A program made the translations under genes and the position numbers. A stretch of 64,000 nt of DNA from contig CAVWXA010000002.1 of NCBI GenBank assembly GCA_963758785.1, forward strand, positions 652,669 through 716,668, given 5' to 3'. The stretch's first letter is position 1; the number at the start of each line of letters is the position of its first letter. The DNA comes from an uncultured Acidobacteriaceae bacterium (lineage in GTDB: Bacteria; Acidobacteriota; Terriglobia; Terriglobales; Acidobacteriaceae). The notes under the pieces were generated by a model. The model was given only the letters and a program-made list of their open reading frames with translations. It did no database searches and was not told the origin of the DNA. Of this stretch, positions 1 through 64,000 are shown piece after piece.

Positions 1-1445
1 AGAATCAACGCGGCTTTCGCGCAGTCGAGTGAATGTCGGCCGTTGGCACGGAGGGGTTCGATTTCGGGGTTCCCGCTGACGGATTGAGCGGATTCGTTGG
101 CATGAAGCTCGTCGAGCCAGTCCTGCATGTGGCCGAGAGCGCGCAGCAGGTTCAGGCGCGCTTTGCTCAGGTCGAGCCCGGCGTCGAGCGCGTCAAGGTA
201 TTTTTGGCGCTCGTCGATGCGGGCCTGCTGCTCGGCCGTGGGCGAAAGCTGCGGCGGCGCGCCGGGCGCGTTGCCCGCGCCGTTGCCCAATTCCAGTTGC
301 GCCAGGACGCTCTTCAACTGCTCGTCGGCGATCTGCTGCTTCAGGCTGGCGATCTCAGCCTGCGCATCCAGTTCGCGCAGGCTGCGCGGTGAGCTCGGCG
401 ATCTGAATATCGTTCTGTTGCTGCGCCTGCTCGGCTTCGACCTTCGCGCGCAGCGCTTCGGCGGCGGACTCTCTTGACTTGGCGTGGAGCGCCGGCGTCG
501 AAGAAGGGAACGCTGATCGAAAAGCCGGTGCTGAAGTTGTTGGCGGGAAGGGGTTGCGCATAAGTAGTTGTTGATGCTGTTCAGCAGCGTGGTATTGCGG
601 TTGTATTGGGCGCCGAAGCCGACTTCGGGGATGCAGCCACAGGTGCTCCTTGTCGCCCTTTGCCACCCGCTCTCTGGAATGCGCCATTGCCTGCGCCGAA
701 TCAATGCCCGGCGTCGAGGCGGGGCTTCGTCGGCGTGACACGGCGGGAATCTCGGGAATGCTGGCGTGATCGGGCGTGATGGAGCCGACGGGCAGACCAG
801 TGAGCGTGGCAAGCTGCTTGGCCAGCGTCGCGGTGCGGGTTTCCAGATGCAGCCGATTGAGCTTGAGTTGCGCGGCGGTCAGCTGCGCCTGCAAGAGCGC
901 AGCTGAGCGGATCGACGCCGGCCTCGGTGCGCTGCTGCTCGATGGCGACCAGGCGCGCCGCATCCTGCTCCTGCTCGCTGACGGCTTCGAGTTCGCGGTT
1001 GACCGTGTCCATCTCGATGTAGGCCGTGGAGGCATCGAGGGCGACCTGTTCCTGTGCATCCTTGAGCGCGAGTTGCGCGGCCTTCACGCCCGCGCGTGCC
1101 GCCTGGATGTAGCGATACTGCGGCATGCTGAAAACCATGGACTGCATGGTGCCGTCCCAGATCGATGGGCAGGAGCCGGTGAATCCGACTTCAGGAAACG
1201 CGGGCAGTCCCGAGCCGAACGAGAGCGATGGGATGAAAGCGTCGTGGTTTTGCGCCAGCTCGGCCAGAGCCTTTTGCACGTCGGCCTGGGCCAGGTGCAC
1301 TGCCGCGCTGTTCTGCTGCGCCAGCTCCACGACCGTGGTGAGCGAGACCTGCGCCGAGCGCCAGCGATCTGCGGCAGCGAAGCGGCGAGCGCCAGCGCGG
1401 CGAAAACCGAGCGCTCGTGAGCCTGCGCAATTCGCTGTCTGTCAT
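1..1445 (-). CDS. TolC-family outer membrane efflux protein (frameshifted; 3' end at or beyond window edge)
   Basis: Pieces in ORFs 701..1330 and 355..1059 (MELAQQNSAAVHLAQADVQKALAEL, QEQVALDASTAYIEMD, KSRESAAEALRAKVEAEQAQ) and C-terminal DERQKYLDALDAGLDLSKARLNLLRALG; same operon as the adaptor gene. Confidence 0.8.
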
Positions 1446-2481
1446 GAATGTCTGAATCTTCTGTGATTCAAGCTGTGTGATAACCTGCGCCGGATTAAAT
1501 TCGTGCGCCATCTGCGGCGGCAGTGGCCAGTTCCTGCTTGGCGCCGGCAGCATCGCCGAGCTGCTGTTTCAGGCGCGAAAGCCGAATGTGGGCGATAAAT
1601 GCGGGTGCTTCCTCGTGACAGCGACGAGCTGGACAAGATAATTCTCGAGCATCTGGCGCGGCAAGCGACGGATTCCGTTTGGCCGCAATGAGCACGCCGG
1701 CGCCGTCGTAGAGCGCGACGCCTGGAGTTCTTGTCCTTCGCTGCCGCAGCGACGCAATTCTGAATGGCCGCGTCCAGATCGGACCATCGCTGGCGGCCAC
1801 GATAGAAATTGGCCAGCACAGTCCAATAGTCGGCGGGCTCGGGGCTGACGGCGCCGCCTGGCTTGTACGCACTGTTCGGCCGTGGTGTAGTCTTTTGCTG
1901 GCCATGGCGATATCGCCGCGCAACTGGGCAGCTCTGGCCGCATCAACTTTGTCCAGTTGCGAAGCGATCGCCTGCGCCTTGTCCGTTCCCCCGCCCGCAA
2001 TGCCGGGAGCCTGCGCATAATAATCGCCGAGGTCCGACAGAGCCGGGCCATTTTGCGGATTGAGTTTCAGCCGCCGTCTGCATTTCGACGAGCGAATGTT
2101 TGGCAATACCGAGTGCAGAAAGAAAGCTGGCGTGGCTGGCCTGCTGGCCCAAAACGCGCGCCAGCCACATGTGATAGTCCGAGTTCTGCGCCGTTGAGAT
2201 TGACTGCCTGCTGGCACTCGCCGGCAGCCTGGCGTCCATTGCTCGAGCATGAATCGCACCCGGCATAAAAGATTCTGTGCCTGCGTCCGCGCCAGTTCCC
2301 GACGGCAGGAAGCGGCGTGAGGATGGCGAGAGCTTTATCTGCTTCGCCGGCCTGCAAATATGCGTTCGCCTGGGTGAGCGTCGCGGCGGGAATCTGCGCG
2401 AGCTCCAGCTGTACGAGCTGCGGCCGATCCAGCAGCCATACCACAAGCAGCGACACACGCCACTGCGAGCAGCCGCCTCAC
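1442..2481 (-). CDS. Secreted tetratricopeptide-repeat protein (frameshifted)
   Basis: TPR-like helices across ORFs 2067..2456, 1495..2259 and 1442..1819 (QANAYLQAGEADKAL, LNPQNGPALSDLGDYYAQAPGIAGGGTDKA); GTG start overlaps the adaptor stop. Confidence 0.7.
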
Positions 2482-3729
2482 TGCTCTTCCTTGATCGGTA
2501 TGCCCTCCTGCAAGGGCTGCCCGTTGGTTGTTCCGGTGGCCACGATATCGCCATCTTCAAGCCCGGAGAGGATGGGGACCTGGGTGAGATTGGGAGTTCC
2601 AATCGTGACCGGGACACGCACGAGTTCATCATTGTCAACTTTGAAGACGAAGTATTTTCCGTTCTGTTCGTGAAGGGCCTCGCGCGGCATGGTGAGAGCA
2701 TTCGGCTCGCTGGAAATGGTGACAGTAACGGTGACATTGGTGTCAGGCAGCAGACCGTCTTCAGAGTCGTCGAGATCGACCAGAACCTCGCCCACATTGC
2801 GCGTGGTGTAGGTGACCACAGTGACGGGAAGGCGGACGATGTGGCCGTGCCATTCGCGGCCCGGCTTTGCATCCCAGCGAATAATGACACTGCTGTCCCG
2901 GTTGCCAGGCGTCCCAGGTCGGGTTCGTCGAAATATGCCGCGCACGCGCTCATGGCTGCAGATCGGCCATTTGCAGCAGCAGTTTGCCGGCTTCGGCGAA
3001 TTCTGAGGGCGCGGCGTCCATGGTGTAGATGGTTCCGGCGATGGGAGCGTAGATGGAAGTTTGCGCCTCGACATGCCGGGCGGCGGCCAGTGCCGCCTGC
3101 GCGTCGTGCCAGCGCAGCCTGCGCCCGCGCCACTTCGGCGGGCGAGAATAGCGATGTTGCGCGCTCTGTTCCGCGGCATTCAGGCTGGCCTGGGCCGTTT
3201 CCAGCCGCTGCGGGCCGCAACCACTTCGCCCGGTGCAGCCGCGCCGGTAGAGGCCAGTCTTGTGAGCGCATCCAGATCGTGCTGCGCCTGGTCGCGTGCC
3301 AGCCGATCCTGCTCGATCTCGGCCGCGGATGCCTGCTGCTCGGCCTGGGTGCCGTTGTGCGTGGCGGCATCCAGCAGCCGCCTGCGCGGTCTTCACGCCG
3401 CTCTCAGCGCTCGCCACCTGTGCGCGGCGCCTGCACGTCGTCGAGCTGTGATGAGCAGCTTGCCGGCCGGGACCTGGTCGCCCTCCTGCGCATACACCGC
3501 TTTCACCGTGGTGGCGATGGGGCTGTAGAACTGGATAGGGCACGACCGGCTCTACGCGGCCGTTGGTGCTCACGGTGTTCAGCAGCAGCGCGTGCCCCAC
3601 TTGCGCCACGCGGATCGGCAAGCCGGTCGCGCAAGAAAGTATCGCGCCGTGAAAAATACGGCAATCAAGGACGACTACTATTCCGGCCCAAAGCCACCGG
3701 CGGCTCGTTTGCGATCTTGCTTCAGCCAT
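2478..3729 (-). CDS. Efflux periplasmic adaptor subunit (HlyD/MFP family, frameshifted)
   Basis: N-terminal TM, STNGRVEP, hairpin, IYAPIAGTIY, LLPDTNVTVTV, C-terminal SGLEDGDIV. Confidence 0.85.
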
Positions 3730-3970
3730 GCAATTAACCAGAGTCAGTATATAAGACTCAAAATGCCTCAATCAGGAGCAGAAGAAATATGCGAGGAGCG
3801 CACGAGGACATGACTGCGCGCGGTTTGCAACAGGCGATTCTCAGTGCATTCTCGTCGCAGCACACTACACTTACCAGAGCGGGCTGGTCGCCGGATCGTT
3901 GGTGAAGTGCCGCATCACAGCTTTGCAGCCGATTGAGTGGGGAGGTCTGCGAGCTTGATTTCCAGGCTCG

Positions 3971-3976
3971 TACAAT
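3971..3976 (+). promoter_or_regulatory. -10 box (TACAAT) 7 nt upstream of the queF ATG, leaderless-type
   Basis: TACAAT-actgcat-ATG, no Shine-Dalgarno. Confidence 0.6.
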
Positions 3977-3983
3977 ACTGCAT

Positions 3984-4385
3984 ATGGCGCACGACCGCGC
4001 CGATACACCGACGAACACGCAAAGGCCGGGCTGGACTTTGCCTTTCCCTGCCATCGAGACTTGGCAGAACCAGTTTCCCGGATACGAGATTCAGATCGAC
4101 GATCCGGAACTGACTTCGGTCTGCCCGAAAACCGGCCTGCCCGATTTTGGAGAGCTGACCATTCGCTACATGCCGCAGAGACGTTGCCTGGAGCTGAAGT
4201 CGCTGAAAGAGTACCTATTCAGCTACCGCAATCTGGGCATTTTTCAGGAAAACATCGTGAACCAGGTTCTGGAAGATGTGGTGAAGGCTTGCGACCCGGT
4301 GTGGGCCGTGGTGAAGGGCGAATTCCGGCCGCGAGGCGGGATCGGCACAACGGTGGAAGCGCGCTGGCCGCGACCGAAGGCGTAG
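3984..4385 (+). CDS. queF: NADPH-dependent 7-cyano-7-deazaguanine reductase (type I QueF)
   Basis: ELTSVCPKTGLPDFG, ELKSLKEYL QueF motif, PRGGI. Confidence 0.95.
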   Translation: MAHDRADTPTNTQRPGWTLPFPAIETWQNQFPGYEIQIDDPELTSVCPKTGLPDFGELTIRYMPQRRCLELKSLKEYLFSYRNLGIFQENIVNQVLEDVVKACDPVWAVVKGEFRPRGGIGTTVEARWPRPKA

Positions 4386-4458
4386 AAATTTGCAGCGAGC
4401 CGGCTGGGCGGATGTCAGCCGCTTGTGGTATTTCTGGATTTCCCACGGATTGACTCTG

Positions 4459-5708
4459 GTGGACTCTGCTTGCCGACTCTTCTCCGATCGCTCGTCTCCG
4501 CATCAGCCCGGCCCTGGGCACGGTTCTGCTGCTGCTGGCGCTGAACCTGCTCAATTACATTGACCGCTACATTCTGCCCGGAGCGCAGCCACTGGTCCAG
4601 AACGAATTTCACGCGACGGACCAGCAGATGGGCGCGCTGACCACGGCGCTTTTCTTCTTCTACATGTTTGCGGCGCCTGCGAGCGGCTGGCTGGGCGACC
4701 GCTTCCGGCGCAAGCCGCTGATCATCACCGGCGCGGTGCTGTGGAGCCTGGCGACGCTGGGCAGCGGCTTTGTTCACAGCTATTGGAGCTCTCTATATCC
4801 GGCGCGCGCTGGTCGGCGTGGGCGAGGCGACATTCGGAATCTATGCTCCTGCGGTGCTGGCGGATTTCTACCCGGAGCGCGAGCGCAACGGATCCTCTCG
4901 ATCTTTTATCTGGCCATTCCGGTGGGCGCGGCGTTGGGCTATGTTGCGGGCGGGGAGTTGGGCAGCCTGTGGGGCTGGCGCGGGCCGTTCCTGATTTGCG
5001 CGATTCCCGGGTTGATTGTCGCTGCGCTTTACGGTGGGCTTCGGGCGCGAGCCGGAGCGCGGCGGCATGGATGAAATCCGGCCGACCTACAATCGTTCGA
5101 CATTCCGCGGCATACTCAAGAACCCCGCGTTCCTGACGGCGACGTTCGGCCTGGCAGAGATCACGTTTGCGCTGGGCGGCATTTCGGCCTGGGTGCCAAC
5201 GTTTCTGCACCGCGCTAACGGGCTCTCTGTGGCGAACGCCAGCCTGGTGGTGAGCGCGATTACTGTAGTTGACGGAATTGGCGGCACGATTGTGGGCGGG
5301 TGGATTGCCGAGCGTTGGCAGCGCACCGACCATCGCGCTCTCTACCTGCTCTCGTTCTGGAGCGTGGTGCTGACGCTGCCGTTTGGCATTCTGGTGTTCT
5401 TCGGGCCGCGCGCGACGACGATTCCCGCGCTGTTTCTGGCGGAGTTCTTTATCTTCCTCAATACCGGTCCGTTGAATGCCGCAATCGTGAACTCGGTGGG
5501 CGGCGCGGTGCGCGCGACGGCGATCTCGATCAACCTGTTCTGCATTCACGCATTCGGCGATACGTTTTCGCCGCAGATTATTGGCGCGATCAGCGACCAC
5601 TCGACGCTGAGCATCGGGTTAGGCGCGACGCTGGTTTCGCTGGTGATCGCTTGTGTGATCCTTTGGTACGGCGCGCGGTTTGCGCCGGCATTCGCCGAAG
5701 ACGCCTAA
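4459..5708 (+). CDS. MFS transporter, Spinster-like (frameshifted)
   Basis: LNLLNYIDRY, GWLGDRFRRK (MFS motif A), RALVGVGEATF, multiple TM segments across ORFs 4628, 4770 and 5016. Confidence 0.88.
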
Positions 5709-5713
5709 GAAGC

Positions 5714-5727
5714 CCGCTTCGGCGGGT
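5714..5727. terminator. Hairpin with UUCG tetraloop between convergent genes
   Basis: CCCGC-TTCG-GCGGG just after the MFS stop; no strong U tract. Confidence 0.4.
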
Positions 5728-5780
5728 GATAGAAAACACCACCAACAGGCTGGGTCCAGAGCTGCGGATTCCGTCCTCTA

Positions 5781-6134
5781 TTAACGGCCCGGCGAATCCT
5801 CCAAATGCAGGAGCAGAAAGAAAAGCGCTGTGAGCCCGGCCGCCAGCAAAACGATCATCAGCAGCCGCAGCAGACCGAGGCCACTCATTGTTGGAGTTAA
5901 CATTTGTAAGCTCGGAGCCGTTTCCCGGGCCTCGCCACCATTCTCCTGCGCCGCAGCCTCTGCCCCTTCAGGCTTCACCAGCACATCGGGCGTCACCGGC
6001 CCCTTCACGAGATAACGGTAGCCGCCCGGCAGACGGCTCAATGCAGGGAACCAACCTGTAGACCGCAAGACGGTAAAGAAACCGCCTTGCGTCACGTTCG
6101 TTTCCCGGCGATTCCACGAATGGGAGCCTGGCAT
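5781..6134 (-). CDS. Hypothetical protein with C-terminal TM anchor
   Basis: ORF with GGAGG upstream of ATG 6134 and hydrophobic LLMIVLLAAGLTALFFLLL. Confidence 0.45.
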   Translation of the reverse strand: MPGSHSWNRRETNVTQGGFFTVLRSTGWFPALSRLPGGYRYLVKGPVTPDVLVKPEGAEAAAQENGGEARETAPSLQMLTPTMSGLGLLRLLMIVLLAAGLTALFFLLLHLEDSPGR

Positions 6135-6249
6135 TGCACCCTCCCGATCCACGGTTCGCGGGCCGCAATTCCCCGCGCTGATGTTGAGCAAAACCTCGGA
6201 TGTTGAACTTAGAATACGCCGATTCCTCTGAAATTTTCGCGCCGCCCCT

Positions 6250-6780
6250 CTACATTCTCATTTTCGCGGCACCGTCTGCTGCTCCTTCGTGTTCATGAAG
6301 GCGCGGCCACCGCCCTGGGGGCGCAAGTTCGGGTCGCCAATGGGAGGGCGCTCTCTGCTCGGCGCTGAAGCCGCGGGCGAGCAGGGGGTTAGGCTTGAAT
6401 TTGGGCGGCCCGCCGTAGAACTGGCGGACGTGACTGAGCACCATTCCGGCGCGGCCGTGCATGGGCTGGACGATGCCGCGAATCTGTACGTCGGCGTCGC
6501 GGTACTGTCTGAGCTCGCCGACTTCGCTGCGATCTTCAGGGAGGCTGATGACGGTGAAGCGGCATTGGTCGTCAGGGGTTTGCGGCGAGCAGACATCGAG
6601 GAAGCGAGTGCCGTCGGAAGTTGCACCACTTCATAAATATGCGCTGAAACACAGATGTCTTTATTGAACATTTGCGCAGCCTGGTCGGCGGGGAAGCACG
6701 GCTGCGGTTTGCCGGCCGCATACAAGAGGGGTTACGCAGAACGCAAGCGTCGCGAGCGTACGGTGGAGTCGGGGCCACAT
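6250..6780 (-). CDS. Exported hypothetical protein, possibly OB-fold (frameshifted)
   Basis: Signal-like MWPRLHRTLATLAF, then KDICVSAHIYEVVQL...GMVLSHVRQFYGGPPKFKPNP across ORFs 6258 and 6250. Confidence 0.55.
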
Positions 6781-6952
6781 ATCGAATCTCCAGGGAGTAT
6801 CGGAGATAGCGTAGCGTGAGCTCGTTCAATCGGGATGTGACGACTGTCGCAGCTGCGGAGTTCGAGTTAACTTGTTGGCCAATAAAATCGCATCGGCGAC
6901 CCGCGGATCTGGATTTATCCGGGGTTCGCGAGTTCCGGCTAATATCTTCTGA

Positions 6953-7745
6953 GTGGTGTTGCGCGCACTGACGCTTTCGCTTTTCGCAATGGCCGCGAGC
7001 CTGGCGGCACAGCAGAATAAGCACGCATGCGACGCAGATGCGCAGAGCCCGATCGCCACTGACCGGCCACAGATTACCGAATCGAGTGTCGCGGTACCTT
7101 GCGGGAGCTTGCAGTTTGAGAATGGGTTTGCGGAAACCGGCGAGGGAGGCCGGCACGGGCTTGATTTGCCCGAGACGTGGATGCGATTTGGAATCCCGCG
7201 TAAAGGCGAACTACGCTTGGCTGTTCCTGACTATTTCGCCAACGATGACACTGCCTCCGGGTTCGCGAGCGGCGCGAGTGACGTGAGCGCGGGATATAAA
7301 CAGCACGTTGGCCCGGTGCGCGGGTTCGATGTTTCGCTGATCCCATCGCTGAGTCTTCCTACCGGCACGAACAAGATTTCGAGCGGCGGCTATGATCCGT
7401 CGCTGCAGATTCCGTGGTCGCGCGCGTTCTCAAAGAACTGGACAGCAGCAGGGATGTTTTCCGTTGCGGATCCCACGCAGTCAGCGGGCCGCAACGTAAC
7501 GGGCCAATCGAGCTTGTATTTCGACCGGCAACTGACAGCACCGTTGGATGCGTGGGTCTGAATACTCTGGCAGCTTCCCAGAGCGTGGGGGGCCAGAGCA
7601 CATCCTGAACTTCGGCGCCTGCTACAAGCCTTCGCCGCATCAGCAGATCGATTTTCATTGGAGCGTCGGCTTATCGGCCGCGGCGCCGGATTATTCCGTT
7701 GGACTGGGGTATTCGGTGCGGTTCCAGGTGATCCACGGGCGTTGA
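6953..7745 (+). CDS. Outer-membrane beta-barrel 'transporter' (MetA-pathway/phenol_MetA_deg-like; one frameshift near 7558)
   Basis: Signal peptide, PIATDRPQITES..VPCGSLQFENG, aromatic C-terminal strand GLGYSVRF. Confidence 0.75.
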
Positions 7746-7850
7746 CGTTAAACGGAGTCCTGTAAGTCTACCGGTATTTTGGGCGGTCACGATATGTGTC
7801 GACGGCGATCGACCCAACGTGGTGAATCCGAAGTCCGTAGAAGAACAACC

Positions 7851-7907
7851 GCAGGTCCTTCGACTCTGTTTGCCGCAAAAACGCGGCAAACTCCGCTCAG
7901 GATGACA
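7851..7907 (+). repeat. Palindromic repeat family A (GCAGGTCCTTCGACT-hairpin-CGCTCAGGATGACA)
   Basis: Conserved flanks with inner stem GTTTGCCGC/GCGGCAAAC. Confidence 0.9.
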
Positions 7908-7941
7908 AGTTGTTGTGTGCAGCTATTTAAGAAACACAACG

Positions 7942-9196
<1,255 letters not shown>

Positions 9197-9649
9197 GAAG
9201 ACAGTTTACAGAGAACAGAGAGCAGAGAACAGAGAGCTGGGCGGCGGAGTTGGCGGAGGTTAACTGCCGTTCGTTTTCACAGTTTCACAGTTCCACAGTT
9301 TCACAGGACCCCTCCCCCCATCCCCTTTTGGGGTTAAGTGCTTTTCCTGCAGTCGTTTGTACCCGTGATCATTTGCTCCAACCCGCTGATAACACAGGGG
9401 TTAATTGATATGATCGTCCATTTAAAGGACTTACGGGACGTTTTTAGGCTTATTCTCTGGCCGACTTGCCGATGCGGCAAACGGCGGGCGGGACGGGGCG
9501 GCTGGCTTGCGCCAGCCTACCCGCCTCGCACGCATTCGTACAGGTCTCAAGCGACCTGAGATCAATATAGAGAATTGGCGGAAATAATCTGCAAATGGAA
9601 GTCGCGGGGATGGAAGGATTTAGGCGTGCAGGGTGTTGACGGCGCAAAA

Positions 9650-9722
9650 CCCCACGCAAGCGAAGCTTGAATCCACCCAACGAACGGTGACCTGCCCGTG
9701 GGCACCCCGGGGACGGCACCCC
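9650..9722 (+). repeat. Degenerate nested palindromic repeats (family B-like with a family E-like insert)
   Basis: CCCCACGCAAGCGAAGCTTGAAT + CCACCCAACGA...GGGCACCCCGG + GGCACCCC. Confidence 0.5.
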
Positions 9723-9823
9723 GTCTCCGCAATCGATAGCCGTTGTAAGGAGGAAGCTGAGGGGAATCGATCTCAAACTTCGCCCCGACACGCCCAATTT
9801 CGCAAACGACGAAAAACCTGGAC

Positions 9824-10645
9824 TCAGTAATCCCATTGGCCCGTTAAGGCTATGTAGGCTGTGCCGGTTTGATCGCAGTTGCCCCCTGAAATGCTGTAGG
9901 TCCCGTTGATGCCCGCAGAGACCGGGTCGACCGTACCGACGAAGTCGATGGTGCCGTTGTTCGTGTCGATCTCAAGAGAGAAAAGAGTGCCCAGGAGGAA
10001 GCTCCCGGATGGAAACGACCCCGCACTGATGGTCTGGGCGGTGAAGCACGGCGTATCAAAGGCGGCGGTTCCAGTGAATCCAAGACTCCCCTCGGGGCTG
10101 GCGCTAGTACCTTGAGCGAAGGTGCCAGTTACGATGAATGTCTTTTGAGCGGAGCTGGTAAATGCGCCGCTCCAAGCGTCAGCGTCAGCGACGGAGAAGC
10201 TCAGGCCGGTAACGCTTCCCTGGTCGCCGGAATCGCATCCGCCGGTGACGCTGTATGTCCCGGTGAAGTTGGAGGTGGTTAAACTCCCAGTGAAAGTGAC
10301 GACCTGTCCATTGAGGGGGGCCGAGGTCAGGGTGGTCATGCCATTGGTCACGGTGCCCGTCAAGGCCATGATGGCCATTTGATCGAAACAACTTGAACCA
10401 TCGACATGCAGTGCAGTGGTGACCGCGTTGCCAGTCTCGACGATATTGCCGCCTATCGCAAGGGTAGGATTGCCGGGGACACTGGAGACCGCGCTGAGCT
10501 GCCAATTGCCGGCAATGGTGTTGGTAGAGTTCACGGGAGGTTGCGTTGAGGGAGGTGTTGTTGCTTGTGTTGCTTGTCGCGACGCACCGCACCCGGAGAG
10601 AAGACCAGCGACTGAAAGGGCAAGAACAGTTGCCAGACATTTCAT
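9824..10645 (-). CDS. Lipoprotein, Thr/Gly/Ser-rich beta protein with internal duplication
   Basis: Lipobox LLSGC, RBS GGAGG; repeated FTGTYSVTGGCD / INGTYSISGGNCD. Confidence 0.85.
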   Translation of the reverse strand: MKCLATVLALSVAGLLSGCGASRQATQATTPPSTQPPVNSTNTIAGNWQLSAVSSVPGNPTLAIGGNIVETGNAVTTALHVDGSSCFDQMAIMALTGTVTNGMTTLTSAPLNGQVVTFTGSLTTSNFTGTYSVTGGCDSGDQGSVTGLSFSVADADAWSGAFTSSAQKTFIVTGTFAQGTSASPEGSLGFTGTAAFDTPCFTAQTISAGSFPSGSFLLGTLFSLEIDTNNGTIDFVGTVDPVSAGINGTYSISGGNCDQTGTAYIALTGQWDY

Positions 10646-10803
10646 GAGCTTCCTCCCGAAGGAGAATTTAAGTTTTTGGGCAGGCTATGGGAAGGGCCAG
10701 GTCGTGCGTGGCTGGGCCTTGATGACAAGTATGGGCGGTAATGTGCTATAAACAAGGGTCCTAATAGGCCCCTGATTAGGCTCCCCAACACCTCCGCAAC
10801 CTC

Positions 10804-11825
10804 ATGCCGGGAGGTAAAAACGTGCGCTATCGTCCGATGCAGCCGCGCGACGTTCGCGAATCCGTGGAAATTATCGCGAAAAATCCTGTGATCGCCCCGC
10901 GTTATGGGAGCGCGATCGCGGATCTGCCGGCAGCCTGGCTGCGCCTGCTCTCCTGCGAAGCGGGTGACGCCTGGGTGTTCCAAGCCGAGGAAGGCCAGCA
11001 CGCACCGATCTGCATGGTCGGCGTCGGCGTGATTGTGAATGACGATTTTGTGCGCGACCTGAAGACCCCACCGCACTTCTGGCTCGGCCCGGAGCTGACA
11101 AAGAGAATCCTGCGCGGCGAATCTCCCCTACTCTCCGAGAAGCAGATCCGCGATGCGAACTCAAGCGGCGGCCTTAATCACGTCGTCTGGGAGGGCTGCG
11201 CTCTGCGCGAATTTGAAAACAACCCCGAACTGTACCGCTTCGCCATGGACGCATTTATCGGGATACATCGAGGATATCTCTGGAAAGAAGTGATCAGCCA
11301 GCAGATGGACAGCGCAGAGCGGCTGCATTGGACGCTGAAGACCGGTGGATTGTTGTGGGACGACGCGGCGGATTGTTGTGGGACGACGCGGCGGATCGTT
11401 ATGTCGACACGGTGAACGGCAATGCAGAAGATATCGTGCGCAGACCCCACGTGGTTGGCGTTGCGCGAAAAGAACTGCTTGCGCGACCCGGCCTGGCTGC
11501 GGCCTCGTGGATTGGCTGCCTCTTCGACTATCAAAGGCCGGTTCTCGGCTTCAGTCGCAGCGAACAACGCGTGCTGACTGCGGCGCTGACGGGAGCGACC
11601 GACGAGCAAATGTCGAGCACGCTGGGGGCCTCAGTGCCGGCGATCAAGAAGGCCTGGGCCTCAATCTATCGCCGCGTCGCCGATCATTTGCCTGAGCTGG
11701 TGCGCGACAACTTGCGATCGGATGTTGGAGGGGCGCCACGCGGAAGAGAAAAAAGAAGAGATCTTCTGGCCTACTTGCGCGATCACCCGGAGGAGCTGCG
11801 GCCGGTATCCCGAAAGCTTTGGTAG
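10804..11825 (+). CDS. Putative one-component regulator: GNAT-like N-terminus and LuxR-type HTH, interrupted by a 23-bp tandem duplication
   Basis: VRYRPMQPRDVRE start; FSRSEQRVLTAALTGATDEQMSSTLGASVPAIKKAWASIYRRV HTH; ORFs 10804 and 11328 fuse if 23 bp are removed. Confidence 0.75.
11347..11392 (+). repeat. Exact 23-bp tandem duplication
   Basis: GGATTGTTGTGGGACGACGCGGC twice (11347-11369, 11370-11392). Confidence 0.95.
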
Positions 11826-11841
11826 ATCTTTGGGCAAGGTG

Positions 11842-12345
11842 CTAGAGGACGCGGCGGTAGCGGAGTTCGTTGCAGGCGACGCCCCAGACGGTTTCGGTGC
11901 GCTCGCGGCCGTCGTGGGTCCAAAGATCTTTGCGATAGAAGCGGTCGGCGCGGCGATTGCCCTTGAGAAGCCACAAGTAGGCTTTGGTGATACGGAGTTC
12001 AAACATGTTGGCGCGGGCCACGGAGAGCAGCGAGGCGCCGACGAGTTTTCCCCAGCGGTCGGGATCGACGTAGAGGGCGCGGAGCTCGCCATGTCCGGGC
12101 AGATCGGCGTCGCGCGAGGGTCCGGTGGTGGCGAAGCCGACGATGGCATTTTTTTCGATGGCCACAACGGTGCACAATTGCGCCGGGTCGGCGTTGGAAA
12201 GGTCGTAATGCGGGGCGCGGTCTTCAGGGCGAAGCTGATCGAGATATTCGGCGGGAAGAAGCTTGCGGTAGGCCTTTTGCCAGGAGCGAACGTGAACTGT
12301 GGCGATGGCGAGGGCATCGTCGGGCACGGCGAGGCGGATGTCCAT
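11842..12345 (-). CDS. GNAT family N-acetyltransferase
   Basis: VHVRSWQKAY, ELRALYVDPDRWG, LWLLKGNRRADRFY. Confidence 0.92.
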   Translation of the reverse strand: MDIRLAVPDDALAIATVHVRSWQKAYRKLLPAEYLDQLRPEDRAPHYDLSNADPAQLCTVVAIEKNAIVGFATTGPSRDADLPGHGELRALYVDPDRWGKLVGASLLSVARANMFELRITKAYLWLLKGNRRADRFYRKDLWTHDGRERTETVWGVACNELRYRRVL

Positions 12346-12481
12346 GGGGGAAGTATCGCATGAAAAAGACAGGGGAAAGACGGGGAGAGACAGGGAATAG
12401 AGTAGGGAATAGGGGATAGAAGAAGGTGATCTTCGGTCTCGGTGCGCTCCGCTCCGAATGACAGCGCGGAAAGTTTTTTAT

Positions 12482-12532
12482 CCCCACCCTAACCGGTGCG
12501 CATGAATGCGCGCCGGTTAGAATGGGGCACCC
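12482..12532 (+). repeat. Palindromic repeat family B (CCCACCCT-hairpin-AATGGGGCACCC), preceded by a degenerate family A copy (about 12424-12463) and a heptamer array (about 12368-12420)
   Basis: Stem CTAACCGGTGCGCA/TGCGCGCCGGTTAG. Confidence 0.85.
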
Positions 12533-12633
12533 AGATTTTGGGTTTGAGTGAGGCGGGCGAATCTCCTGTTAACACGCCCAGCTTTTAGGAGCTGGGGGCT
12601 TCTCTTTGCTTCAGGTTGGTTGGGGATTTTGCG

Positions 12634-12921
12634 TCAGGTTGGGGATTCGTCGAGACGCGGGATGCCAGCGGATTCGCTGCGGGCGACAGCATTGTCGAGC
12701 CTGTCGGGTTGCGGCTTGCCTCGATGTTCGATCATCTGCGCTAAAAGAGCTTCGATGCGCTCGACTTCGAGGCGCCGGAGCCGGGCAACACTTCTCCACT
12801 GCTCCATGCGTTCGCCGTCGGCAGAGGGGTCCGGAGATAATTCCATCCACCTCTGCTCGTTCTCGCGTGCCGCGCGGAGCGCAGCGGTCAATGCGTCATG
12901 TCTGTCAATGGTTGTCATCAT
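12634..12921 (-). CDS. Small helical hypothetical protein
   Basis: 95-aa ORF, G-rich RBS, charged coiled-coil composition. Confidence 0.5.
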   Translation of the reverse strand: MMTTIDRHDALTAALRAARENEQRWMELSPDPSADGERMEQWRSVARLRRLEVERIEALLAQMIEHRGKPQPDRLDNAVARSESAGIPRLDESPT

Positions 12922-13010
12922 GCAGCAATCCCCCCGGTTGCTGATGAGTCGCAGCCCCTGATGGGCTTCCTTCTTTTACCACCCCGTTCGGGATGTCCGG
13001 CCAAACAAAC

Positions 13011-13442
13011 TTAGCACATTATTGGTGCGGTTGTACCTGTGGATCGCGCAACGGCGGGGGGGGCAGTCAAGTTCCGGATTTTTGCCAGCAGATCTGCCGG
13101 GCCGACAGGTTTCGCGAGAAGTTCGAAATCATGTCCGTTCACCCTGGCTGCTTGAAGCAGGTGCGCGGTGGCGGCTTGACCGGAAAAGAGGAGCACTTTG
13201 CAATCCGGGCAAAGCTCGCTCACCTGAATTGCGAGATCGATGCCGGAGAGCTGCGGAATGACCACATCTGTAATTAGAAGGTCAGGAGCTTCAAGCCGAG
13301 CGGCCTCCAAAGCCTCAAGAGGCTTGGTGAAGGCTCTGGCGCGGAAGCCTCCGTGGAAGCGCAGAATCATTGCCAGACTTGAGGCGATGACTTCTTCATC
13401 GTCGACGACAAATACGCTGGGCTGATGGAGCGGCTGAGGCAC
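13011..13442 (-). CDS. Single-domain response regulator (REC)
   Basis: FVVDDE, DLLITDVVIP, LLFSG, AKPV; RBS AAGGAG. Confidence 0.92.
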   Translation of the reverse strand: MPQPLHQPSVFVVDDEEVIASSLAMILRFHGGFRARAFTKPLEALEAARLEAPDLLITDVVIPQLSGIDLAIQVSELCPDCKVLLFSGQAATAHLLQAARVNGHDFELLAKPVGPADLLAKIRNLTAPPAVARSTGTTAPIMC

Positions 13443-13576
13443 AATCGTTCTCCTTACTGCAGATATAAGGAACGACGAATTTTTTAAACAAAAGGTGAGG
13501 ACGCCCTCTTTCTGGATCCCCGGTGAACTGAGCGGGTGGCGTCCACCCCATAGGACGAGGATCCATTGAAAATGAT

Positions 13577-14062
13577 TCAGCCTGCGCGACCAAGAGGGAC
13601 AAGACGCGGGTGGGGGAATGCTGTTCGTTGTTCCCGTGCGGTGCGCGGCAGCTTTCTGCCTGGGGCAGCGGGCCCCTCCTGGCTCAAGGGAGGCATTGCC
13701 ATCCGTGCCAAAGATTCTTCAGCATTAATCAGCACTTCTCTTATGCCCCAGAGGAGTGCGCCGGGATCGCTGCCGACTGTGACACCAGTGACAGTTTCGT
13801 TTGAGCCCGATTTCGGCGAGACGGAGACGACGGGAATACGCGCGCCGGAGGCTCGGATCAAACTGGTCAGGCGATCCTTTTCTTTGGCGGGAATGGACTC
13901 GCACAGGAGGACAAGATCAAAATCGCCCCCCTGGAAGCGAATGACCGCCTCTTTGATTGAATAGGCTGAGACGACGAGATAACCCGCAGATTGCAAGACG
14001 AGGTTGCGGGTACCCAACAGCTCCGGATCGAGGCCAGCGGAGAGAACGACAGTTAGTGCCAT
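13577..14062 (-). CDS. Atypical (Asp-less) receiver-domain protein
   Basis: REC-like pattern LQSAGYLVVSAYSIKEA...FDLVLLCESIP...IPVVSV. Confidence 0.75.
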   Translation of the reverse strand: MALTVVLSAGLDPELLGTRNLVLQSAGYLVVSAYSIKEAVIRFQGGDFDLVLLCESIPAKEKDRLTSLIRASGARIPVVSVSPKSGSNETVTGVTVGSDPGALLWGIREVLINAEESLARMAMPPLSQEGPAAPGRKLPRTAREQRTAFPHPRLVPLGRAG

Positions 14063-14556
14063 AGAACATTCCTGAGGTAGGAAGATCAACGCCTTAGCGT
14101 TTTTGAACAATCGATCTTTTCACTTTTGGACAACGTTCTTCTTGCGATTTGCGTCCCACGGTACGCCCCCAGCTTTTGGAGGGCCGAAGGTTGAGACACA
14201 ACAACATCGGGCCTTCTTACGAAGGTCAAAAAGATTGAGTGTGGAAGCGCAGGGCGTCTCACTCAGTTTTTAGCCACGTTGGCGATTTTCAACCACAGCA
14301 AAAACAGCCAACCGAGGACTGGCAATTGTGGGTGAAAATTCTCGTACCCTGCAACTTCAGACACAGAATAACCGGCTCTTTTCCGGCGTGTCTGTCGTCT
14401 AGCGAACATTCACGAAAATTTAGCGGTGAGTAGACTGTGACTGCGGCACACCTTTTAACAAACGTTTCCCCGTCCCTGGCCGAAACGGAACTCCAGGGCA
14501 GCTCCCCTTTGCATCCGAGGGGATGCCTTTTTGATTTTGCTGCGCAAAGGAGACCC

Positions 14557-15288
14557 ATGGAACCGACTGCTGCTCCGCTGCCGTACAAAAACCGAGTGTT
14601 GAGTTTGCTGCCGGCGGCCGTATTGAAGCGCCTTGCACCCCATCTTTCCCCGGTAATCCTGAAGGCCAAGCGAACCTTGCATGAGGTGGGCCAAACGATT
14701 GATAGCGTGTATTTTTTGGAAGGCGGCGTTTGTTCCGTGGTGTTAGAAATGGAAAGCGGAGACACCGTGGAAGTGGGCATTACCGGGCGAGACGGATTTG
14801 TGGGGGTGCCCGCCGTGCTGGGCACAGCACGCTCTCCGCACCGGGCTTTCATGCAAATTCCGGGGTATGGCTTTAGCGTGAAGGCGAAGATTTTGCGAGA
14901 GCTGGCCGAGGCGTCGAGCGAGCTGCGGATGTGCCTGCTGCGATTCGTTCAAGGATTACTGGCACAGACCGCTCAGACGGCGGCGTGTAACCGAATCCAT
15001 GAAGTGGAAGAGCGCCTGGCGCGGTGGCTGTTGATGTGCCAGGACCGAATGCAAAGCGACCGTCTGGAGATCACGCACGAGTCTCTGGCCATGATGCTGG
15101 GCGCCAGCCGATCGACGGTGACGGTGGCGGCTGGCATGTTGCGCAAGGCTGGACTCATCTCCTATTCGCGCCGGTATGTGACGGTGCAAAATCGCGAGGG
15201 CCTGGCAAGAGCTTCGTGCGAATGCTATCGGACCATCCACCAGCAATTTGTTCGCCTGGGGTTGTTTGAAGCTCCCGGGGGAGCCTGA
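14557..15288 (+). CDS. Crp/Fnr family transcriptional regulator
   Basis: NRVL, VEVGITGRDG, TAACNRIHEVEERLARWLL, THESLAMMLGASRSTVT HTH, ASCECY; RBS AAAGGAG. Confidence 0.93.
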   Translation: MEPTAAPLPYKNRVLSLLPAAVLKRLAPHLSPVILKAKRTLHEVGQTIDSVYFLEGGVCSVVLEMESGDTVEVGITGRDGFVGVPAVLGTARSPHRAFMQIPGYGFSVKAKILRELAEASSELRMCLLRFVQGLLAQTAQTAACNRIHEVEERLARWLLMCQDRMQSDRLEITHESLAMMLGASRSTVTVAAGMLRKAGLISYSRRYVTVQNREGLARASCECYRTIHQQFVRLGLFEAPGGA

Positions 15289-15319
15289 GCAGGCAGGTTG
15301 CGCAGGCGCGGGCAGGAGC

Positions 15320-15751
15320 CTAGGAACCATTCAGCGCTGTCCAGGCAGCTAAAGAGTCCATATAGTCTCTCCAATGGACAATTTTTCTGTTTTCAATTGT
15401 GACAACCGAGATGAGCCTGTTGTTATAGGGAGCATCGCGCGAAAGAACCTTGCCGTGCACTTCATATTCGAGGATCACGACGCGCCGATCGTCAGAGCGA
15501 TGAACAACAAGGGAATTGCCCGAGTGAAGCTTGATCGTTTTCCCGTATCCGGAGAGGCTGGCCATGAGATTGGCCCGCCCGTGAATCTTTAGCGGCCAGC
15601 CTGGAAAGTGATAGCGGGATTCGAAAATTGCGTCTTCGGCAAAGGTATCGAAGAAATGCTCTCCATCGACGAGGCCGCTGAGCCCTTTGAGGACGACGTT
15701 AAAGAATGGATCGAGGGCTTCAAAAACTTCATCTTGGATTTTCTTTTTCAT
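15320..15751 (-). CDS. SnoaL/NTF2-like protein
   Basis: FAEDAIFE, YNNRLISVVTIENRKIVHWRDYMD. Confidence 0.88.
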   Translation of the reverse strand: MKKKIQDEVFEALDPFFNVVLKGLSGLVDGEHFFDTFAEDAIFESRYHFPGWPLKIHGRANLMASLSGYGKTIKLHSGNSLVVHRSDDRRVVILEYEVHGKVLSRDAPYNNRLISVVTIENRKIVHWRDYMDSLAAWTALNGS

Positions 15752-15768
15752 CACGACAACTCCTGCAC

Positions 15769-16476
15769 TTACCAGCCGGTTTGGCGCATGCGTTCGAGGA
15801 TGAGCGCGCTGTAGTGATTCATGCGCTCGGGACGGCGCTTGAGGGGAGACGGCAGAATGGCGGCAAGGCGCGCCGATTGATCCCGGCCGATATTTCGGGC
15901 CGGAATTCCGTAGTAGTAGTGACACGCGGAATCGGCGCCATAGATGCCGGGACCCCATTCGACCACGTTGAGGTAGAGCTCAAGAATGCGCCGCTTGCCG
16001 AGGACGAGTTCGGCGACGGGGACGAGCGTGAACTCCGCGCCCTTGCGAAGGATGGAGCGGCGCGTTCCGAAGAAGAGGTTTTTTACGAGCTGCTGCGTGA
16101 TGGTGGAACCGCCGCGAATGCGACCGCCTTCCATATCTTCGTCAGCGGCGATTTGGATGGCGTGCCAATCGAAGCCGTGGTGCTGGTAGAAACGTCCATC
16201 TTCGGCGGCGATGACAGCGTGCTGGAGATCGGGCGAGATTTGGCTGAGAGGAATGAATTTGTAGCGCTCGTGATACGGCTTGCGGTGAAGGAATGCCTGC
16301 ACGCGACGCTCGATGTGCACGGCGGTGGTGGGTGGGTCGATCCAGCGAGCGGCGACAAGGGTGAGCGCGGCAAGCGACCAGGCGAGCGCCAGGCCGAGGA
16401 CGAGCCAGTGCAGAAAAGTGCGAAGAGGGCCCTTGCGATGCGCGGTCCTGCCCTGTGTGTTTGGCTTTCCGATCAC
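15769..16476 (-). CDS. mtgA: Monofunctional peptidoglycan transglycosylase
   Basis: GT51 motifs AAEDGRFYQHHGFD, RGGSTITQQLVKNLF, RKGAE, KRRILELYLNVVEWG. Confidence 0.95.
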   Translation of the reverse strand: MIGKPNTQGRTAHRKGPLRTFLHWLVLGLALAWSLAALTLVAARWIDPPTTAVHIERRVQAFLHRKPYHERYKFIPLSQISPDLQHAVIAAEDGRFYQHHGFDWHAIQIAADEDMEGGRIRGGSTITQQLVKNLFFGTRRSILRKGAEFTLVPVAELVLGKRRILELYLNVVEWGPGIYGADSACHYYYGIPARNIGRDQSARLAAILPSPLKRRPERMNHYSALILERMRQTGW

Positions 16477-16522
16477 ATTCCAGAATAGAAGGCGGGGCAT
16501 AGGAGCAGGGAATAGCAAGGCA

Positions 16523-16674
16523 GGGAGTAGGGAACAGGGAGCAGGGAATAGGGAATAGCACGGCAGAGAGCGAGGGAGTGGGGAGGATGGGGATGAGGGT
16601 GCAGCGGGTGCGATAAGGGCCAAGATGCAGGGCCTTCTACTCGGTCGCCGCGGCGACCTCCGGTCAGGATGACA
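16523..16674 (+). repeat. GGGAATA heptamer array (16523-16557) plus degenerate family A repeat (16627-16674)
   Basis: GGG tracts every 7 nt; GGCCTTCTACT-GGTCGCCGCGGCGACC-GGTCAGGATGACA. Confidence 0.85.
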
Positions 16675-16688
16675 GCGTTGATGGCGGC

Positions 16689-18368
16689 CTACGGGTTGCA
16701 GGTGGTGGGCGGTAAAGTTGCGGGCATTCCGGCCATTCTATAGAGGTCGTAGCTGGCTAGGTTGTAGTAGTCCTGCAGCGACGGCGGGGCCTTGGTCATG
16801 CTGGGGAGATAAGTCTGGCAGGCGTTGGCTGGATCCTGCGCGTACTGCAAGTCCTGAAAGTCGACCTCGACGTACTGGATGGGCGCGTTATTGATGGGCG
16901 GGATGCTGGATGAGCCGCCGAAATCGGCTGCGGCCGGCGTGGCATCAAAGAAGACCGTGAAAGTGTTGTAGGCGGCCTGCTCGGGCGTGAGATTTTTGCA
17001 GTCGGGCGGATTGGGATCTTTTGGGGTGTAGTTGGGGCAGCCCTGCTGCTGAATCATGCTTGAATTCGAGACCGCTAAATCGAATTCTGCTCCGCCGAGA
17101 ATGGGAGGATTTGGCGAAGGTGTGAGCGAGGTGAGTAACTTAATCCCGGGGACGCCGATGTCGCCGGTGTTGATGTTGCTTCCTGCCGTCATCCCTCCCA
17201 CCTGCGTGGCCTTCTTGTTCCGCCCGTTGATGGCTACGAAATAGGACAGAATTTCTGTCTTCGCTTCGCAGGAAATTTGCTCGCCGGTGTCAGTGGAACA
17301 GTCGACGGCATAGAGCGTGTTGTCAGGATGCACGAAGACGGGGTATGGCGGCTCTGGGAAATCATCGGCCGCATCCGGATTGCTGAAGATGGTGATGCCG
17401 GAGAAGATTGCCTCGTAAGCGTCGATGGCTTGTTTTCCGGTATCGATGAATACCTGATCGGAGTTTTCGTATCCGGGTCGCAGCGGGAAAGAGTGGTGGA
17501 TGAGAATCTGCCACGCCAGGTCCGCGGGCATTCCCGAGGCCTGCGTTGAGCCATTGTCTGTGGTGGGAAGAATCATTTCATTGGATGCGCACGCGGGCCC
17601 GGCGATGGAGATGCTGACGAATGCGGGATTGGAGTTGTAGCGCGCGTTGAGATTGATGAGGAAATCATCCCAGGCGAGAAGGTAGAGGGGATTCCAGGGG
17701 AGCGGCAGAACGGGAGGGTTTCCGTCGGCGCGCTGAATCTCAGGGAAATTCAGGAAGGTCGCCTTTCCGCAGTCGAGCGGGGCTGTGCCGCTGCCGGTGA
17801 ATAGGCCATCGCAGGAAGGGATCAGATTCAGGAGCCAGCTGGGAGAATCAGTGCCGGGCGTAACGATGAGCTGCACGGTCTTGTGCGCGGCGTTTGCCTC
17901 GGCAAAAACGTCGTCGACATAGCTCCAATCGAAGCCATCAGGGCTGACGCTGCACGAGTGGTTGAGGGCACACAGCGGGTTGTCGAGCTGGATTTGGTCC
18001 CAGTGCAAGCCGGCTGCGATGCCGGAGATGGCTGTGTCAGCCAGCAGTTTCGCGTAGAAACAGCGGAGATAGGTGTGGAGGTCCGATGCAGTTTGCGCAC
18101 ACCCTTGATCTTGCATAGGCCCACCATACAGCTTGATCACGTCAGGAACGACGACGTGGACATAGACGCCGAGAGGCGAGCGGGCGGATGCGGCATTCTG
18201 CGCGCGCGACGAAAGCGAAGGAGCGACGAGCCACACAAGACAAGCGATGGTGAAGGCGATTGCGCGAGGCGGGATGGAGATGGATGGGGAGGAGCCGGGC
18301 TGACTGGCGGCGGCAGAGCTGTGATTGTTGGGAAAAGATGGGGGATGGTTTTCGGGTAGGGATTTCAT
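16689..18368 (-). CDS. Secreted Cys-rich glycoside-hydrolase-like TIM-barrel protein (GH42/clan GH-A-like)
   Basis: Signal peptide; LHWDQIQ...FDWSYVDDVF...KTVQL...PSWL...PWNP...ARYNSNP...SNEM; RBS GGGAGG. Confidence 0.65.
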   Translation of the reverse strand: MKSLPENHPPSFPNNHSSAAASQPGSSPSISIPPRAIAFTIACLVWLVAPSLSSRAQNAASARSPLGVYVHVVVPDVIKLYGGPMQDQGCAQTASDLHTYLRCFYAKLLADTAISGIAAGLHWDQIQLDNPLCALNHSCSVSPDGFDWSYVDDVFAEANAAHKTVQLIVTPGTDSPSWLLNLIPSCDGLFTGSGTAPLDCGKATFLNFPEIQRADGNPPVLPLPWNPLYLLAWDDFLINLNARYNSNPAFVSISIAGPACASNEMILPTTDNGSTQASGMPADLAWQILIHHSFPLRPGYENSDQVFIDTGKQAIDAYEAIFSGITIFSNPDAADDFPEPPYPVFVHPDNTLYAVDCSTDTGEQISCEAKTEILSYFVAINGRNKKATQVGGMTAGSNINTGDIGVPGIKLLTSLTPSPNPPILGGAEFDLAVSNSSMIQQQGCPNYTPKDPNPPDCKNLTPEQAAYNTFTVFFDATPAAADFGGSSSIPPINNAPIQYVEVDFQDLQYAQDPANACQTYLPSMTKAPPSLQDYYNLASYDLYRMAGMPATLPPTTCNP

Positions 18369-18603
18369 GGCAGCCTCCCGGGGATGGGAAAGTATATCGT
18401 GGATCTGCTTGAGTTCAGGTGAATTATTTTGAGCCTTCGGGCGAGGACGGTGGAGGCACAGCAGCGCTTGACGCCTGGGAAGTGCGCGCCTGTATATTTG
18501 ACTCATTCCGCGAATCCGGAAGAGATCGTCCCCCACCGAGTCCGGATTGCTGCAGGTTCCCCGAAATCTGAAAATGCGAATTGAAATGAAAGAGGAGGTT
18601 ACT

Positions 18604-19621
18604 GTGGGCGAGCATCCGACACCGGAACAGATTATGCAGATTGGCCTGGGATTCTGGGCCTCGAAGACACTGCTGAGCGCGGTGGAGATGGGATTGTTTA
18701 CCGAGCTGGCGAAGCGGCCAGAAGGCTTGGAAGCGGTACAGGGCGGCTGGGACTGCATCCGCGATCGGCGCGCGATTTTCTGGACGCGCTGGTGGCGCTG
18801 GGATTTCTGGAGCGGCGGGACGGAAAATATACGCAACACGCCGGAGACGGATTTGTTTCTGGACAAGAAGAAGCCGTCGTACATCGGCGGAATTCTGGAG
18901 ATGGCGAACCAGCGGCTGTATGGGCACTGGGCCCATTTGACGGAGGGGCTGCGCACCGGGCTGCCGCAGAACGAGGTGCGAGGCGGGGGCGCGCCGCTGT
19001 TTGAGACGCTGTACGCCGATCCGGCGCGGCTGAAAGAGTTTCTTGAAGGCGATGACCGGGATCAGCCACGGTTCGGCGACTGGCGATTGCGGCGAAGTTT
19101 CCGTTGAAGGATTACAAGACGTATTGCGATGTGGGGACGGCGCAGGGCGATACGGCGGCGCAGATTGCCTTGGCCAATCAGCACTTGCAGGGGAGCGGGA
19201 TTCGATTTGCCGGAGGTGGGGCCGATCTTTGAGGAGTATGTGGGCGAGCTGGGTCTGAATGGGCGACTGAAGTTTGTGCGCGGGGAGTTTCTTCAAGGAG
19301 CCGCTGCCGAAGGCGGACGTGATTGTGATGGGGCACATTTTGCACGACTGGGATTTGCCGACGAAGCGGATGCTGATCGGGAAGGCGTATGAGGCGCTGC
19401 CGAAGGGCGGGGCGTTCATTGTGTACGAGGCGATCATCGACGACGACCGCAGCAAGAATGCGTTTGGATTGATGATGAGCCTGAACATGCTGATCGAGAC
19501 TTATGGCGGGTTCGACTACACGGGCGCGGATTGCCAGGGATGGATGCGCGAGGCGGGATTCAGCGAGACGCGCGTGGAGCATTTGGTGGGGCCGGACTCG
19601 ATGGTGGTGGGGATCAAGTGA
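18604..19621 (+). CDS. SAM-dependent O-methyltransferase with dimerisation domain (frameshifted)
   Basis: [52 protein letters not shown]. Confidence 0.92.
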
Positions 19622-19790
19622 CAGTGGTCAGCGGCTCAGCGTCAGCAATAGCTGGGACTGTGGGAGTAGCGGAATAGGCAAGACAGGGAGCGTGAAGGCA
19701 GGGAATAGCGGAAAAGGCGCACATCGAAAAGCGGGTGCGCGTGAGGCGCGGCTCCTTTCGGGAAATGACAAATGGGCTAAGCTGAGTCGA

Positions 19791-20844
19791 ATGAGTGACG
19801 CGATGAAATCCGCGGTGAGCAGTTCTGCGCTGGAGGCGCGAGCAGTGCCGCGGCGCTGCTGATTCGCGGGCTGAGGAAGGCGTTTGCCGATGTGCAGGCG
19901 GTGGATGGGATCGATCTGGAGGTTGCGCCGGGCGAGTGCTTCGGGTTGCTGGGGCCGAATGGGGCGGGGAAGACGACGACGATTGAGATTTGCGAGGGGC
20001 TGACGGCGGCGGATGAAGGGGACGGTGGAGCTGCTGGGGCTGAACTGGCAGACGGCGCGCGACGAGCTGCGGCAGCGGATCGGGATTCAACTGCAGGAGA
20101 CGCAGTTTCCGGACAAGCTGACGGTGGAAGAGGTGCTGCGGCTGTTCCGGAGTTTTTATCGGCGCGGGATTACGGTGGATGAGTCGATCAAGCTGGCGCA
20201 GCTTGAAGAGAAGCGGCGGGCGCGCGTTGGCGGGCTGAGCGGCGGGCAGAAGCAGCGGCTGGCGATGGCGACGGCGCTGGTGGGCGATCCGGAGCTGCTG
20301 TTTCTGGATGAGCCGACGACGGGGCTCGATCCGCAGGCGCGGCGGCACTTGTGGGACCTGGTGGAGGAGCTGAAGCAGGCGGGGCGCACGATCATTTTGA
20401 CGACGCATTACATGGAGGAGGCGGAGCGGCTGTGCGATCGCGTGGCGATTATGGATCACGGGCAAGCGTGATTGCGCTGGGCACGCCGAAGGAACTGATT
20501 GCGACGGTGGGCGGCGAGGACATTGTGGAGTTTGCGGTGAGCGTAAAAGCAGCCTCAGGTCCATCGACTTCGGTCGCCGCGGCAACTTCCGCTCAGGATG
20601 ACAGTGGGTATAAAGTGCGTGGTGGTGTGGACATTGAGCGGCTCACGGCGATTCCGGGAGTGCAGTCGCATCGCGTGGATGACGGACTGCACCAGCTTTC
20701 AGTGAGCGAGCTGCACACGACGGTGCCGCGGATTTTTGCGGCGCTTGAGGAGCAGGGGCTGCACTTGAGCGAGTTCCGGACGCACTCGGCGACGCTCGAA
20801 GATGTGTTTGTGCGGCTGACGGGAAGGAACTGCGCGATGAATAA
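19791..20844 (+). CDS. ABC-2 exporter ATP-binding protein (frameshifted; contains in-frame repeat)
   Basis: [38 protein letters not shown]. Confidence 0.93.
20555..20603 (+). repeat. Family A repeat inside the ABC ATPase coding frame
   Basis: CAGGTCCATCGACTTCGGTCGCCGCGGCAACTTCCGCTCAGGATGACA encodes [16 protein letters not shown]. Confidence 0.9.
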
Positions 20845-21877
20845 GCTGGAACTGAGCAGCCTGTATCAGTTGACGGTGACGCGGTTCAAGCTGACGCTGC
20901 GCGAGCCGGAGGCGATCTTCTGGATTTTTATGTTTCCGATTCTGCTGGCGGTGGGGCTGGGGATTGCGTTTCGGAACCGGCCGGCGGACGTGCTGCCGGT
21001 GGGCGCGACGACGCCGCAGCTTGACGCAGGCGCTGGCCGCGGACAAGGGACTGAAGGCGACGCAGATGGATGAGGCCGCGGGCGCGCACGCGCTGGCGAC
21101 GGGAGACGATTGTGCTGCTGGCGGAGCGAGAGCGGCGATGGTGTGGTGTACCGGTACGACGACACGAATCCCGATGCGCGGACGGCGCGGATGATTGCGG
21201 ACCGTGCGATTCAGATTGCGGCGGGGCAGCGGGATGCGGTGACAGGCCGGAAACGAATTGGTGCACGAAACGGGCTCGCGCTACATCGACTTTGTGGTGC
21301 CGGGGTTGCTGGGGATGAATCTGATGGGCTCGGCGATGTGGGGGCTGGGGTTTTCGATTGTGGATGGGCGGCAGAAGAAGCTGCTGAAGCGGATGGTGGC
21401 TTCGCCGATGCCGCGATGGCAATACCTGGCGGCGATTTCTGCTGTCGCGGCTCGGTGATGCTGGTGATTGAGGTGGTGGTGTTTCTGGGATTTGCGCAGG
21501 CTGGTGTTCGGCGTGCCGTTTCGCGGGCCGCTGTGGCAGCTTGCGGTGCTGTGCGTGCTGACTTCGCTGGTGTTTTCGCGCGCTGGGGCTGCTGGTGGCG
21601 TCGCGCGCGAAGACGATGGAGGCGGTGAGCGGGTTGATGAACCTGGTGATGCTTCCCATGTGGATTTTGTCGGGAGTGTTTTTCTCGGCGTCGCGATTTC
21701 CGGCGGTGATTCAGCCGCTGGTGAAGGCGCTGCCGCTGACGGCGGCGATTGACGCGATGCGCGGGAACATGCTGCAAGGGATGCAACTGGGGCAGATGAT
21801 GGCGCCGGTGGGGATTCTGCTGGCGTGGCTGGTGCGTGCCGTTTGCGGTGTCGCTGCGGATCTTCCGGTGGAGGTGA
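20837..21877 (+). CDS. ABC-2 exporter permease (frameshifted)
   Basis: REPEAIFWIFMFP, YIDFVVPGLLGMNLM, LSGVFF, LPLT. Confidence 0.9.
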
Positions 21878-21884
21878 GAGAGAC

Positions 21885-21920
21885 AGGGAATAGGGAGTAG
21901 GGAATAGGGAATAGGGAATA
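21885..21920 (+). repeat. AGGGA(A/G)T heptamer tandem array, 5 units
   Basis: GGG at 21886, 21893, 21900, 21907 and 21914. Confidence 0.9.
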
Positions 21921-21984
21921 GCAGCGGGGACTCCGGTGCGAAGCTCTTCACTCTATCTTTTCCGATCGGTCAGCATTCTTGAAT

Positions 21985-22497
21985 TTAGTCTGTCTTCTTC
22001 AAGATGGTCCAGATCCAGCCTATGAAGGTTAGGACGAGGAAGGGATACGCGACATAGGGCAGCGGCTTGGTGATGGGCAGGATCTGTTCGCCCCAAAAGA
22101 TTCTTGCCGAAGTGATGGCGAAGAGGATGGCGGCGATGAGGCCGGCGATGCGTGTCCAGATAACGAAGGTTTTGGGAGCGCTGGTGAGGAGGAGGCCGGC
22201 GGACCAGAGGGCGGTGCCCGCGGCGAATGATGGAACGCTGGCTTCGAGAGTGCCGGCCGTGCCGCCGAGCATGACGGCCTCGCCGATGGCGTAGACGAGG
22301 AAGCCGGCGGCGACAGAGTCGTTGCCCTTGCGGAAGAAGAGCAAGGCGAGGATGGAGGCTGCAACGACGAGGGCCGTGCCATCGATGGCCCAGGAGATGG
22401 CACGCACATTTTGTTGGGCGACCATGGTTCCAAGCATGCCGAGCACGGCGCCAAGAGCGATGCCTACGACGGCGACAATCTTCAAAGGGTTTTTCAT
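21985..22497 (-). CDS. Hypothetical multi-pass membrane protein
   Basis: 170-aa ORF with about 6 hydrophobic segments. Confidence 0.75.
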   Translation of the reverse strand: MKNPLKIVAVVGIALGAVLGMLGTMVAQQNVRAISWAIDGTALVVAASILALLFFRKGNDSVAAGFLVYAIGEAVMLGGTAGTLEASVPSFAAGTALWSAGLLLTSAPKTFVIWTRIAGLIAAILFAITSARIFWGEQILPITKPLPYVAYPFLVLTFIGWIWTILKKTD

Positions 22498-22640
22498 ATG
22501 GAAGCCGATGCTACAAGAACTGGGGCGCGGGTGGCGAGAGGATTGTGAGCGGTGGTTCAGCCGGTGAGATGTGGACCCAGTGCCTGCAGCGAGGATTCGT
22601 GTGGTATTTCCAAGGGTCGTCGCATCGATCCAGCATCCTA

Positions 22641-22700
22641 AATGCAGGTCCTTCGATTCGCTTTGGCGCTAGAACGCGCCAAAACTCGCTCAGGATGACA
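22641..22700 (+). repeat. Family A repeat
   Basis: AATGCAGGTCCTTCGATT-TTTGGCGC/GCGCCAAA-CGCTCAGGATGACA. Confidence 0.9.
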
Positions 22701-22735
22701 AGATCGTTTATGATGCGCACTTCAGTTGAAGGACG

Positions 22736-23827
22736 CTAGTGGCCGGGGTCGATGACGCTGGGGTTGGCGTAGTAACCGTCGCTGGAGCGCGCGATGAGAT
22801 CGCGCTGGTCGAGCTTGATTTCGATGTGGTGATACTCGTTGGGCTTGTCGGAGGGCGGAGGATCGATGCCGATTTCGTACCAGGATTGCACGTCGGAGAG
22901 GCATCGCTGGATCATTCCTGTGACGTCGCTATTGGACCCGAGGGCGAGGCCGCCGCTGTGGATGGCGAAAACCTGAACGCCGAGGTTGCCGAGCTGCACC
23001 TGGCTGGGCTTGGCGATGCCGTTGAGGAAGGTCTCGAAGTAATCCTCGCGCTGCAGGGACTCTGTAACGCCGACGGGATTGATGTTGTAGAGGGTCACAT
23101 TGTCTCGCCGCATTTGTGTGGAGTAGTTCACGATGGTGTCGAAGGTCTGCTGCTCCTGCTTTGCGGAGAGGTAAATACCGGGTCCTGAGACCAGAGGCCA
23201 GCCGGGCGAGATCCAGAGAATGACTTTGCGGCCGGGGAGGGTTGAGGTAAACCCCAGGATTTGATGTAACGCATTCATGCAGATTTGAAGACGTTCGGGG
23301 CCACTCCACTCGGATGCGCGGTTAATTTGGCGAAGGCCGATCTCGTGATGCTGGAGGTCGTCGTTCAACGCATTGCCATTGGTAGAGAAGCCCGAATCAA
23401 TTTGCGCGCCCTGGTCTGTGAGGACGGCAACTGTGGTGGGATTAGCCAATGTGCCTTCGTTTGCTTTGAGAAACTTTTCGACGCCTTCGCGCACATAGGC
23501 GACCGTTTCGTAGGGAGTGTTGACGGCATCGACAAAAAGGATGACGCGGACCGGCTCCTGGGCGGGCGTCATGATTTTGAAGGATGTGATGGGACGCGGC
23601 GTTTTGTTGTCGAGGACGGTAAAGTCCTGTTGATGGAGGGTCGTGACCGGCTGACCCGACTTGGTATTGACCGCGACGTCGAATTTGAAGGATTGAGAAG
23701 GCGGCGCGATGGCGGGCAAGGACATTTGCGCGTGCGCGGCGAAGAAAGGAGGCAGCAAGGCAGCGAAGAGAATGGCGGCGAGCCTCGCGATGTTCAACTT
23801 AGGGAAGGTCATGTTGGGGAAGGTCAT
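22736..23827 (-). CDS. VWA-domain protein (Acidobacteria VWFA-related)
   Basis: Signal peptide, GQPVTTLHQQDFTVLDN, VILFVDAVN, PGRKVILWISPG, YHHIEIK. Confidence 0.88.
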   Translation of the reverse strand: MTFPNMTFPKLNIARLAAILFAALLPPFFAAHAQMSLPAIAPPSQSFKFDVAVNTKSGQPVTTLHQQDFTVLDNKTPRPITSFKIMTPAQEPVRVILFVDAVNTPYETVAYVREGVEKFLKANEGTLANPTTVAVLTDQGAQIDSGFSTNGNALNDDLQHHEIGLRQINRASEWSGPERLQICMNALHQILGFTSTLPGRKVILWISPGWPLVSGPGIYLSAKQEQQTFDTIVNYSTQMRRDNVTLYNINPVGVTESLQREDYFETFLNGIAKPSQVQLGNLGVQVFAIHSGGLALGSNSDVTGMIQRCLSDVQSWYEIGIDPPPSDKPNEYHHIEIKLDQRDLIARSSDGYYANPSVIDPGH

Positions 23828-23909
23828 GGAGAGCCTCCGATCGGAGTCTTGCGGGGAGAAAGAATTGCGCGCTCTGCAGCAGGGTAATCATACAGGACGC
23901 GGGGCTGGC

Positions 23910-23948
23910 CCCACCTCAACGACTAAAAACCATCGTCGGGGACCCCGG
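23910..23948 (+). repeat. Family E-like palindromic repeat
   Basis: CCACCTCAACGA...TCGTCGGGGACCCCGG, similar to 9673-9710. Confidence 0.5.
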
Positions 23949-24027
23949 TTAGCCGCGTAGATTCAAGCGCTGAGATTTCGGGGAGCGATCACTCTGATTT
24001 TGATATAGGCCGGTAGAATGAGTACCT

Positions 24028-25122
24028 ATGGAATCAATTCATTTAGGCACTGAGGCTGCGTTAGTAGAGATGCCGAAAGGAAGCCGGTTTGTGCGCGCGT
24101 GCCTGCGGCGACCGGTGGATCGCACGCCAGTGTGGTTTTTGCGCCAGGCCGGGCGCTACATGCAGGAGTACCGCGACGTGCGCAAGCATCACACGCTGGT
24201 AGAAATTTGCAAAAAGCCGGAACTGGCGGCGGAAGTAACGATTACGGCGGCGGAAAAGCTGGGCGTGGATGCGGCGATTATTTTTGCCGATTTGCTGCTG
24301 CCGCTGGAGCCGATGGGTCTGGATTTTGAGTTTGCGGCCGGCGAAGGGCCGGTGGTGCACAAGCCGGTAAGAACTGCCGAGGACGTGAAGGCACTGCGTA
24401 CCGACCGCGCCGGCGACCTGGCGTATGTGGCGCTGGCGATTGAGAAGGTGGCGGCGCACTTTCGCGATCGGATGGGTGTGATCGGGTTCTGCGGCGCTCC
24501 GTATACGCTGGCGAGCTACATGATCGAGGGCGGCGGCTCGCGGAATTATGTCTACACCAAGCAGGTGATGTATCGCGACCCCATTGCGTGGAGCGGGCTC
24601 CTGGATAAGTTAGTCGCGGTGCTCACGGAGTATTGCCGGATGCAAGTACAGGCGGGCGCGGACGTGATTCAGATTTTCGATAGCTGGGTGGGATCGCTGG
24701 GGCTGAGCGACTACTGCACGTACGCTTTCGAAGCATCGAGGCGACTGGTGCGCGCGGTGCAGGCGATGGGCGTGCCGGTGATTTATTTTGGCGTGGAGAC
24801 GGCAGGGCTGCTGGAGAAGATGGCGGAGACGGGCGCCGACGTGATCGGGCTGGACTGGCGGCAGCCACTGGACGTGGGCTGGCGCGCGGTGGGGCATGGG
24901 CACGCGGTGCAGGGAAACCTGGATCCGATTACGCTGTTTGCGCCGTTGGAGATTCTGGAATTGCGCGTGAAGGAAATTTTGCGCGCGGCGAACGGGCGAG
25001 TGGGTCACATCTTCAATTTGGGTCACGGGATTGTGCCGGGCACGCCGGTGGAGAACGTCCAGGCGGTGGTGAAGATGGTGCGGGAGTTCCGGGTTGAACA
25101 GGGAATAGGGAGAAGGGAGTAG
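24028..25122 (+). CDS. hemE: Uroporphyrinogen decarboxylase
   Basis: PVWFLRQAGRY, DAAIIFADLL, QIFDSW, QGNLDP, HIFNLGHG. Confidence 0.97.
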   Translation: MESIHLGTEAALVEMPKGSRFVRACLRRPVDRTPVWFLRQAGRYMQEYRDVRKHHTLVEICKKPELAAEVTITAAEKLGVDAAIIFADLLLPLEPMGLDFEFAAGEGPVVHKPVRTAEDVKALRTDRAGDLAYVALAIEKVAAHFRDRMGVIGFCGAPYTLASYMIEGGGSRNYVYTKQVMYRDPIAWSGLLDKLVAVLTEYCRMQVQAGADVIQIFDSWVGSLGLSDYCTYAFEASRRLVRAVQAMGVPVIYFGVETAGLLEKMAETGADVIGLDWRQPLDVGWRAVGHGHAVQGNLDPITLFAPLEILELRVKEILRAANGRVGHIFNLGHGIVPGTPVENVQAVVKMVREFRVEQGIGRRE

Positions 25123-25235
25123 GGAATAGGGGGACGCCCCTGAGTCAGAGATTCGTTGAAGGATTTGGCGATGGAAATGCAGGTCCTTCGACTGCGTTTG
25201 GCGCGGAAATGCGCCAAACTTCGCTCAGGATGACA
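25100..25235 (+). repeat. Heptamer array overlapping the hemE stop (25100-25133) plus family A repeat (25175-25235)
   Basis: GGG at 25101, 25108, 25115, 25122, 25129; stem GTTTGGCGC/GCGCCAAAC. Confidence 0.88.
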
Positions 25236-25349
25236 GCGTTTTTTATTCCACGAATAATGACCAAGGACACAAGGGACGCGGGGACTAGAGAAAAGGCGAC
25301 TCGGTGGTGGGGAGCGGTGGAAATGCGATTCGCGATGGAGACGCGTTGA

Positions 25350-26375
25350 ATGCCTAAACAAGCGGTGTTGCTGCTGGCGCACGGAACTCCAGAGACAGTG
25401 GAGCAGATTCCCGAGTATTTGCGCAACGTGGTGAGCGGGCGGCCGCTGCCGCAGAGCGTCGTAGAAGAGATTCAGCACCGGTATGCGCTGATTGGGCGGA
25501 GTCCACTGACCGAGATCACGATGGCGCAGGCGCGGCTGGTGGAGAAGGAGCTAAGGAACGGAGACGAGACGATTCCGGTGTATGTGGGGATGCGAAACTG
25601 GCGGCCGTATATTCCCGAGGTGGTGCGACAGATGCGCGCCGATGGGATTGAAGAAGCTGCGGTAATTTGCATGGCGCCGCAGAACTCGCGGACCAGCGTA
25701 GGGCTTTACCGGCGCGCGGTGGAGGCCGAGGCGGCGGGGCTGCGCATCGACTTTACTTCAGGGTGGGCGCGACATCCGCTGCTGGCGGATGCGTTTGCCG
25801 AACGGCTGCGGCCGGCACTGGCCAAGCTGAGTGCGGAGGTCGGCGAGGCGGTGCCGGTTTTGTTCACGGCGCACAGCGTGCCGACGCGGACGGTGGAGGC
25901 GGTCAGTGGTGGTAGAGCTGACTCCGCTCCCAACCCTAGCGACAAAGACAAGAACGTCGCTAGAACGGGGCACCCCGTTTGGCCGGGACAGGGCACCGAT
26001 CCGTACGCCGAAGAGGCGCGGCATACGGCGGAACTCGTGGCGGAGCGGGTCGCGGAGATTCCACGATGGTGGTTCGCGTTCCAGAGCCAGGGCGCGAGCG
26101 GGGGCCCGTGGCTGGGTCCAAGCGTGGAGGAGACGCTGGACATGGTTGCGGCCGAGGGAGTGAAGGCGCTGGTGCTTCAGCCCATCGGGTTTCTGTGCGA
26201 CCACGTGGAGATTCTGTATGACGTGGACAAGCTGTTTCGCGGATATGCAGCGGAGCGGGGTGTAAGGCTGGAGCGGCCGGAATCGCTCAATGACTCAGCG
26301 ACGCTGGCGAAGGCGGTTGCGGACCTGGCGCGCGAGGGGCTGAAACGACTCCAGAAGATTCCCTCAAGTGCATGA
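25350..26375 (+). CDS. hemH: Ferrochelatase (with in-frame repeat insertion)
   Basis: LLLAHGTP, RYALIGRSPL, GMRNWRP, FTAHSVP, DPY, FQSQG..PWLGP, GFLCDHVEILYDVD. Confidence 0.95.
   Translation: MPKQAVLLLAHGTPETVEQIPEYLRNVVSGRPLPQSVVEEIQHRYALIGRSPLTEITMAQARLVEKELRNGDETIPVYVGMRNWRPYIPEVVRQMRADGIEEAAVICMAPQNSRTSVGLYRRAVEAEAAGLRIDFTSGWARHPLLADAFAERLRPALAKLSAEVGEAVPVLFTAHSVPTRTVEAVSGGRADSAPNPSDKDKNVARTGHPVWPGQGTDPYAEEARHTAELVAERVAEIPRWWFAFQSQGASGGPWLGPSVEETLDMVAAEGVKALVLQPIGFLCDHVEILYDVDKLFRGYAAERGVRLERPESLNDSATLAKAVADLAREGLKRLQKIPSSA
25929..25976 (+). repeat. Family B repeat inside hemH
   Basis: CCCAACCCTAGCGAC...GTCGCTAGAACGGGGCACCCC encodes PNPSDKDKNVARTGHP. Confidence 0.85.
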
Positions 26376-26681
26376 AAATCAAGCGAGTCGTTCGTTGGCA
26401 GGTTACCGGGGCTTCCACGGGCAGGTTCCGAAAGGCACGTTGCCGGCTGTTTTTTCCCTTCTGAGAAGCGCCATTCAGAATTAAGATCGTGGCGTAGCTG
26501 AAGACAAACTCGTACAACTTCTGGATTCTGCTGCGGCGTGAACGGGCGAGTGGCTTGTGCCGGCGCCCAAGCGAGCGGCGAAAGCTGCAGTGTGCGCTCG
26601 ATGCGAACCAGGAGGCTCTCTGAAGAGAGCGCAAGGCCCCAACAGAGGGCCGACCAGATCTTCGCAGGAGAATTCGCTGAG

Positions 26682-26870
26682 ATGGAGAATGCGAAGGAGC
26701 TGACTTGCCGATTTTGCGGCAGCGATAAGATCTTCCGGCTTGATCGACGCGGTTTTTTACGAGGGCGGATCTATCCACTGTTCGGGTTTTATCCGTGGCG
26801 ATGCAAGGGCTGCGCGTCAAGCATGATGCTTCGTAAGCGTCGCAAGACGAAGCGGAAAATGCACGCGTGA
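26682..26870 (+). CDS. Small basic zinc-ribbon-like protein (62 aa)
   Basis: CRFC...WRCKGC, Lys/Arg-rich tail; AGGAG upstream. Confidence 0.7.
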   Translation: MENAKELTCRFCGSDKIFRLDRRGFLRGRIYPLFGFYPWRCKGCASSMMLRKRRKTKRKMHA

Positions 26871-26891
26871 CAGGCCTGGCTCCGGCTCGGG

Positions 26892-27830
26892 TCAGGAGCG
26901 GAAGAAGTTTTTGGCGAGGAAGAGCACGTTGGCTGGCCGCTCGGCCAGGCGGCGCATGAAGTACGGGTACCACTCCGTTCCAAACGGCACGTAGACGCGC
27001 ACCTTGTAACCCTCGCTCACCAGCTTTCGCTGCAGGTCGCGGCGCACACCATAAAGCATTTGAAATTCGAAATGGCCAGGATCGATTCCTTGCGCGGCTG
27101 CGTGCGCCTTGATGGCTGCGACGATGGATTCATCATGCGTGGCCAGGGCGTGATAGAGCGGGCTTGAAAGAAGCAGCTTGCTGAGCTTGATGAAGTTTGC
27201 GTCGACATCAGACTTGTGCGGAAAGGCCACCTCGTGCGGCTCGTCGTAAGCGCCCTTGCAGAGGCGGACACGAATGCCGTCGGCGAGGAGTTGTTCGATA
27301 TCGGCCTGAGAGCGGTAAAGGTAGGCCTGGATGACGACGCCGACAGCTCCGCGCATGCCGGCTCGCGCATGAATGCGGCGCACGATGTCGAGTGTGACTT
27401 GAGTAAGGTGCGAATCCTCCATATCGATGCGGACGAAGCTGTTGGTAGAGCGGGCGTGCTGGACCAGGCCTCCGGCGATGGTCTCGGCCAGCTCAGGAGA
27501 TTGGGCATCTTCTGTATGTAGACCCATCTGCGTGAGCTTGACGCTGATGTTGGCGTTGAGACGGCGCGTGGCGATGGAATCGAGCAACTGGTGGTAGACA
27601 TCGGCGGCGCGGTGCGCTTCGCTCGCAGAGGTAACGCTTTCACCGAGGGAGTCAAGCGTGACGGCAATGCCCTGGCCGTTGACGGCTTCGGCAACGCGAA
27701 GCGCATCATCGATTTTCATGCCTGCGATGAATCGCGAATTGAGGCCGGTCCCCAACCTGGAATGTTCGAAAAAATGACGCAATGGACGATTGTGGGAGAG
27801 TGCAATAAAGGCGGAACGAAGAATTGGCAT
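26892..27830 (-). CDS. Monofunctional proline dehydrogenase
   Basis: SRFIAG, SVKLTQMG, VRIDMED, VIQAYL, RLCKGAY, ATHD, EFQMLYG, YFMRRLAERP. Confidence 0.95.
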   Translation of the reverse strand: MPILRSAFIALSHNRPLRHFFEHSRLGTGLNSRFIAGMKIDDALRVAEAVNGQGIAVTLDSLGESVTSASEAHRAADVYHQLLDSIATRRLNANISVKLTQMGLHTEDAQSPELAETIAGGLVQHARSTNSFVRIDMEDSHLTQVTLDIVRRIHARAGMRGAVGVVIQAYLYRSQADIEQLLADGIRVRLCKGAYDEPHEVAFPHKSDVDANFIKLSKLLLSSPLYHALATHDESIVAAIKAHAAAQGIDPGHFEFQMLYGVRRDLQRKLVSEGYKVRVYVPFGTEWYPYFMRRLAERPANVLFLAKNFFRS

Positions 27831-27980
27831 GAACTTGCCTCTGCCGGAGAGCGCGCTGCCGGGAACGCGCTTCGCAGACAGATTAGTGTCGCACAGGTGA
27901 CGGGGTGAACAATCTAACACCTTCGTGGAAGAGGGTGGCTGCGATAGTGGAAATTGACGCGATAACTCCTTCGCTCACAG

Positions 27981-29366
27981 CTAGTGCAGTTCAAACAAGG
28001 CACTGCCGTGGGGCGCGAGAGTGACGTTGATTTCCTTTGAATCTTTGGTCGTGGAATCGTTCCAGACATTGCGGGCCGAGTGTTTTGCGCCGTCGAGGCC
28101 AAGCTGCTTCCAGGTGGTGCGAAGCGTCACGGGGTTGTCGGCGAGATTGAAGAAGGCGAAATACTCCGCGTAGCCGCGGTCGCCGGGCTGGCTGATGGTT
28201 GCGCGCCAGACTCGGGCATTGTCAAAGCCCGGGCCGAGAGTGGCGGGGTCAACAGGGCGACTGTAGTTGGAAGTCTGGTCGATGAAAAGCAGAGTTTGAT
28301 TGGTAAGGAGCGAGCGGGTGAGGGCATCAAGCCTGGTGAGGTTGCCACCGAAGATGAGCGGCGAGCGCGCGATGCACCAGAGTGTGAATTCGGTTCGCTG
28401 CTCGTCGGGAGTGAGGCGAGACTGGCGCGGAGAACCCAGGCCGGGGTTTGGACCGAGCCATCCTTCGGGGAGCATGTCGGCATCGGGCCAGTTGCCCGGA
28501 CCTGTGTAGGTATACCAGAGCGCGAGACGGTCGAAGTCTTCTTTCAGGTCGAATGGAAATTCTTCGCCAGGCTTGTGCGGGAGGGTCCAACCGTCCCAGT
28601 GGTCGTTGGAGATGCGCCACATCTGTGCGTACTTTGCAACTTCAGTGGCATCGTCAAGCGCGGTAGGACCGGGCGAAAGGCTGAGGACAATGGGGCGGCC
28701 CGTTTTGTGGATGGCTGCGGCGATCTGGCGGATTTCAGATGGGCGGTAAGGATGGGTGGCGATGCAATCGACCTTGAGAAAATCGACACCCCAGGATGCG
28801 TAGAGCTTGAGCATGGAATCGTAATAGGCCTGGCCCGCGGCGTTGTCTTTCACGCCCCAGTTACCCTGATCCCACGGACACGGGGATGTGGTGTCAGCGG
28901 CGTCTGCGGCGTGGAATGAAGTGCCGGCGATGGGCAGATTGGCGGCGACGACCTGGCGGGGAATGCCGCGGACAATGTGAATGCCAAACTTGAGGCCCTG
29001 TGCGTGAACCCAATCGGCGATCGGCCTGAAGCCTGCGCCGTTGACGGCTGAGGGAAAGCGGACGGCCGCGGGAATCAGCAGGCCGTTGCCGTTCCAGAGA
29101 TAGTGCCTATCCTCGAGGGCCTTGCCGGCCGGGTTGGCCATGTACCATCCCTCGTCGATGACGGCGTACTTCCATCCGTACTCCTCGAGAGAGACGAGGA
29201 CCTTGGCGTTGGCTTTGAACTGATCTTCGTCGATGGTGAGACCGTAGGAGTCCCAACTGTTCCAACCCATGGGCGGCGTGGGGGCGAGGGCCTGCGCGTG
29301 GGAGTGGGGAACCGAGAGGAACATTTCGGCGATGAGAGCGGACGAAAGAAAGAAAGACCTTGCCAT
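27981..29366 (-). CDS. Secreted glycoside hydrolase family 27 (alpha-galactosidase/beta-L-arabinopyranosidase-like)
   Basis: PTPPMGWNSW, VIDEGW, GLKFGIH, WGVDFLKVD, MWRISND, WPDADMLP. Confidence 0.93.
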   Translation of the reverse strand: MARSFFLSSALIAEMFLSVPHSHAQALAPTPPMGWNSWDSYGLTIDEDQFKANAKVLVSLEEYGWKYAVIDEGWYMANPAGKALEDRHYLWNGNGLLIPAAVRFPSAVNGAGFRPIADWVHAQGLKFGIHIVRGIPRQVVAANLPIAGTSFHAADAADTTSPCPWDQGNWGVKDNAAGQAYYDSMLKLYASWGVDFLKVDCIATHPYRPSEIRQIAAAIHKTGRPIVLSLSPGPTALDDATEVAKYAQMWRISNDHWDGWTLPHKPGEEFPFDLKEDFDRLALWYTYTGPGNWPDADMLPEGWLGPNPGLGSPRQSRLTPDEQRTEFTLWCIARSPLIFGGNLTRLDALTRSLLTNQTLLFIDQTSNYSRPVDPATLGPGFDNARVWRATISQPGDRGYAEYFAFFNLADNPVTLRTTWKQLGLDGAKHSARNVWNDSTTKDSKEINVTLAPHGSALFELH

Positions 29367-29504
29367 GAGGAAACGTATAGCACAAGAGAGCGGTGTTGGC
29401 GGAGTTGGCAGGGTTAGTGGAGTTAGAGGTGTCGGCGAAGTTGGCGCGTAGTGAAGCAATTATGACGGCTGGTTGACAAATGTCTGGAATCGGGCGGGTT
29501 ATCC

Positions 29505-29666
29505 TAGAGCAGTTTTGGAAATACTATGTCCGGTCAACGCGTTTACCAAGGTCGTCGCTCTCTGCCGCTCCGAGCCCAGCGACGAAGACCTGTCGCTGGG
29601 GGCCTGGGCAGGTCACGCCGACTGAAATGTCTTGAATGCGGATCGACCATTTCTGAAACTGCTGTA
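29505..29666. mobile_element. MITE-like element or rod-shaped structured RNA with TAGAGC terminal inverted repeats
   Basis: TAGAGCAGTTTTGGAAAT ... ATTTCTGAAACTGCTGTA (15/18 inverted match); interior also self-complementary. Confidence 0.55.
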
Positions 29667-29713
29667 GTCGGAGTGCGCGTGGTGGTTGGGGAGTTAGAGA
29701 AAGAGGATTTGGA

Positions 29714-31207
29714 ATGAGAGGGATCTGGGAGGCCGGGGTGGTGCGCGGATTTTTGACGCTTGGCATTTTTTGTGTCTGCTGCATTGGGTTGCGCACAGCA
29801 GGGCGAGCGCAGGCTGTGGCACAAGCTACAGTGGCGCGTGATGCCGAGGGCACCCAGGCGGTACATGCGCTGTTTGTCAGCGACATTCACTTCGAGCCGT
29901 TTTGGGATCCGGGGAAGGCGGCGAAACTGGCGGCTGCGCCGGTAACGGAGTGGAAGGCGATTCTGGCGTCGCCGGACGGGGCGGATCGCGGGGCGCGGTT
30001 CGCGGATTTGAAGCAGGCGTGTCCGACACGGGGAGAGGATACGCAGTATGCGCTGTATGCGTCGAGCTTAGGGGCGATGCGGGCAGAAGCGGCCGATGCA
30101 AAGTTCGTGATCGTGAGCGGGGATTTGATGGCGCACTCGTTCAGCTGCAAATACGCTTCGCTGTTCAAGAATGCAGCGCCGGGCGAATATCGTGTGTTTA
30201 CCGAGAAGACGGTGGAGTTTGTGGTGCGCTCGCTGCGGGAGGCGCTGCCAGGCGTGCCGGTTTACGCGGCGCTGGGAAATAACGACTCCGATTGCGGCGA
30301 TTATCAGCTTGATGCGGACAGTGAGTTTCTGGCTGCAATCGCCGGCGAGTTTACGCATGAGATCGCCGGGGCGAGTCGGGAGCAGGCCGCGCGGACGTTT
30401 GCGGTGGGAGGGTATTACAGCGCGAGCTTGCCGGCGCCGTTGGAGCACACGCGACTGCTGGTGCTGGACGATCTGTTTATGTCGCGACGGTATGAGACAT
30501 GCGGGGGCAAGGAGGATCCGGCGCCTGCGGCGGCGCAGATTGCGTGGCTGGAGCGGCAACTGGACGCGGCGCGGCAGAATAAAGAGAAGGTTTGGGTGAT
30601 GGCGCATGTTCCGCCGGGTGTGGATGCGTACTCGACGGCGACAAAGGGGAAGAATATTTGCAAAGGAAATGGGCCCACGATGTTTTTGTCGTCGGAGGCG
30701 CTGCCGGAGACGCTGGCGCGATATGGGGATGTGATCCGGCTGGCGATTTTTGCGCACACGCACATGGATGAGGTGCGGCTGCTGGAGCCGGCGGGTTCGG
30801 ATCCGACGGAAAAGGGCGTCGCGGTGAAGATGGTGCCGTCGATTTCGCCGGTCGATGGAAATAATCCTTCGTTTGTGGTGGCGCGAATCGATGCGCGGAC
30901 TGCGGTGATGAGGGACTATCGCGTCGTGGCGGCTTCAAATAAAACTGGCGTGGATACGGCGTGGGCGGAGGAATACGATTTTGCGAAGGCGTATGAGGAG
31001 CCCGCGTTTTCGGCCGCGACGCTCGATGACCTTGTTGGACGGTTTGCAGCGGATCGCGGCGCGCAGACAAGCGTGAGCCAGAGCTATATCCGTAACTACG
31101 AGGTGGGTCAGCCGATGCGCGCGCTTGGGCTGGTATGGCCGATGTATGTTTGCGCTTTGAAGAATGATGAGGCGGATGCGTTTGCTTCGTGTGTGTGCGG
31201 GAAGTAG
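29714..31207 (+). CDS. Secreted metallophosphoesterase, acid-sphingomyelinase/SMPDL3-like
   Basis: SDIH, VSGD, GNND, HVPP, AHTH, PSISP..NNP. Confidence 0.88.
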   Translation: MRGIWEAGVVRGFLTLGIFCVCCIGLRTAGRAQAVAQATVARDAEGTQAVHALFVSDIHFEPFWDPGKAAKLAAAPVTEWKAILASPDGADRGARFADLKQACPTRGEDTQYALYASSLGAMRAEAADAKFVIVSGDLMAHSFSCKYASLFKNAAPGEYRVFTEKTVEFVVRSLREALPGVPVYAALGNNDSDCGDYQLDADSEFLAAIAGEFTHEIAGASREQAARTFAVGGYYSASLPAPLEHTRLLVLDDLFMSRRYETCGGKEDPAPAAAQIAWLERQLDAARQNKEKVWVMAHVPPGVDAYSTATKGKNICKGNGPTMFLSSEALPETLARYGDVIRLAIFAHTHMDEVRLLEPAGSDPTEKGVAVKMVPSISPVDGNNPSFVVARIDARTAVMRDYRVVAASNKTGVDTAWAEEYDFAKAYEEPAFSAATLDDLVGRFAADRGAQTSVSQSYIRNYEVGQPMRALGLVWPMYVCALKNDEADAFASCVCGK

Positions 31208-31213
31208 AGCGGG

Positions 31214-31416
31214 GGAGTTCGCGGAGTTCGCGGAGTTGGAAATCCCACCCTAAACGCAAACAGCGCGTTTAGAATGGGGCACCCCCTTTGGTACATAACC
31301 AGGCAAACAGAGCGACTGCGAATCCCAGGTCTCAGAAGCGAGACCTGGGGCACCCAGTGGAGTTGGAAATCCCACCCTGAACGCAAAAAGCGCTTTTGGA
31401 TGGGGCACCCCTTTGG
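31214..31416 (+). repeat. Cluster of three family B repeats plus 9-mer repeats between convergent genes
   Basis: Copies at 31243-31284, 31323-31355 and 31370-31410; first and third form a near-direct repeat. Confidence 0.9.
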
Positions 31417-31440
31417 GTGTAGGACCGGACGGCTGGAAAC

Positions 31441-32796
<1,356 letters not shown>

Positions 32797-32842
32797 TTAA
32801 GCGGTGGTAGGGGATTTGGCGGGCTATTCGGACCGCGTCGTC

Positions 32843-32959
32843 TCCCACTCATGGCGCAAAGAACACGCCATGAATGGGGCACCGAGACATTGTGGGAGAT
32901 CGGCACCACGAAATGCAGGTCCTTCGACTCGTCGCCACGGCGACTCGCTCAGGATGACA
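32843..32959 (+). repeat. Family B (32843-32883) and family A (32911-32959) repeats
   Basis: CCCACTCATGGCG...CGCCATGAATGGGGCACC; GGTCCTTCGACT-GTCGCCACGGCGAC-CGCTCAGGATGACA. Confidence 0.9.
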
Positions 32960-32984
32960 GATCGGAAGGTAGTAGGCCCGCTTT

Positions 32985-34456
32985 CTAGCGGGCGGAGACG
33001 GTAGCGGAGCGGCGCGTGCGGTCGTGGGGCTCGGACTTTTCTGCGAGGTAGTGATTGACGGCGGCGGCGGCTTTGCGGCCTTCAGCGATGGCCCAGACGA
33101 CGAGCGACTGGCCGCGGCGCATGTCGCCGGCGGCGAAGATGCCTTCGCGCGAGGTCATGTAATTGGTGGTGGCGATGTTGCCGCGGTTGTCGAGCGCGAG
33201 GCCGAGCTGCTCGATCATGCCGTTGCTGACGGGGCCGAGGAAGCCCATGGCGAGCAAGGACGAGATCGACATCGAGAGTGAACTCGGTGCCGGATAGGGC
33301 TTCGAATTTGGGCGGAGGGCCGACGCGGACGGCGTGAAGCTGCTTGACGTTGCCGTGCTCGTCGCCGGTGAACTTGACGGTGTTGATGCTCCAGTCGCGG
33401 ATGCCGCCTTCTTCATGCGAGCTTTCGGTGCGCAGTTGCAGCGGCCAGAGCGGCCAGGGCGTGAGAGGCGGCGCGATCGGCCGGCGGCTTGGGCATGATT
33501 TCGAATTGATGCACGTTCTTGGCGCCCTGACGATGGCTGGTGCCGAGGCAGTCTGCGCCGGTGTCGCCGCCGCCGATGATGACGCACGCGCTTGCCGGTG
33601 GCGAGGATGGAGCCGGCAGCTTTCATGTTGGCGAGGAGCGTTTCTTCCGCGTCGCCTTCGTTGCGGCGATTCTGCTGGGGCAGAAACTCCATGGCGAAGT
33701 GAATGCCCTTGAGCTCGCGGCCGGGGATGGGCAGATCGCGAGGATGCTCAGCGCCGCCACAGAGCAGGATGGCGTCGAAGCCTTCAGTGAGCGATTCGAC
33801 GGAAACATTGACGCCGACGTGCGCGTTGGTCTGGAAGACGACGCCTTCGGCCTTCATCTGCTCGATGCGGCGATCGACGACATGCTTTTCAAGCTTGAAG
33901 TTGGGAATGCCGTAGCGCAGCAGGCCGCCGATGCGGTCGTTCTTCTCGAAGACGGTGACGGAGTGGCCGGCGCGGCGAAGTTGCTGCGCGGCGGCGAGGC
34001 CGGCGGGTCCGCTGCCGACGACGGCGACGCGCTTGCCGGTGGCCTGCTCGGGCGGCTCGGGATGAATCAAGCCTTCGTCCCAGCGCGCGCTCGACGATGG
34101 AGCGCTCGATGAGCTTGATGGAGACGGGCGGCTGATTGATGCCGAGAACGCAGGCGGCTTCGCAGGGAGCGGGGCAGATGCGGCCGGTGAACTCAGGAAA
34201 ATTGTTGGTGGAGTGGAGGCGGCGAATGGCTGCCTCCCAGCGATTGTTGTAGACGAGATCGTTCCAGTCGGGGATGAGGTTGTTGACCGGGCAGCCGGTG
34301 TGGCAGAAGGGCACGCCGCAGTCCATGCAGCGAGCGCCCTGCTCGCGCTGCTTTTCTTCAGGGAACGGCTCGTAGATTTCGAACCAGTCGCGAATGCGCT
34401 CGTCGGCCTTGCGGCGCGTGGCTTGCTCGCGTTGAATTTCAAGAAAGCCCGTGACC

Positions 34457-34464
<8 letters not shown>
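32985..34464 (-). CDS. gltD: Glutamate synthase small subunit (frameshifted)
   Basis: [54 protein letters not shown]. Confidence 0.96.
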
Positions 34465-39054
<4,590 letters not shown>

Positions 39055-39332
39055 GGCAGCCCTTGTGAGCAGTTTTTTCGTTGCGGGAGCGTAAACATTT
39101 CGAAGTACACATCCGCTCTGCGATTTTCGCTTGCGAAAATCGCCTTGGCGTGTGGTTCGAGAGGTTTGCGTGAGCAGACCCGGCCGCATCCGGGAACTGC
39201 GCTGCTTTTAATATAACGAAAAATCGCTGTCAATGCAGCACTTCCTTTCAGGATGGGGGACGGCCGCCAGGTGCGTGGAGGTAGCTTCAACGCAGCGCAT
39301 GTTACGTGTTTTGTGCCGTATACTCGGTTCGA

Positions 39333-40423
39333 ATGAACCAGATGAACGAAACGATCCTGGTGACAGGCGGGGCAGGATTTATCGGCTCGAATTTTGTTTT
39401 GAGCTGGATGAAGGCCGGCGGGCGAAATGGTGGTGAATCTTGACCTGCTGACTTACGCGGGGAATGCCGGCGAACCTGGCGACGGTGGAGGGCGACGGGC
39501 GCTACACTTTTGTGCGCGGCGACATTTGCGATGCGGAGCTGGTGGGGTCGCTGCTGCGCAAGCATCGGCCACGAGCAATCGTGCATTTTGCGGCCGAGAG
39601 CCACGTGGACCGGTCGATTGTTTCGCCGGAAGCGTTTATCCGGACCAACGTGCAGGGAACGTTTACGCTGCTGGAGCAGGCGCGGGTTTACTGGGCTGGG
39701 CTGAGCGAGGAGGATCGGGCCGCGTTCCGGTTTTTGCACGTTTCGACGGACGAGGTGTATGGGACGCTGGCTGCTGACGATCCGGCGTTCAGTGAAGAGA
39801 CTGCCTATGCGCCGAACAGTCCGTATGCGGCGTCGAAGGCAGGATCGGATCATCTGGCCAGGGCATATTTTCATACGTTCGGGCTGCCGGTGCTGACCAC
39901 GAACTGCTCGAATAATTACGGGCCATATCAGTTTCCGGAGAAGCTGATTCCGCTGATGATTCTGAATGCGCTGGAGGGCAAGCCGCTGCCGGTTTACGGC
40001 GACGGGAAGAACGTGCGCGACTGGTTGTTTGTGGAGGATCATTGCGCGGCGATCCGAGCGGTTCTCAAGAACGGGCGGCCGGGAGAAACCTACAACATCG
40101 GCGGCAACAGCGAGCGGGCGAACATCGATGTGGTGACGACGATCTGCGATCTGGTGGACGAGATGCGGCCGCAGGCAGGAGCCGGGGCGCGGCGAAGGCT
40201 GATCACTTATGTCGAAGACCGGCCGGGACACGACCGGCGGTACGCCATCGACGCGCGGAAAATTGCGCGCGAGCTGGGATGGAAGCCGGCGGAAGAATTT
40301 GAGAGCGGGCTGCGCAAGACGGTGCGCTGGTATCTGGACAACGGCGACTGGGTGAACAGCGTGCGGACCGGCGCTTATCGCGACTGGATCGCGAAGAATT
40401 ATGCGGAGCGGCAGGCGTTATGA
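39333..40423 (+). CDS. rfbB: dTDP-glucose 4,6-dehydratase (5' frameshifts)
   Basis: [44 protein letters not shown]. Confidence 0.96.
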
Positions 40424-40433
40424 GGATTGAAAT

Positions 40434-41334
40434 ATGAAAGGGATTATTCTTGCCGGCGGATCGGGGACGCGGCTGTATCCCGTGACTCATGTGGTGTCGA
40501 AGCAGCTTTTGCCGGTTTACAACAAGCCGATGATTTATTACCCGCTGAGCACGCTGATGCTGGCCGGGCTGCGGGAGATTCTGATCATCTCAACACCGCA
40601 GGACACTGCGCGATTTAAGGATTTGCTGGGCGATGGAAGACACTGGGGCCTGGAGATCAGCTACGCCGTGCAGCCAAGCCCCGATGGGCTGGCGCAGGCG
40701 TTCCTGATCGGGCGGGATTTTATTGGCGGGGATTCGAGCGCGCTGGTGCTGGGAGACAACATTTTTTACGGGCAAGGATTTTCGAAGCAGTTGCAGACGG
40801 CGGCACAACTTGAAGATGGCGCGACGGTGTTTGCGTATCCGGTGGAAGATCCGCAGCGGTACGGCGTGGTGGAGTTTGACGACGCGGGCCGGGCAGTGAG
40901 CCTGGAAGAGAAGCCGGCAAAGCCGAAGTCGCGGTACGCGGTGACGGGATTGTATTTTTACGATCGCGATGTGGTGAAGATCGCCGAGACGCTGAAGCCC
41001 TCAGCGCGCGGCGAACTGGAGATTACGGACTTGAACCGGCCGCTACCTGGAGGCAGGGAAGCTGAAGGTGGAGATCATGAGCCGCGGCATGGCTTGGCTC
41101 GACACGGGCACGCACGATTCGCTGTTGGAGGCGGCGCTGTTTGTGCACACGATCGAGCGGCGGCAGGGACTGAACATCGCCTGCCCGGAGGAGATTGCGT
41201 ACCGGCAGGGATTCATCAACGCCGAGCAACTTGAGGCGCTCGCACAGCCGATCGCGAAGAGCGGGTATGGGCAGTACCTGCTGGCGATGTTGCGAGAGCC
41301 ATATTTTGCGGGGAAGTCGAATAAAGGTCGATAA
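40434..41334 (+). CDS. rfbA: Glucose-1-phosphate thymidylyltransferase (one frameshift)
   Basis: [35 protein letters not shown]. Confidence 0.97.
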
Positions 41335-41370
41335 AGGCACGACTTACAATTTTGCTGGATTCTTACCGTA

Positions 41371-41917
41371 ATGAAGATTGAAGCGACAACCTTGCCGGGC
41401 GTGCTGGTGCTGACCCCGACGATCTACCGGGACGATCGCGGCGCGTTCTTGGAGACCTTCAATTTGCGACGAAATGGCGGAGGCGGGGCTGCCGGCGAAT
41501 TGGGTGCAGGACAATTTTTCGATTTCGAAGAAAAACGTGCTGCGCGGGATTCACTACCAGATGACGCAGCCGCAGGGAAAGCTGGTGCGGGTGACGCATG
41601 GCGCGGTGCTGGATGTGGCCGTGGACCTGAGGCGCAGCTCGCCGACATTTGGGAAGCATGTGGCTGTGGAGCTGAGCGGGGAGAACGGCAAGATGCTGTG
41701 GATTCCCGCGGGATTTGGGCATGCGTTTCTGGTGCTGAGCGATGTGGCCGGATTTGCGTACAAGGTGACGGATTATTATGCTCCGGCGGGCGAGCGGACG
41801 ATCGTGTGGAACGATGCGGAGCTGGGGATCAACTGGCCGGTGGCCGCCGGGGACGCGATTGTTTCGGAGAAGGACCGGAAGGGCGCGAAGCTGCGGGACG
41901 CGGAAGTATTTGCATAG
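41371..41917 (+). CDS. rfbC: dTDP-4-dehydrorhamnose 3,5-epimerase (one frameshift)
   Basis: DDRGAFLE, QDN.S, LRGIHYQ, QGKLVRV, GFGHAF. Confidence 0.95.
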
Positions 41918-42051
41918 AGCGTGTTTCAAAAATGGCTATGTGGATTCCGATTGTCTTACTCCAGGGGTTAAAACCCGTTGTTTTTATGGCCTCTTTCGGC
42001 CCGGCTGAAGCCGTGCCCTTGTTACAAAGCAGATTTTTGAAACCTGCTCTA
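41915..42051. mobile_element. MITE-like element with 19-bp TIRs carrying a family D repeat
   Basis: TAGAGCGTGTTTCAAAAAT ... ATTTTTGAAACCTGCTCTA (17/19); interior AGGGGTTAAAACCC...CGGCCCGGCTGAAGCCGTGCCC. Confidence 0.7.
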
Positions 42052-42104
42052 ACGATTGCTCCTTACAAACCGCCGCGTGAGCGATCGACTGTTCTCGCGG
42101 AGAA

Positions 42105-42533
42105 ATGAATCCAATGGCAAATGCTGACAGGCTCGACGAAACATCGCGAACGCGGCGGTTCTGGCTCAGGGTGTTGTTGGCGATCGGGATGTTGTGGGGA
42201 TTCCTGCCCTTTGTCATGACGCCTTTTATCACCAAGGGCGCAAGTGACAGTTCTTTCGATATCTTCGCATCGGTTCTCAATTCGCTTACAGTTTTGCCGG
42301 CATGCGCGCTGGCGCTTCGGTATCGACGGATTGCGTGCGTCTGGCTCAGCATCAATGCGGTGCTGATCGGGACTGCGCTGGCGACGTTTATTGCGCGAAC
42401 GGGCAAGTTCGAAACGATGATGATCCTCGAGGTTGCCGGACCGATCGCGATCGCGGTTTGCCTGGACATTGTGGAGGCGCTCAACTGGCCGCGGGCTTTG
42501 GAAACGCGGGTAGCGAAAGCGCGCCAGGGATGA
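42105..42533 (+). CDS. Hypothetical membrane protein (about 4 TM)
   Basis: 142-aa hydrophobic ORF, GGAG upstream. Confidence 0.7.
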   Translation: MNPMANADRLDETSRTRRFWLRVLLAIGMLWGFLPFVMTPFITKGASDSSFDIFASVLNSLTVLPACALALRYRRIACVWLSINAVLIGTALATFIARTGKFETMMILEVAGPIAIAVCLDIVEALNWPRALETRVAKARQG

Positions 42534-42650
42534 CCGGCGAAAGGGCTGTGGGAGTAGCCGGCTGGCGTATCTGGCGCATCGCCGCCGATGGTATACTCAG
42601 CAGGTCAGGTGGGTGCGAGCCCCACTATTTTCAACGCTTTTGAGGTCCTT

Positions 42651-43397
<747 letters not shown>

Positions 43398-43420
43398 GCG
43401 GCCCCGAGGCAGGCAGGAAG

Positions 43421-43450
43421 AAGGCCGCCCGGTAGTGGCGGTCTTTTTTT
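43421..43450 (+). terminator. Intrinsic terminator after yebC
   Basis: AGGCCGCC-loop-GGCGGTCT followed by a T run. Confidence 0.8.
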
Positions 43451-43553
43451 GATTGAAGCAGGGAACGAAAAGACAGGGAATAGGAAGTAGGAAATAGGGA
43501 ATAGGAAATAGAAAGACAAAGACAGTAAGGACGAAAGACGGGATCGGGTGAGG

Positions 43554-44307
43554 ATGGGAAAGGCTTTGACGCGAGCGCGGGGACTTGTATTGCTGTTGTT
43601 GGTGGCTGGGGCGGTGATGGCGGCAGCGGAGATGCCGGACGGAGCCGTTGCAAATGGAGATGATGCGGCGAATCCGGTGGCCCAAGTGAGGAACGAGCGG
43701 AGCTGGGAGTACGGACCGTTTGTGAATTGGGGCACAGGAGTCGGCGAGCGGTCCAACTACAAATTTCTGTGGGCGGGATTCGAACTGGGCAAGATTCTGT
43801 CGCCTGCAGTCCATGCGGGATTTCTGAGCGGCCAGTTTCAGTTCGCGGGGAACGTCATGCCGTTATGGCAGGCTTACACGCCGCCTCCGCACGAAGAGAA
43901 CTACACGTGCGTTACGCCGGGCGGACAGTTGATTGGTTGCCTTTTGCCGACTGGCGGCGGCACGTTTTACGGGGTGAGCCTGACGCCGGTGATCTTTCGC
44001 TGGAATTTCCTGACGAAGTCGAAGCGGGTTCAGCCGTGGTTTCAAGGCGCAGGCGGGCTGATTTATACGACGCACAAGTTCCCGCCGAATCTCCTGAGCA
44101 ACAAAGCAGAGGGAATCGATGGCGGGACAAGCGTGTGGAACTTTTCGCCGCAAGGCGGCGGAGGGGTCCACATTTTTCTGCGGCCGAAGCGATCGATTGA
44201 TCATTGGTGTCAATGGGGTGCATATTTCGTCGGCCTCGCTGGGCGACCGCAACCCCGGCGTGAATGCCAGTATTCAGGTACAGGTGGGCTATACGTTCTG
44301 GAGATGA
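43554..44307 (+). CDS. PagL-like lipid A 3-O-deacylase / acyloxyacyl hydrolase beta-barrel (one frameshift)
   Basis: Signal peptide, PVIFRWNF, WNFSPQGGGG, HISSASLGDRNPGVN, terminal GYTFW. Confidence 0.8.
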
Positions 44308-44451
44308 CGAAAGACAGGGAACGACAAGACAGGGATTAAGGAATAGGGAATAGAAAAACAGGGAACGAGGGACGAGGGGCCAGGGAATAGAAATAAGGAC
44401 CGGCGCGGAGAAGGGTCGACAGGGCGGGAAGCGCGAGAGAGCAAGGCAGTG

Positions 44452-45369
44452 ATGAACGGACCGCTAGTAGAGTGTGTTCCCAACTTTTCAGAGGGCACGG
44501 ATACGAGGCGGATGGGAGCGATTGTTGCCGCCATGCGCGTGGATGGGGTGCACCTTCTGGACTGGTCGATGGACGCGGACCACAACCGCTCCGTGGTGAC
44601 GATTGCGGGGGAGCCGGCCGCAGTGGTGGAAGCAGCGGTGCGCGGCGCCGGCAAAGCTGTGGAGCTGATCGACCTGACCAGACAGCAAGGGGTTCATCCC
44701 CGGATTGGCGCTGCGGACGTGATTCCGTTTGTGCCGGTGCAGGGGATCAAGCTGGAGCAGTGCGTTCTGCTGGCGCGGCAGGCGGGGTTGGAAATCTGGC
44801 GTCGGTTTGGAGTTCCTGTCTATTTCTACGAGGCGGCGGCATCGCGGCCGGATCGCGTGAACCTTGAGGATGTGCGGCGGGGACAGTTCGAGGGACTGAG
44901 AGACGCGGTAGAGAAGGAACCGTCGCGGCGGCCTGACCTGGGTGGCCCGGCGCTTCATCCGACGGGTGGGGCGTGTGCGGTGGGGGCGCGCAAGTTTCTT
45001 GTGGCGTACAACATCTATTTCGATTCTGCAGATGTGGCCATGGCGCGAGCGATTGCGCGAGAGATTCGCGCCGCATCAGGCGGGTTGAAGGGCGTGAAGG
45101 CGATGGGGGTCCTGGCCCATGGCCGGGCCCAGCTCTCGATGAACATCACGGATTTTGAGGCGACGCCGCTCTCCCGGGTGTACCAGGCGGTGGCTAGGCT
45201 GGCTGCGCGCCATAAAGCGGCGATCGCTGAAGGGGAAGTGATCGGCCTGGTTCCGGAAGCCGCCTGTGAGCGGGAAAGCGAGTGGATGCGTCAATTGGTA
45301 GAGTTCGATGAGCAGACCAAGATCCTGGAACGACGGCTGGCGCATCCACTGGCGTGGCCGGGTAATTGA
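44452..45369 (+). CDS. ftcD: Glutamate formiminotransferase (stand-alone FT domain)
   Basis: LVECVPNFSEG, DADHNRSVVT, GVHPRIGAADVIPFVP, GARKFLVAYNI, QLSMN. Confidence 0.93.
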   Translation: MNGPLVECVPNFSEGTDTRRMGAIVAAMRVDGVHLLDWSMDADHNRSVVTIAGEPAAVVEAAVRGAGKAVELIDLTRQQGVHPRIGAADVIPFVPVQGIKLEQCVLLARQAGLEIWRRFGVPVYFYEAAASRPDRVNLEDVRRGQFEGLRDAVEKEPSRRPDLGGPALHPTGGACAVGARKFLVAYNIYFDSADVAMARAIAREIRAASGGLKGVKAMGVLAHGRAQLSMNITDFEATPLSRVYQAVARLAARHKAAIAEGEVIGLVPEAACERESEWMRQLVEFDEQTKILERRLAHPLAWPGN

Positions 45370-45532
45370 AGCCGTAACAAAGCTGGTGCGCGAGCAACGA
45401 CGAGAAAGAAACAGACGCGTAAAATAGAAGTAAGGAAAAGGACGCGGACAGCACGGATCGTCCGGAAGCACGGTCTGCATTGCAGATTGCACTGATGTAA
45501 TTATCCCAAGCGATGCGTTTAGTTTCGGGAGG

Positions 45533-46522
45533 ATGAAATTGTTAAAGTATTTCATTAAGTCTCAGGTTTTGGCCATGCTGTTGGCGGGAGCGGGGCTGGC
45601 ATCGGCAGCGCAGTTGTCGACGGATGCGCGCGGAGCAATTCCGCACGATGTGCAGCAACTGGTGGTGATCGACTACCGGGCGATGCAGAATTCGACGGCA
45701 GCGATGGATCTGCGCGGCCGCGTGATGCCGCCGGAATTGAAGCAGTTTGATGAAGCGCTGAGCAAGTTCACCGTGGGCAAGTCGGGTTCGGGCGAAGGCG
45801 AGGAGACGATCGATCAGTACGTGGACGAGCTGGCGTTCGCATTGTTCCGGCCGTCGCCGGGAAGCGACGCACTGCAGACGGTAGGAATCGCGCAGGGCCA
45901 GTTTCCGATACAGGACATCCTGGCCAGATTTACGAGGCAGAAACTGAAGCCCACGATGGTGCGGACCAACAGCGTTTATCCGATGGCGCGGACAGGGATG
46001 GTGCTTTGCTTTGTCGATCCATCAACGATGGTTTTCGGAAGCAAAGACGCGGTGAACAAGGCGTTGGATGCGCGCGACGGTATGGCGTCAAGCATGCTGA
46101 CCAACGGATCCATGATGAATGCGATGCAGAGTGTGGACTCCAACCCGCTGTGGAGCATTCTGGACAACAAGGGCACGCAGACGATGATGAAGCAGCTCCT
46201 GGGCGAGGCCGGGTCGGTGACGGATTTCGACAGCGTGAAGCAGCGGCTGGATGCATCGTGGTACTCGATGGATTTTACGCACGGCGTGAAATTCGATTTG
46301 ACGATTGCAACCGGCGACTCGTTCGCGGCGGCAACCATTTCGTCGCTGTTGTCGGCGGCGGTGATGCTGCGCAAGATGACGGCATCTGACACTGAGAAGC
46401 AGGCGCTCAGCCAGACGGATATCGGCTCGAGCTCAGGAAACCTGAGCATTCACTTTGCCAGCTCGGACTCGGATTTCGCCGCGTTGCTGCAGTCGCCGCT
46501 GTTCCAGAGCATGGTGCACTGA
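45533..46522 (+). CDS. Exported hypothetical protein
   Basis: Intact 329-aa ORF, RBS GGAGG, signal peptide ending ASA. Confidence 0.85.
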   Translation: MKLLKYFIKSQVLAMLLAGAGLASAAQLSTDARGAIPHDVQQLVVIDYRAMQNSTAAMDLRGRVMPPELKQFDEALSKFTVGKSGSGEGEETIDQYVDELAFALFRPSPGSDALQTVGIAQGQFPIQDILARFTRQKLKPTMVRTNSVYPMARTGMVLCFVDPSTMVFGSKDAVNKALDARDGMASSMLTNGSMMNAMQSVDSNPLWSILDNKGTQTMMKQLLGEAGSVTDFDSVKQRLDASWYSMDFTHGVKFDLTIATGDSFAAATISSLLSAAVMLRKMTASDTEKQALSQTDIGSSSGNLSIHFASSDSDFAALLQSPLFQSMVH

Positions 46523-46585
46523 CGGCGCATGCTGCAGGCTCGTTCAGGGCCAGCGGGGTTGTTTCATCGATCGGAGAGAAGCTTT

Positions 46586-46620
46586 AGGGGCGGCGCATAT
46601 CGCGCCGCCCTTTTGCTTTT
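46586..46620 (+). terminator. Intrinsic terminator
   Basis: GGGCGGCGC-loop-GCGCCGCCC followed by TTTTGCTTTT. Confidence 0.8.
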
Positions 46621-46769
46621 CTGAATCTTCGAGGACTTTTGCCGGCCTGGAGCAGTCTTCACGAAGCTCGAGGGCGGTGCCCTCTCAAAGCACCCATTTT
46701 GGTACAAAGCTAAGCGGTCACGGGCCTGGCTGTTTCGTGAGCTGTTAAATCTTGAGGCGGTATTGTCTT

Positions 46770-49128
46770 TCAAGCTGACTTGATTGTGATCGGAGCAAGA
46801 CGAGATTTTGCTGAATCGTCAGGCGCATCGGGCGGCTGGTAGTTACAGGCGCGATTGCGGCCGGTGCGCTTGGCCTGGTAGAGAGCCTGATCGGCGCAGT
46901 CGATGAGAGAAGCCGCTTGCTCTCCCAACTGGGGCACGAGGGTGACGCATCCGGCGGAAACGGTGACCACGCCAACGGCGTTGGCAGGGTGAGGAAGTGC
47001 CGGTTACTGACGGCCGTGCAAATGTCGCGCGCCATCTGCAATGCGCCGCTATTGGCGGTGTTGGGCAGGATGACGGCAAACTCTTCTCCGCCGAAGCGCG
47101 TGACGAGGTCGCCGGGCCTGGCGACGACAGCTTGAACGGCCGTGGCGATCTGCTGAAGGCAATTGTCGCCGCGCAGATGGCCAAAGGTGTCGTTGTAGGA
47201 CTTGAAGAAATCGGCATCGATTAGGAGCAGAGAGAGGGGATGGCGATCGCGGAGGCCGCGGCGCCACTCGGTGGCGAAGCATTGGTCGAAGCGGCGGCGA
47301 TTGGCAAGGCCGGTAAGGGCATCGGTGTCGGCGAGGACTTCGACGGCGTGATAAGCCTCGGTGAGTTTCTGCTGAGAGAGCTTGTCGTCGGTAATGTCGC
47401 GAAAGAACCAGACGCGGCCCCGATACTGTCCGTCCTTTGTGCGGACGCAGGTGCTGTAGCGCTCCAGCGTCCGACCGTCAACGAGCTCGACTTCACAATG
47501 ATCTTTCTCGTCGGGATTCGCGTAGAGCTCCTTGAGCCGGTTCTCGAAGGCGTTCCGATCCTTCAGGCGTGTGAGGGCTTGAGAAAGGAGCTGTCGTTCG
47601 GAGAGCCGAGCGGCGCTGTCGAGATGACCGGGAACGCTTTCCTGCAGATCAAGCTGCCACACTTCGGCGAACCTTCGATTGCACGAGACCACGTTTTGCC
47701 GGTCGTCTACCACGAGAATTCCATCGAGCGAAACTTCGTTGATGGCATCGATGAGGGAATGCTGGAGTTGCCGGGCTTCTTCGGCGAGCTTGCGGTCGGT
47801 GATGTCGCGGACGATTTGCAGGATTCCTGTGCGGACCGCGGTTCTGGAATCGCGCAAGATGTGCAGGCTGCCTTCCACCCAGACATGTTCACCGTTCCGT
47901 TTTTTCACGCGGTATTCGAGGGTTCCGGTTTCAGAACCCGCGCGCAGAGCCTGGACCAATGCGGCCATCCTGGGGAGGTCGTCTGGATGGATCACGTCGG
48001 CGAAGCCGCGGTGCATGGTTTCGCGGGGATTGTATCCGGTCAAGAGGCCGACCGCCGGCGAGATATAGCGGGGCATTCCATCGAAGTCGGCGAGCATGAT
48101 GATGTCGCGGGAATTGTCGGTGACGAGTTGATGGAGCGTCGCAATTTCCTGGAGGCGGCGTTCCGCAGTGCGCAGGTTTTCAAGCACGACGGAGACGCTG
48201 TAGAGCGTGAAGATTGCGACGGCGATGAAGATTTGCAGAAAGACTGCCGGCTCGATGGGGGAACGCGCAATGAAGGAGGAGAACGGGCCGAGGTGATGCA
48301 CGGTGTACCAGCTTGCGATGGCAGCGACAAAGAGAGTGGCCAGGGCGGCCCATCCGAGGTCGAGGCGAAGGAGCACAAGGATCAAAAGCGGGAAGAGAAT
48401 GAAGGCCAGAGGCATTGTGGAGTTGGAAAAGATCATGTACGCGACAACCACAACCGGAAGGATGTGGGCCCAATGTTTGAGAGAGAAGAGCGATTTCCGC
48501 AAACGAGTGCGGAAGATGGCGACGCAGGCCGGAGTGACAACGCAGGCTCCGAGCGCGTCGGCGGCAACCCATTGCAGAAACTGGGCGCTGACTGACGAAG
48601 CGTGCAGAGCGGGGAAGCAGCGTGCAGGAGCGGGGAAGGAGCGTGCCAAAGCGGCGAGCCAAAATGCCAAAGCGGAGAGAGCAGGGCGTCGGCTGCTCCG
48701 GTGATCGCCGGACCGGCAAGGACGCCGAACAGGAAAAACCGGGTGATGTAGGCGGGGCTGGTGAAATCAGGGAGGTCGGAGGAACGGCGGCGTAAGAGCG
48801 CGGCGCTGATGAGCGATTCAGCGAGGTTGAGGAAGGTGAGGATGAGGCCGCTGACGACGCCATGATGGCCGATGAGCAAGCCGGCGGTGAATTGCGCGAC
48901 GTAGCCGGCGCCGAGGTAGGCGGCCCAGCGGTGGCGCGGCGCCAGGAGCAAATAGGCGAGCATGACTCCGTTGGCGACCCAGATGAGATTGGCTTCGGGG
49001 GCGAGGCCGACGAAGACTGTGGCCAAGGCGACGGAGAAGAAACATCCTGCCAGGCGCAGGGCGAAACCATGCTTTCGCAGAGCGCTGATCAAGAGACGAG
49101 TAGCTCTGGATGCAGCCTTGGCGCGCAA
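46770..49128 (-). CDS. MASE1-PAS-PAS-GGDEF diguanylate cyclase (frameshifted)
   Basis: IWVANG MASE1, VIHPDD PAS, DALTGLANRR, DADFFKSYND, RPGD I-site, RFGGEEF, ADQALYQAK. Confidence 0.92.
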
Positions 49129-49238
49129 CTCCAGCCTCCTGAAGTGTCTTATCGGACGGATTCAGCGCAACTTCAGGAGGTTAAAGCGGGAATGCATCGG
49201 ACGTTGCCGGATCGGGGCAGCGCAGGCAGGCACGCGCG

Positions 49239-49615
49239 TCAGGAAGGCGAAGTGAGCTGAGGGTGGAATTCGGCCTTGCCACCGGGCAGAAGCACGATTT
49301 GCAGGTGTCCCTGCTGGTGCTCGACCAGTGTGGGGCCGGTGATCTGGACCTGCCTGTGGTCGGGGCTCGTGTACTGGAGCTTGAGCGGGCCGCTGCCGCG
49401 GACCTGGAATCGATAGTGGAAGACGGCGCCGGTGGCGAGAGTGTCGGCGCCAAAGCTCGCATCGGGGTAGTCGACCTCGAGAAGCTGGATGGGGGCGCCG
49501 GTGCGGTTCTCGATGGTGGTGTCAATGTGGTAGGAGTGGCAGGCGGAGGCGGTGAGGAGAAGGGCGCGAGGAGAACGGCGACAAGGAAACGAAGCGGATC
49601 GCGCCGGTGCGTCAC
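49239..49615 (-). CDS. Small hypothetical lipoprotein (frameshift in signal region)
   Basis: LLLTASAC lipobox; GTG overlaps the lpxD stop. Confidence 0.7.
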
Positions 49616-50673
49616 TTTGAAGATTCCTCGCCAGCTGCATTGGCTGGCGAAGCGCCAGAGCCTAGAGCTTTCTCAACGCGCGATTCGAGGCGCTCGAGTC
49701 GTTTAGCGAGCTCGGGCAGGCGCTGAAAGATGGTGACCGCGCGGAGCCAGATGCGATTGTCGAAGCCGGGCGAGCCGGAGATCATTTTGCCGGGCGGGAC
49801 ATCGTGCGAGACGGCGGATTGCGCGGTGAGGATGACGCCGTCGCCGACGGTGCAATGGCCGGCGATGCCCACCTGACCGGCGAGAATGACGTTGTTGCCG
49901 ATGACCGAGGAGCCGGCGAGGCCGGTTTGCGCGCAGAGGAGCGTGTCGTTGCCGACGCGCGAGCCGTGGCCGACCTGGACGAGATTGTCGACCTTGGTGC
50001 CGTCGCCGATTTCGGTTGCGCCGACTGTGGCGCGGTCGATGGTGGCGTTGGCCTGCACATCGACGCGGCTGCCGATGCGGACGGGGCCGGATTGCGGGAT
50101 TTTTTCCCAGTGGCCCTGATCGTTTTTGGAGAAGCCGAAGCCGTCAGCGCCGATGATGACGCCGTTTTCGAGCGTGACGTGGTCGCCGAGGATGCAGTTT
50201 TCGCGGACGACGGCGTGCGCGTGCGCGAAGAAGTGGCTGCCTATTTGAACGCCGGGATAGAGCACGACGTGCGGCAGGAGAGTGGCGTGCGGGCCGAGGC
50301 GAACGTTGGGGCCGACGACGGCGTAGGCGCCGATGTGCGCGCCGGGGCCGATGTCCGCCGTGGGATCGATGACGGCGGTGGGATGAATGCCGGGCGGGTA
50401 AGCCGGCGGCTGATAGAAGAGGCCGAGCGCGCGCTAGAAGGCGTGATAGGGATTCTTGATGCGGAGAGTTGCGGCGGAGATTTCCTGGAACTCGGGCTCG
50501 ACGAGGACGGCGGCGGCGTGGGTGGTGCGGGCGAGAGCGGTGTAGCGGGGATTGGCGACGAAGGTGATTTCGGTGGGACCGGCTTCTTCAATGCCCTTGA
50601 CGCCGGTGATTTCGAGGTCTGCGTTGCCGCGGAGTTCCGCGCCCAAGCGGCTTGCCAATTCACCGAGCTTCAT
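49612..50673 (-). CDS. lpxD: UDP-3-O-(3-hydroxyacyl)glucosamine N-acyltransferase, internal in-frame TAG at 50434-50436
   Basis: ITFVANPRY, hexapeptide repeats, IGADGFGF, KIPQSG, IDRAT, KVDNLVQVGH. Confidence 0.95.
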
Positions 50674-50757
50674 TGAGGTGATTGTAAAGGAACGGGCGAG
50701 ATGGGCGTCCTGGCGAACCGGGAATCCCAGGAGTTCGATTTGGAGGTCTGCATCCCA

Positions 50758-50816
50758 AAATGCAGGTCCTTCGACTCCGTTGGGCCCGAATTCGGGCCCA
50801 ACTCGCTCAGGATGAC
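50758..50816 (+). repeat. Family A repeat
   Basis: Inner perfect palindrome GTTGGGCCCGAATTCGGGCCCAAC. Confidence 0.9.
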
Positions 50817-50852
50817 CGCAGTATTTTTTATTGCAAAAATTAGGGACAGATA

Positions 50853-52396
50853 CTAGTGTGCGGGCGGTGCGGGATCGGTGCCGGCAGGTGCGACGGAGAA
50901 TGGTGTGGACTGCTGCGGTGGGGCTTGCAGCGTGTGCGCGGCGGACTGAGCGGCGTGGAGGGTTGCGCCGGGAATAATGCCGAGGACGAGCGTGGCGGCA
51001 GCGGCGAGAAGAAGGGCTGCACCGACTGCGACGCCGACCTGGGGCCTGGGAGGCGCAGTGCGGGCGACCGGTTGTGGCCGTCGAGCGGGCGCTGCGCGGA
51101 GACGAGGGCGAGACGCAGGTAATAAGCCGCGGCCAATCCTGAGTTGAGCAGGCCGATGATGGCGAGAGCGATGGCGCCGCCGCCGACCGCAGCGGTGAAG
51201 GAGTAGAACTTGCCGAAGAATCCGCCGGTGAAGGGAATGCCGATGAGCGAGATGAGGAAGAAGATGAGCAGGCTGCCGAGGAGCGGCGAGCGGTAGACGA
51301 GGCCGCGGAAGTCGTCGATGAGGGAAAGATGTTCGTCGTATCCGGCGACGAGGGTGATGACGGCGAAGATGCCGACGTTCATGGCGGCGTAGGCGGCGAT
51401 GTAAAAGCTGGCGGCGGCGATGCCGATGGCTAGCCGGATACTGCCGGCGAAGGCGGCGAGCAGATAGCCGGCGTGGGCGATGGACGGAGTAGGCCAGCAT
51501 GCGCTTGACGTTCTGCTGGCGCAGGGCGGCGAGGTTGCCGACGGTCATGGAAAGGACGGCGACGACCCAGAGCAGCGGCGCCCAGAGCGAACGGAGATTG
51601 GGGAACATTTCATAGACGACGCGGAGCAGCAGGGCGAAGGCGGCGGCTTTGGGCGCGGTGGAGAGCAGGGCGACGACGGGCGAGGGCGCGCCTTCGTAGA
51701 CGTCGGGCGTCCAGACGTGGAAGGGCGCGGCGGAAACTTTGAAGAGAATGCCGACCAGCATGAGCGCCAGCGCGGCGAGAACGAGGGATTGATTTTGCGC
51801 GGTGGGCGCGAGGTGGGCGATCTCGTAAATCTGCGTGGTTCCGGTGGCGCCGAAGATGAGCGCGATGCCGTAGAGCAGGAATGCGGTGGCGAAGGAGCCG
51901 AGCAGGAAATATTTGATGGCGGCTTCAGGGCCGCGGCCGGTCTGCTTGCGGTAGCCGGCGAGGATGTAGGTGGAGATGGAGGAGATTTCGAGAGCGATGA
52001 AGACGACGAGCAGCTCGACTGCGCCGGTGAGCAGGCACATGCCGACAGCGCCAAAGACAATGAGCGCGTAGAACTCGCCCTGGTGATGGCTGTGTTCGGG
52101 CAGCGTGTCGAGCGAGAGCAGCAGGGCAACGAGAACAATGCCGCAGATGAGGACGTGGAAGAAGACGGTGAAGGCGCTGGTTTCGACGGTGGAGAAGAAG
52201 CCGGTTCCCTGAGGCAGACGAGAGCTGCCAGAGGCTGGCCCAGAGGGCGAGGGTGGTGCCGATGGCGGCAACCCAGCCGAGCGGGCGGCGCGGCCACGCG
52301 GGCGGGAGCGAGGCGTCGATGAGCATGACGGCGACGCCGGTGAGCGTGAGGATGACCTCGGGGAGGATGCGGTAGATGTCGGGAACTGGAGTTCAC
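50853..52396 (-). CDS. nuoN: NADH-quinone oxidoreductase subunit N (frameshifted)
   Basis: [48 protein letters not shown]. Confidence 0.94.
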
Positions 52397-54069
52397 CGCT
52401 GGGCCTCCGCGTGTGGCGGAGATGCTGGGCGGCCTGGCGTGCGAGAAAAGGCAAATGCAGGTCCTTCGACTGCGGCCGGCTGGCGTGGACGGCCTTCGCT
52501 CAGGATGACAGTGGGTGTGACGGATCCTTCGACTCCCTGCGCTGCGCTCCGGTCGCTCAGGATGACAGCCGGATTTTGAGTGTTCTGACTGGTAGCGGAT
52601 TTTAGTGGCGGGGGATGGACGCCGGTTTGGATGGTGTTGAGCCAGAGATTCGGCGCGAGGCCCATGACGAGCATGAGGACAACGAGCGGCGTGAGGACGG
52701 CGAGCTCGCCGAAGCGCAGATCGGCGGAGGGCTTTGAGGCGGCGAGCGCGCTTTCAGGTCCGTAGAAGAGGCGCTGCACGAGCCAGAGCATGTAGGCCGC
52801 GCCGAGAATCACGCCGAGCGCAGCGGCGACGGCCCAGCCGCGGCTGACTGCCGGCGAAGGTGCTCGAGAGGATGATGAACTCGCCGATGAAGCCGCTGAG
52901 CATGGGCAGGCCGATCATGGCCAGCGTGGCGATGACGAAGTAGGTGGCCGCGCGCGGCAGCTTGGCGGCGAGACCGCCGTAAGCAGTCGATGAGGCTGGT
53001 GGCGTAGCGAACTCGAGCGCGCCGAGAAGCAGGAAGAGCGCGCCGTCGACGACGCCGTGCGAGAGGATCTGGTAGACAGCGCCGGTCCAGCCAGTAACGG
53101 TGAGGCCGTAGATGGCGAGAACGATGAGGCTGAGATGGCTGAGTGCGGCGAAGGCCAGCAGCCGCCAGAAATCGCGCTGCACGAGAGCGAGACACGCGCC
53201 GTAGAGAATGCCGATGACGGCGAGCGCGATGAGCAGCGGAGCGATGGCGCGGGCCTGGGCAGGGAAGAGCCCGACATGGAAGCGCAGCATGGAGTAGAGG
53301 CCGAGTTTGCCGGCGACGACCATGGCGAGCGCGACGGGAGCTTCGTTGTAGGTGTCGGCGAGCCAGCCGTGCAGCGGGAAGACAGGGACTTTGACGGCGA
53401 AGGCGAAGAGGAAAGCGAGCGCAACCCAGAAGAGCGCTCCGGCGGGAAGAACGCCGGTGGCGGTTTGGTATTGCAGGTCGGTGAAGTTGAAGGTGTGCGG
53501 TGCGCGCGTAGAGCCACAGGATGGCGACGAGCAGCGGGGCCGAAGGAATGAAGGTGAAGAGGAAGAATTTGAGCGCGGCCTTCGGGCCGTCTTTGCGGCC
53601 GTACATGGCGATGAGGATGGCCATGGGCACGAGCGAAAGCTCCCAGAAGCCGTAGTAGAGCATGAGGTCGAGCGAGATGAAGACGCCGAACATGGCGGTC
53701 TGCTGGACGAGAAAGAGCGAGTAGAAGACTTTGCGGCGGGTCTGGATGGCGTTCCAACTGGCGACGACGCCGATGGGCGCGAGCAGGCCGGCGAGGACGA
53801 CGAGCCAGAGGCTGAGGCCGTCGACGCCGACGTGGTAGAAGATGGCGGGATTCTCGATCCAGGGAATGATTGCTTTCAAATTGGAAGCCGGGCTGGCCGG
53901 GGACGAAGTGCGCGGGAAGATGCAGCGTGAGGAGGAAAGTGACGAGCGTGGTGGCGAGCGCGATCCAGTTGGGGAGCTTGGCGCGGTCGGGCACGAGCGC
54001 GACGAGGATTGCGCCGGCCAGCGGGACCAGCAGGATGAGGGTGAGAATGGATTGGTCGAGACTGGTCAT
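52393..54069 (-). CDS. nuoM: NADH-quinone oxidoreductase subunit M (frameshifted; repeat-derived C-terminal extension)
   Basis: [49 protein letters not shown]. Confidence 0.94.
52453..52567 (+). repeat. Two tandem family A repeats inside the nuoM coding frame
   Basis: 52453-52510 and 52522-52567; read on the minus strand as [15 protein letters not shown] and [17 protein letters not shown]. Confidence 0.92.
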
Positions 54070-54073
54070 ATTC

Positions 54074-56062
54074 TCAATGCCCCACCGCGGTGATGAAGAT
54101 ATGCGTCGAAGTGGCGTAGGGGCTCCGGGACCCGACGACCAGCATGAAAGAGGAGGAGTGCGGCGCCAGCAGCCAGCCACGCCGCGTAGGAGCGCAGATT
54201 GCCGGATTGCCAGCGCTGAAGGATCATGCCGGTGAAGGTGGCCGATGCCGCCGAGCAGCCACGCGACTGCCGCCGAGAATTGCGGATCGACTACCCAGCC
54301 TAGGACGTATTTCGAAAAGGCGAGCAGCGGCTTGACGAATGACTGCGCCGTAGATTTCGTCGACGTAGTACTTGTTGGAGAGGAGCTTGTAGCCGGTGGG
54401 CATCGCGGCGGCGAGCTGTGCCGGGCGGTCTGTCTTGCGCCGGTAGTATTTGTCGGCGATGAGCCAGCCTTCGAGCGCGACCAGCAACGGCAACGAGGCT
54501 GAGGAAGAGTTCGAGGCGCGGCACTGCCGGAAGATGTGCCAGGGTGCAGGCCGACGGCGGGCGCGAGATAGGCAGCTGAAGCGCTCGATGCCGATCCAGC
54601 CGCCGCAGATGGAGAGCAGGCCGAGAATGACGAGCGGGACGAGCATGGACCAGGGGCTCTCATGCGGATGGGCGTCTGGCGTGCGCGACTCGCCGAAGAA
54701 CGTCATGTACCAGAGGCGGAACATGTAGAGCGATGTGAGCAGCGCCGTGACGAGGCCGACGAACCAGAGGATTTTGCCGAGGGTGCCCTGGAGAAATGCG
54801 GCGTAGAGGATGGCGTCTTTCGAAAAGAAGCCGGCGAAGGGCGGAAATGCCGGCGATGGCGAAGACGGCCACGGTCATGGTCCAGAAGGTGACGGGAAGT
54901 TTCTTGCGCAGGCCGCCCATCTTGCGCATGTCCTGCTCGCCGCCCAGGGCGTGAATGACGGAGCCCGCGGCGAGGAAGAGCAGCGCCTTGAAGAATGCGT
55001 GCGTGACGAGATGGAAGATGGCCGCCGAGTAGGCCGCCACGCCGCAGGCAAGAAACATGTAGCCGAGCTGCGAGATGGTGGAGTAGGCGAGCACGCGCTT
55101 GATGTCGTTCTGGACGAGGCCGATGGTGGCGGCGAAGAGGGCCGTGGCTGCGCCGACGATGGCGACAGTGCCGAGCGCGAAGGGCGAGCGGTCGAAGAGG
55201 AAATGCGTGCGGGCGATCATGTAGACGCCGGCGGTGACCATGGTGGCGGCGTGGATGAGCGCGGAGACGGGCGTGGGGCCTTCCATGGCGTCGGGCAGCC
55301 AGACGTAGAGCGGAAGCTGCGCGCTTTTGCCGGCAGCGCCGATCAGGAGGCAGAGGCAGATGACGGTGAGGACGCCGCCATGCCAGGGAGTGGCCATAGC
55401 GAGTTGGACGGCGATCTGCTGAAGCTGAAGCGTGCCGAAGTTGGCGAGGAGAGGAAGATGCCGATCAGGAAGCCGAAGTCGCCGATGCGGTTGACGATGA
55501 AGGCTTTTTTGCCGGCATCGGCGGCGGAGTTCTTCTGGAACCAGAAGCCGATGAGCAGATAGGATGCGAGGCCGACGCCCTCCCAGCCGACGAACATGAG
55601 CAGGACATTGCCGGCGAGGACCAGGACCGTCATGAAGAAGAGAAAGAGATTGAGGTAGCTGAAGTAGCGCGCGTAGCCTGGATCGCCGTGCATGTAGCCG
55701 ACGGAGTAAACGTGGATGAGGAAGCCGACGCCGGTGACGACGAGCAGCATGACGAGCGAAAGCTGATCGAGGACGAAGATGAAATCGACATGGAGAGGCC
55801 GAGGGCGAGCCAGGGATGAGGGAAGGTTTCCGCATAAGGCAAATGTGACCGCGGTGGCTGGGCCGCAGCCTGCGCACGTTGAGGCGGCGGAGATGGAGCT
55901 TGCGGCGAAGGCGGCCAGAACGAGGACGAGGGATCCAAGCGGAGCAAGCACGCCGATGGTGCTGACAAGCCACCGCGGCAGCCGAGAGCCGAGGATTCCG
56001 TTGAGCAGGAAGCCGGCGAAGGGCAACAGCGGAATCAGCCAGAGATGGAGGGACTCGTTCAT
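54074..56062 (-). CDS. nuoL: NADH-quinone oxidoreductase subunit L (frameshifted)
   Basis: [57 protein letters not shown]. Confidence 0.95.
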
Positions 56063-56380
56063 AGTTTCATCAGATCGATGCGGTCGACGGCCAGCGTAGC
56101 GCGGGCGCGGAAGACGGCAATGATGATGGCGAGGCCGACGGCAGCTTCAGCGGCGGCGACCATCATGACAAAAAAGACAAAGATCTGGCCTTTAACCGCG
56201 TGCCACTGGTAGGCGAAGGTGACAAAGGAGAGATTGACGGCGTTGAGCATGAGCTCAATGGACATGAAGACGGTGATGAGATTGCGCTTGATGAGGAATC
56301 CGATGACGCCGAGCGAAAAGAGCACAGCGCTCAAAAGCAGATACCAGGTGAGAGGAACGTCCTGCTGAAAGAAGGCTCAC
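56059..56380 (-). CDS. nuoK: NADH-quinone oxidoreductase subunit K
   Basis: [21 protein letters not shown]; 5' end obscured by an indel. Confidence 0.93.
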
Positions 56381-56909
56381 TTTTCGACCGTCCTTTCTGG
56401 CCGCCTTCGCGGTGCGCGATGGCGACCGCGCCGAGGATGGCGATGAGGATGAGCACCGACGTGACTTCAAACGGCAGAAGCAGCTCGTGGAAGAGGACCT
56501 GGCTGAGAACGACGAGATTGGACTGGTTGGGCGCGTTTGTGAGCCCCTCGCCGAGATGCGCAGAGCCGATGCCCTGGGCGCGAAGAATGACGGTGGCGAG
56601 AACAGCCAGGAGCGCGACGACGGCAGGAAATCCGACGGAGAGCGCGGCGCGGCTGCCCAGCGTGCGCTCTTCGCGGCCGGCATTGAGAAGCATGACGACG
56701 AAGGTGAAGAGGACCATGACAGCGCCGGCGTAAACGATGATTTGCGCGATGGCGAGGAACTCTGCGCCAAGCAAAAGGTAGAGCACGGCGAGCGAGGTCA
56801 TGACCACGATGAGCGAGAGGGCGCTGTTAATGGGATGGGTCTGCAACAGGAGGTTGACGGCTCCAGCGAGGCAAAATCCGGCAAAGAGGAAAAACAGGAT
56901 CAGGTGCAT
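56377..56909 (-). CDS. nuoJ: NADH-quinone oxidoreductase subunit J
   Basis: AEFLAIAQIIVYAGAVMVLF, LLPFE; true stop probably TGA near 56377. Confidence 0.93.
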
Positions 56910-57070
56910 ATTTTTCTACTGTTCGAGCTTGTGATGCATTCAGGCAGTTGGACAGGCGTTGTGAAAGCTGACTGACCCAGCGAATATTTTCGGAAAGTCC
57001 CTTCCGATTGTAAATGAGCACGGCAGCTCGTAAGGGTTGGCGATACTGCCCATGCGAGCGGAAAAGCAAC

Positions 57071-57118
57071 TGCAGATCCTTCGACTCGTCCGCTGCGGCG
57101 GACTCGCTCAGGATGACA
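57071..57118 (+). repeat. Family A repeat between nuoH and nuoJ
   Basis: GCAGATCCTTCGACT-GTCCGC/GCGGAC-CGCTCAGGATGACA. Confidence 0.9.
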
Positions 57119-57139
57119 GCGGCGGTTTGGAAACAGTTC

Positions 57140-58186
57140 TCATCGGTAAGCGAGCCAGAGGCTTGTTCCCACAATGTTGAGGATGGCGAGTGGGAGCAGG
57201 TATCGCCATCCGAAGGTCATTAACTGGTCATAGCGAAAGCGAGGTAAAGTTCCCCGCACCCAAACGTACAGACAGAGAAAAGCGAAGACCTTGATCACAA
57301 ACCAGAAGATGGGGAGAAACGAATTGACCACCGTGTTCTGGAGCGGCGGCATCAGGTCGCCGAGCGGGCTGGTCCAGCCGCCGAGAAAGAGGAGAGTGGC
57401 CACGCCGCCGACGTTGATCATGTTGCCGTACTCAGCCATGAAGAACATGGCGAATTTCATGGAGCTGTATTCGGTGTGATAGCCGCCGGTGAGCTCGCTT
57501 TCGGCTTCGGGCAGATCGAAGGGCGAGCGGTTGGTTTCGGCAAACGCGGCCATCAGGTAGATGAAGAAGGCGATGAATTGCAGGCCGCCGAAGATATTCC
57601 ACGTGACGACGCCGAGCGGGGCCTGCTGCTCGACGATGACACGGAGATTGAGCGAGCCAGCGCGCAGCACGACGCCGACGAGAGAAAGTCCGAGGGCCAG
57701 CTCGTAGCTGATCAACTGCGCCGAAGAGCGGAGCGAACCGAGCAGGGAATATTTATTGTTCGACGACCAGCCGGCAAGGGCGATGCCGTAGACACCAATT
57801 GAAGTGATGCCGAGGATGACGAGGAGGCCGATGTTGATGTTGGAGATTTCAAAAAGGTCGAAGCCGTGAGGGCCCATGCCGGGCGCACCGAAGGGAACGA
57901 CGGCAATGGAAATGAGCGCGCAGCCAAGAGAGATGATGGGCGCGAGAAGATAGACGGGGCGGTAGACGGCCGTTGGGATGATGTCTTCCTTGAGGAAGGA
58001 TTTGGCGCCGTCAACGAGCGGCTGCAAGAGGCCGAAGGGGCCGACGCGGCTGGGTCCCCAGCGATTTTGGATGCGGCCCACCAGCTTGCGTTCGAGGAGC
58101 ACGGTGTAGGCGATGCCCATGAGCATCACAACCGTGACCACGGCAACTTTGGCCAAGCTCCATAAAAAGAATTCAAGTAAGGTCAC
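57140..58186 (-). CDS. nuoH: NADH-quinone oxidoreductase subunit H
   Basis: ERKLVGRIQNRWGP, GLLQP, ETNRSPFDLPEAESEL, PRFRYDQLM. Confidence 0.97.
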   Translation of the reverse strand: MTLLEFFLWSLAKVAVVTVVMLMGIAYTVLLERKLVGRIQNRWGPSRVGPFGLLQPLVDGAKSFLKEDIIPTAVYRPVYLLAPIISLGCALISIAVVPFGAPGMGPHGFDLFEISNINIGLLVILGITSIGVYGIALAGWSSNNKYSLLGSLRSSAQLISYELALGLSLVGVVLRAGSLNLRVIVEQQAPLGVVTWNIFGGLQFIAFFIYLMAAFAETNRSPFDLPEAESELTGGYHTEYSSMKFAMFFMAEYGNMINVGGVATLLFLGGWTSPLGDLMPPLQNTVVNSFLPIFWFVIKVFAFLCLYVWVRGTLPRFRYDQLMTFGWRYLLPLAILNIVGTSLWLAYR

Positions 58187-58223
58187 GCGCGTTTAGCCTT
58201 CTTTGAAGAATCCGAAGTTGACT

Positions 58224-58289
58224 CAGGGGCTGAAGCCCCCGATTTATTTCTGGCCGTTTTCGGCACGACTCAAGTCGTGCCCTGACACT
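58224..58289 (+). repeat. Family D repeat
   Basis: CAGGGGCTGAAGCCCC...TTCGGCACGACTCAAGTCGTGCCCTGACAC; related to 41962-42030 and a remnant near 46659-46691. Confidence 0.8.
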
Positions 58290-58312
58290 TCTTGCGCATG
58301 CGGAGGCCGCGG

Positions 58313-60634
58313 TTAGTCCGCCGCGGATTTTGCGAGTTCGTGCGTCTGGTGTTGTTCAAGTTGCTTGAGCGCTGCGCTGTAGCGGCCCAGCGTTCCGGAG
58401 GTGAAGAGGGTATCGTGTGCGGGAACGACGAGATCGGCATCGGCCAGCGCAGAGACGGGAACGAATCCCGGTGAGGCTGACTCGGTGTGTACGTCGTTGC
58501 CTGCAAAAAGATTGACCCGGTCGAGTGTGTAGCCGGGGACGAGCCGCTCGATTTCATCGAGGGCGGCGAGCGGATCGAAGGGGCTGAGGCGCGGCTCCAG
58601 GCCGTTGGCTTCAAGCCAGACAGCGTGACGATCGGCTTCGCCCGATTGGGCGCCGCGGGATTGGCCGAGATCGGCGCTGGTGCCTGTGCGGCCGAAGGGA
58701 ACCAGAGATTTAATGCCGGCGCCCATGGCTTCAGCGATGCGCACAAGGATTTCGAAGTCGGGCTTGACGCCGGCGCGATCGGCGGCTTTGCGCACCATTT
58801 GAATATCGCCAAAGGTGTTGGTGACGGTGCCCGATTTTTCGTACAGGCTGGCGGCGGGAAGGACGACATCAGCGAGCGCCGCGGTTTCAGTGAGGAAGAG
58901 ATCCTCGACGACAAGGAATGTATTTTGCAGCGCGGCGGGGTTGAGTTTGGCGCGCGAAACCGGGTTGGCGCCGACGACGAGCAACGCGGCGAGCTGGCCA
59001 GTGGAGGCGGCTTCAAGCATTTGCGGCAGGGTTTTGCCGGGCGCGGCGGGCAGATTGGGATATTCAGAGAAAGCGCCCGGCGAAGTGACGGGTACATAGC
59101 CGGGGAGCAGATCGGGGAAGATGCCCATGTCGGCTGCGCCGCGCGAATTCGAGTGATCGCCAAGGCAGGCAAAACGGACGTTACCGCGCCCGATGCCCCA
59201 GGCGACGAGATCCTCGATTGCTTTGCCGCGAATTTCTTCTCCGAAGATGACGATGAGCGATTCTTCTTCGAGCAGGGCTTTGCTGAAATCGGTTTCGCCG
59301 GAACCGAGAGCAGTGGCGAGAGTTTTGTATTCCGCCGGCTTGAGCTCAAGGGTGGCTTTTGCCTGGCGCGCGAGCTTGATGGGCGCGGAGTTGGCGACGT
59401 AAAGGCGGGCGCGATTGAGGCGGACGCCAGTGCGAAGCAACCAGGCGAGGAGCGGGTGCTCGTCAGTGGGATTGCCGCCGATGAGCAGGATGGCGCAGGC
59501 AGAACCGATGTCGCGCAGGCTGGCAGTTTTGCCCGGGTGACCGGCGAGGGCGCGGGCGAAGGTTGCGTAGTCGGTGGTGCGCTCGTGATCGATGTTATTG
59601 GTGTGCAGAACCGTGCGCGCGAATTTCTGCAGCAGATAGTTTTCTTCGTTGGTGGTGCGATTGGAGCCGATGACGCCGATGGATTCGCCGCCGCGAGCGT
59701 CGCGAATCTCTTTGAGTTTGGATGCTGCGTGACGGAGTGCGTGTTCCCAGGTAGCGGGCTCGAGCTTGCCGGCGGAGTTGCGGACGAGCGGCTGGGTGAG
59801 CCGATCGGGGCTTTCAACGAAGTCGAAAGCGAAACGGCCCTTGGCGCAGAGGAAGTCGTTGTTGATGCCACTTTTGTCGCGGTTGTCGCCGCGAATAATT
59901 TGCGCGCCGTCGTTGGTGGAGCGGACGCCGAGCGTGACCTTACAGCCGTCGCCACAGTGCGTGCAGACAGTGGAGACGTGATTCATCTCCCAGGGGCGGG
60001 TTTTGTAGCGGTAGCTGCCGCTGGTGAGCGCGCCGACCGGGCAAACGTCAATGCACATGCCGCACTGCTCGCAGTCGAGCTGATTGCCGTCGTTGGGAGC
60101 GATGACGGAGTCTGCGCCGCGGTTCTGGATGCCGAGCGCCCACACGTCCATGCCCTCGCCGCACATGCGAATGCAGCGATAACAGAGGATGCAACGCGGG
60201 CGATCGTAGAAGACGGCGGGAGACCATTGCTGCTCGTCGCGGTGGTGCTTGGCCTCAGCATAGAGGCTCTCGCCGGCGCCGTATTTGAAAGTCATGTCCT
60301 GCAGTTCGCACTCGCCGCCGGCATCGCAGACGGGGCAGTCGAGCGGGTGATTGCCGAGAAGCAATTCGATCGTGGCTTTGCGCGCCTGTGCGATTTCGGG
60401 CGATTCGGTGATGAAAACCTGGCCTTCAGCGACGGTGGTAGTGCAGGCGGTTTGCAGCTTGGGGACTTTTTCCTGGCGGACGACGCACATGCGGCAAGCG
60501 GCCTGGAGCGAGAGACCGGGATAGTAGCAGAAGGCGGGGATTTCAATGCCAGCTTTGCGGCAAGCGTCAATGAGCAGCGTGCCGGCGGGGGCCGTCAGTT
60601 TTTTGCCATCGACTGTGAAGGTGACGTCAGGCAT
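58313..60634 (-). CDS. nuoG: NADH-quinone oxidoreductase subunit G
   Basis: IPAFCY, ACRMC, NHPLDCPVCDAGGEC, CILCYRC, CEQCGMCIDVCP, CTHCGDGC. Confidence 0.97.
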   Translation of the reverse strand: MPDVTFTVDGKKLTAPAGTLLIDACRKAGIEIPAFCYYPGLSLQAACRMCVVRQEKVPKLQTACTTTVAEGQVFITESPEIAQARKATIELLLGNHPLDCPVCDAGGECELQDMTFKYGAGESLYAEAKHHRDEQQWSPAVFYDRPRCILCYRCIRMCGEGMDVWALGIQNRGADSVIAPNDGNQLDCEQCGMCIDVCPVGALTSGSYRYKTRPWEMNHVSTVCTHCGDGCKVTLGVRSTNDGAQIIRGDNRDKSGINNDFLCAKGRFAFDFVESPDRLTQPLVRNSAGKLEPATWEHALRHAASKLKEIRDARGGESIGVIGSNRTTNEENYLLQKFARTVLHTNNIDHERTTDYATFARALAGHPGKTASLRDIGSACAILLIGGNPTDEHPLLAWLLRTGVRLNRARLYVANSAPIKLARQAKATLELKPAEYKTLATALGSGETDFSKALLEEESLIVIFGEEIRGKAIEDLVAWGIGRGNVRFACLGDHSNSRGAADMGIFPDLLPGYVPVTSPGAFSEYPNLPAAPGKTLPQMLEAASTGQLAALLVVGANPVSRAKLNPAALQNTFLVVEDLFLTETAALADVVLPAASLYEKSGTVTNTFGDIQMVRKAADRAGVKPDFEILVRIAEAMGAGIKSLVPFGRTGTSADLGQSRGAQSGEADRHAVWLEANGLEPRLSPFDPLAALDEIERLVPGYTLDRVNLFAGNDVHTESASPGFVPVSALADADLVVPAHDTLFTSGTLGRYSAALKQLEQHQTHELAKSAAD

Positions 60635-60700
60635 TTTTCTTTTTTACTATTTTCTCCAATCCCCAAGAGTGTTGTCGTTTTGTGCCGACTGATAAAGCAA

Positions 60701-60751
60701 CCGCAGATCCTTCGACTCGCTCCGCTGGCGCTGTGCTCGCTCAGGATGACA
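60701..60751 (+). repeat. Family A repeat between nuoF and nuoG
   Basis: CCGCAGATCCTTCGACT...CTCGCTCAGGATGACA. Confidence 0.88.
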
Positions 60752-60765
60752 GCGCATTATTTTCG

Positions 60766-62082
60766 TTACACCACGGTCAATTGCGGTACGCCTTCCCTTG
60801 CGAAGGGGCAGGGCTTGCCGTCGAGGTGATCTTCAAACTCCTTGCGAAACTTTTTGATGAACGCGATCGTGGGCATGGCGGCTGCGTCGCCGAGCGGGCA
60901 GAAGGTGCGGCCCAGCATATTCTCGGCGAGGTAGCGAATGTTGTCGATATCGCTGGGCGCGCCGAAGCCCGCATGAAAACGAGTGAGCGACTTCTTAAGC
61001 CAGTCAGTGCCTTCGCGGCAGGGGATGCACCAGCCGCAACTTTCGTGCGCGTAAAAGCTGATGGTGCGCAGGGCGAACTCGACCATGCAGGTCTGGTCGT
61101 CGATGATGACGACGCCGCCTGAGCCGAGCATGGAGCCGGCTTTGCCCACCTGGTCGAAGTCCATGCCGAGGTTTTCGATCTCCTCAGGCAACAGAACTGG
61201 AGTGGATGAACCGCCGGGAACAATGGCCTTGAGTTTGCGTCCACCGCGAATACCGCCGGCGACGTCGTAGATCATCTTTTTGAGACTGTATCCCATGGGC
61301 AGTTCGTAGACGCCGGGTCGTTCTACGTGGCCGCTGATGCAAAAAAGGCGCGTGCCGCCGTTGCGCGGAGTGCCGATGGCTGCGTAAGCCGCCGCACCCA
61401 TGGCAATGACCTGGGGCACGGTGGCGATAGTTTCAGCGTTGTTAATGACCGTCGGGCCGCCGTAAAGACCGACGACCGCCGGAAAGGGCGGCTTGATGCG
61501 TGGAATGCCGCGCTTGCCTTCGAGCGACTCCATGAGCGCAGATTCTTCGCCAACTTCATAAGCGCCCGCGCCGGTTTGGGTGATGATTTGAAATTCGGTA
61601 TCGGAGCCGAAGATATTTTTGCCGAGGAAGCCGCGCTCGTAGGCATCGGCGACGGCGCGCTCCGTGATTTCGAGGAGATAACGGTACTCGCCGCGCAGAT
61701 AGATGAAGCCCATCTTCGCGCCAACGGCGAGGCCGGCGATGATGGTGCCCTCAATGACGGCATGAGGATCGTGGAGGAAGATGAGGTGATCTTTGCAGGT
61801 GCCGGGTTCGCTCTCGTCGCCGTTGACGAGGATGTATTTGGGTTTTGGCGATTGCCTGGGGACGAAGGACCACTTCATGCCGGTAGAGAAACCTGCTCCG
61901 CCACGGCCACGAAGGTTCGACGCCTTCATCTCGTTGACGATCCAGTCGGGAACCTGCGCGAGACATTTTTTGACGGACTCGTAGCCGCCGAGTTCGAGGT
62001 AGCGGTCAATCTTTTCCGCTCCCATGCCGAAGCGGCGCGAGATGATTTTGACCTCATCGGGATGGGAGACAAGCCTAGGCAT
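60766..62082 (-). CDS. nuoF: NADH-quinone oxidoreductase subunit F
   Basis: LRGRGGAGF, NGDESEPGT, GAGAYEVGEE, ESCGWCIPCREG, FCPLG. Confidence 0.97.
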   Translation of the reverse strand: MPRLVSHPDEVKIISRRFGMGAEKIDRYLELGGYESVKKCLAQVPDWIVNEMKASNLRGRGGAGFSTGMKWSFVPRQSPKPKYILVNGDESEPGTCKDHLIFLHDPHAVIEGTIIAGLAVGAKMGFIYLRGEYRYLLEITERAVADAYERGFLGKNIFGSDTEFQIITQTGAGAYEVGEESALMESLEGKRGIPRIKPPFPAVVGLYGGPTVINNAETIATVPQVIAMGAAAYAAIGTPRNGGTRLFCISGHVERPGVYELPMGYSLKKMIYDVAGGIRGGRKLKAIVPGGSSTPVLLPEEIENLGMDFDQVGKAGSMLGSGGVVIIDDQTCMVEFALRTISFYAHESCGWCIPCREGTDWLKKSLTRFHAGFGAPSDIDNIRYLAENMLGRTFCPLGDAAAMPTIAFIKKFRKEFEDHLDGKPCPFAREGVPQLTVV

Positions 62083-62647
62083 GCGGGTCCTTGCCTTCCG
62101 GCTTTCGCTCTTGCGACGTAGATCCGTGGCCGGGAGCCTTGGCCTTACCACGATAGCCGCTCAGGATGCCGGGCACGAGGTCAGGCTTGATCTCGTCGTG
62201 GAAGTCGTAGTTGACCTGGATGGCGGGCGCCCAGCAGCATGCGCCGATGCATTCGACCTCTTCAACGGAAAAAAGACCGTCGGCGGTGACGCCGTGGGGT
62301 CCGACGCCGAGTTCTTCCTGAAAGCGCTCGTAGACGTCGTATGCGCCGCGCAGCATGCAACTGATGTTGGTGCAAACCTGGATATTGAATTTGCCCGCAG
62401 GCTTGAAGCGCAGCATGGAGTAATACGTAGCGACGTTGCGGACTTCAAGCTCGGTGACGCCAATGCGGCGGGCGACCTCGGCGACGACTGCGTCAGAGAG
62501 ATAGCCGACCTCATCCTGGGCATAGATCAGCATGGGGATGAGCGCGGAGCGCTTGACGGGATATTTCAGGACGAGCGCGTCAAACCGCGCCGCGAGTTGC
62601 GGCGAAAAAATCGACGTGCCGGCGGTATTTGCATTCTCTGCGTTCAT
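62075..62647 (-). CDS. nuoE: NADH-quinone oxidoreductase subunit E
   Basis: VATYYSML, CTNISC, ECIGAC..AP. Confidence 0.96.
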   Translation of the reverse strand: MNAENANTAGTSIFSPQLAARFDALVLKYPVKRSALIPMLIYAQDEVGYLSDAVVAEVARRIGVTELEVRNVATYYSMLRFKPAGKFNIQVCTNISCMLRGAYDVYERFQEELGVGPHGVTADGLFSVEEVECIGACCWAPAIQVNYDFHDEIKPDLVPGILSGYRGKAKAPGHGSTSQERKPEGKDPHA

Positions 62648-62651
62648 TCGA

Positions 62652-63497
62652 TTAGTTCCCGATTTGCACCAGGGGTTCGCGGTGCATCAGGTCGCGCGCC
62701 CATTGTTCAACGACCAAATCCATTGGCTCATCGCCTGCATCGCCGCGCAGCGTTCCATGTTCCGTGAACTCGAACGCCCCGCTCATTCCATTTTCTCGCG
62801 TCCAGGTGACAATTGCATGATGACGCTTGAGGATGAGCCATTTTTCAGCCTGACGGGCGATGATGGTCGCCCCGGCCGTCTCAATCTCAGCCTGACGATT
62901 GTCGCTTGCTCCATGCAGAGCGGTGTAGCTGCGAAGCAGGGAAGCGAGCGAAATCCAGAACTCGGCAAAATGCGGTTCGTCGAGAGTTACTGGCGCAGGA
63001 TCGATCGGTTGGGCTCGTTTTTGGGTCAAGCGAATTCCTGTTTCGAGAATCTGGGAAACAATGGCACTGGCGACCGCCGCGGGACCGTACGAAATGGTGT
63101 GGTTACGGGCACTTTGGGTGGATGCGACTTCCAGTTTCGCGGGTCCCCGACTGAACGGATATTCCTTTCTTAAAATTTCTCTGCGGTTTGGCGGACCAAC
63201 GATGACAAAAGTGGTTCGCCCTTTCGAAACCTCGAAATCGACGCAACACATAAGGGCGGTTCCAAAAGTCAGGCAAAGCCTGCCCAGGTAGCACGGGACG
63301 AGAACCCTTTCGATAGAGGCCAGCCCACGCTTGTGAAGCTCGGCATTCGCCTTCTGGACCTCCTCGATGATATGTGCCTTAACTTGTTCAAAAAAAGCGG
63401 CAGGATCAAATTCCTGTCTCACCGGGTCCCTGCTGAATCTTTCTTCCGCATAGCCCGAACTTCTCAGCATTTCTGCCAACGTACCGTAGCCGTTCAC
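62652..63497 (-). CDS. Hypothetical 281-aa soluble protein inside the nuo operon
   Basis: Open frame from GTG 63497 (AAGAGGG upstream), 14 nt after the nuoD stop and 4 nt before the nuoE start. Confidence 0.75.
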   Translation of the reverse strand: MNGYGTLAEMLRSSGYAEERFSRDPVRQEFDPAAFFEQVKAHIIEEVQKANAELHKRGLASIERVLVPCYLGRLCLTFGTALMCCVDFEVSKGRTTFVIVGPPNRREILRKEYPFSRGPAKLEVASTQSARNHTISYGPAAVASAIVSQILETGIRLTQKRAQPIDPAPVTLDEPHFAEFWISLASLLRSYTALHGASDNRQAEIETAGATIIARQAEKWLILKRHHAIVTWTRENGMSGAFEFTEHGTLRGDAGDEPMDLVVEQWARDLMHREPLVQIGN

Positions 63498-63511
63498 GGA
63501 GCCCTCTTGCT

Positions 63512-64000
63512 TTACCGATCTATTTCCCCCAAAACAATATCGATGGAACCGATGACCGCGACCAGATCGGCGATCAAGCGCCCCTTGCACATGACCTCCA
63601 ATGCCTGCAACGTGGCAAAGGACGGATAGCGCATGTGCACGCGATAGGGCTTGGCGGTGCCGTCAGAAACCACGTAGTAGCCCATCTGGCCGTGACCGCA
63701 TTCAATGCCCTGATAGACCTCGCCGGCAGGAACGGCAAAACCCTCGGTAACGATTTTGAAGTGATGGATGAGGGCCTCCATCTGGGTTTTCATTTTTTCA
63801 CGATCGGGCAGGACAATCTTAGGCGCATCGGCTTTGACTGGGCCGCCGGGCATTCCCTCGAGAGCCTGCTCGATGATCTTGACACTCTCGCGCATTTCGA
63901 CGAGGCGGACTTCGTAACGCGCCCAGGTGTCGCCGACGGTGGAGGTGGGCACTTTGAAGTGAAACTTCTCGTAGCTTGAATAGGGCATGTCGCGGCGGAG
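63512..64000 (-). CDS. nuoD: NADH-quinone oxidoreductase subunit D (3' part; 5' end outside window)
   Basis: GDTWARY, MEALIHHFK, KPYRVHMR, IADLVAVIGSIDIVLGEIDR. Confidence 0.96.
   Translation of the reverse strand, partial: LRRDMPYSSYEKFHFKVPTSTVGDTWARYEVRLVEMRESVKIIEQALEGMPGGPVKADAPKIVLPDREKMKTQMEALIHHFKIVTEGFAVPAGEVYQGIECGHGQMGYYVVSDGTAKPYRVHMRYPSFATLQALEVMCKGRLIADLVAVIGSIDIVLGEIDR

What the first reader, a model, noticed from the sequence alone, without database searches (positions are those of the whole stretch)
25900..26000. Family B palindrome inserted in frame in ferrochelatase HemH
Seen: 38 residues separate AHSVP from DPY, and the DNA there (CCCAACCCTAGCGAC…GTCGCTAGAACGGGGCACCCC) has the same ends and hairpin layout as the intergenic copies at 12482, 31243, 31370 and 32843. 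The ORF is otherwise intact and lies in an error-free stretch. Known: this spacer is only about 7 residues in B. subtilis ferrochelatase and follows the catalytic His. Inference: a second, unrelated repeat family has also entered a coding region, tolerated as a surface loop.
Basis: partly seen in the sequence, partly recalled or inferred. Interest (0 to 1): 0.75.

Follow-up and report, generated by a model that had tools for sequence, protein, structure and literature searches.

The report
REP hairpin translated inside ferrochelatase loop
A 48-base hairpin repeat that normally lies between genes sits in frame inside the ferrochelatase (heme-synthesis) gene of a soil acidobacterium, adding about 15 residues to a loop predicted to be floppy; this is a known kind of insertion, but in related species the same two loops carry, lack or stack such repeats in a patchwork.

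Summary
Confirmed, with one correction. Window 25929-25976 is a family-B hairpin in frame in hemH (rank 55 of 130 genome copies, 0 in the control). It adds about 15 residues, not 31: element-free relatives already have a 12-31 residue spacer.

Family B is a published Acidobacterial REP (PMC6006769 Table S1) and flanks two REP-associated tyrosine transposase genes in this genome.

Of 95 genus HemH genes read (an enriched sample), 23 carry it in this loop and 24 in a second loop near residue 73, always in the same frame. Carriers are not one clade. The insert is conserved as DNA, not as peptide, while the enzyme core stays under purifying selection. AlphaFold gives residues 179-215 low confidence on an intact ferrochelatase fold. 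The same reading occurs in MutS, a CCA-type polymerase and an RNB-domain nuclease of relatives.

In-frame REPs are known (Rickettsia RPE; Di Nocera 2013), and this scan has noted them on other DNA. What is added is evidence of repeated turnover at fixed loops.

The parts
25350..26375 (+). hemH, ferrochelatase, 341 aa, intact; only match in this genome (80.65% complete)
   Evidence: model matches CpfC/HemH structures with TM about 0.8
25929..25976 (+). Family-B REP, long subtype, read in frame as residues P194-P209
25936..25963 (.). 8-bp inner stem with a 12-nt A-rich loop
   Evidence: z -4.5
25970..25974 (-). Unpaired GGTGC foot of the REP, on the template strand of hemH
   Evidence: sequence; same foot listed for Acidobacterial REPs in PMC6006769 Table S1
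25884..25997 (+). 38-residue spacer T179-T216 (loop 'site 2'); 12-31 residues in element-free relatives; predicted disordered
25872..25874 (+). His175, aligned with LmCpfC H182 (B. subtilis H183)
25557..25574 (+). Helix-strand turn near residues 70-75 ('site 1'): empty here, holds family-B copies in 24 of 95 genes read
12482..12532 (+). Intergenic family-B copy
31242..31284 (+). Intergenic family-B copy
31369..31410 (+). Intergenic family-B copy, weak stem
32841..32883 (+). Intergenic family-B copy

Best explanation
A copy of an Acidobacterial REP hairpin family sits in frame in hemH, likely placed there by its REP-associated tyrosine transposase (TnpA-REP), and it is likely tolerated because it adds about 15 hydrophilic residues to a surface loop predicted to be disordered. 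Shown: the element belongs to a family of at least 130 mostly intergenic copies; family members flank two TnpA-REP genes in this genome; the frame is kept; the enzyme core is under purifying selection; the insert is conserved as DNA, not as peptide. Inferred: TnpA-REP mobilises these hairpins in trans, and selection removes all landings except frame-keeping ones read in the hydrophilic H-P...G-H-P frame in permissive loops. Also inferred: the patchy presence across the genus comes from a few old landings followed by loss, replacement by other family members, tandem expansion and allele exchange, rather than from one clean event. The peptide likely has no function of its own.
For: Family membership. 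Published family with GGTG(C) foot beside TnpA-REP genes of Acidobacteria: PMC6006769 Table S1. Two own-genome Y1 genes flanked by 7 and 2 family-B ends pass the REP_Tyr_transpos cut-off (91 and 103.7 bits, cut-off 80). Changes in the element fall evenly on codon positions (0.50/0.36/0.43 at site 1; 1.14/1.00/1.57 at site 2) whereas the core is third-position skewed (0.61/0.43/2.24; 0.96/0.63/3.42). Amino-acid identity of the element is 0.70-0.82 against 0.85 for the core. Two both-sided stem changes alter residues on both arms. Core dN/dS is 0.05-0.15 in all 15 pairs computed, carriers and non-carriers alike. pLDDT <50 only at 179-215. Four of six frames are stop-free, yet all 47 hemH inserts and all 6 in-frame copies found by DNA pattern in four other genes use the same frame.
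Against: No enzyme assay, protein or RNA evidence. Mobilisation is inferred: the REPs flanking the two transposase genes are the short subtype, not the long subtype in hemH, and only 3 long-subtype copies pass the pattern in this genome. Synonymous change in the element is far below the core (4 vs 24 expected; 13 vs 32), which strict neutrality with plain inheritance does not explain. One stem variant (Asp at codon 4) makes up 17 of 17 long site-1 copies and 17 of 23 site-2 copies (read by eye) but only 9 of 30 pool copies, so the hemH copies are not independent draws from the pool.
Confidence: 0.8

Rival explanations
1. The in-frame copy is kept by selection on the hairpin itself (mRNA structure, a translation pause between domains, or a DNA-binding site), so it is a domesticated cis-element inherited from an old insertion and only occasionally lost.
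For: Low synonymous change confined to the element, with flanks at background. Two compensated stem changes. The outermost member of the carrier-containing clade already has the site-1 copy.
Against: 72 of 95 genes read lack the site-2 copy, including close sisters (dS 0.3-0.6). At least 15 and 11 changes of state. This genome's own copy has decayed outer ends. Copy type and number vary at one site.
Confidence: 0.1
2. The peptide has been co-opted, for example as a lid or interaction loop beside the active-site His, and is selected at protein level.
For: It lies just after His175. The Asp variant is over-represented.
Against: No codon-position signature. Lower amino-acid identity than the core. 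The same peptide occurs in a second loop, in unrelated proteins and in many short ORFs without a Pfam family (143 of the 150 best of 562 hits have none). Predicted disorder.
Confidence: 0.05
3. The patchy distribution is an artefact of chimeric metagenome assemblies or of an unreliable single-gene tree, and there was one insertion per loop, inherited vertically.
For: The tree rests on 891 columns of one gene; 15 of 58 inner branches are unresolved. Most relatives are probably metagenome bins.
Against: AU tests reject one clade for site 2 (p 1.9e-7), for the 13 carriers with the same 3' junction (1e-32) and for site 1 (2.7e-69). Different element types and up to five tandem units occupy the same site. 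This genome's allele is matched exactly by contigs of two studies.
Confidence: 0.05

Closest known systems
Acidobacterial REPs with GGTG(C) foot beside subclass 2.1/2.2 TnpA-REP genes (Quentin et al. 2018, PMC6006769, Table S1 rows GmalA01, AbacA01, AcapA01, AcisA01)
   Same: Same foot and outer stem, variable inner stem and loop, REPtron-like arrangement around Y1 transposase genes.
   Different: In the parts I read (section 12, passages, part 1 of 7 of Table S1) they are listed as transposase-flanking repeats; in-frame copies are described only inside subclass 2.4 tnpA genes. I did not place the two local transposases in a subclass.
Intragenic GTAG/CGTC REPs (Di Nocera et al. 2013, PMC3733652)
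   Same: REPs wholly inside known genes, sometimes twice in one ORF and as dimers or clusters, enriched in DNA-repair and RNA-handling genes, argued to be neutral in loops and linkers.
   Different: Different tag (GGTGC). No ferrochelatase, MutS, GidA or siroheme entry in the 4 supplements held as text. Turnover of one site across dozens of species is not described in the passages read.
Rickettsia palindromic elements (RPE; Ogata et al. 2000, as summarised in PMC2229807)
   Same: Palindromic repeat in frame in conserved proteins; guanylate kinase with its insert is translated and active, with altered substrate affinity.
   Different: RPEs are 105-146 bp, in an obligate intracellular genome; this one is about 48 bp, in a 6.7-Mb soil-type genome that still holds candidate cognate transposases.

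Membership tests
REP (TnpA-REP-associated) | Short palindrome forming a hairpin | tested here: met
   8-bp stem, z -4.5; the outer stem is decayed in this copy
REP (TnpA-REP-associated) | High copy number, mostly extragenic | tested here: met
   130 copies vs 0 in control; 12 inside my called genes, several of those probably chance or miscalled
REP (TnpA-REP-associated) | Conserved unpaired foot 5' of the hairpin | tested here: met
   GGTGC on the minus strand, as in PMC6006769 Table S1; not the canonical GTAG/GTGG
REP (TnpA-REP-associated) | Family members flank a REP-associated tyrosine transposase gene (REPtron) | tested here: met
   L034 and L037; the flanking copies are the short subtype
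REP (TnpA-REP-associated) | Bound and cleaved as single-stranded DNA by the cognate TnpA-REP | not testable with these tools
   needs biochemistry
REPIN/BIME | Inverted REP doublet as the unit | tested here: not met
   Single copy in this hemH; arrays in relatives are head-to-tail
Intragenic REP / RPE-like insertion | In frame in a conserved gene whose orthologues have an empty site | tested here: met
   72 of 95 genes read are empty at site 2
Intragenic REP / RPE-like insertion | Located in a surface loop of an otherwise intact fold | tested here: met
   Prediction only: pLDDT <50 at 179-215, TM about 0.8 to CpfC
Intragenic REP / RPE-like insertion | Protein translated with the insert and active | not testable with these tools
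   indirect only: core dN/dS 0.05-0.15
Rickettsia RPE proper | 105-146 bp element with RPE sequence | tested here: not met
   about 48 bp versus the size given in PMC2229807; sequence not compared
MITE | Terminal inverted repeats with a target-site duplication | tested here: inconclusive
   No consistent duplication against empty alleles; CACCC-like ends are part of the element

The most novel reading that the evidence does not exclude
Once a REP lands in frame in a permissive loop it stays a live exchange site: TnpA-REP cutting or gene conversion keeps swapping, stacking and excising family members there. A few loops of core enzymes (HemH, MnmG, TsaD, MutS, CysG) in this genus would then act as continuously refreshed cassettes of repeat-derived peptide, a natural record of how REPs move.
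Probability: 0.35. Interest if true: 0.65.

Novelty: new member of a known kind. Interest (0 to 1): 0.4.

Why it matters
In-frame palindromes in proteins are established, so the single insertion is ordinary. Its value is as a dataset. How REPs spread is still poorly understood (abstract start of PMC8266576), and intergenic sites are hard to align across species. Here the sites are anchored by conserved codons on both sides, in dozens of species, with empty, filled, replaced and stacked states. That makes junctions, frame filtering and turnover measurable, and HemH offers a simple complementation and enzyme assay. It also warns annotators: this repeat reading appears in 562 cluster representatives, most of the top 150 with no known family.

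Tried and rejected
Sequence-only HMM: too weak for this copy (E=0.074); replaced by a structural scan.

B. subtilis-type spacer as baseline for insert size: rejected.

Protein-level conservation of the peptide: rejected.

One clade of carriers: rejected; this does not tell gain from loss.

Coupling of the two sites: no signal (8 independent pairs, sign test median p=1), underpowered.

Recent transfer of a long segment as the general cause of element similarity: flanks are at background identity among seven 38-residue carriers, though single pairs (L065/L069; L053) look recombined by eye.

Rfam: 0 matches at E<=1 over 25300-26500.

Expression: no RNA holder listed, which is no evidence either way.

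The stem-pair printout was mis-indexed and is superseded. Alignment A3 had one wrong coordinate and was discarded. The script stopped at row L072 and was completed; L072's site-2 length there is a pattern artefact and it was counted as empty.

My gene caller covers only 72% of the genome, so counts of coding copies are approximate.

Paper searches listed no paper on REP inserts in Acidobacterial HemH; the library lacks most subscription journals.

Full report
Observation. The ORF at 25350-26375 is a ferrochelatase downstream of hemE, and the only match in this 80.65% complete genome. Thirty-eight residues separate AHSVP from DPY. Bases 25929-25976 encode P194-P209 and fold into an 8-bp stem (z -4.5). 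A strict pattern finds 75 family copies in the genome and 0 in the reversed genome. A scan combining end matrices and stem pairing finds 130 at score >=24 against 0, the hemH copy ranking 55th. A sequence-only profile gives E=0.074, because stems vary and this copy's outer ends have decayed. Contigs from two public studies match the insert and its flanks without a difference.

Size of the insert. The 7-residue spacer is that of Listeria CpfC (6rwv), where the aligned His is H182 (H183 in B. subtilis). Same-genus genes without the element have 12-31 residues, mostly 22-26. The element adds about 15 residues to a loop that was already long and variable.

What the family is. Table S1 of PMC6006769 lists REPs with the same GGTG(C) foot and outer stem beside TnpA-REP genes of four Acidobacterial genomes (I saw part 1 of 7 of that table, section 12 and passages). 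This genome has 7 Y1-transposase matches. Two are flanked by family-B ends (7 and 2 copies) and pass the REP_Tyr_transpos cut-off; the flanking copies are a short subtype. The family pattern occurs in 119 of 150 genomes of the same family, or 117 of 148 without two unpublished genomes, G426 and G445. The long subtype occurs in 69 of 74 chosen genus genomes. A source labels one close HemH homologue Terracidiphilus sp..

Distribution in HemH. I read 95 genes: 30 of the 60 genomes matched, and 65 more chosen from the top-scoring or longest of the 150 listed matches among 401 genomes. The set is therefore enriched for carriers. 23 carry the element after the catalytic His (site 2), 24 in the turn near residue 73 (site 1), 12 at both, 35 at either (classed by loop length, then read by eye). 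In the unselected draw of 36 genus relatives, 4 of the 29 read at sequence level were carriers. All inserts use one strand and one frame. Site 1 holds the long subtype in 17 genes and a short subtype or composite in 7. It holds tandem units in L026 and five units in P0001. On a tree of 61 of the 95 genes with both loops removed, all carriers fall in a 57-gene clade. Site 2 needs at least 15 changes of state and site 1 at least 11, and one clade of carriers is rejected for both. These counts cannot tell gain from loss.

DNA, not peptide, is conserved. For 27 full-length copies, third-position identity is 0.77-0.89 at four-fold sites against 0.58 in the core. Amino-acid identity is 0.70-0.82 against 0.85, and flanks are at background. 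On the tree, changes fall evenly on the three codon positions in the element but mostly on third positions in the core. Synonymous changes number 4 versus 24 expected at site 1 and 13 versus 32 at site 2. The set was picked by a peptide pattern, which favours conserved copies. Two both-sided stem changes alter residues on both arms. The core has dN/dS 0.05-0.15 in 15 of 15 pairs. AlphaFold2 gives mean pLDDT 82, with only 179-215 under 50, and the model matches CpfC/HemH structures at TM about 0.8.

Other genes. Four of the six readings of the element are stop-free. Of 30 non-hemH long-subtype copies in loci L190-L219, 5 lie inside long ORFs: MutS, two CCA/poly(A)-polymerase-type proteins, an RNB-domain nuclease, and one ORF without a Pfam match. 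With the MutS of L050, all 6 use the same hydrophilic frame as hemH. The two MutS copies, from sister genomes, sit in the same loop but differ in stem variant and flanks. A CysG protein has a linker of about 200 residues with several such units. In this genome, other family-B subtypes lie in frame in MnmG, TsaD and an AcsV-like protein. Across 30 loci each, the same MnmG and TsaD loops vary widely in length and carry several repeat-like peptides (family assignment by eye). A profile of the peptide hits 562 of 1.84 billion representatives; 143 of the best 150 have no Pfam family.

Mechanism. Most likely TnpA-REP spreads family-B hairpins, and selection keeps only frame-preserving, hydrophilic-frame landings in permissive loops (mobilisation inferred, filter supported by the frame bias). 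The history is unresolved. Low synonymous change argues for copies younger than the gene tree, or refreshed. But one stem variant makes up 17 of 17 long site-1 and 17 of 23 site-2 copies against 9 of 30 in the pool (by eye, 88), and both sites often share a short 5' flank that no other of this genome's 130 copies has. That points to few origins, possibly one site copied from the other. A few old landings followed by loss, replacement, stacking and allele exchange fit both observations. Selection on the hairpin is the main rival.

Comparison with what is known. REPs inside known genes, twice in one ORF and in clusters, are described by Di Nocera et al. 2013 (PMC3733652; passages, and 4 supplements searched without a ferrochelatase entry). 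Rickettsia RPEs in 19 ORFs, with an active guanylate kinase, are summarised in PMC2229807 (passages) and PMC3184786 (passages). REPIN excision was seen in population reads (PMC3116915, passages). Seven searches listed nothing on Acidobacterial HemH inserts. Earlier notes of this scan report the same kind of insertion in other genomes, two of them Acidobacterial; these are unchecked and I did not test them.

Verdict. Real, correctly read in outline, and a new member of a known kind. Interest 0.4: the single insertion is ordinary; the anchored, multi-species record of turnover at two loops of an assayable enzyme is what is worth following.

Noticed in passing
window 19900-20843: ABC-transporter ATPase gene with a family-A hairpin in frame at about 20555-20616; the gene appears split by a frameshift near 20465.
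   Followed up: partly
G000 C15:481531-482961 (L122): TsaD of this genome has three lengthened loops (29, 60 and 58 residues against about 15-20, 35-37 and 16 in the shortest relatives); one holds a family-B copy and one a family-A-like peptide.
   Followed up: partly
G000 C3:613044-615221 (L121): MnmG has two long repeat-bearing loops; relatives carry different repeat-like peptides in the same two loops.
   Followed up: partly
G000 C15:710927-712492 (L123): Family-B copy in frame between the ferredoxin-like and AcsV-like parts of a 568-aa protein, read on the opposite strand as a hydrophobic peptide, an exception to the frame bias for another subtype.
   Followed up: partly
P0001, P0014, P0015, P0016: HemH proteins with three to five tandem units at site 1, and a CysG whose inter-domain linker of about 200 residues is largely family-A and family-B units.
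   Followed up: partly
L050 and L212: MutS of sister genomes G025 and G020 carries different stem variants with different flanks in the same loop.
   Followed up: partly
G000 whole genome: Family-B copies run on one strand over long contig stretches (41 forward, 12 reverse), possibly a replication-strand bias; not tested.
   Followed up: no
window 25098-25131: The last residues and stop codon of hemE come from a purine-rich 7-base repeat family with 9 copies in the window.
   Followed up: no
window 31324-31355: A further short hairpin with the same foot lies between the 31243 and 31370 copies.
   Followed up: no
G000 whole genome: 1,908 intergenic 15-mers recur at 6 or more loci, including a 30-copy element unrelated to families A and B.
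   Followed up: no

Follow-up and report, generated by a model that had tools for sequence, protein, structure and literature searches.

The C-terminal tail of NuoM, a subunit of respiratory complex I, is a recurrent landing site for several families of short repeats in the Terracidiphilus group of bacteria. The current work started from 64,000 nucleotides of an uncultured Acidobacteriaceae genome (the window), in which two copies of one such repeat, called family A, lie inside the open nuoM frame. Among relatives, the copies in nuoM have lengths that preserve the frame, and their peptide appears to evolve almost neutrally. In our judgment it is likely that these are strand-polarized selfish repeats, nicked by Ssn-like nucleases, that land in a NuoM tail which is free in sequence and is kept open down to the start of nuoN.

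The features discussed below have the following positions in the window, all on the minus strand:

20548..20606, minus strand: family A copy inside a plus-strand ABC ATPase gene, antisense but in frame
50764..50816, minus strand: family A copy downstream of nuoN, intergenic, with a strong hairpin
50853..52396, minus strand: nuoN, frameshifted in the assembly, the first extra base at about 52390
52393..52408, minus strand: GGAGG Shine-Dalgarno sequence within the EAQR codons, and GTGA overlap of the nuoM stop and the nuoN start
52393..52650, minus strand: NuoM C-terminal tail after the last transmembrane helix, 85 aa, ending in EAQR and the stop (repeat-free relatives mostly have 37-43 aa)
52393..52812, minus strand: 3' open-frame piece of nuoM (last transmembrane helix and tail); the upstream part of the gene is broken by likely assembly indels
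52453..52509, minus strand: family A copy 2 in the nuoM tail, core 52509-52459 (51 nt) with a GCATTT tail, in frame
52522..52566, minus strand: core of family A copy 1 in the nuoM tail, 45 nt, in frame, weak hairpin subtype
57074..57117, minus strand: family A copy between nuoH and nuoJ, intergenic
60705..60750, minus strand: family A copy upstream of a nuoG-like open reading frame (ORF), intergenic

In the open minus-strand frame from 52812 to 52393, the first 66 residues agree with NuoM models. The sequence-only reading had placed two family A repeats in this frame; both cores (52566..52522 and 52509..52459) were located, with the bounds GTCATCCTGAGC..GTCGAAGGAYCY, and short-read contigs span them without gaps. 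The ending that it had described is also present, and is alike in relatives: after EAQR the TGA of nuoM overlaps the GTG of nuoN as GTGA, and GGAGG lies 7-8 nt upstream of that GTG. An Rfam scan of 50600-53000 gave one chance match only (E 0.48).

Family A consists of GTCATCCTGAG, a variable central hairpin, and GTCGAAGGAYC. The 6.7-Mb genome contains 108 full copies by regular expression and about 160 nhmmer matches; the reversed control pattern had 0 matches in five other genomes. By inspection, both nuoM-tail copies and most of the 108 start with TGTC, and a GGTC subset is present. Short variants of 26-27 nt occur, the majority having a long internal hairpin. Neighboring copies in this genome share one orientation and are single or tandem, not head-to-head dimers, and five copies are found within or adjoining the nuo operon of the window. 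The description of the repeats as palindromic suits the family better than the two nuoM-tail copies: the stretch over the intergenic copy after nuoN folds better than its shuffled versions (z = -4.07), which is not true of the two copies in nuoM (z = -0.38 and +0.87). Hairpins of nuoM copies are generally weaker than those elsewhere (median -0.19 vs -0.33 kcal/mol per nt).

The NuoM core was matched in 370 of 401 genus-level genomes. The nuoM sample comprised 129 loci (the window, 20 others, and 108 more) and is biased to close kin, because the loci were mostly top-ranked; 121 were parsed. The remaining eight were one locus that gave nothing (L184), one frameshifted upstream (L020), four with ordinary repeat-free tails, one with a reverse A-like relic in frame (L019), and one with a frameshift inside its family A copy (L119). 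A repeat was detected by HMM in 32 of the 121 tails, with family A in 27, only family B in 4, and family C in 1, and the other 89 were repeat-free. Each A-bearing tail contains 1-4 copies, all in sense orientation. Reverse family B inserts were found in three nuoM genes (L014, L194, and L199), all located on the G-rich strand, while the C-rich strand carries 104 of the 121 genes. On the nuoM gene tree, a 1.3-kb tree with weak nodes, the presence of family A changes 15 times. Recurrence is also suggested by L118 and L003, where one downstream flank goes with different cores.

These alignments did not bear out the earlier expectation of a clean, lineage-specific insertion of about 40 aa. The variable tail segment, bounded by TIQTGVHPP and E[A/G/V]QR with the stop, holds 0-4 family A copies across the genus and receives several families. 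When filled and empty alleles were aligned, no clean boundaries and no target duplication were seen, the alleles being much diverged. Beyond the genus there was little sign of the hotspot: among 28 nuoM-like tails from other genera (one locus was left out, and two of the 28 rows may not be nuoM), there was a single weak family A match (L442, E 0.0045).

A codon-usage screen of this genome revealed additional in-frame repeat copies beyond nuoM. NCBIfam names their hosts above the cut-off as PriA, TrmD, and MnmG, and below the cut-off as the CCA-adding enzyme, a UbiD-family protein, and the ABC ATPase with the copy at 20548-20606. In 32 relatives, the same loops of PriA, TrmD, and the CCA-adding enzyme differ in length and contain copies of family A, B, or C. 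Family A is present in 5 of 29 readable TrmD loci, all 29 of which are in frame; in 5 of 23 PriA loci, two of which are frameshifted; and in 13 of 26 loci of the CCA-adding enzyme, with one frameshifted. A length of 1 mod 3 is common to the copies at these sites (PriA 5/5, with cores of 43-55 nt; CCA-adding enzyme 11/12; TrmD 4/5). The TrmD insert maps to a short connector of the E. coli enzyme, flanked by chain residues 79 and 85 of 1p9p. A further host, which we take from its motifs to be TsaD, has its loop in frame in 25 of 26 rows, and three repeat families are present there.

The peptide motifs proposed for scanning, VILSE..VEGP or SKDL and GPST..AQDD, were indeed found in many housekeeping proteins; the third was not, as the RSFD-start copies seen end in AQDD rather than SLRMT. 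The VILS..VEGP profile matched 349 proteins, and among the best 120 there were 115 with the motif, from about 20 protein families, including 21 NuoM, 9 Asn/Lys-tRNA synthetases, 8 GlmS, 7 UvrC, 7 CysG, 6 PEP carboxylases, 4 UvrA, and 4 PyrB. These labels are presumptive, having been assigned from Pfam accessions and source names. The GPST..AQDD profile (HMMER, cluster representatives) gave 205 matches, the best 150 of which were mostly short ORFs, and searching proteins with the window peptide as a single sequence yielded 2 matches among 28 candidates. A strict codon-phase rule, in which coding copies always read VILS or AQDD, was rejected, for coding copies in the HPER phase exist (L326 and L374).

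The repeats are strongly polarized. The C-rich strand of this genome holds 147 of 156 family A copies, 55 of 57 family C copies, and 135 of 163 family B copies, and in five other genomes 46 of 53 copies were placed in the same way. Orientation follows local GC skew; thus, genes on the C-rich strand, such as nuoM, mostly contain VILS..VEGP and those on the G-rich strand mostly GPST..AQDD. The third-position skew of the window genes flips with gene strand, which indicates a property of the strand rather than an effect of transcription. GC skew is patchy, flipping every 50-200 kb, and a simple two-replichore orientation pattern was not seen, single-contig genomes included. For IS200-type elements, an orientation bias relative to local GC skew has been attributed to single-stranded insertion on the lagging strand (PMC3971601). 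By analogy with that work, GC skew may be read as fork direction, and a similar single-stranded insertion may apply to the repeats described here.

Small nuclease genes are found beside family A. Three of the five GIY-YIG matches in this genome are single-domain ORFs of 85-112 aa with family A within 500 nt. Among homologous GIY-YIG loci family-wide, 25 of 29 have family A within 500 nt, and in 21 it is present on both sides; in the outer flanks, taken as a control, the number was 4 of 29. The ORFs match Pfam GIY-YIG above the cut-off and have no NCBIfam or PDB match. Transposases of the Y1 type show no such linkage: none of the 7 matches in this genome has family A within 1 kb, and family C, which was included in the test, does not flank them either. 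Chenal et al. (2025; PMC11893778) described Ssn nucleases associated with NTS/SRM repeats. Cleavage by Ssn was shown there, and a transposon-like role was raised as a hypothesis, mobilization itself not being shown in the parts of the paper considered here. Their system resembles the family A loci in its small single-domain GIY-YIG gene and its hairpin repeats starting with HGTC, often on both sides, and on these grounds the GIY-YIG proteins beside family A are probably Ssn nucleases. None of 106 family A copies fits the degenerate SRM pattern given there, and the table of the same paper lists an ssnA homolog but no SRM enrichment (fold 0.8-1.0) for T. gabretensis and two Occallatibacter genomes. 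Coding copies and strand polarity, both found in family A, are not mentioned for SRM repeats in the parts of PMC11893778 considered.

These observations are consistent with the following mechanism. An Ssn-like GIY-YIG nuclease would nick the single-stranded repeat on one replication strand at the fork, and nicking would favor new insertions, tandem duplications, and the swapping among copies of the central hairpin that the fixed end motifs enclose. Within genes, new alleles would persist only at sites where the protein can accommodate a linker, and only if the reading frame is preserved. Family A is thus likely to spread as selfish DNA.

A less active history is conceivable, in which the nuoM tail received one or a few insertions long ago and the inherited copies were then duplicated, lost, and reshuffled through ordinary homologous recombination, with no current mobilizer or with one other than an Ssn-like nuclease. 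Many A-bearing tails have common flanks (xSVILS..AVAFS(N)AG), and boundaries against empty alleles are not clean. The nuoM loci are also not independent, being kin, so that part of the pattern may reflect a single insertion followed by loss or recombination; recombination is suggested by identical repeat-free tail types in different clades of the gene tree. The failure of the SRM pattern points in the same direction. Such a history does not easily explain why different families and both orientations occur at one site, with the orientation tracking the skew of the host gene, why TrmD, PriA, the CCA-adding enzyme, and TsaD behave in the same way, and why family A is so tightly linked to small GIY-YIG genes. 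Furthermore, the pS of the repeat is less than half that of the NuoM core in the same pairs (0.16 vs 0.38), which fits recent insertion or homogenization. We therefore regard the old-insertion history as unlikely and the continuing spread of polarized selfish repeats as the better account.

What is retained at nuoM is the frame. All 32 family A copies in the nuoM tails of relatives (28 distinct cores, 42-57 nt) have core lengths of 0 mod 3, as do both window copies, compared with 46 of 131 other family A copies in this genome. Alternative frames of the 32 repeat-bearing tails are open in 3 cases (+1) and 15 cases (+2). The -4 overlap of the nuoM stop and the nuoN start is kept in 30 of the 32, with the window stop at the same place, and in 85 of 89 repeat-free tails; of the remaining four, two reach into a longer nuoN start, one overlaps by 1 nt, and one terminates early. 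Loss of the overlap was seen in 2 of 34 repeat-bearing tails, in L134 by a stop inside a family B repeat and in L119 by the frameshift inside family A. Both come from few-contig assemblies and may be genuine exceptions, and the protein P0037 carries the L119 type in frame.

The peptide itself seems to be under little constraint. In 10 hand-picked pairs, pN/pS was 0.81 for the repeat, 0.97 for the downstream tail (5 pairs), and 0.23 for the NuoM core (10 pairs, one misaligned pair inflating the core value). Together with the rule of lengths divisible by three, these near-neutral ratios indicate that the frame is under selection and that the peptide largely is not. Since the frame is selected, the repeat-bearing tail is probably translated. 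No third-position enrichment of substitutions was seen in coding family A copies, and no RNA run was listed among the matching sequencing runs, all with shares of at most 0.12. The stop of nuoM and the start of nuoN overlap, and the Shine-Dalgarno sequence is located in the last nuoM codons; given a putative translational coupling of the two genes on this basis, selection would eliminate an allele only if it shifts the reading frame or closes it. In a 570-aa relative, the match to solved NuoM homologs extends no further than residue 475-484, and the repeat peptide lies beyond. The tail would form a flexible extension outside the complex I fold, probably in the periplasm, the side that we assume from the E. 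coli structure. An AlphaFold model of repeat-bearing NuoM (17 sequences) was uninformative (mean pLDDT 45.7). The repeats in the NuoM tail are thus likely tolerated filler. The proposal that a mostly intergenic acidobacterial family is read in frame, as in Rickettsia, is upheld, while its extension to functional new protein sequence is not, given the near-neutral evolution and the position beyond solved NuoM.

A functional tail, acting in complex I assembly or stability, or a repeat hairpin that tunes nuoN translation, appears improbable, although one tail type could suggest it. The CAAA type (V/I-x-L-x-G-x-CAAA-x-YEAP..KCES), found in L004, L005, L153, L195, and L197, keeps two cysteines, and pN was lower than pS in 5 of 6 pairs of the four tails compared (pN 0.14-0.22, pS 0.40-0.69; L004 was dropped by the pattern, and the pair L197/L005 is the exception). 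Of 54 bases in its segment, 28-30 agree with family A; repeat-free control tails reach up to 31, and a repeat origin of this type is therefore unproven. The five family A copies in or adjoining the nuo operon would also suit a function, but recognizable repeats have the high pN/pS given above, most tails are repeat-free, and the nuoM hairpins are weaker than those elsewhere. Tolerated insertion remains the preferred reading for family A in NuoM.

The assembly was considered as a source of the open frame. Compared with each of three relatives, the upstream part of nuoM is broken by single-base indels at about 53867, 53497, 53009, 52988, and 52852, at least five in all, and one extra base at about 52390 puts nuoN out of frame directly after its GTG; nuoN has several such indels, and genome completeness is 80.65%. 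The frameshifts, all outside the repeat part, look like sequencing errors, and the extra base at 52849/52850 is absent from contigs of other runs. The repeat-bearing part differs from that of the closest repeat-bearing relative (L128) only by 6-nt gaps. A short-read contig from an independent soil run (X2) spans 52448-52739 with 13 substitutions and 0 gaps, and two others (X1, 52487-52684; X7, 52477-52642) also have 0 gaps. Among the short-read contigs searched, none covers 52405-52434 at 90% or more, and the last 15 nuoM codons therefore rest on homology, namely the conserved EAQR and stop. That the open frame is an assembly artifact or a pseudogene, with the repeats in an untranslated gap, is thus hardly credible and largely refuted, as contigs from three runs and two studies span the repeats without gaps, the frame runs on from the conserved core into the conserved end, and relatives rated 97-100% complete (e.g. 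G020 and G157) carry in-frame copies.

In-frame palindromic repeats are already known in kind. Di Nocera, De Gregorio, and Rocco (2013; PMC3733652) described intragenic REPs with CGTC and GTAG tags, the former including RPE-4 and RPE-6 of R. conorii. Among the R. conorii proteins with copies in their additional file 3 are NADH dehydrogenase subunits C and L, as well as tRNA-modifying enzymes and tRNA synthetases. Complex I is therefore not a new setting. The CGTC tag has the variants TGTC and CCTC. No dedicated transposase was found for the CGTC repeats in that work, and family A shares with them the TGTC/CGTC-type end, a short palindromic unit, a mostly intergenic distribution with a minority in frame, and the lack of a linked Y1 transposase. 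The differences are that in family A two fixed motifs enclose a long central hairpin that can be exchanged, and copies are single or tandem, whereas CGTC REPs have an 8-9-bp stem with a 4-5-nt loop and are predominantly head-to-head dimers. Judged by this description, the 26-27-nt family A variants roughly fit the stem, loop, and CCA-like tail of CGTC REPs, and most copies have the long internal hairpin instead. In the parts of PMC3733652 considered, Acidobacteria are named only for TIRYT genes, and no acidobacterial name occurs in its four text supplements; shared sites are limited there to Xanthomonas recB, while the acidobacterial loops have been taken repeatedly by several families.

Rickettsia palindromic elements of the RPE-1 type (Ogata 2000, 2002, as summarized in PMC10969869) resemble family A as selfish palindromes inserted in frame within unrelated housekeeping genes, outside conserved cores. 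The RPE-1 element, with a length of about 150 bp, encodes a conserved peptide and resides in an intracellular parasite; family A has cores of 42-57 nt, a variable peptide, and both orientations read, and it occurs in free-living bacteria of soil and peat, in a genus where occupied and empty alleles coexist. IS200/IS605 elements and REPtrons (RAYT/TIRYT) have the same orientation bias relative to local GC skew (as described in PMC3971601), but REPtron repeats flank a Y1 transposase gene, whereas the gene linked to family A encodes a GIY-YIG nuclease. Of the MITE traits, terminal inverted repeats and target duplication, no clean boundaries or duplication were seen, the alleles being too diverged. 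In the literature searched, in which subscription journals were thinly covered, there was no report of in-frame palindromic repeats in Acidobacteria, in agreement with the earlier note.

A broader reading can be offered only tentatively. Ssn GIY-YIG nucleases might be the missing mobilizers of CGTC repeats; in Terracidiphilus they might cause strand-polarized insertion and exchange of hairpin cores at the replication fork, and fork direction might set whether the linker peptide is VILS..VEGP or GPST..AQDD. Translationally coupled tails and permissive loops of essential enzymes could then act as genus-wide sinks in which new linker sequence keeps arising, with protein-level selection fixing some of it on occasion.

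The acidobacterial repeats provide a population-scale counterpart, in free-living soil bacteria, of the coding palindromes of Rickettsia. Since occupied and empty alleles can be compared site by site in more than 100 genomes, neutrality and frame selection can be measured. The repeats also generate many short spurious ORFs in protein databases. Their hotspots map insertion-tolerant sites in essential proteins, namely the NuoM tail, TrmD, PriA, the CCA-adding enzyme, and TsaD, and the Ssn-like link and strand polarity make the spread of CGTC repeats a testable question.

The variable loop of TsaD, bounded by the motifs GHIHAVL and LVVSGGHT, ranged from 20 to 96 codons in length among loci L306-L334, and its contents included repeats of families A, B and C together with one further hairpin family. 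The reading frame of this loop was kept in 25 of 26 cases. In the TrmD loop of four loci (L250, L252, L263 and L265), expansion was observed by short tandem words not belonging to families A-C, and the loop so expanded reached 169 codons.

In-frame copies of family C or B were also found in the MnmG gene L238 (G000:C3:613517) and in L239, L240 and L243, whose hosts are an Fe-S oxidoreductase, a protein resembling UvrC and one protein without an NCBIfam match. Two further repeats were located in the window:

20548-20606 (G000:C2:673216), antisense, in frame: family A copy inside an ABC ATPase gene
41950-42100: family B-like repeat, with QGLKP..PAEAVPLL in one frame, directly after an rmlC-like gene

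At 57000-57140 of the window, nuoH is followed by nuoJ, and a family A copy lies in the gap. The window ORF list contained no nuoI-sized ORF between these two genes, and nuoI may be located elsewhere.

Elsewhere in the source genome (G000), five family A copies form a tandem array with a period of 86 nt (G000:C15:1129076-1129420). One four-repeat block recurs close to the ends of three contigs (G000:C13:180615-182028, C17:1550-2968 and C18:1246-2659), which is probably an assembly duplication; copy counts are slightly too high owing to this block.

GC skew is strong, up to +0.29 per 2 kb, and its sign reverses every 50-200 kb with no two-replichore pattern (window 16000-56000 and whole genome). 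Repeat orientation likewise appears patchy in the single-contig relatives.

One nuoM tail type, for which a repeat origin is unproven, is common to L004, L005, L153, L195 and L197. These tails carry two conserved cysteines, and on distant branches their nonsynonymous divergence is lower than the synonymous (pN < pS).
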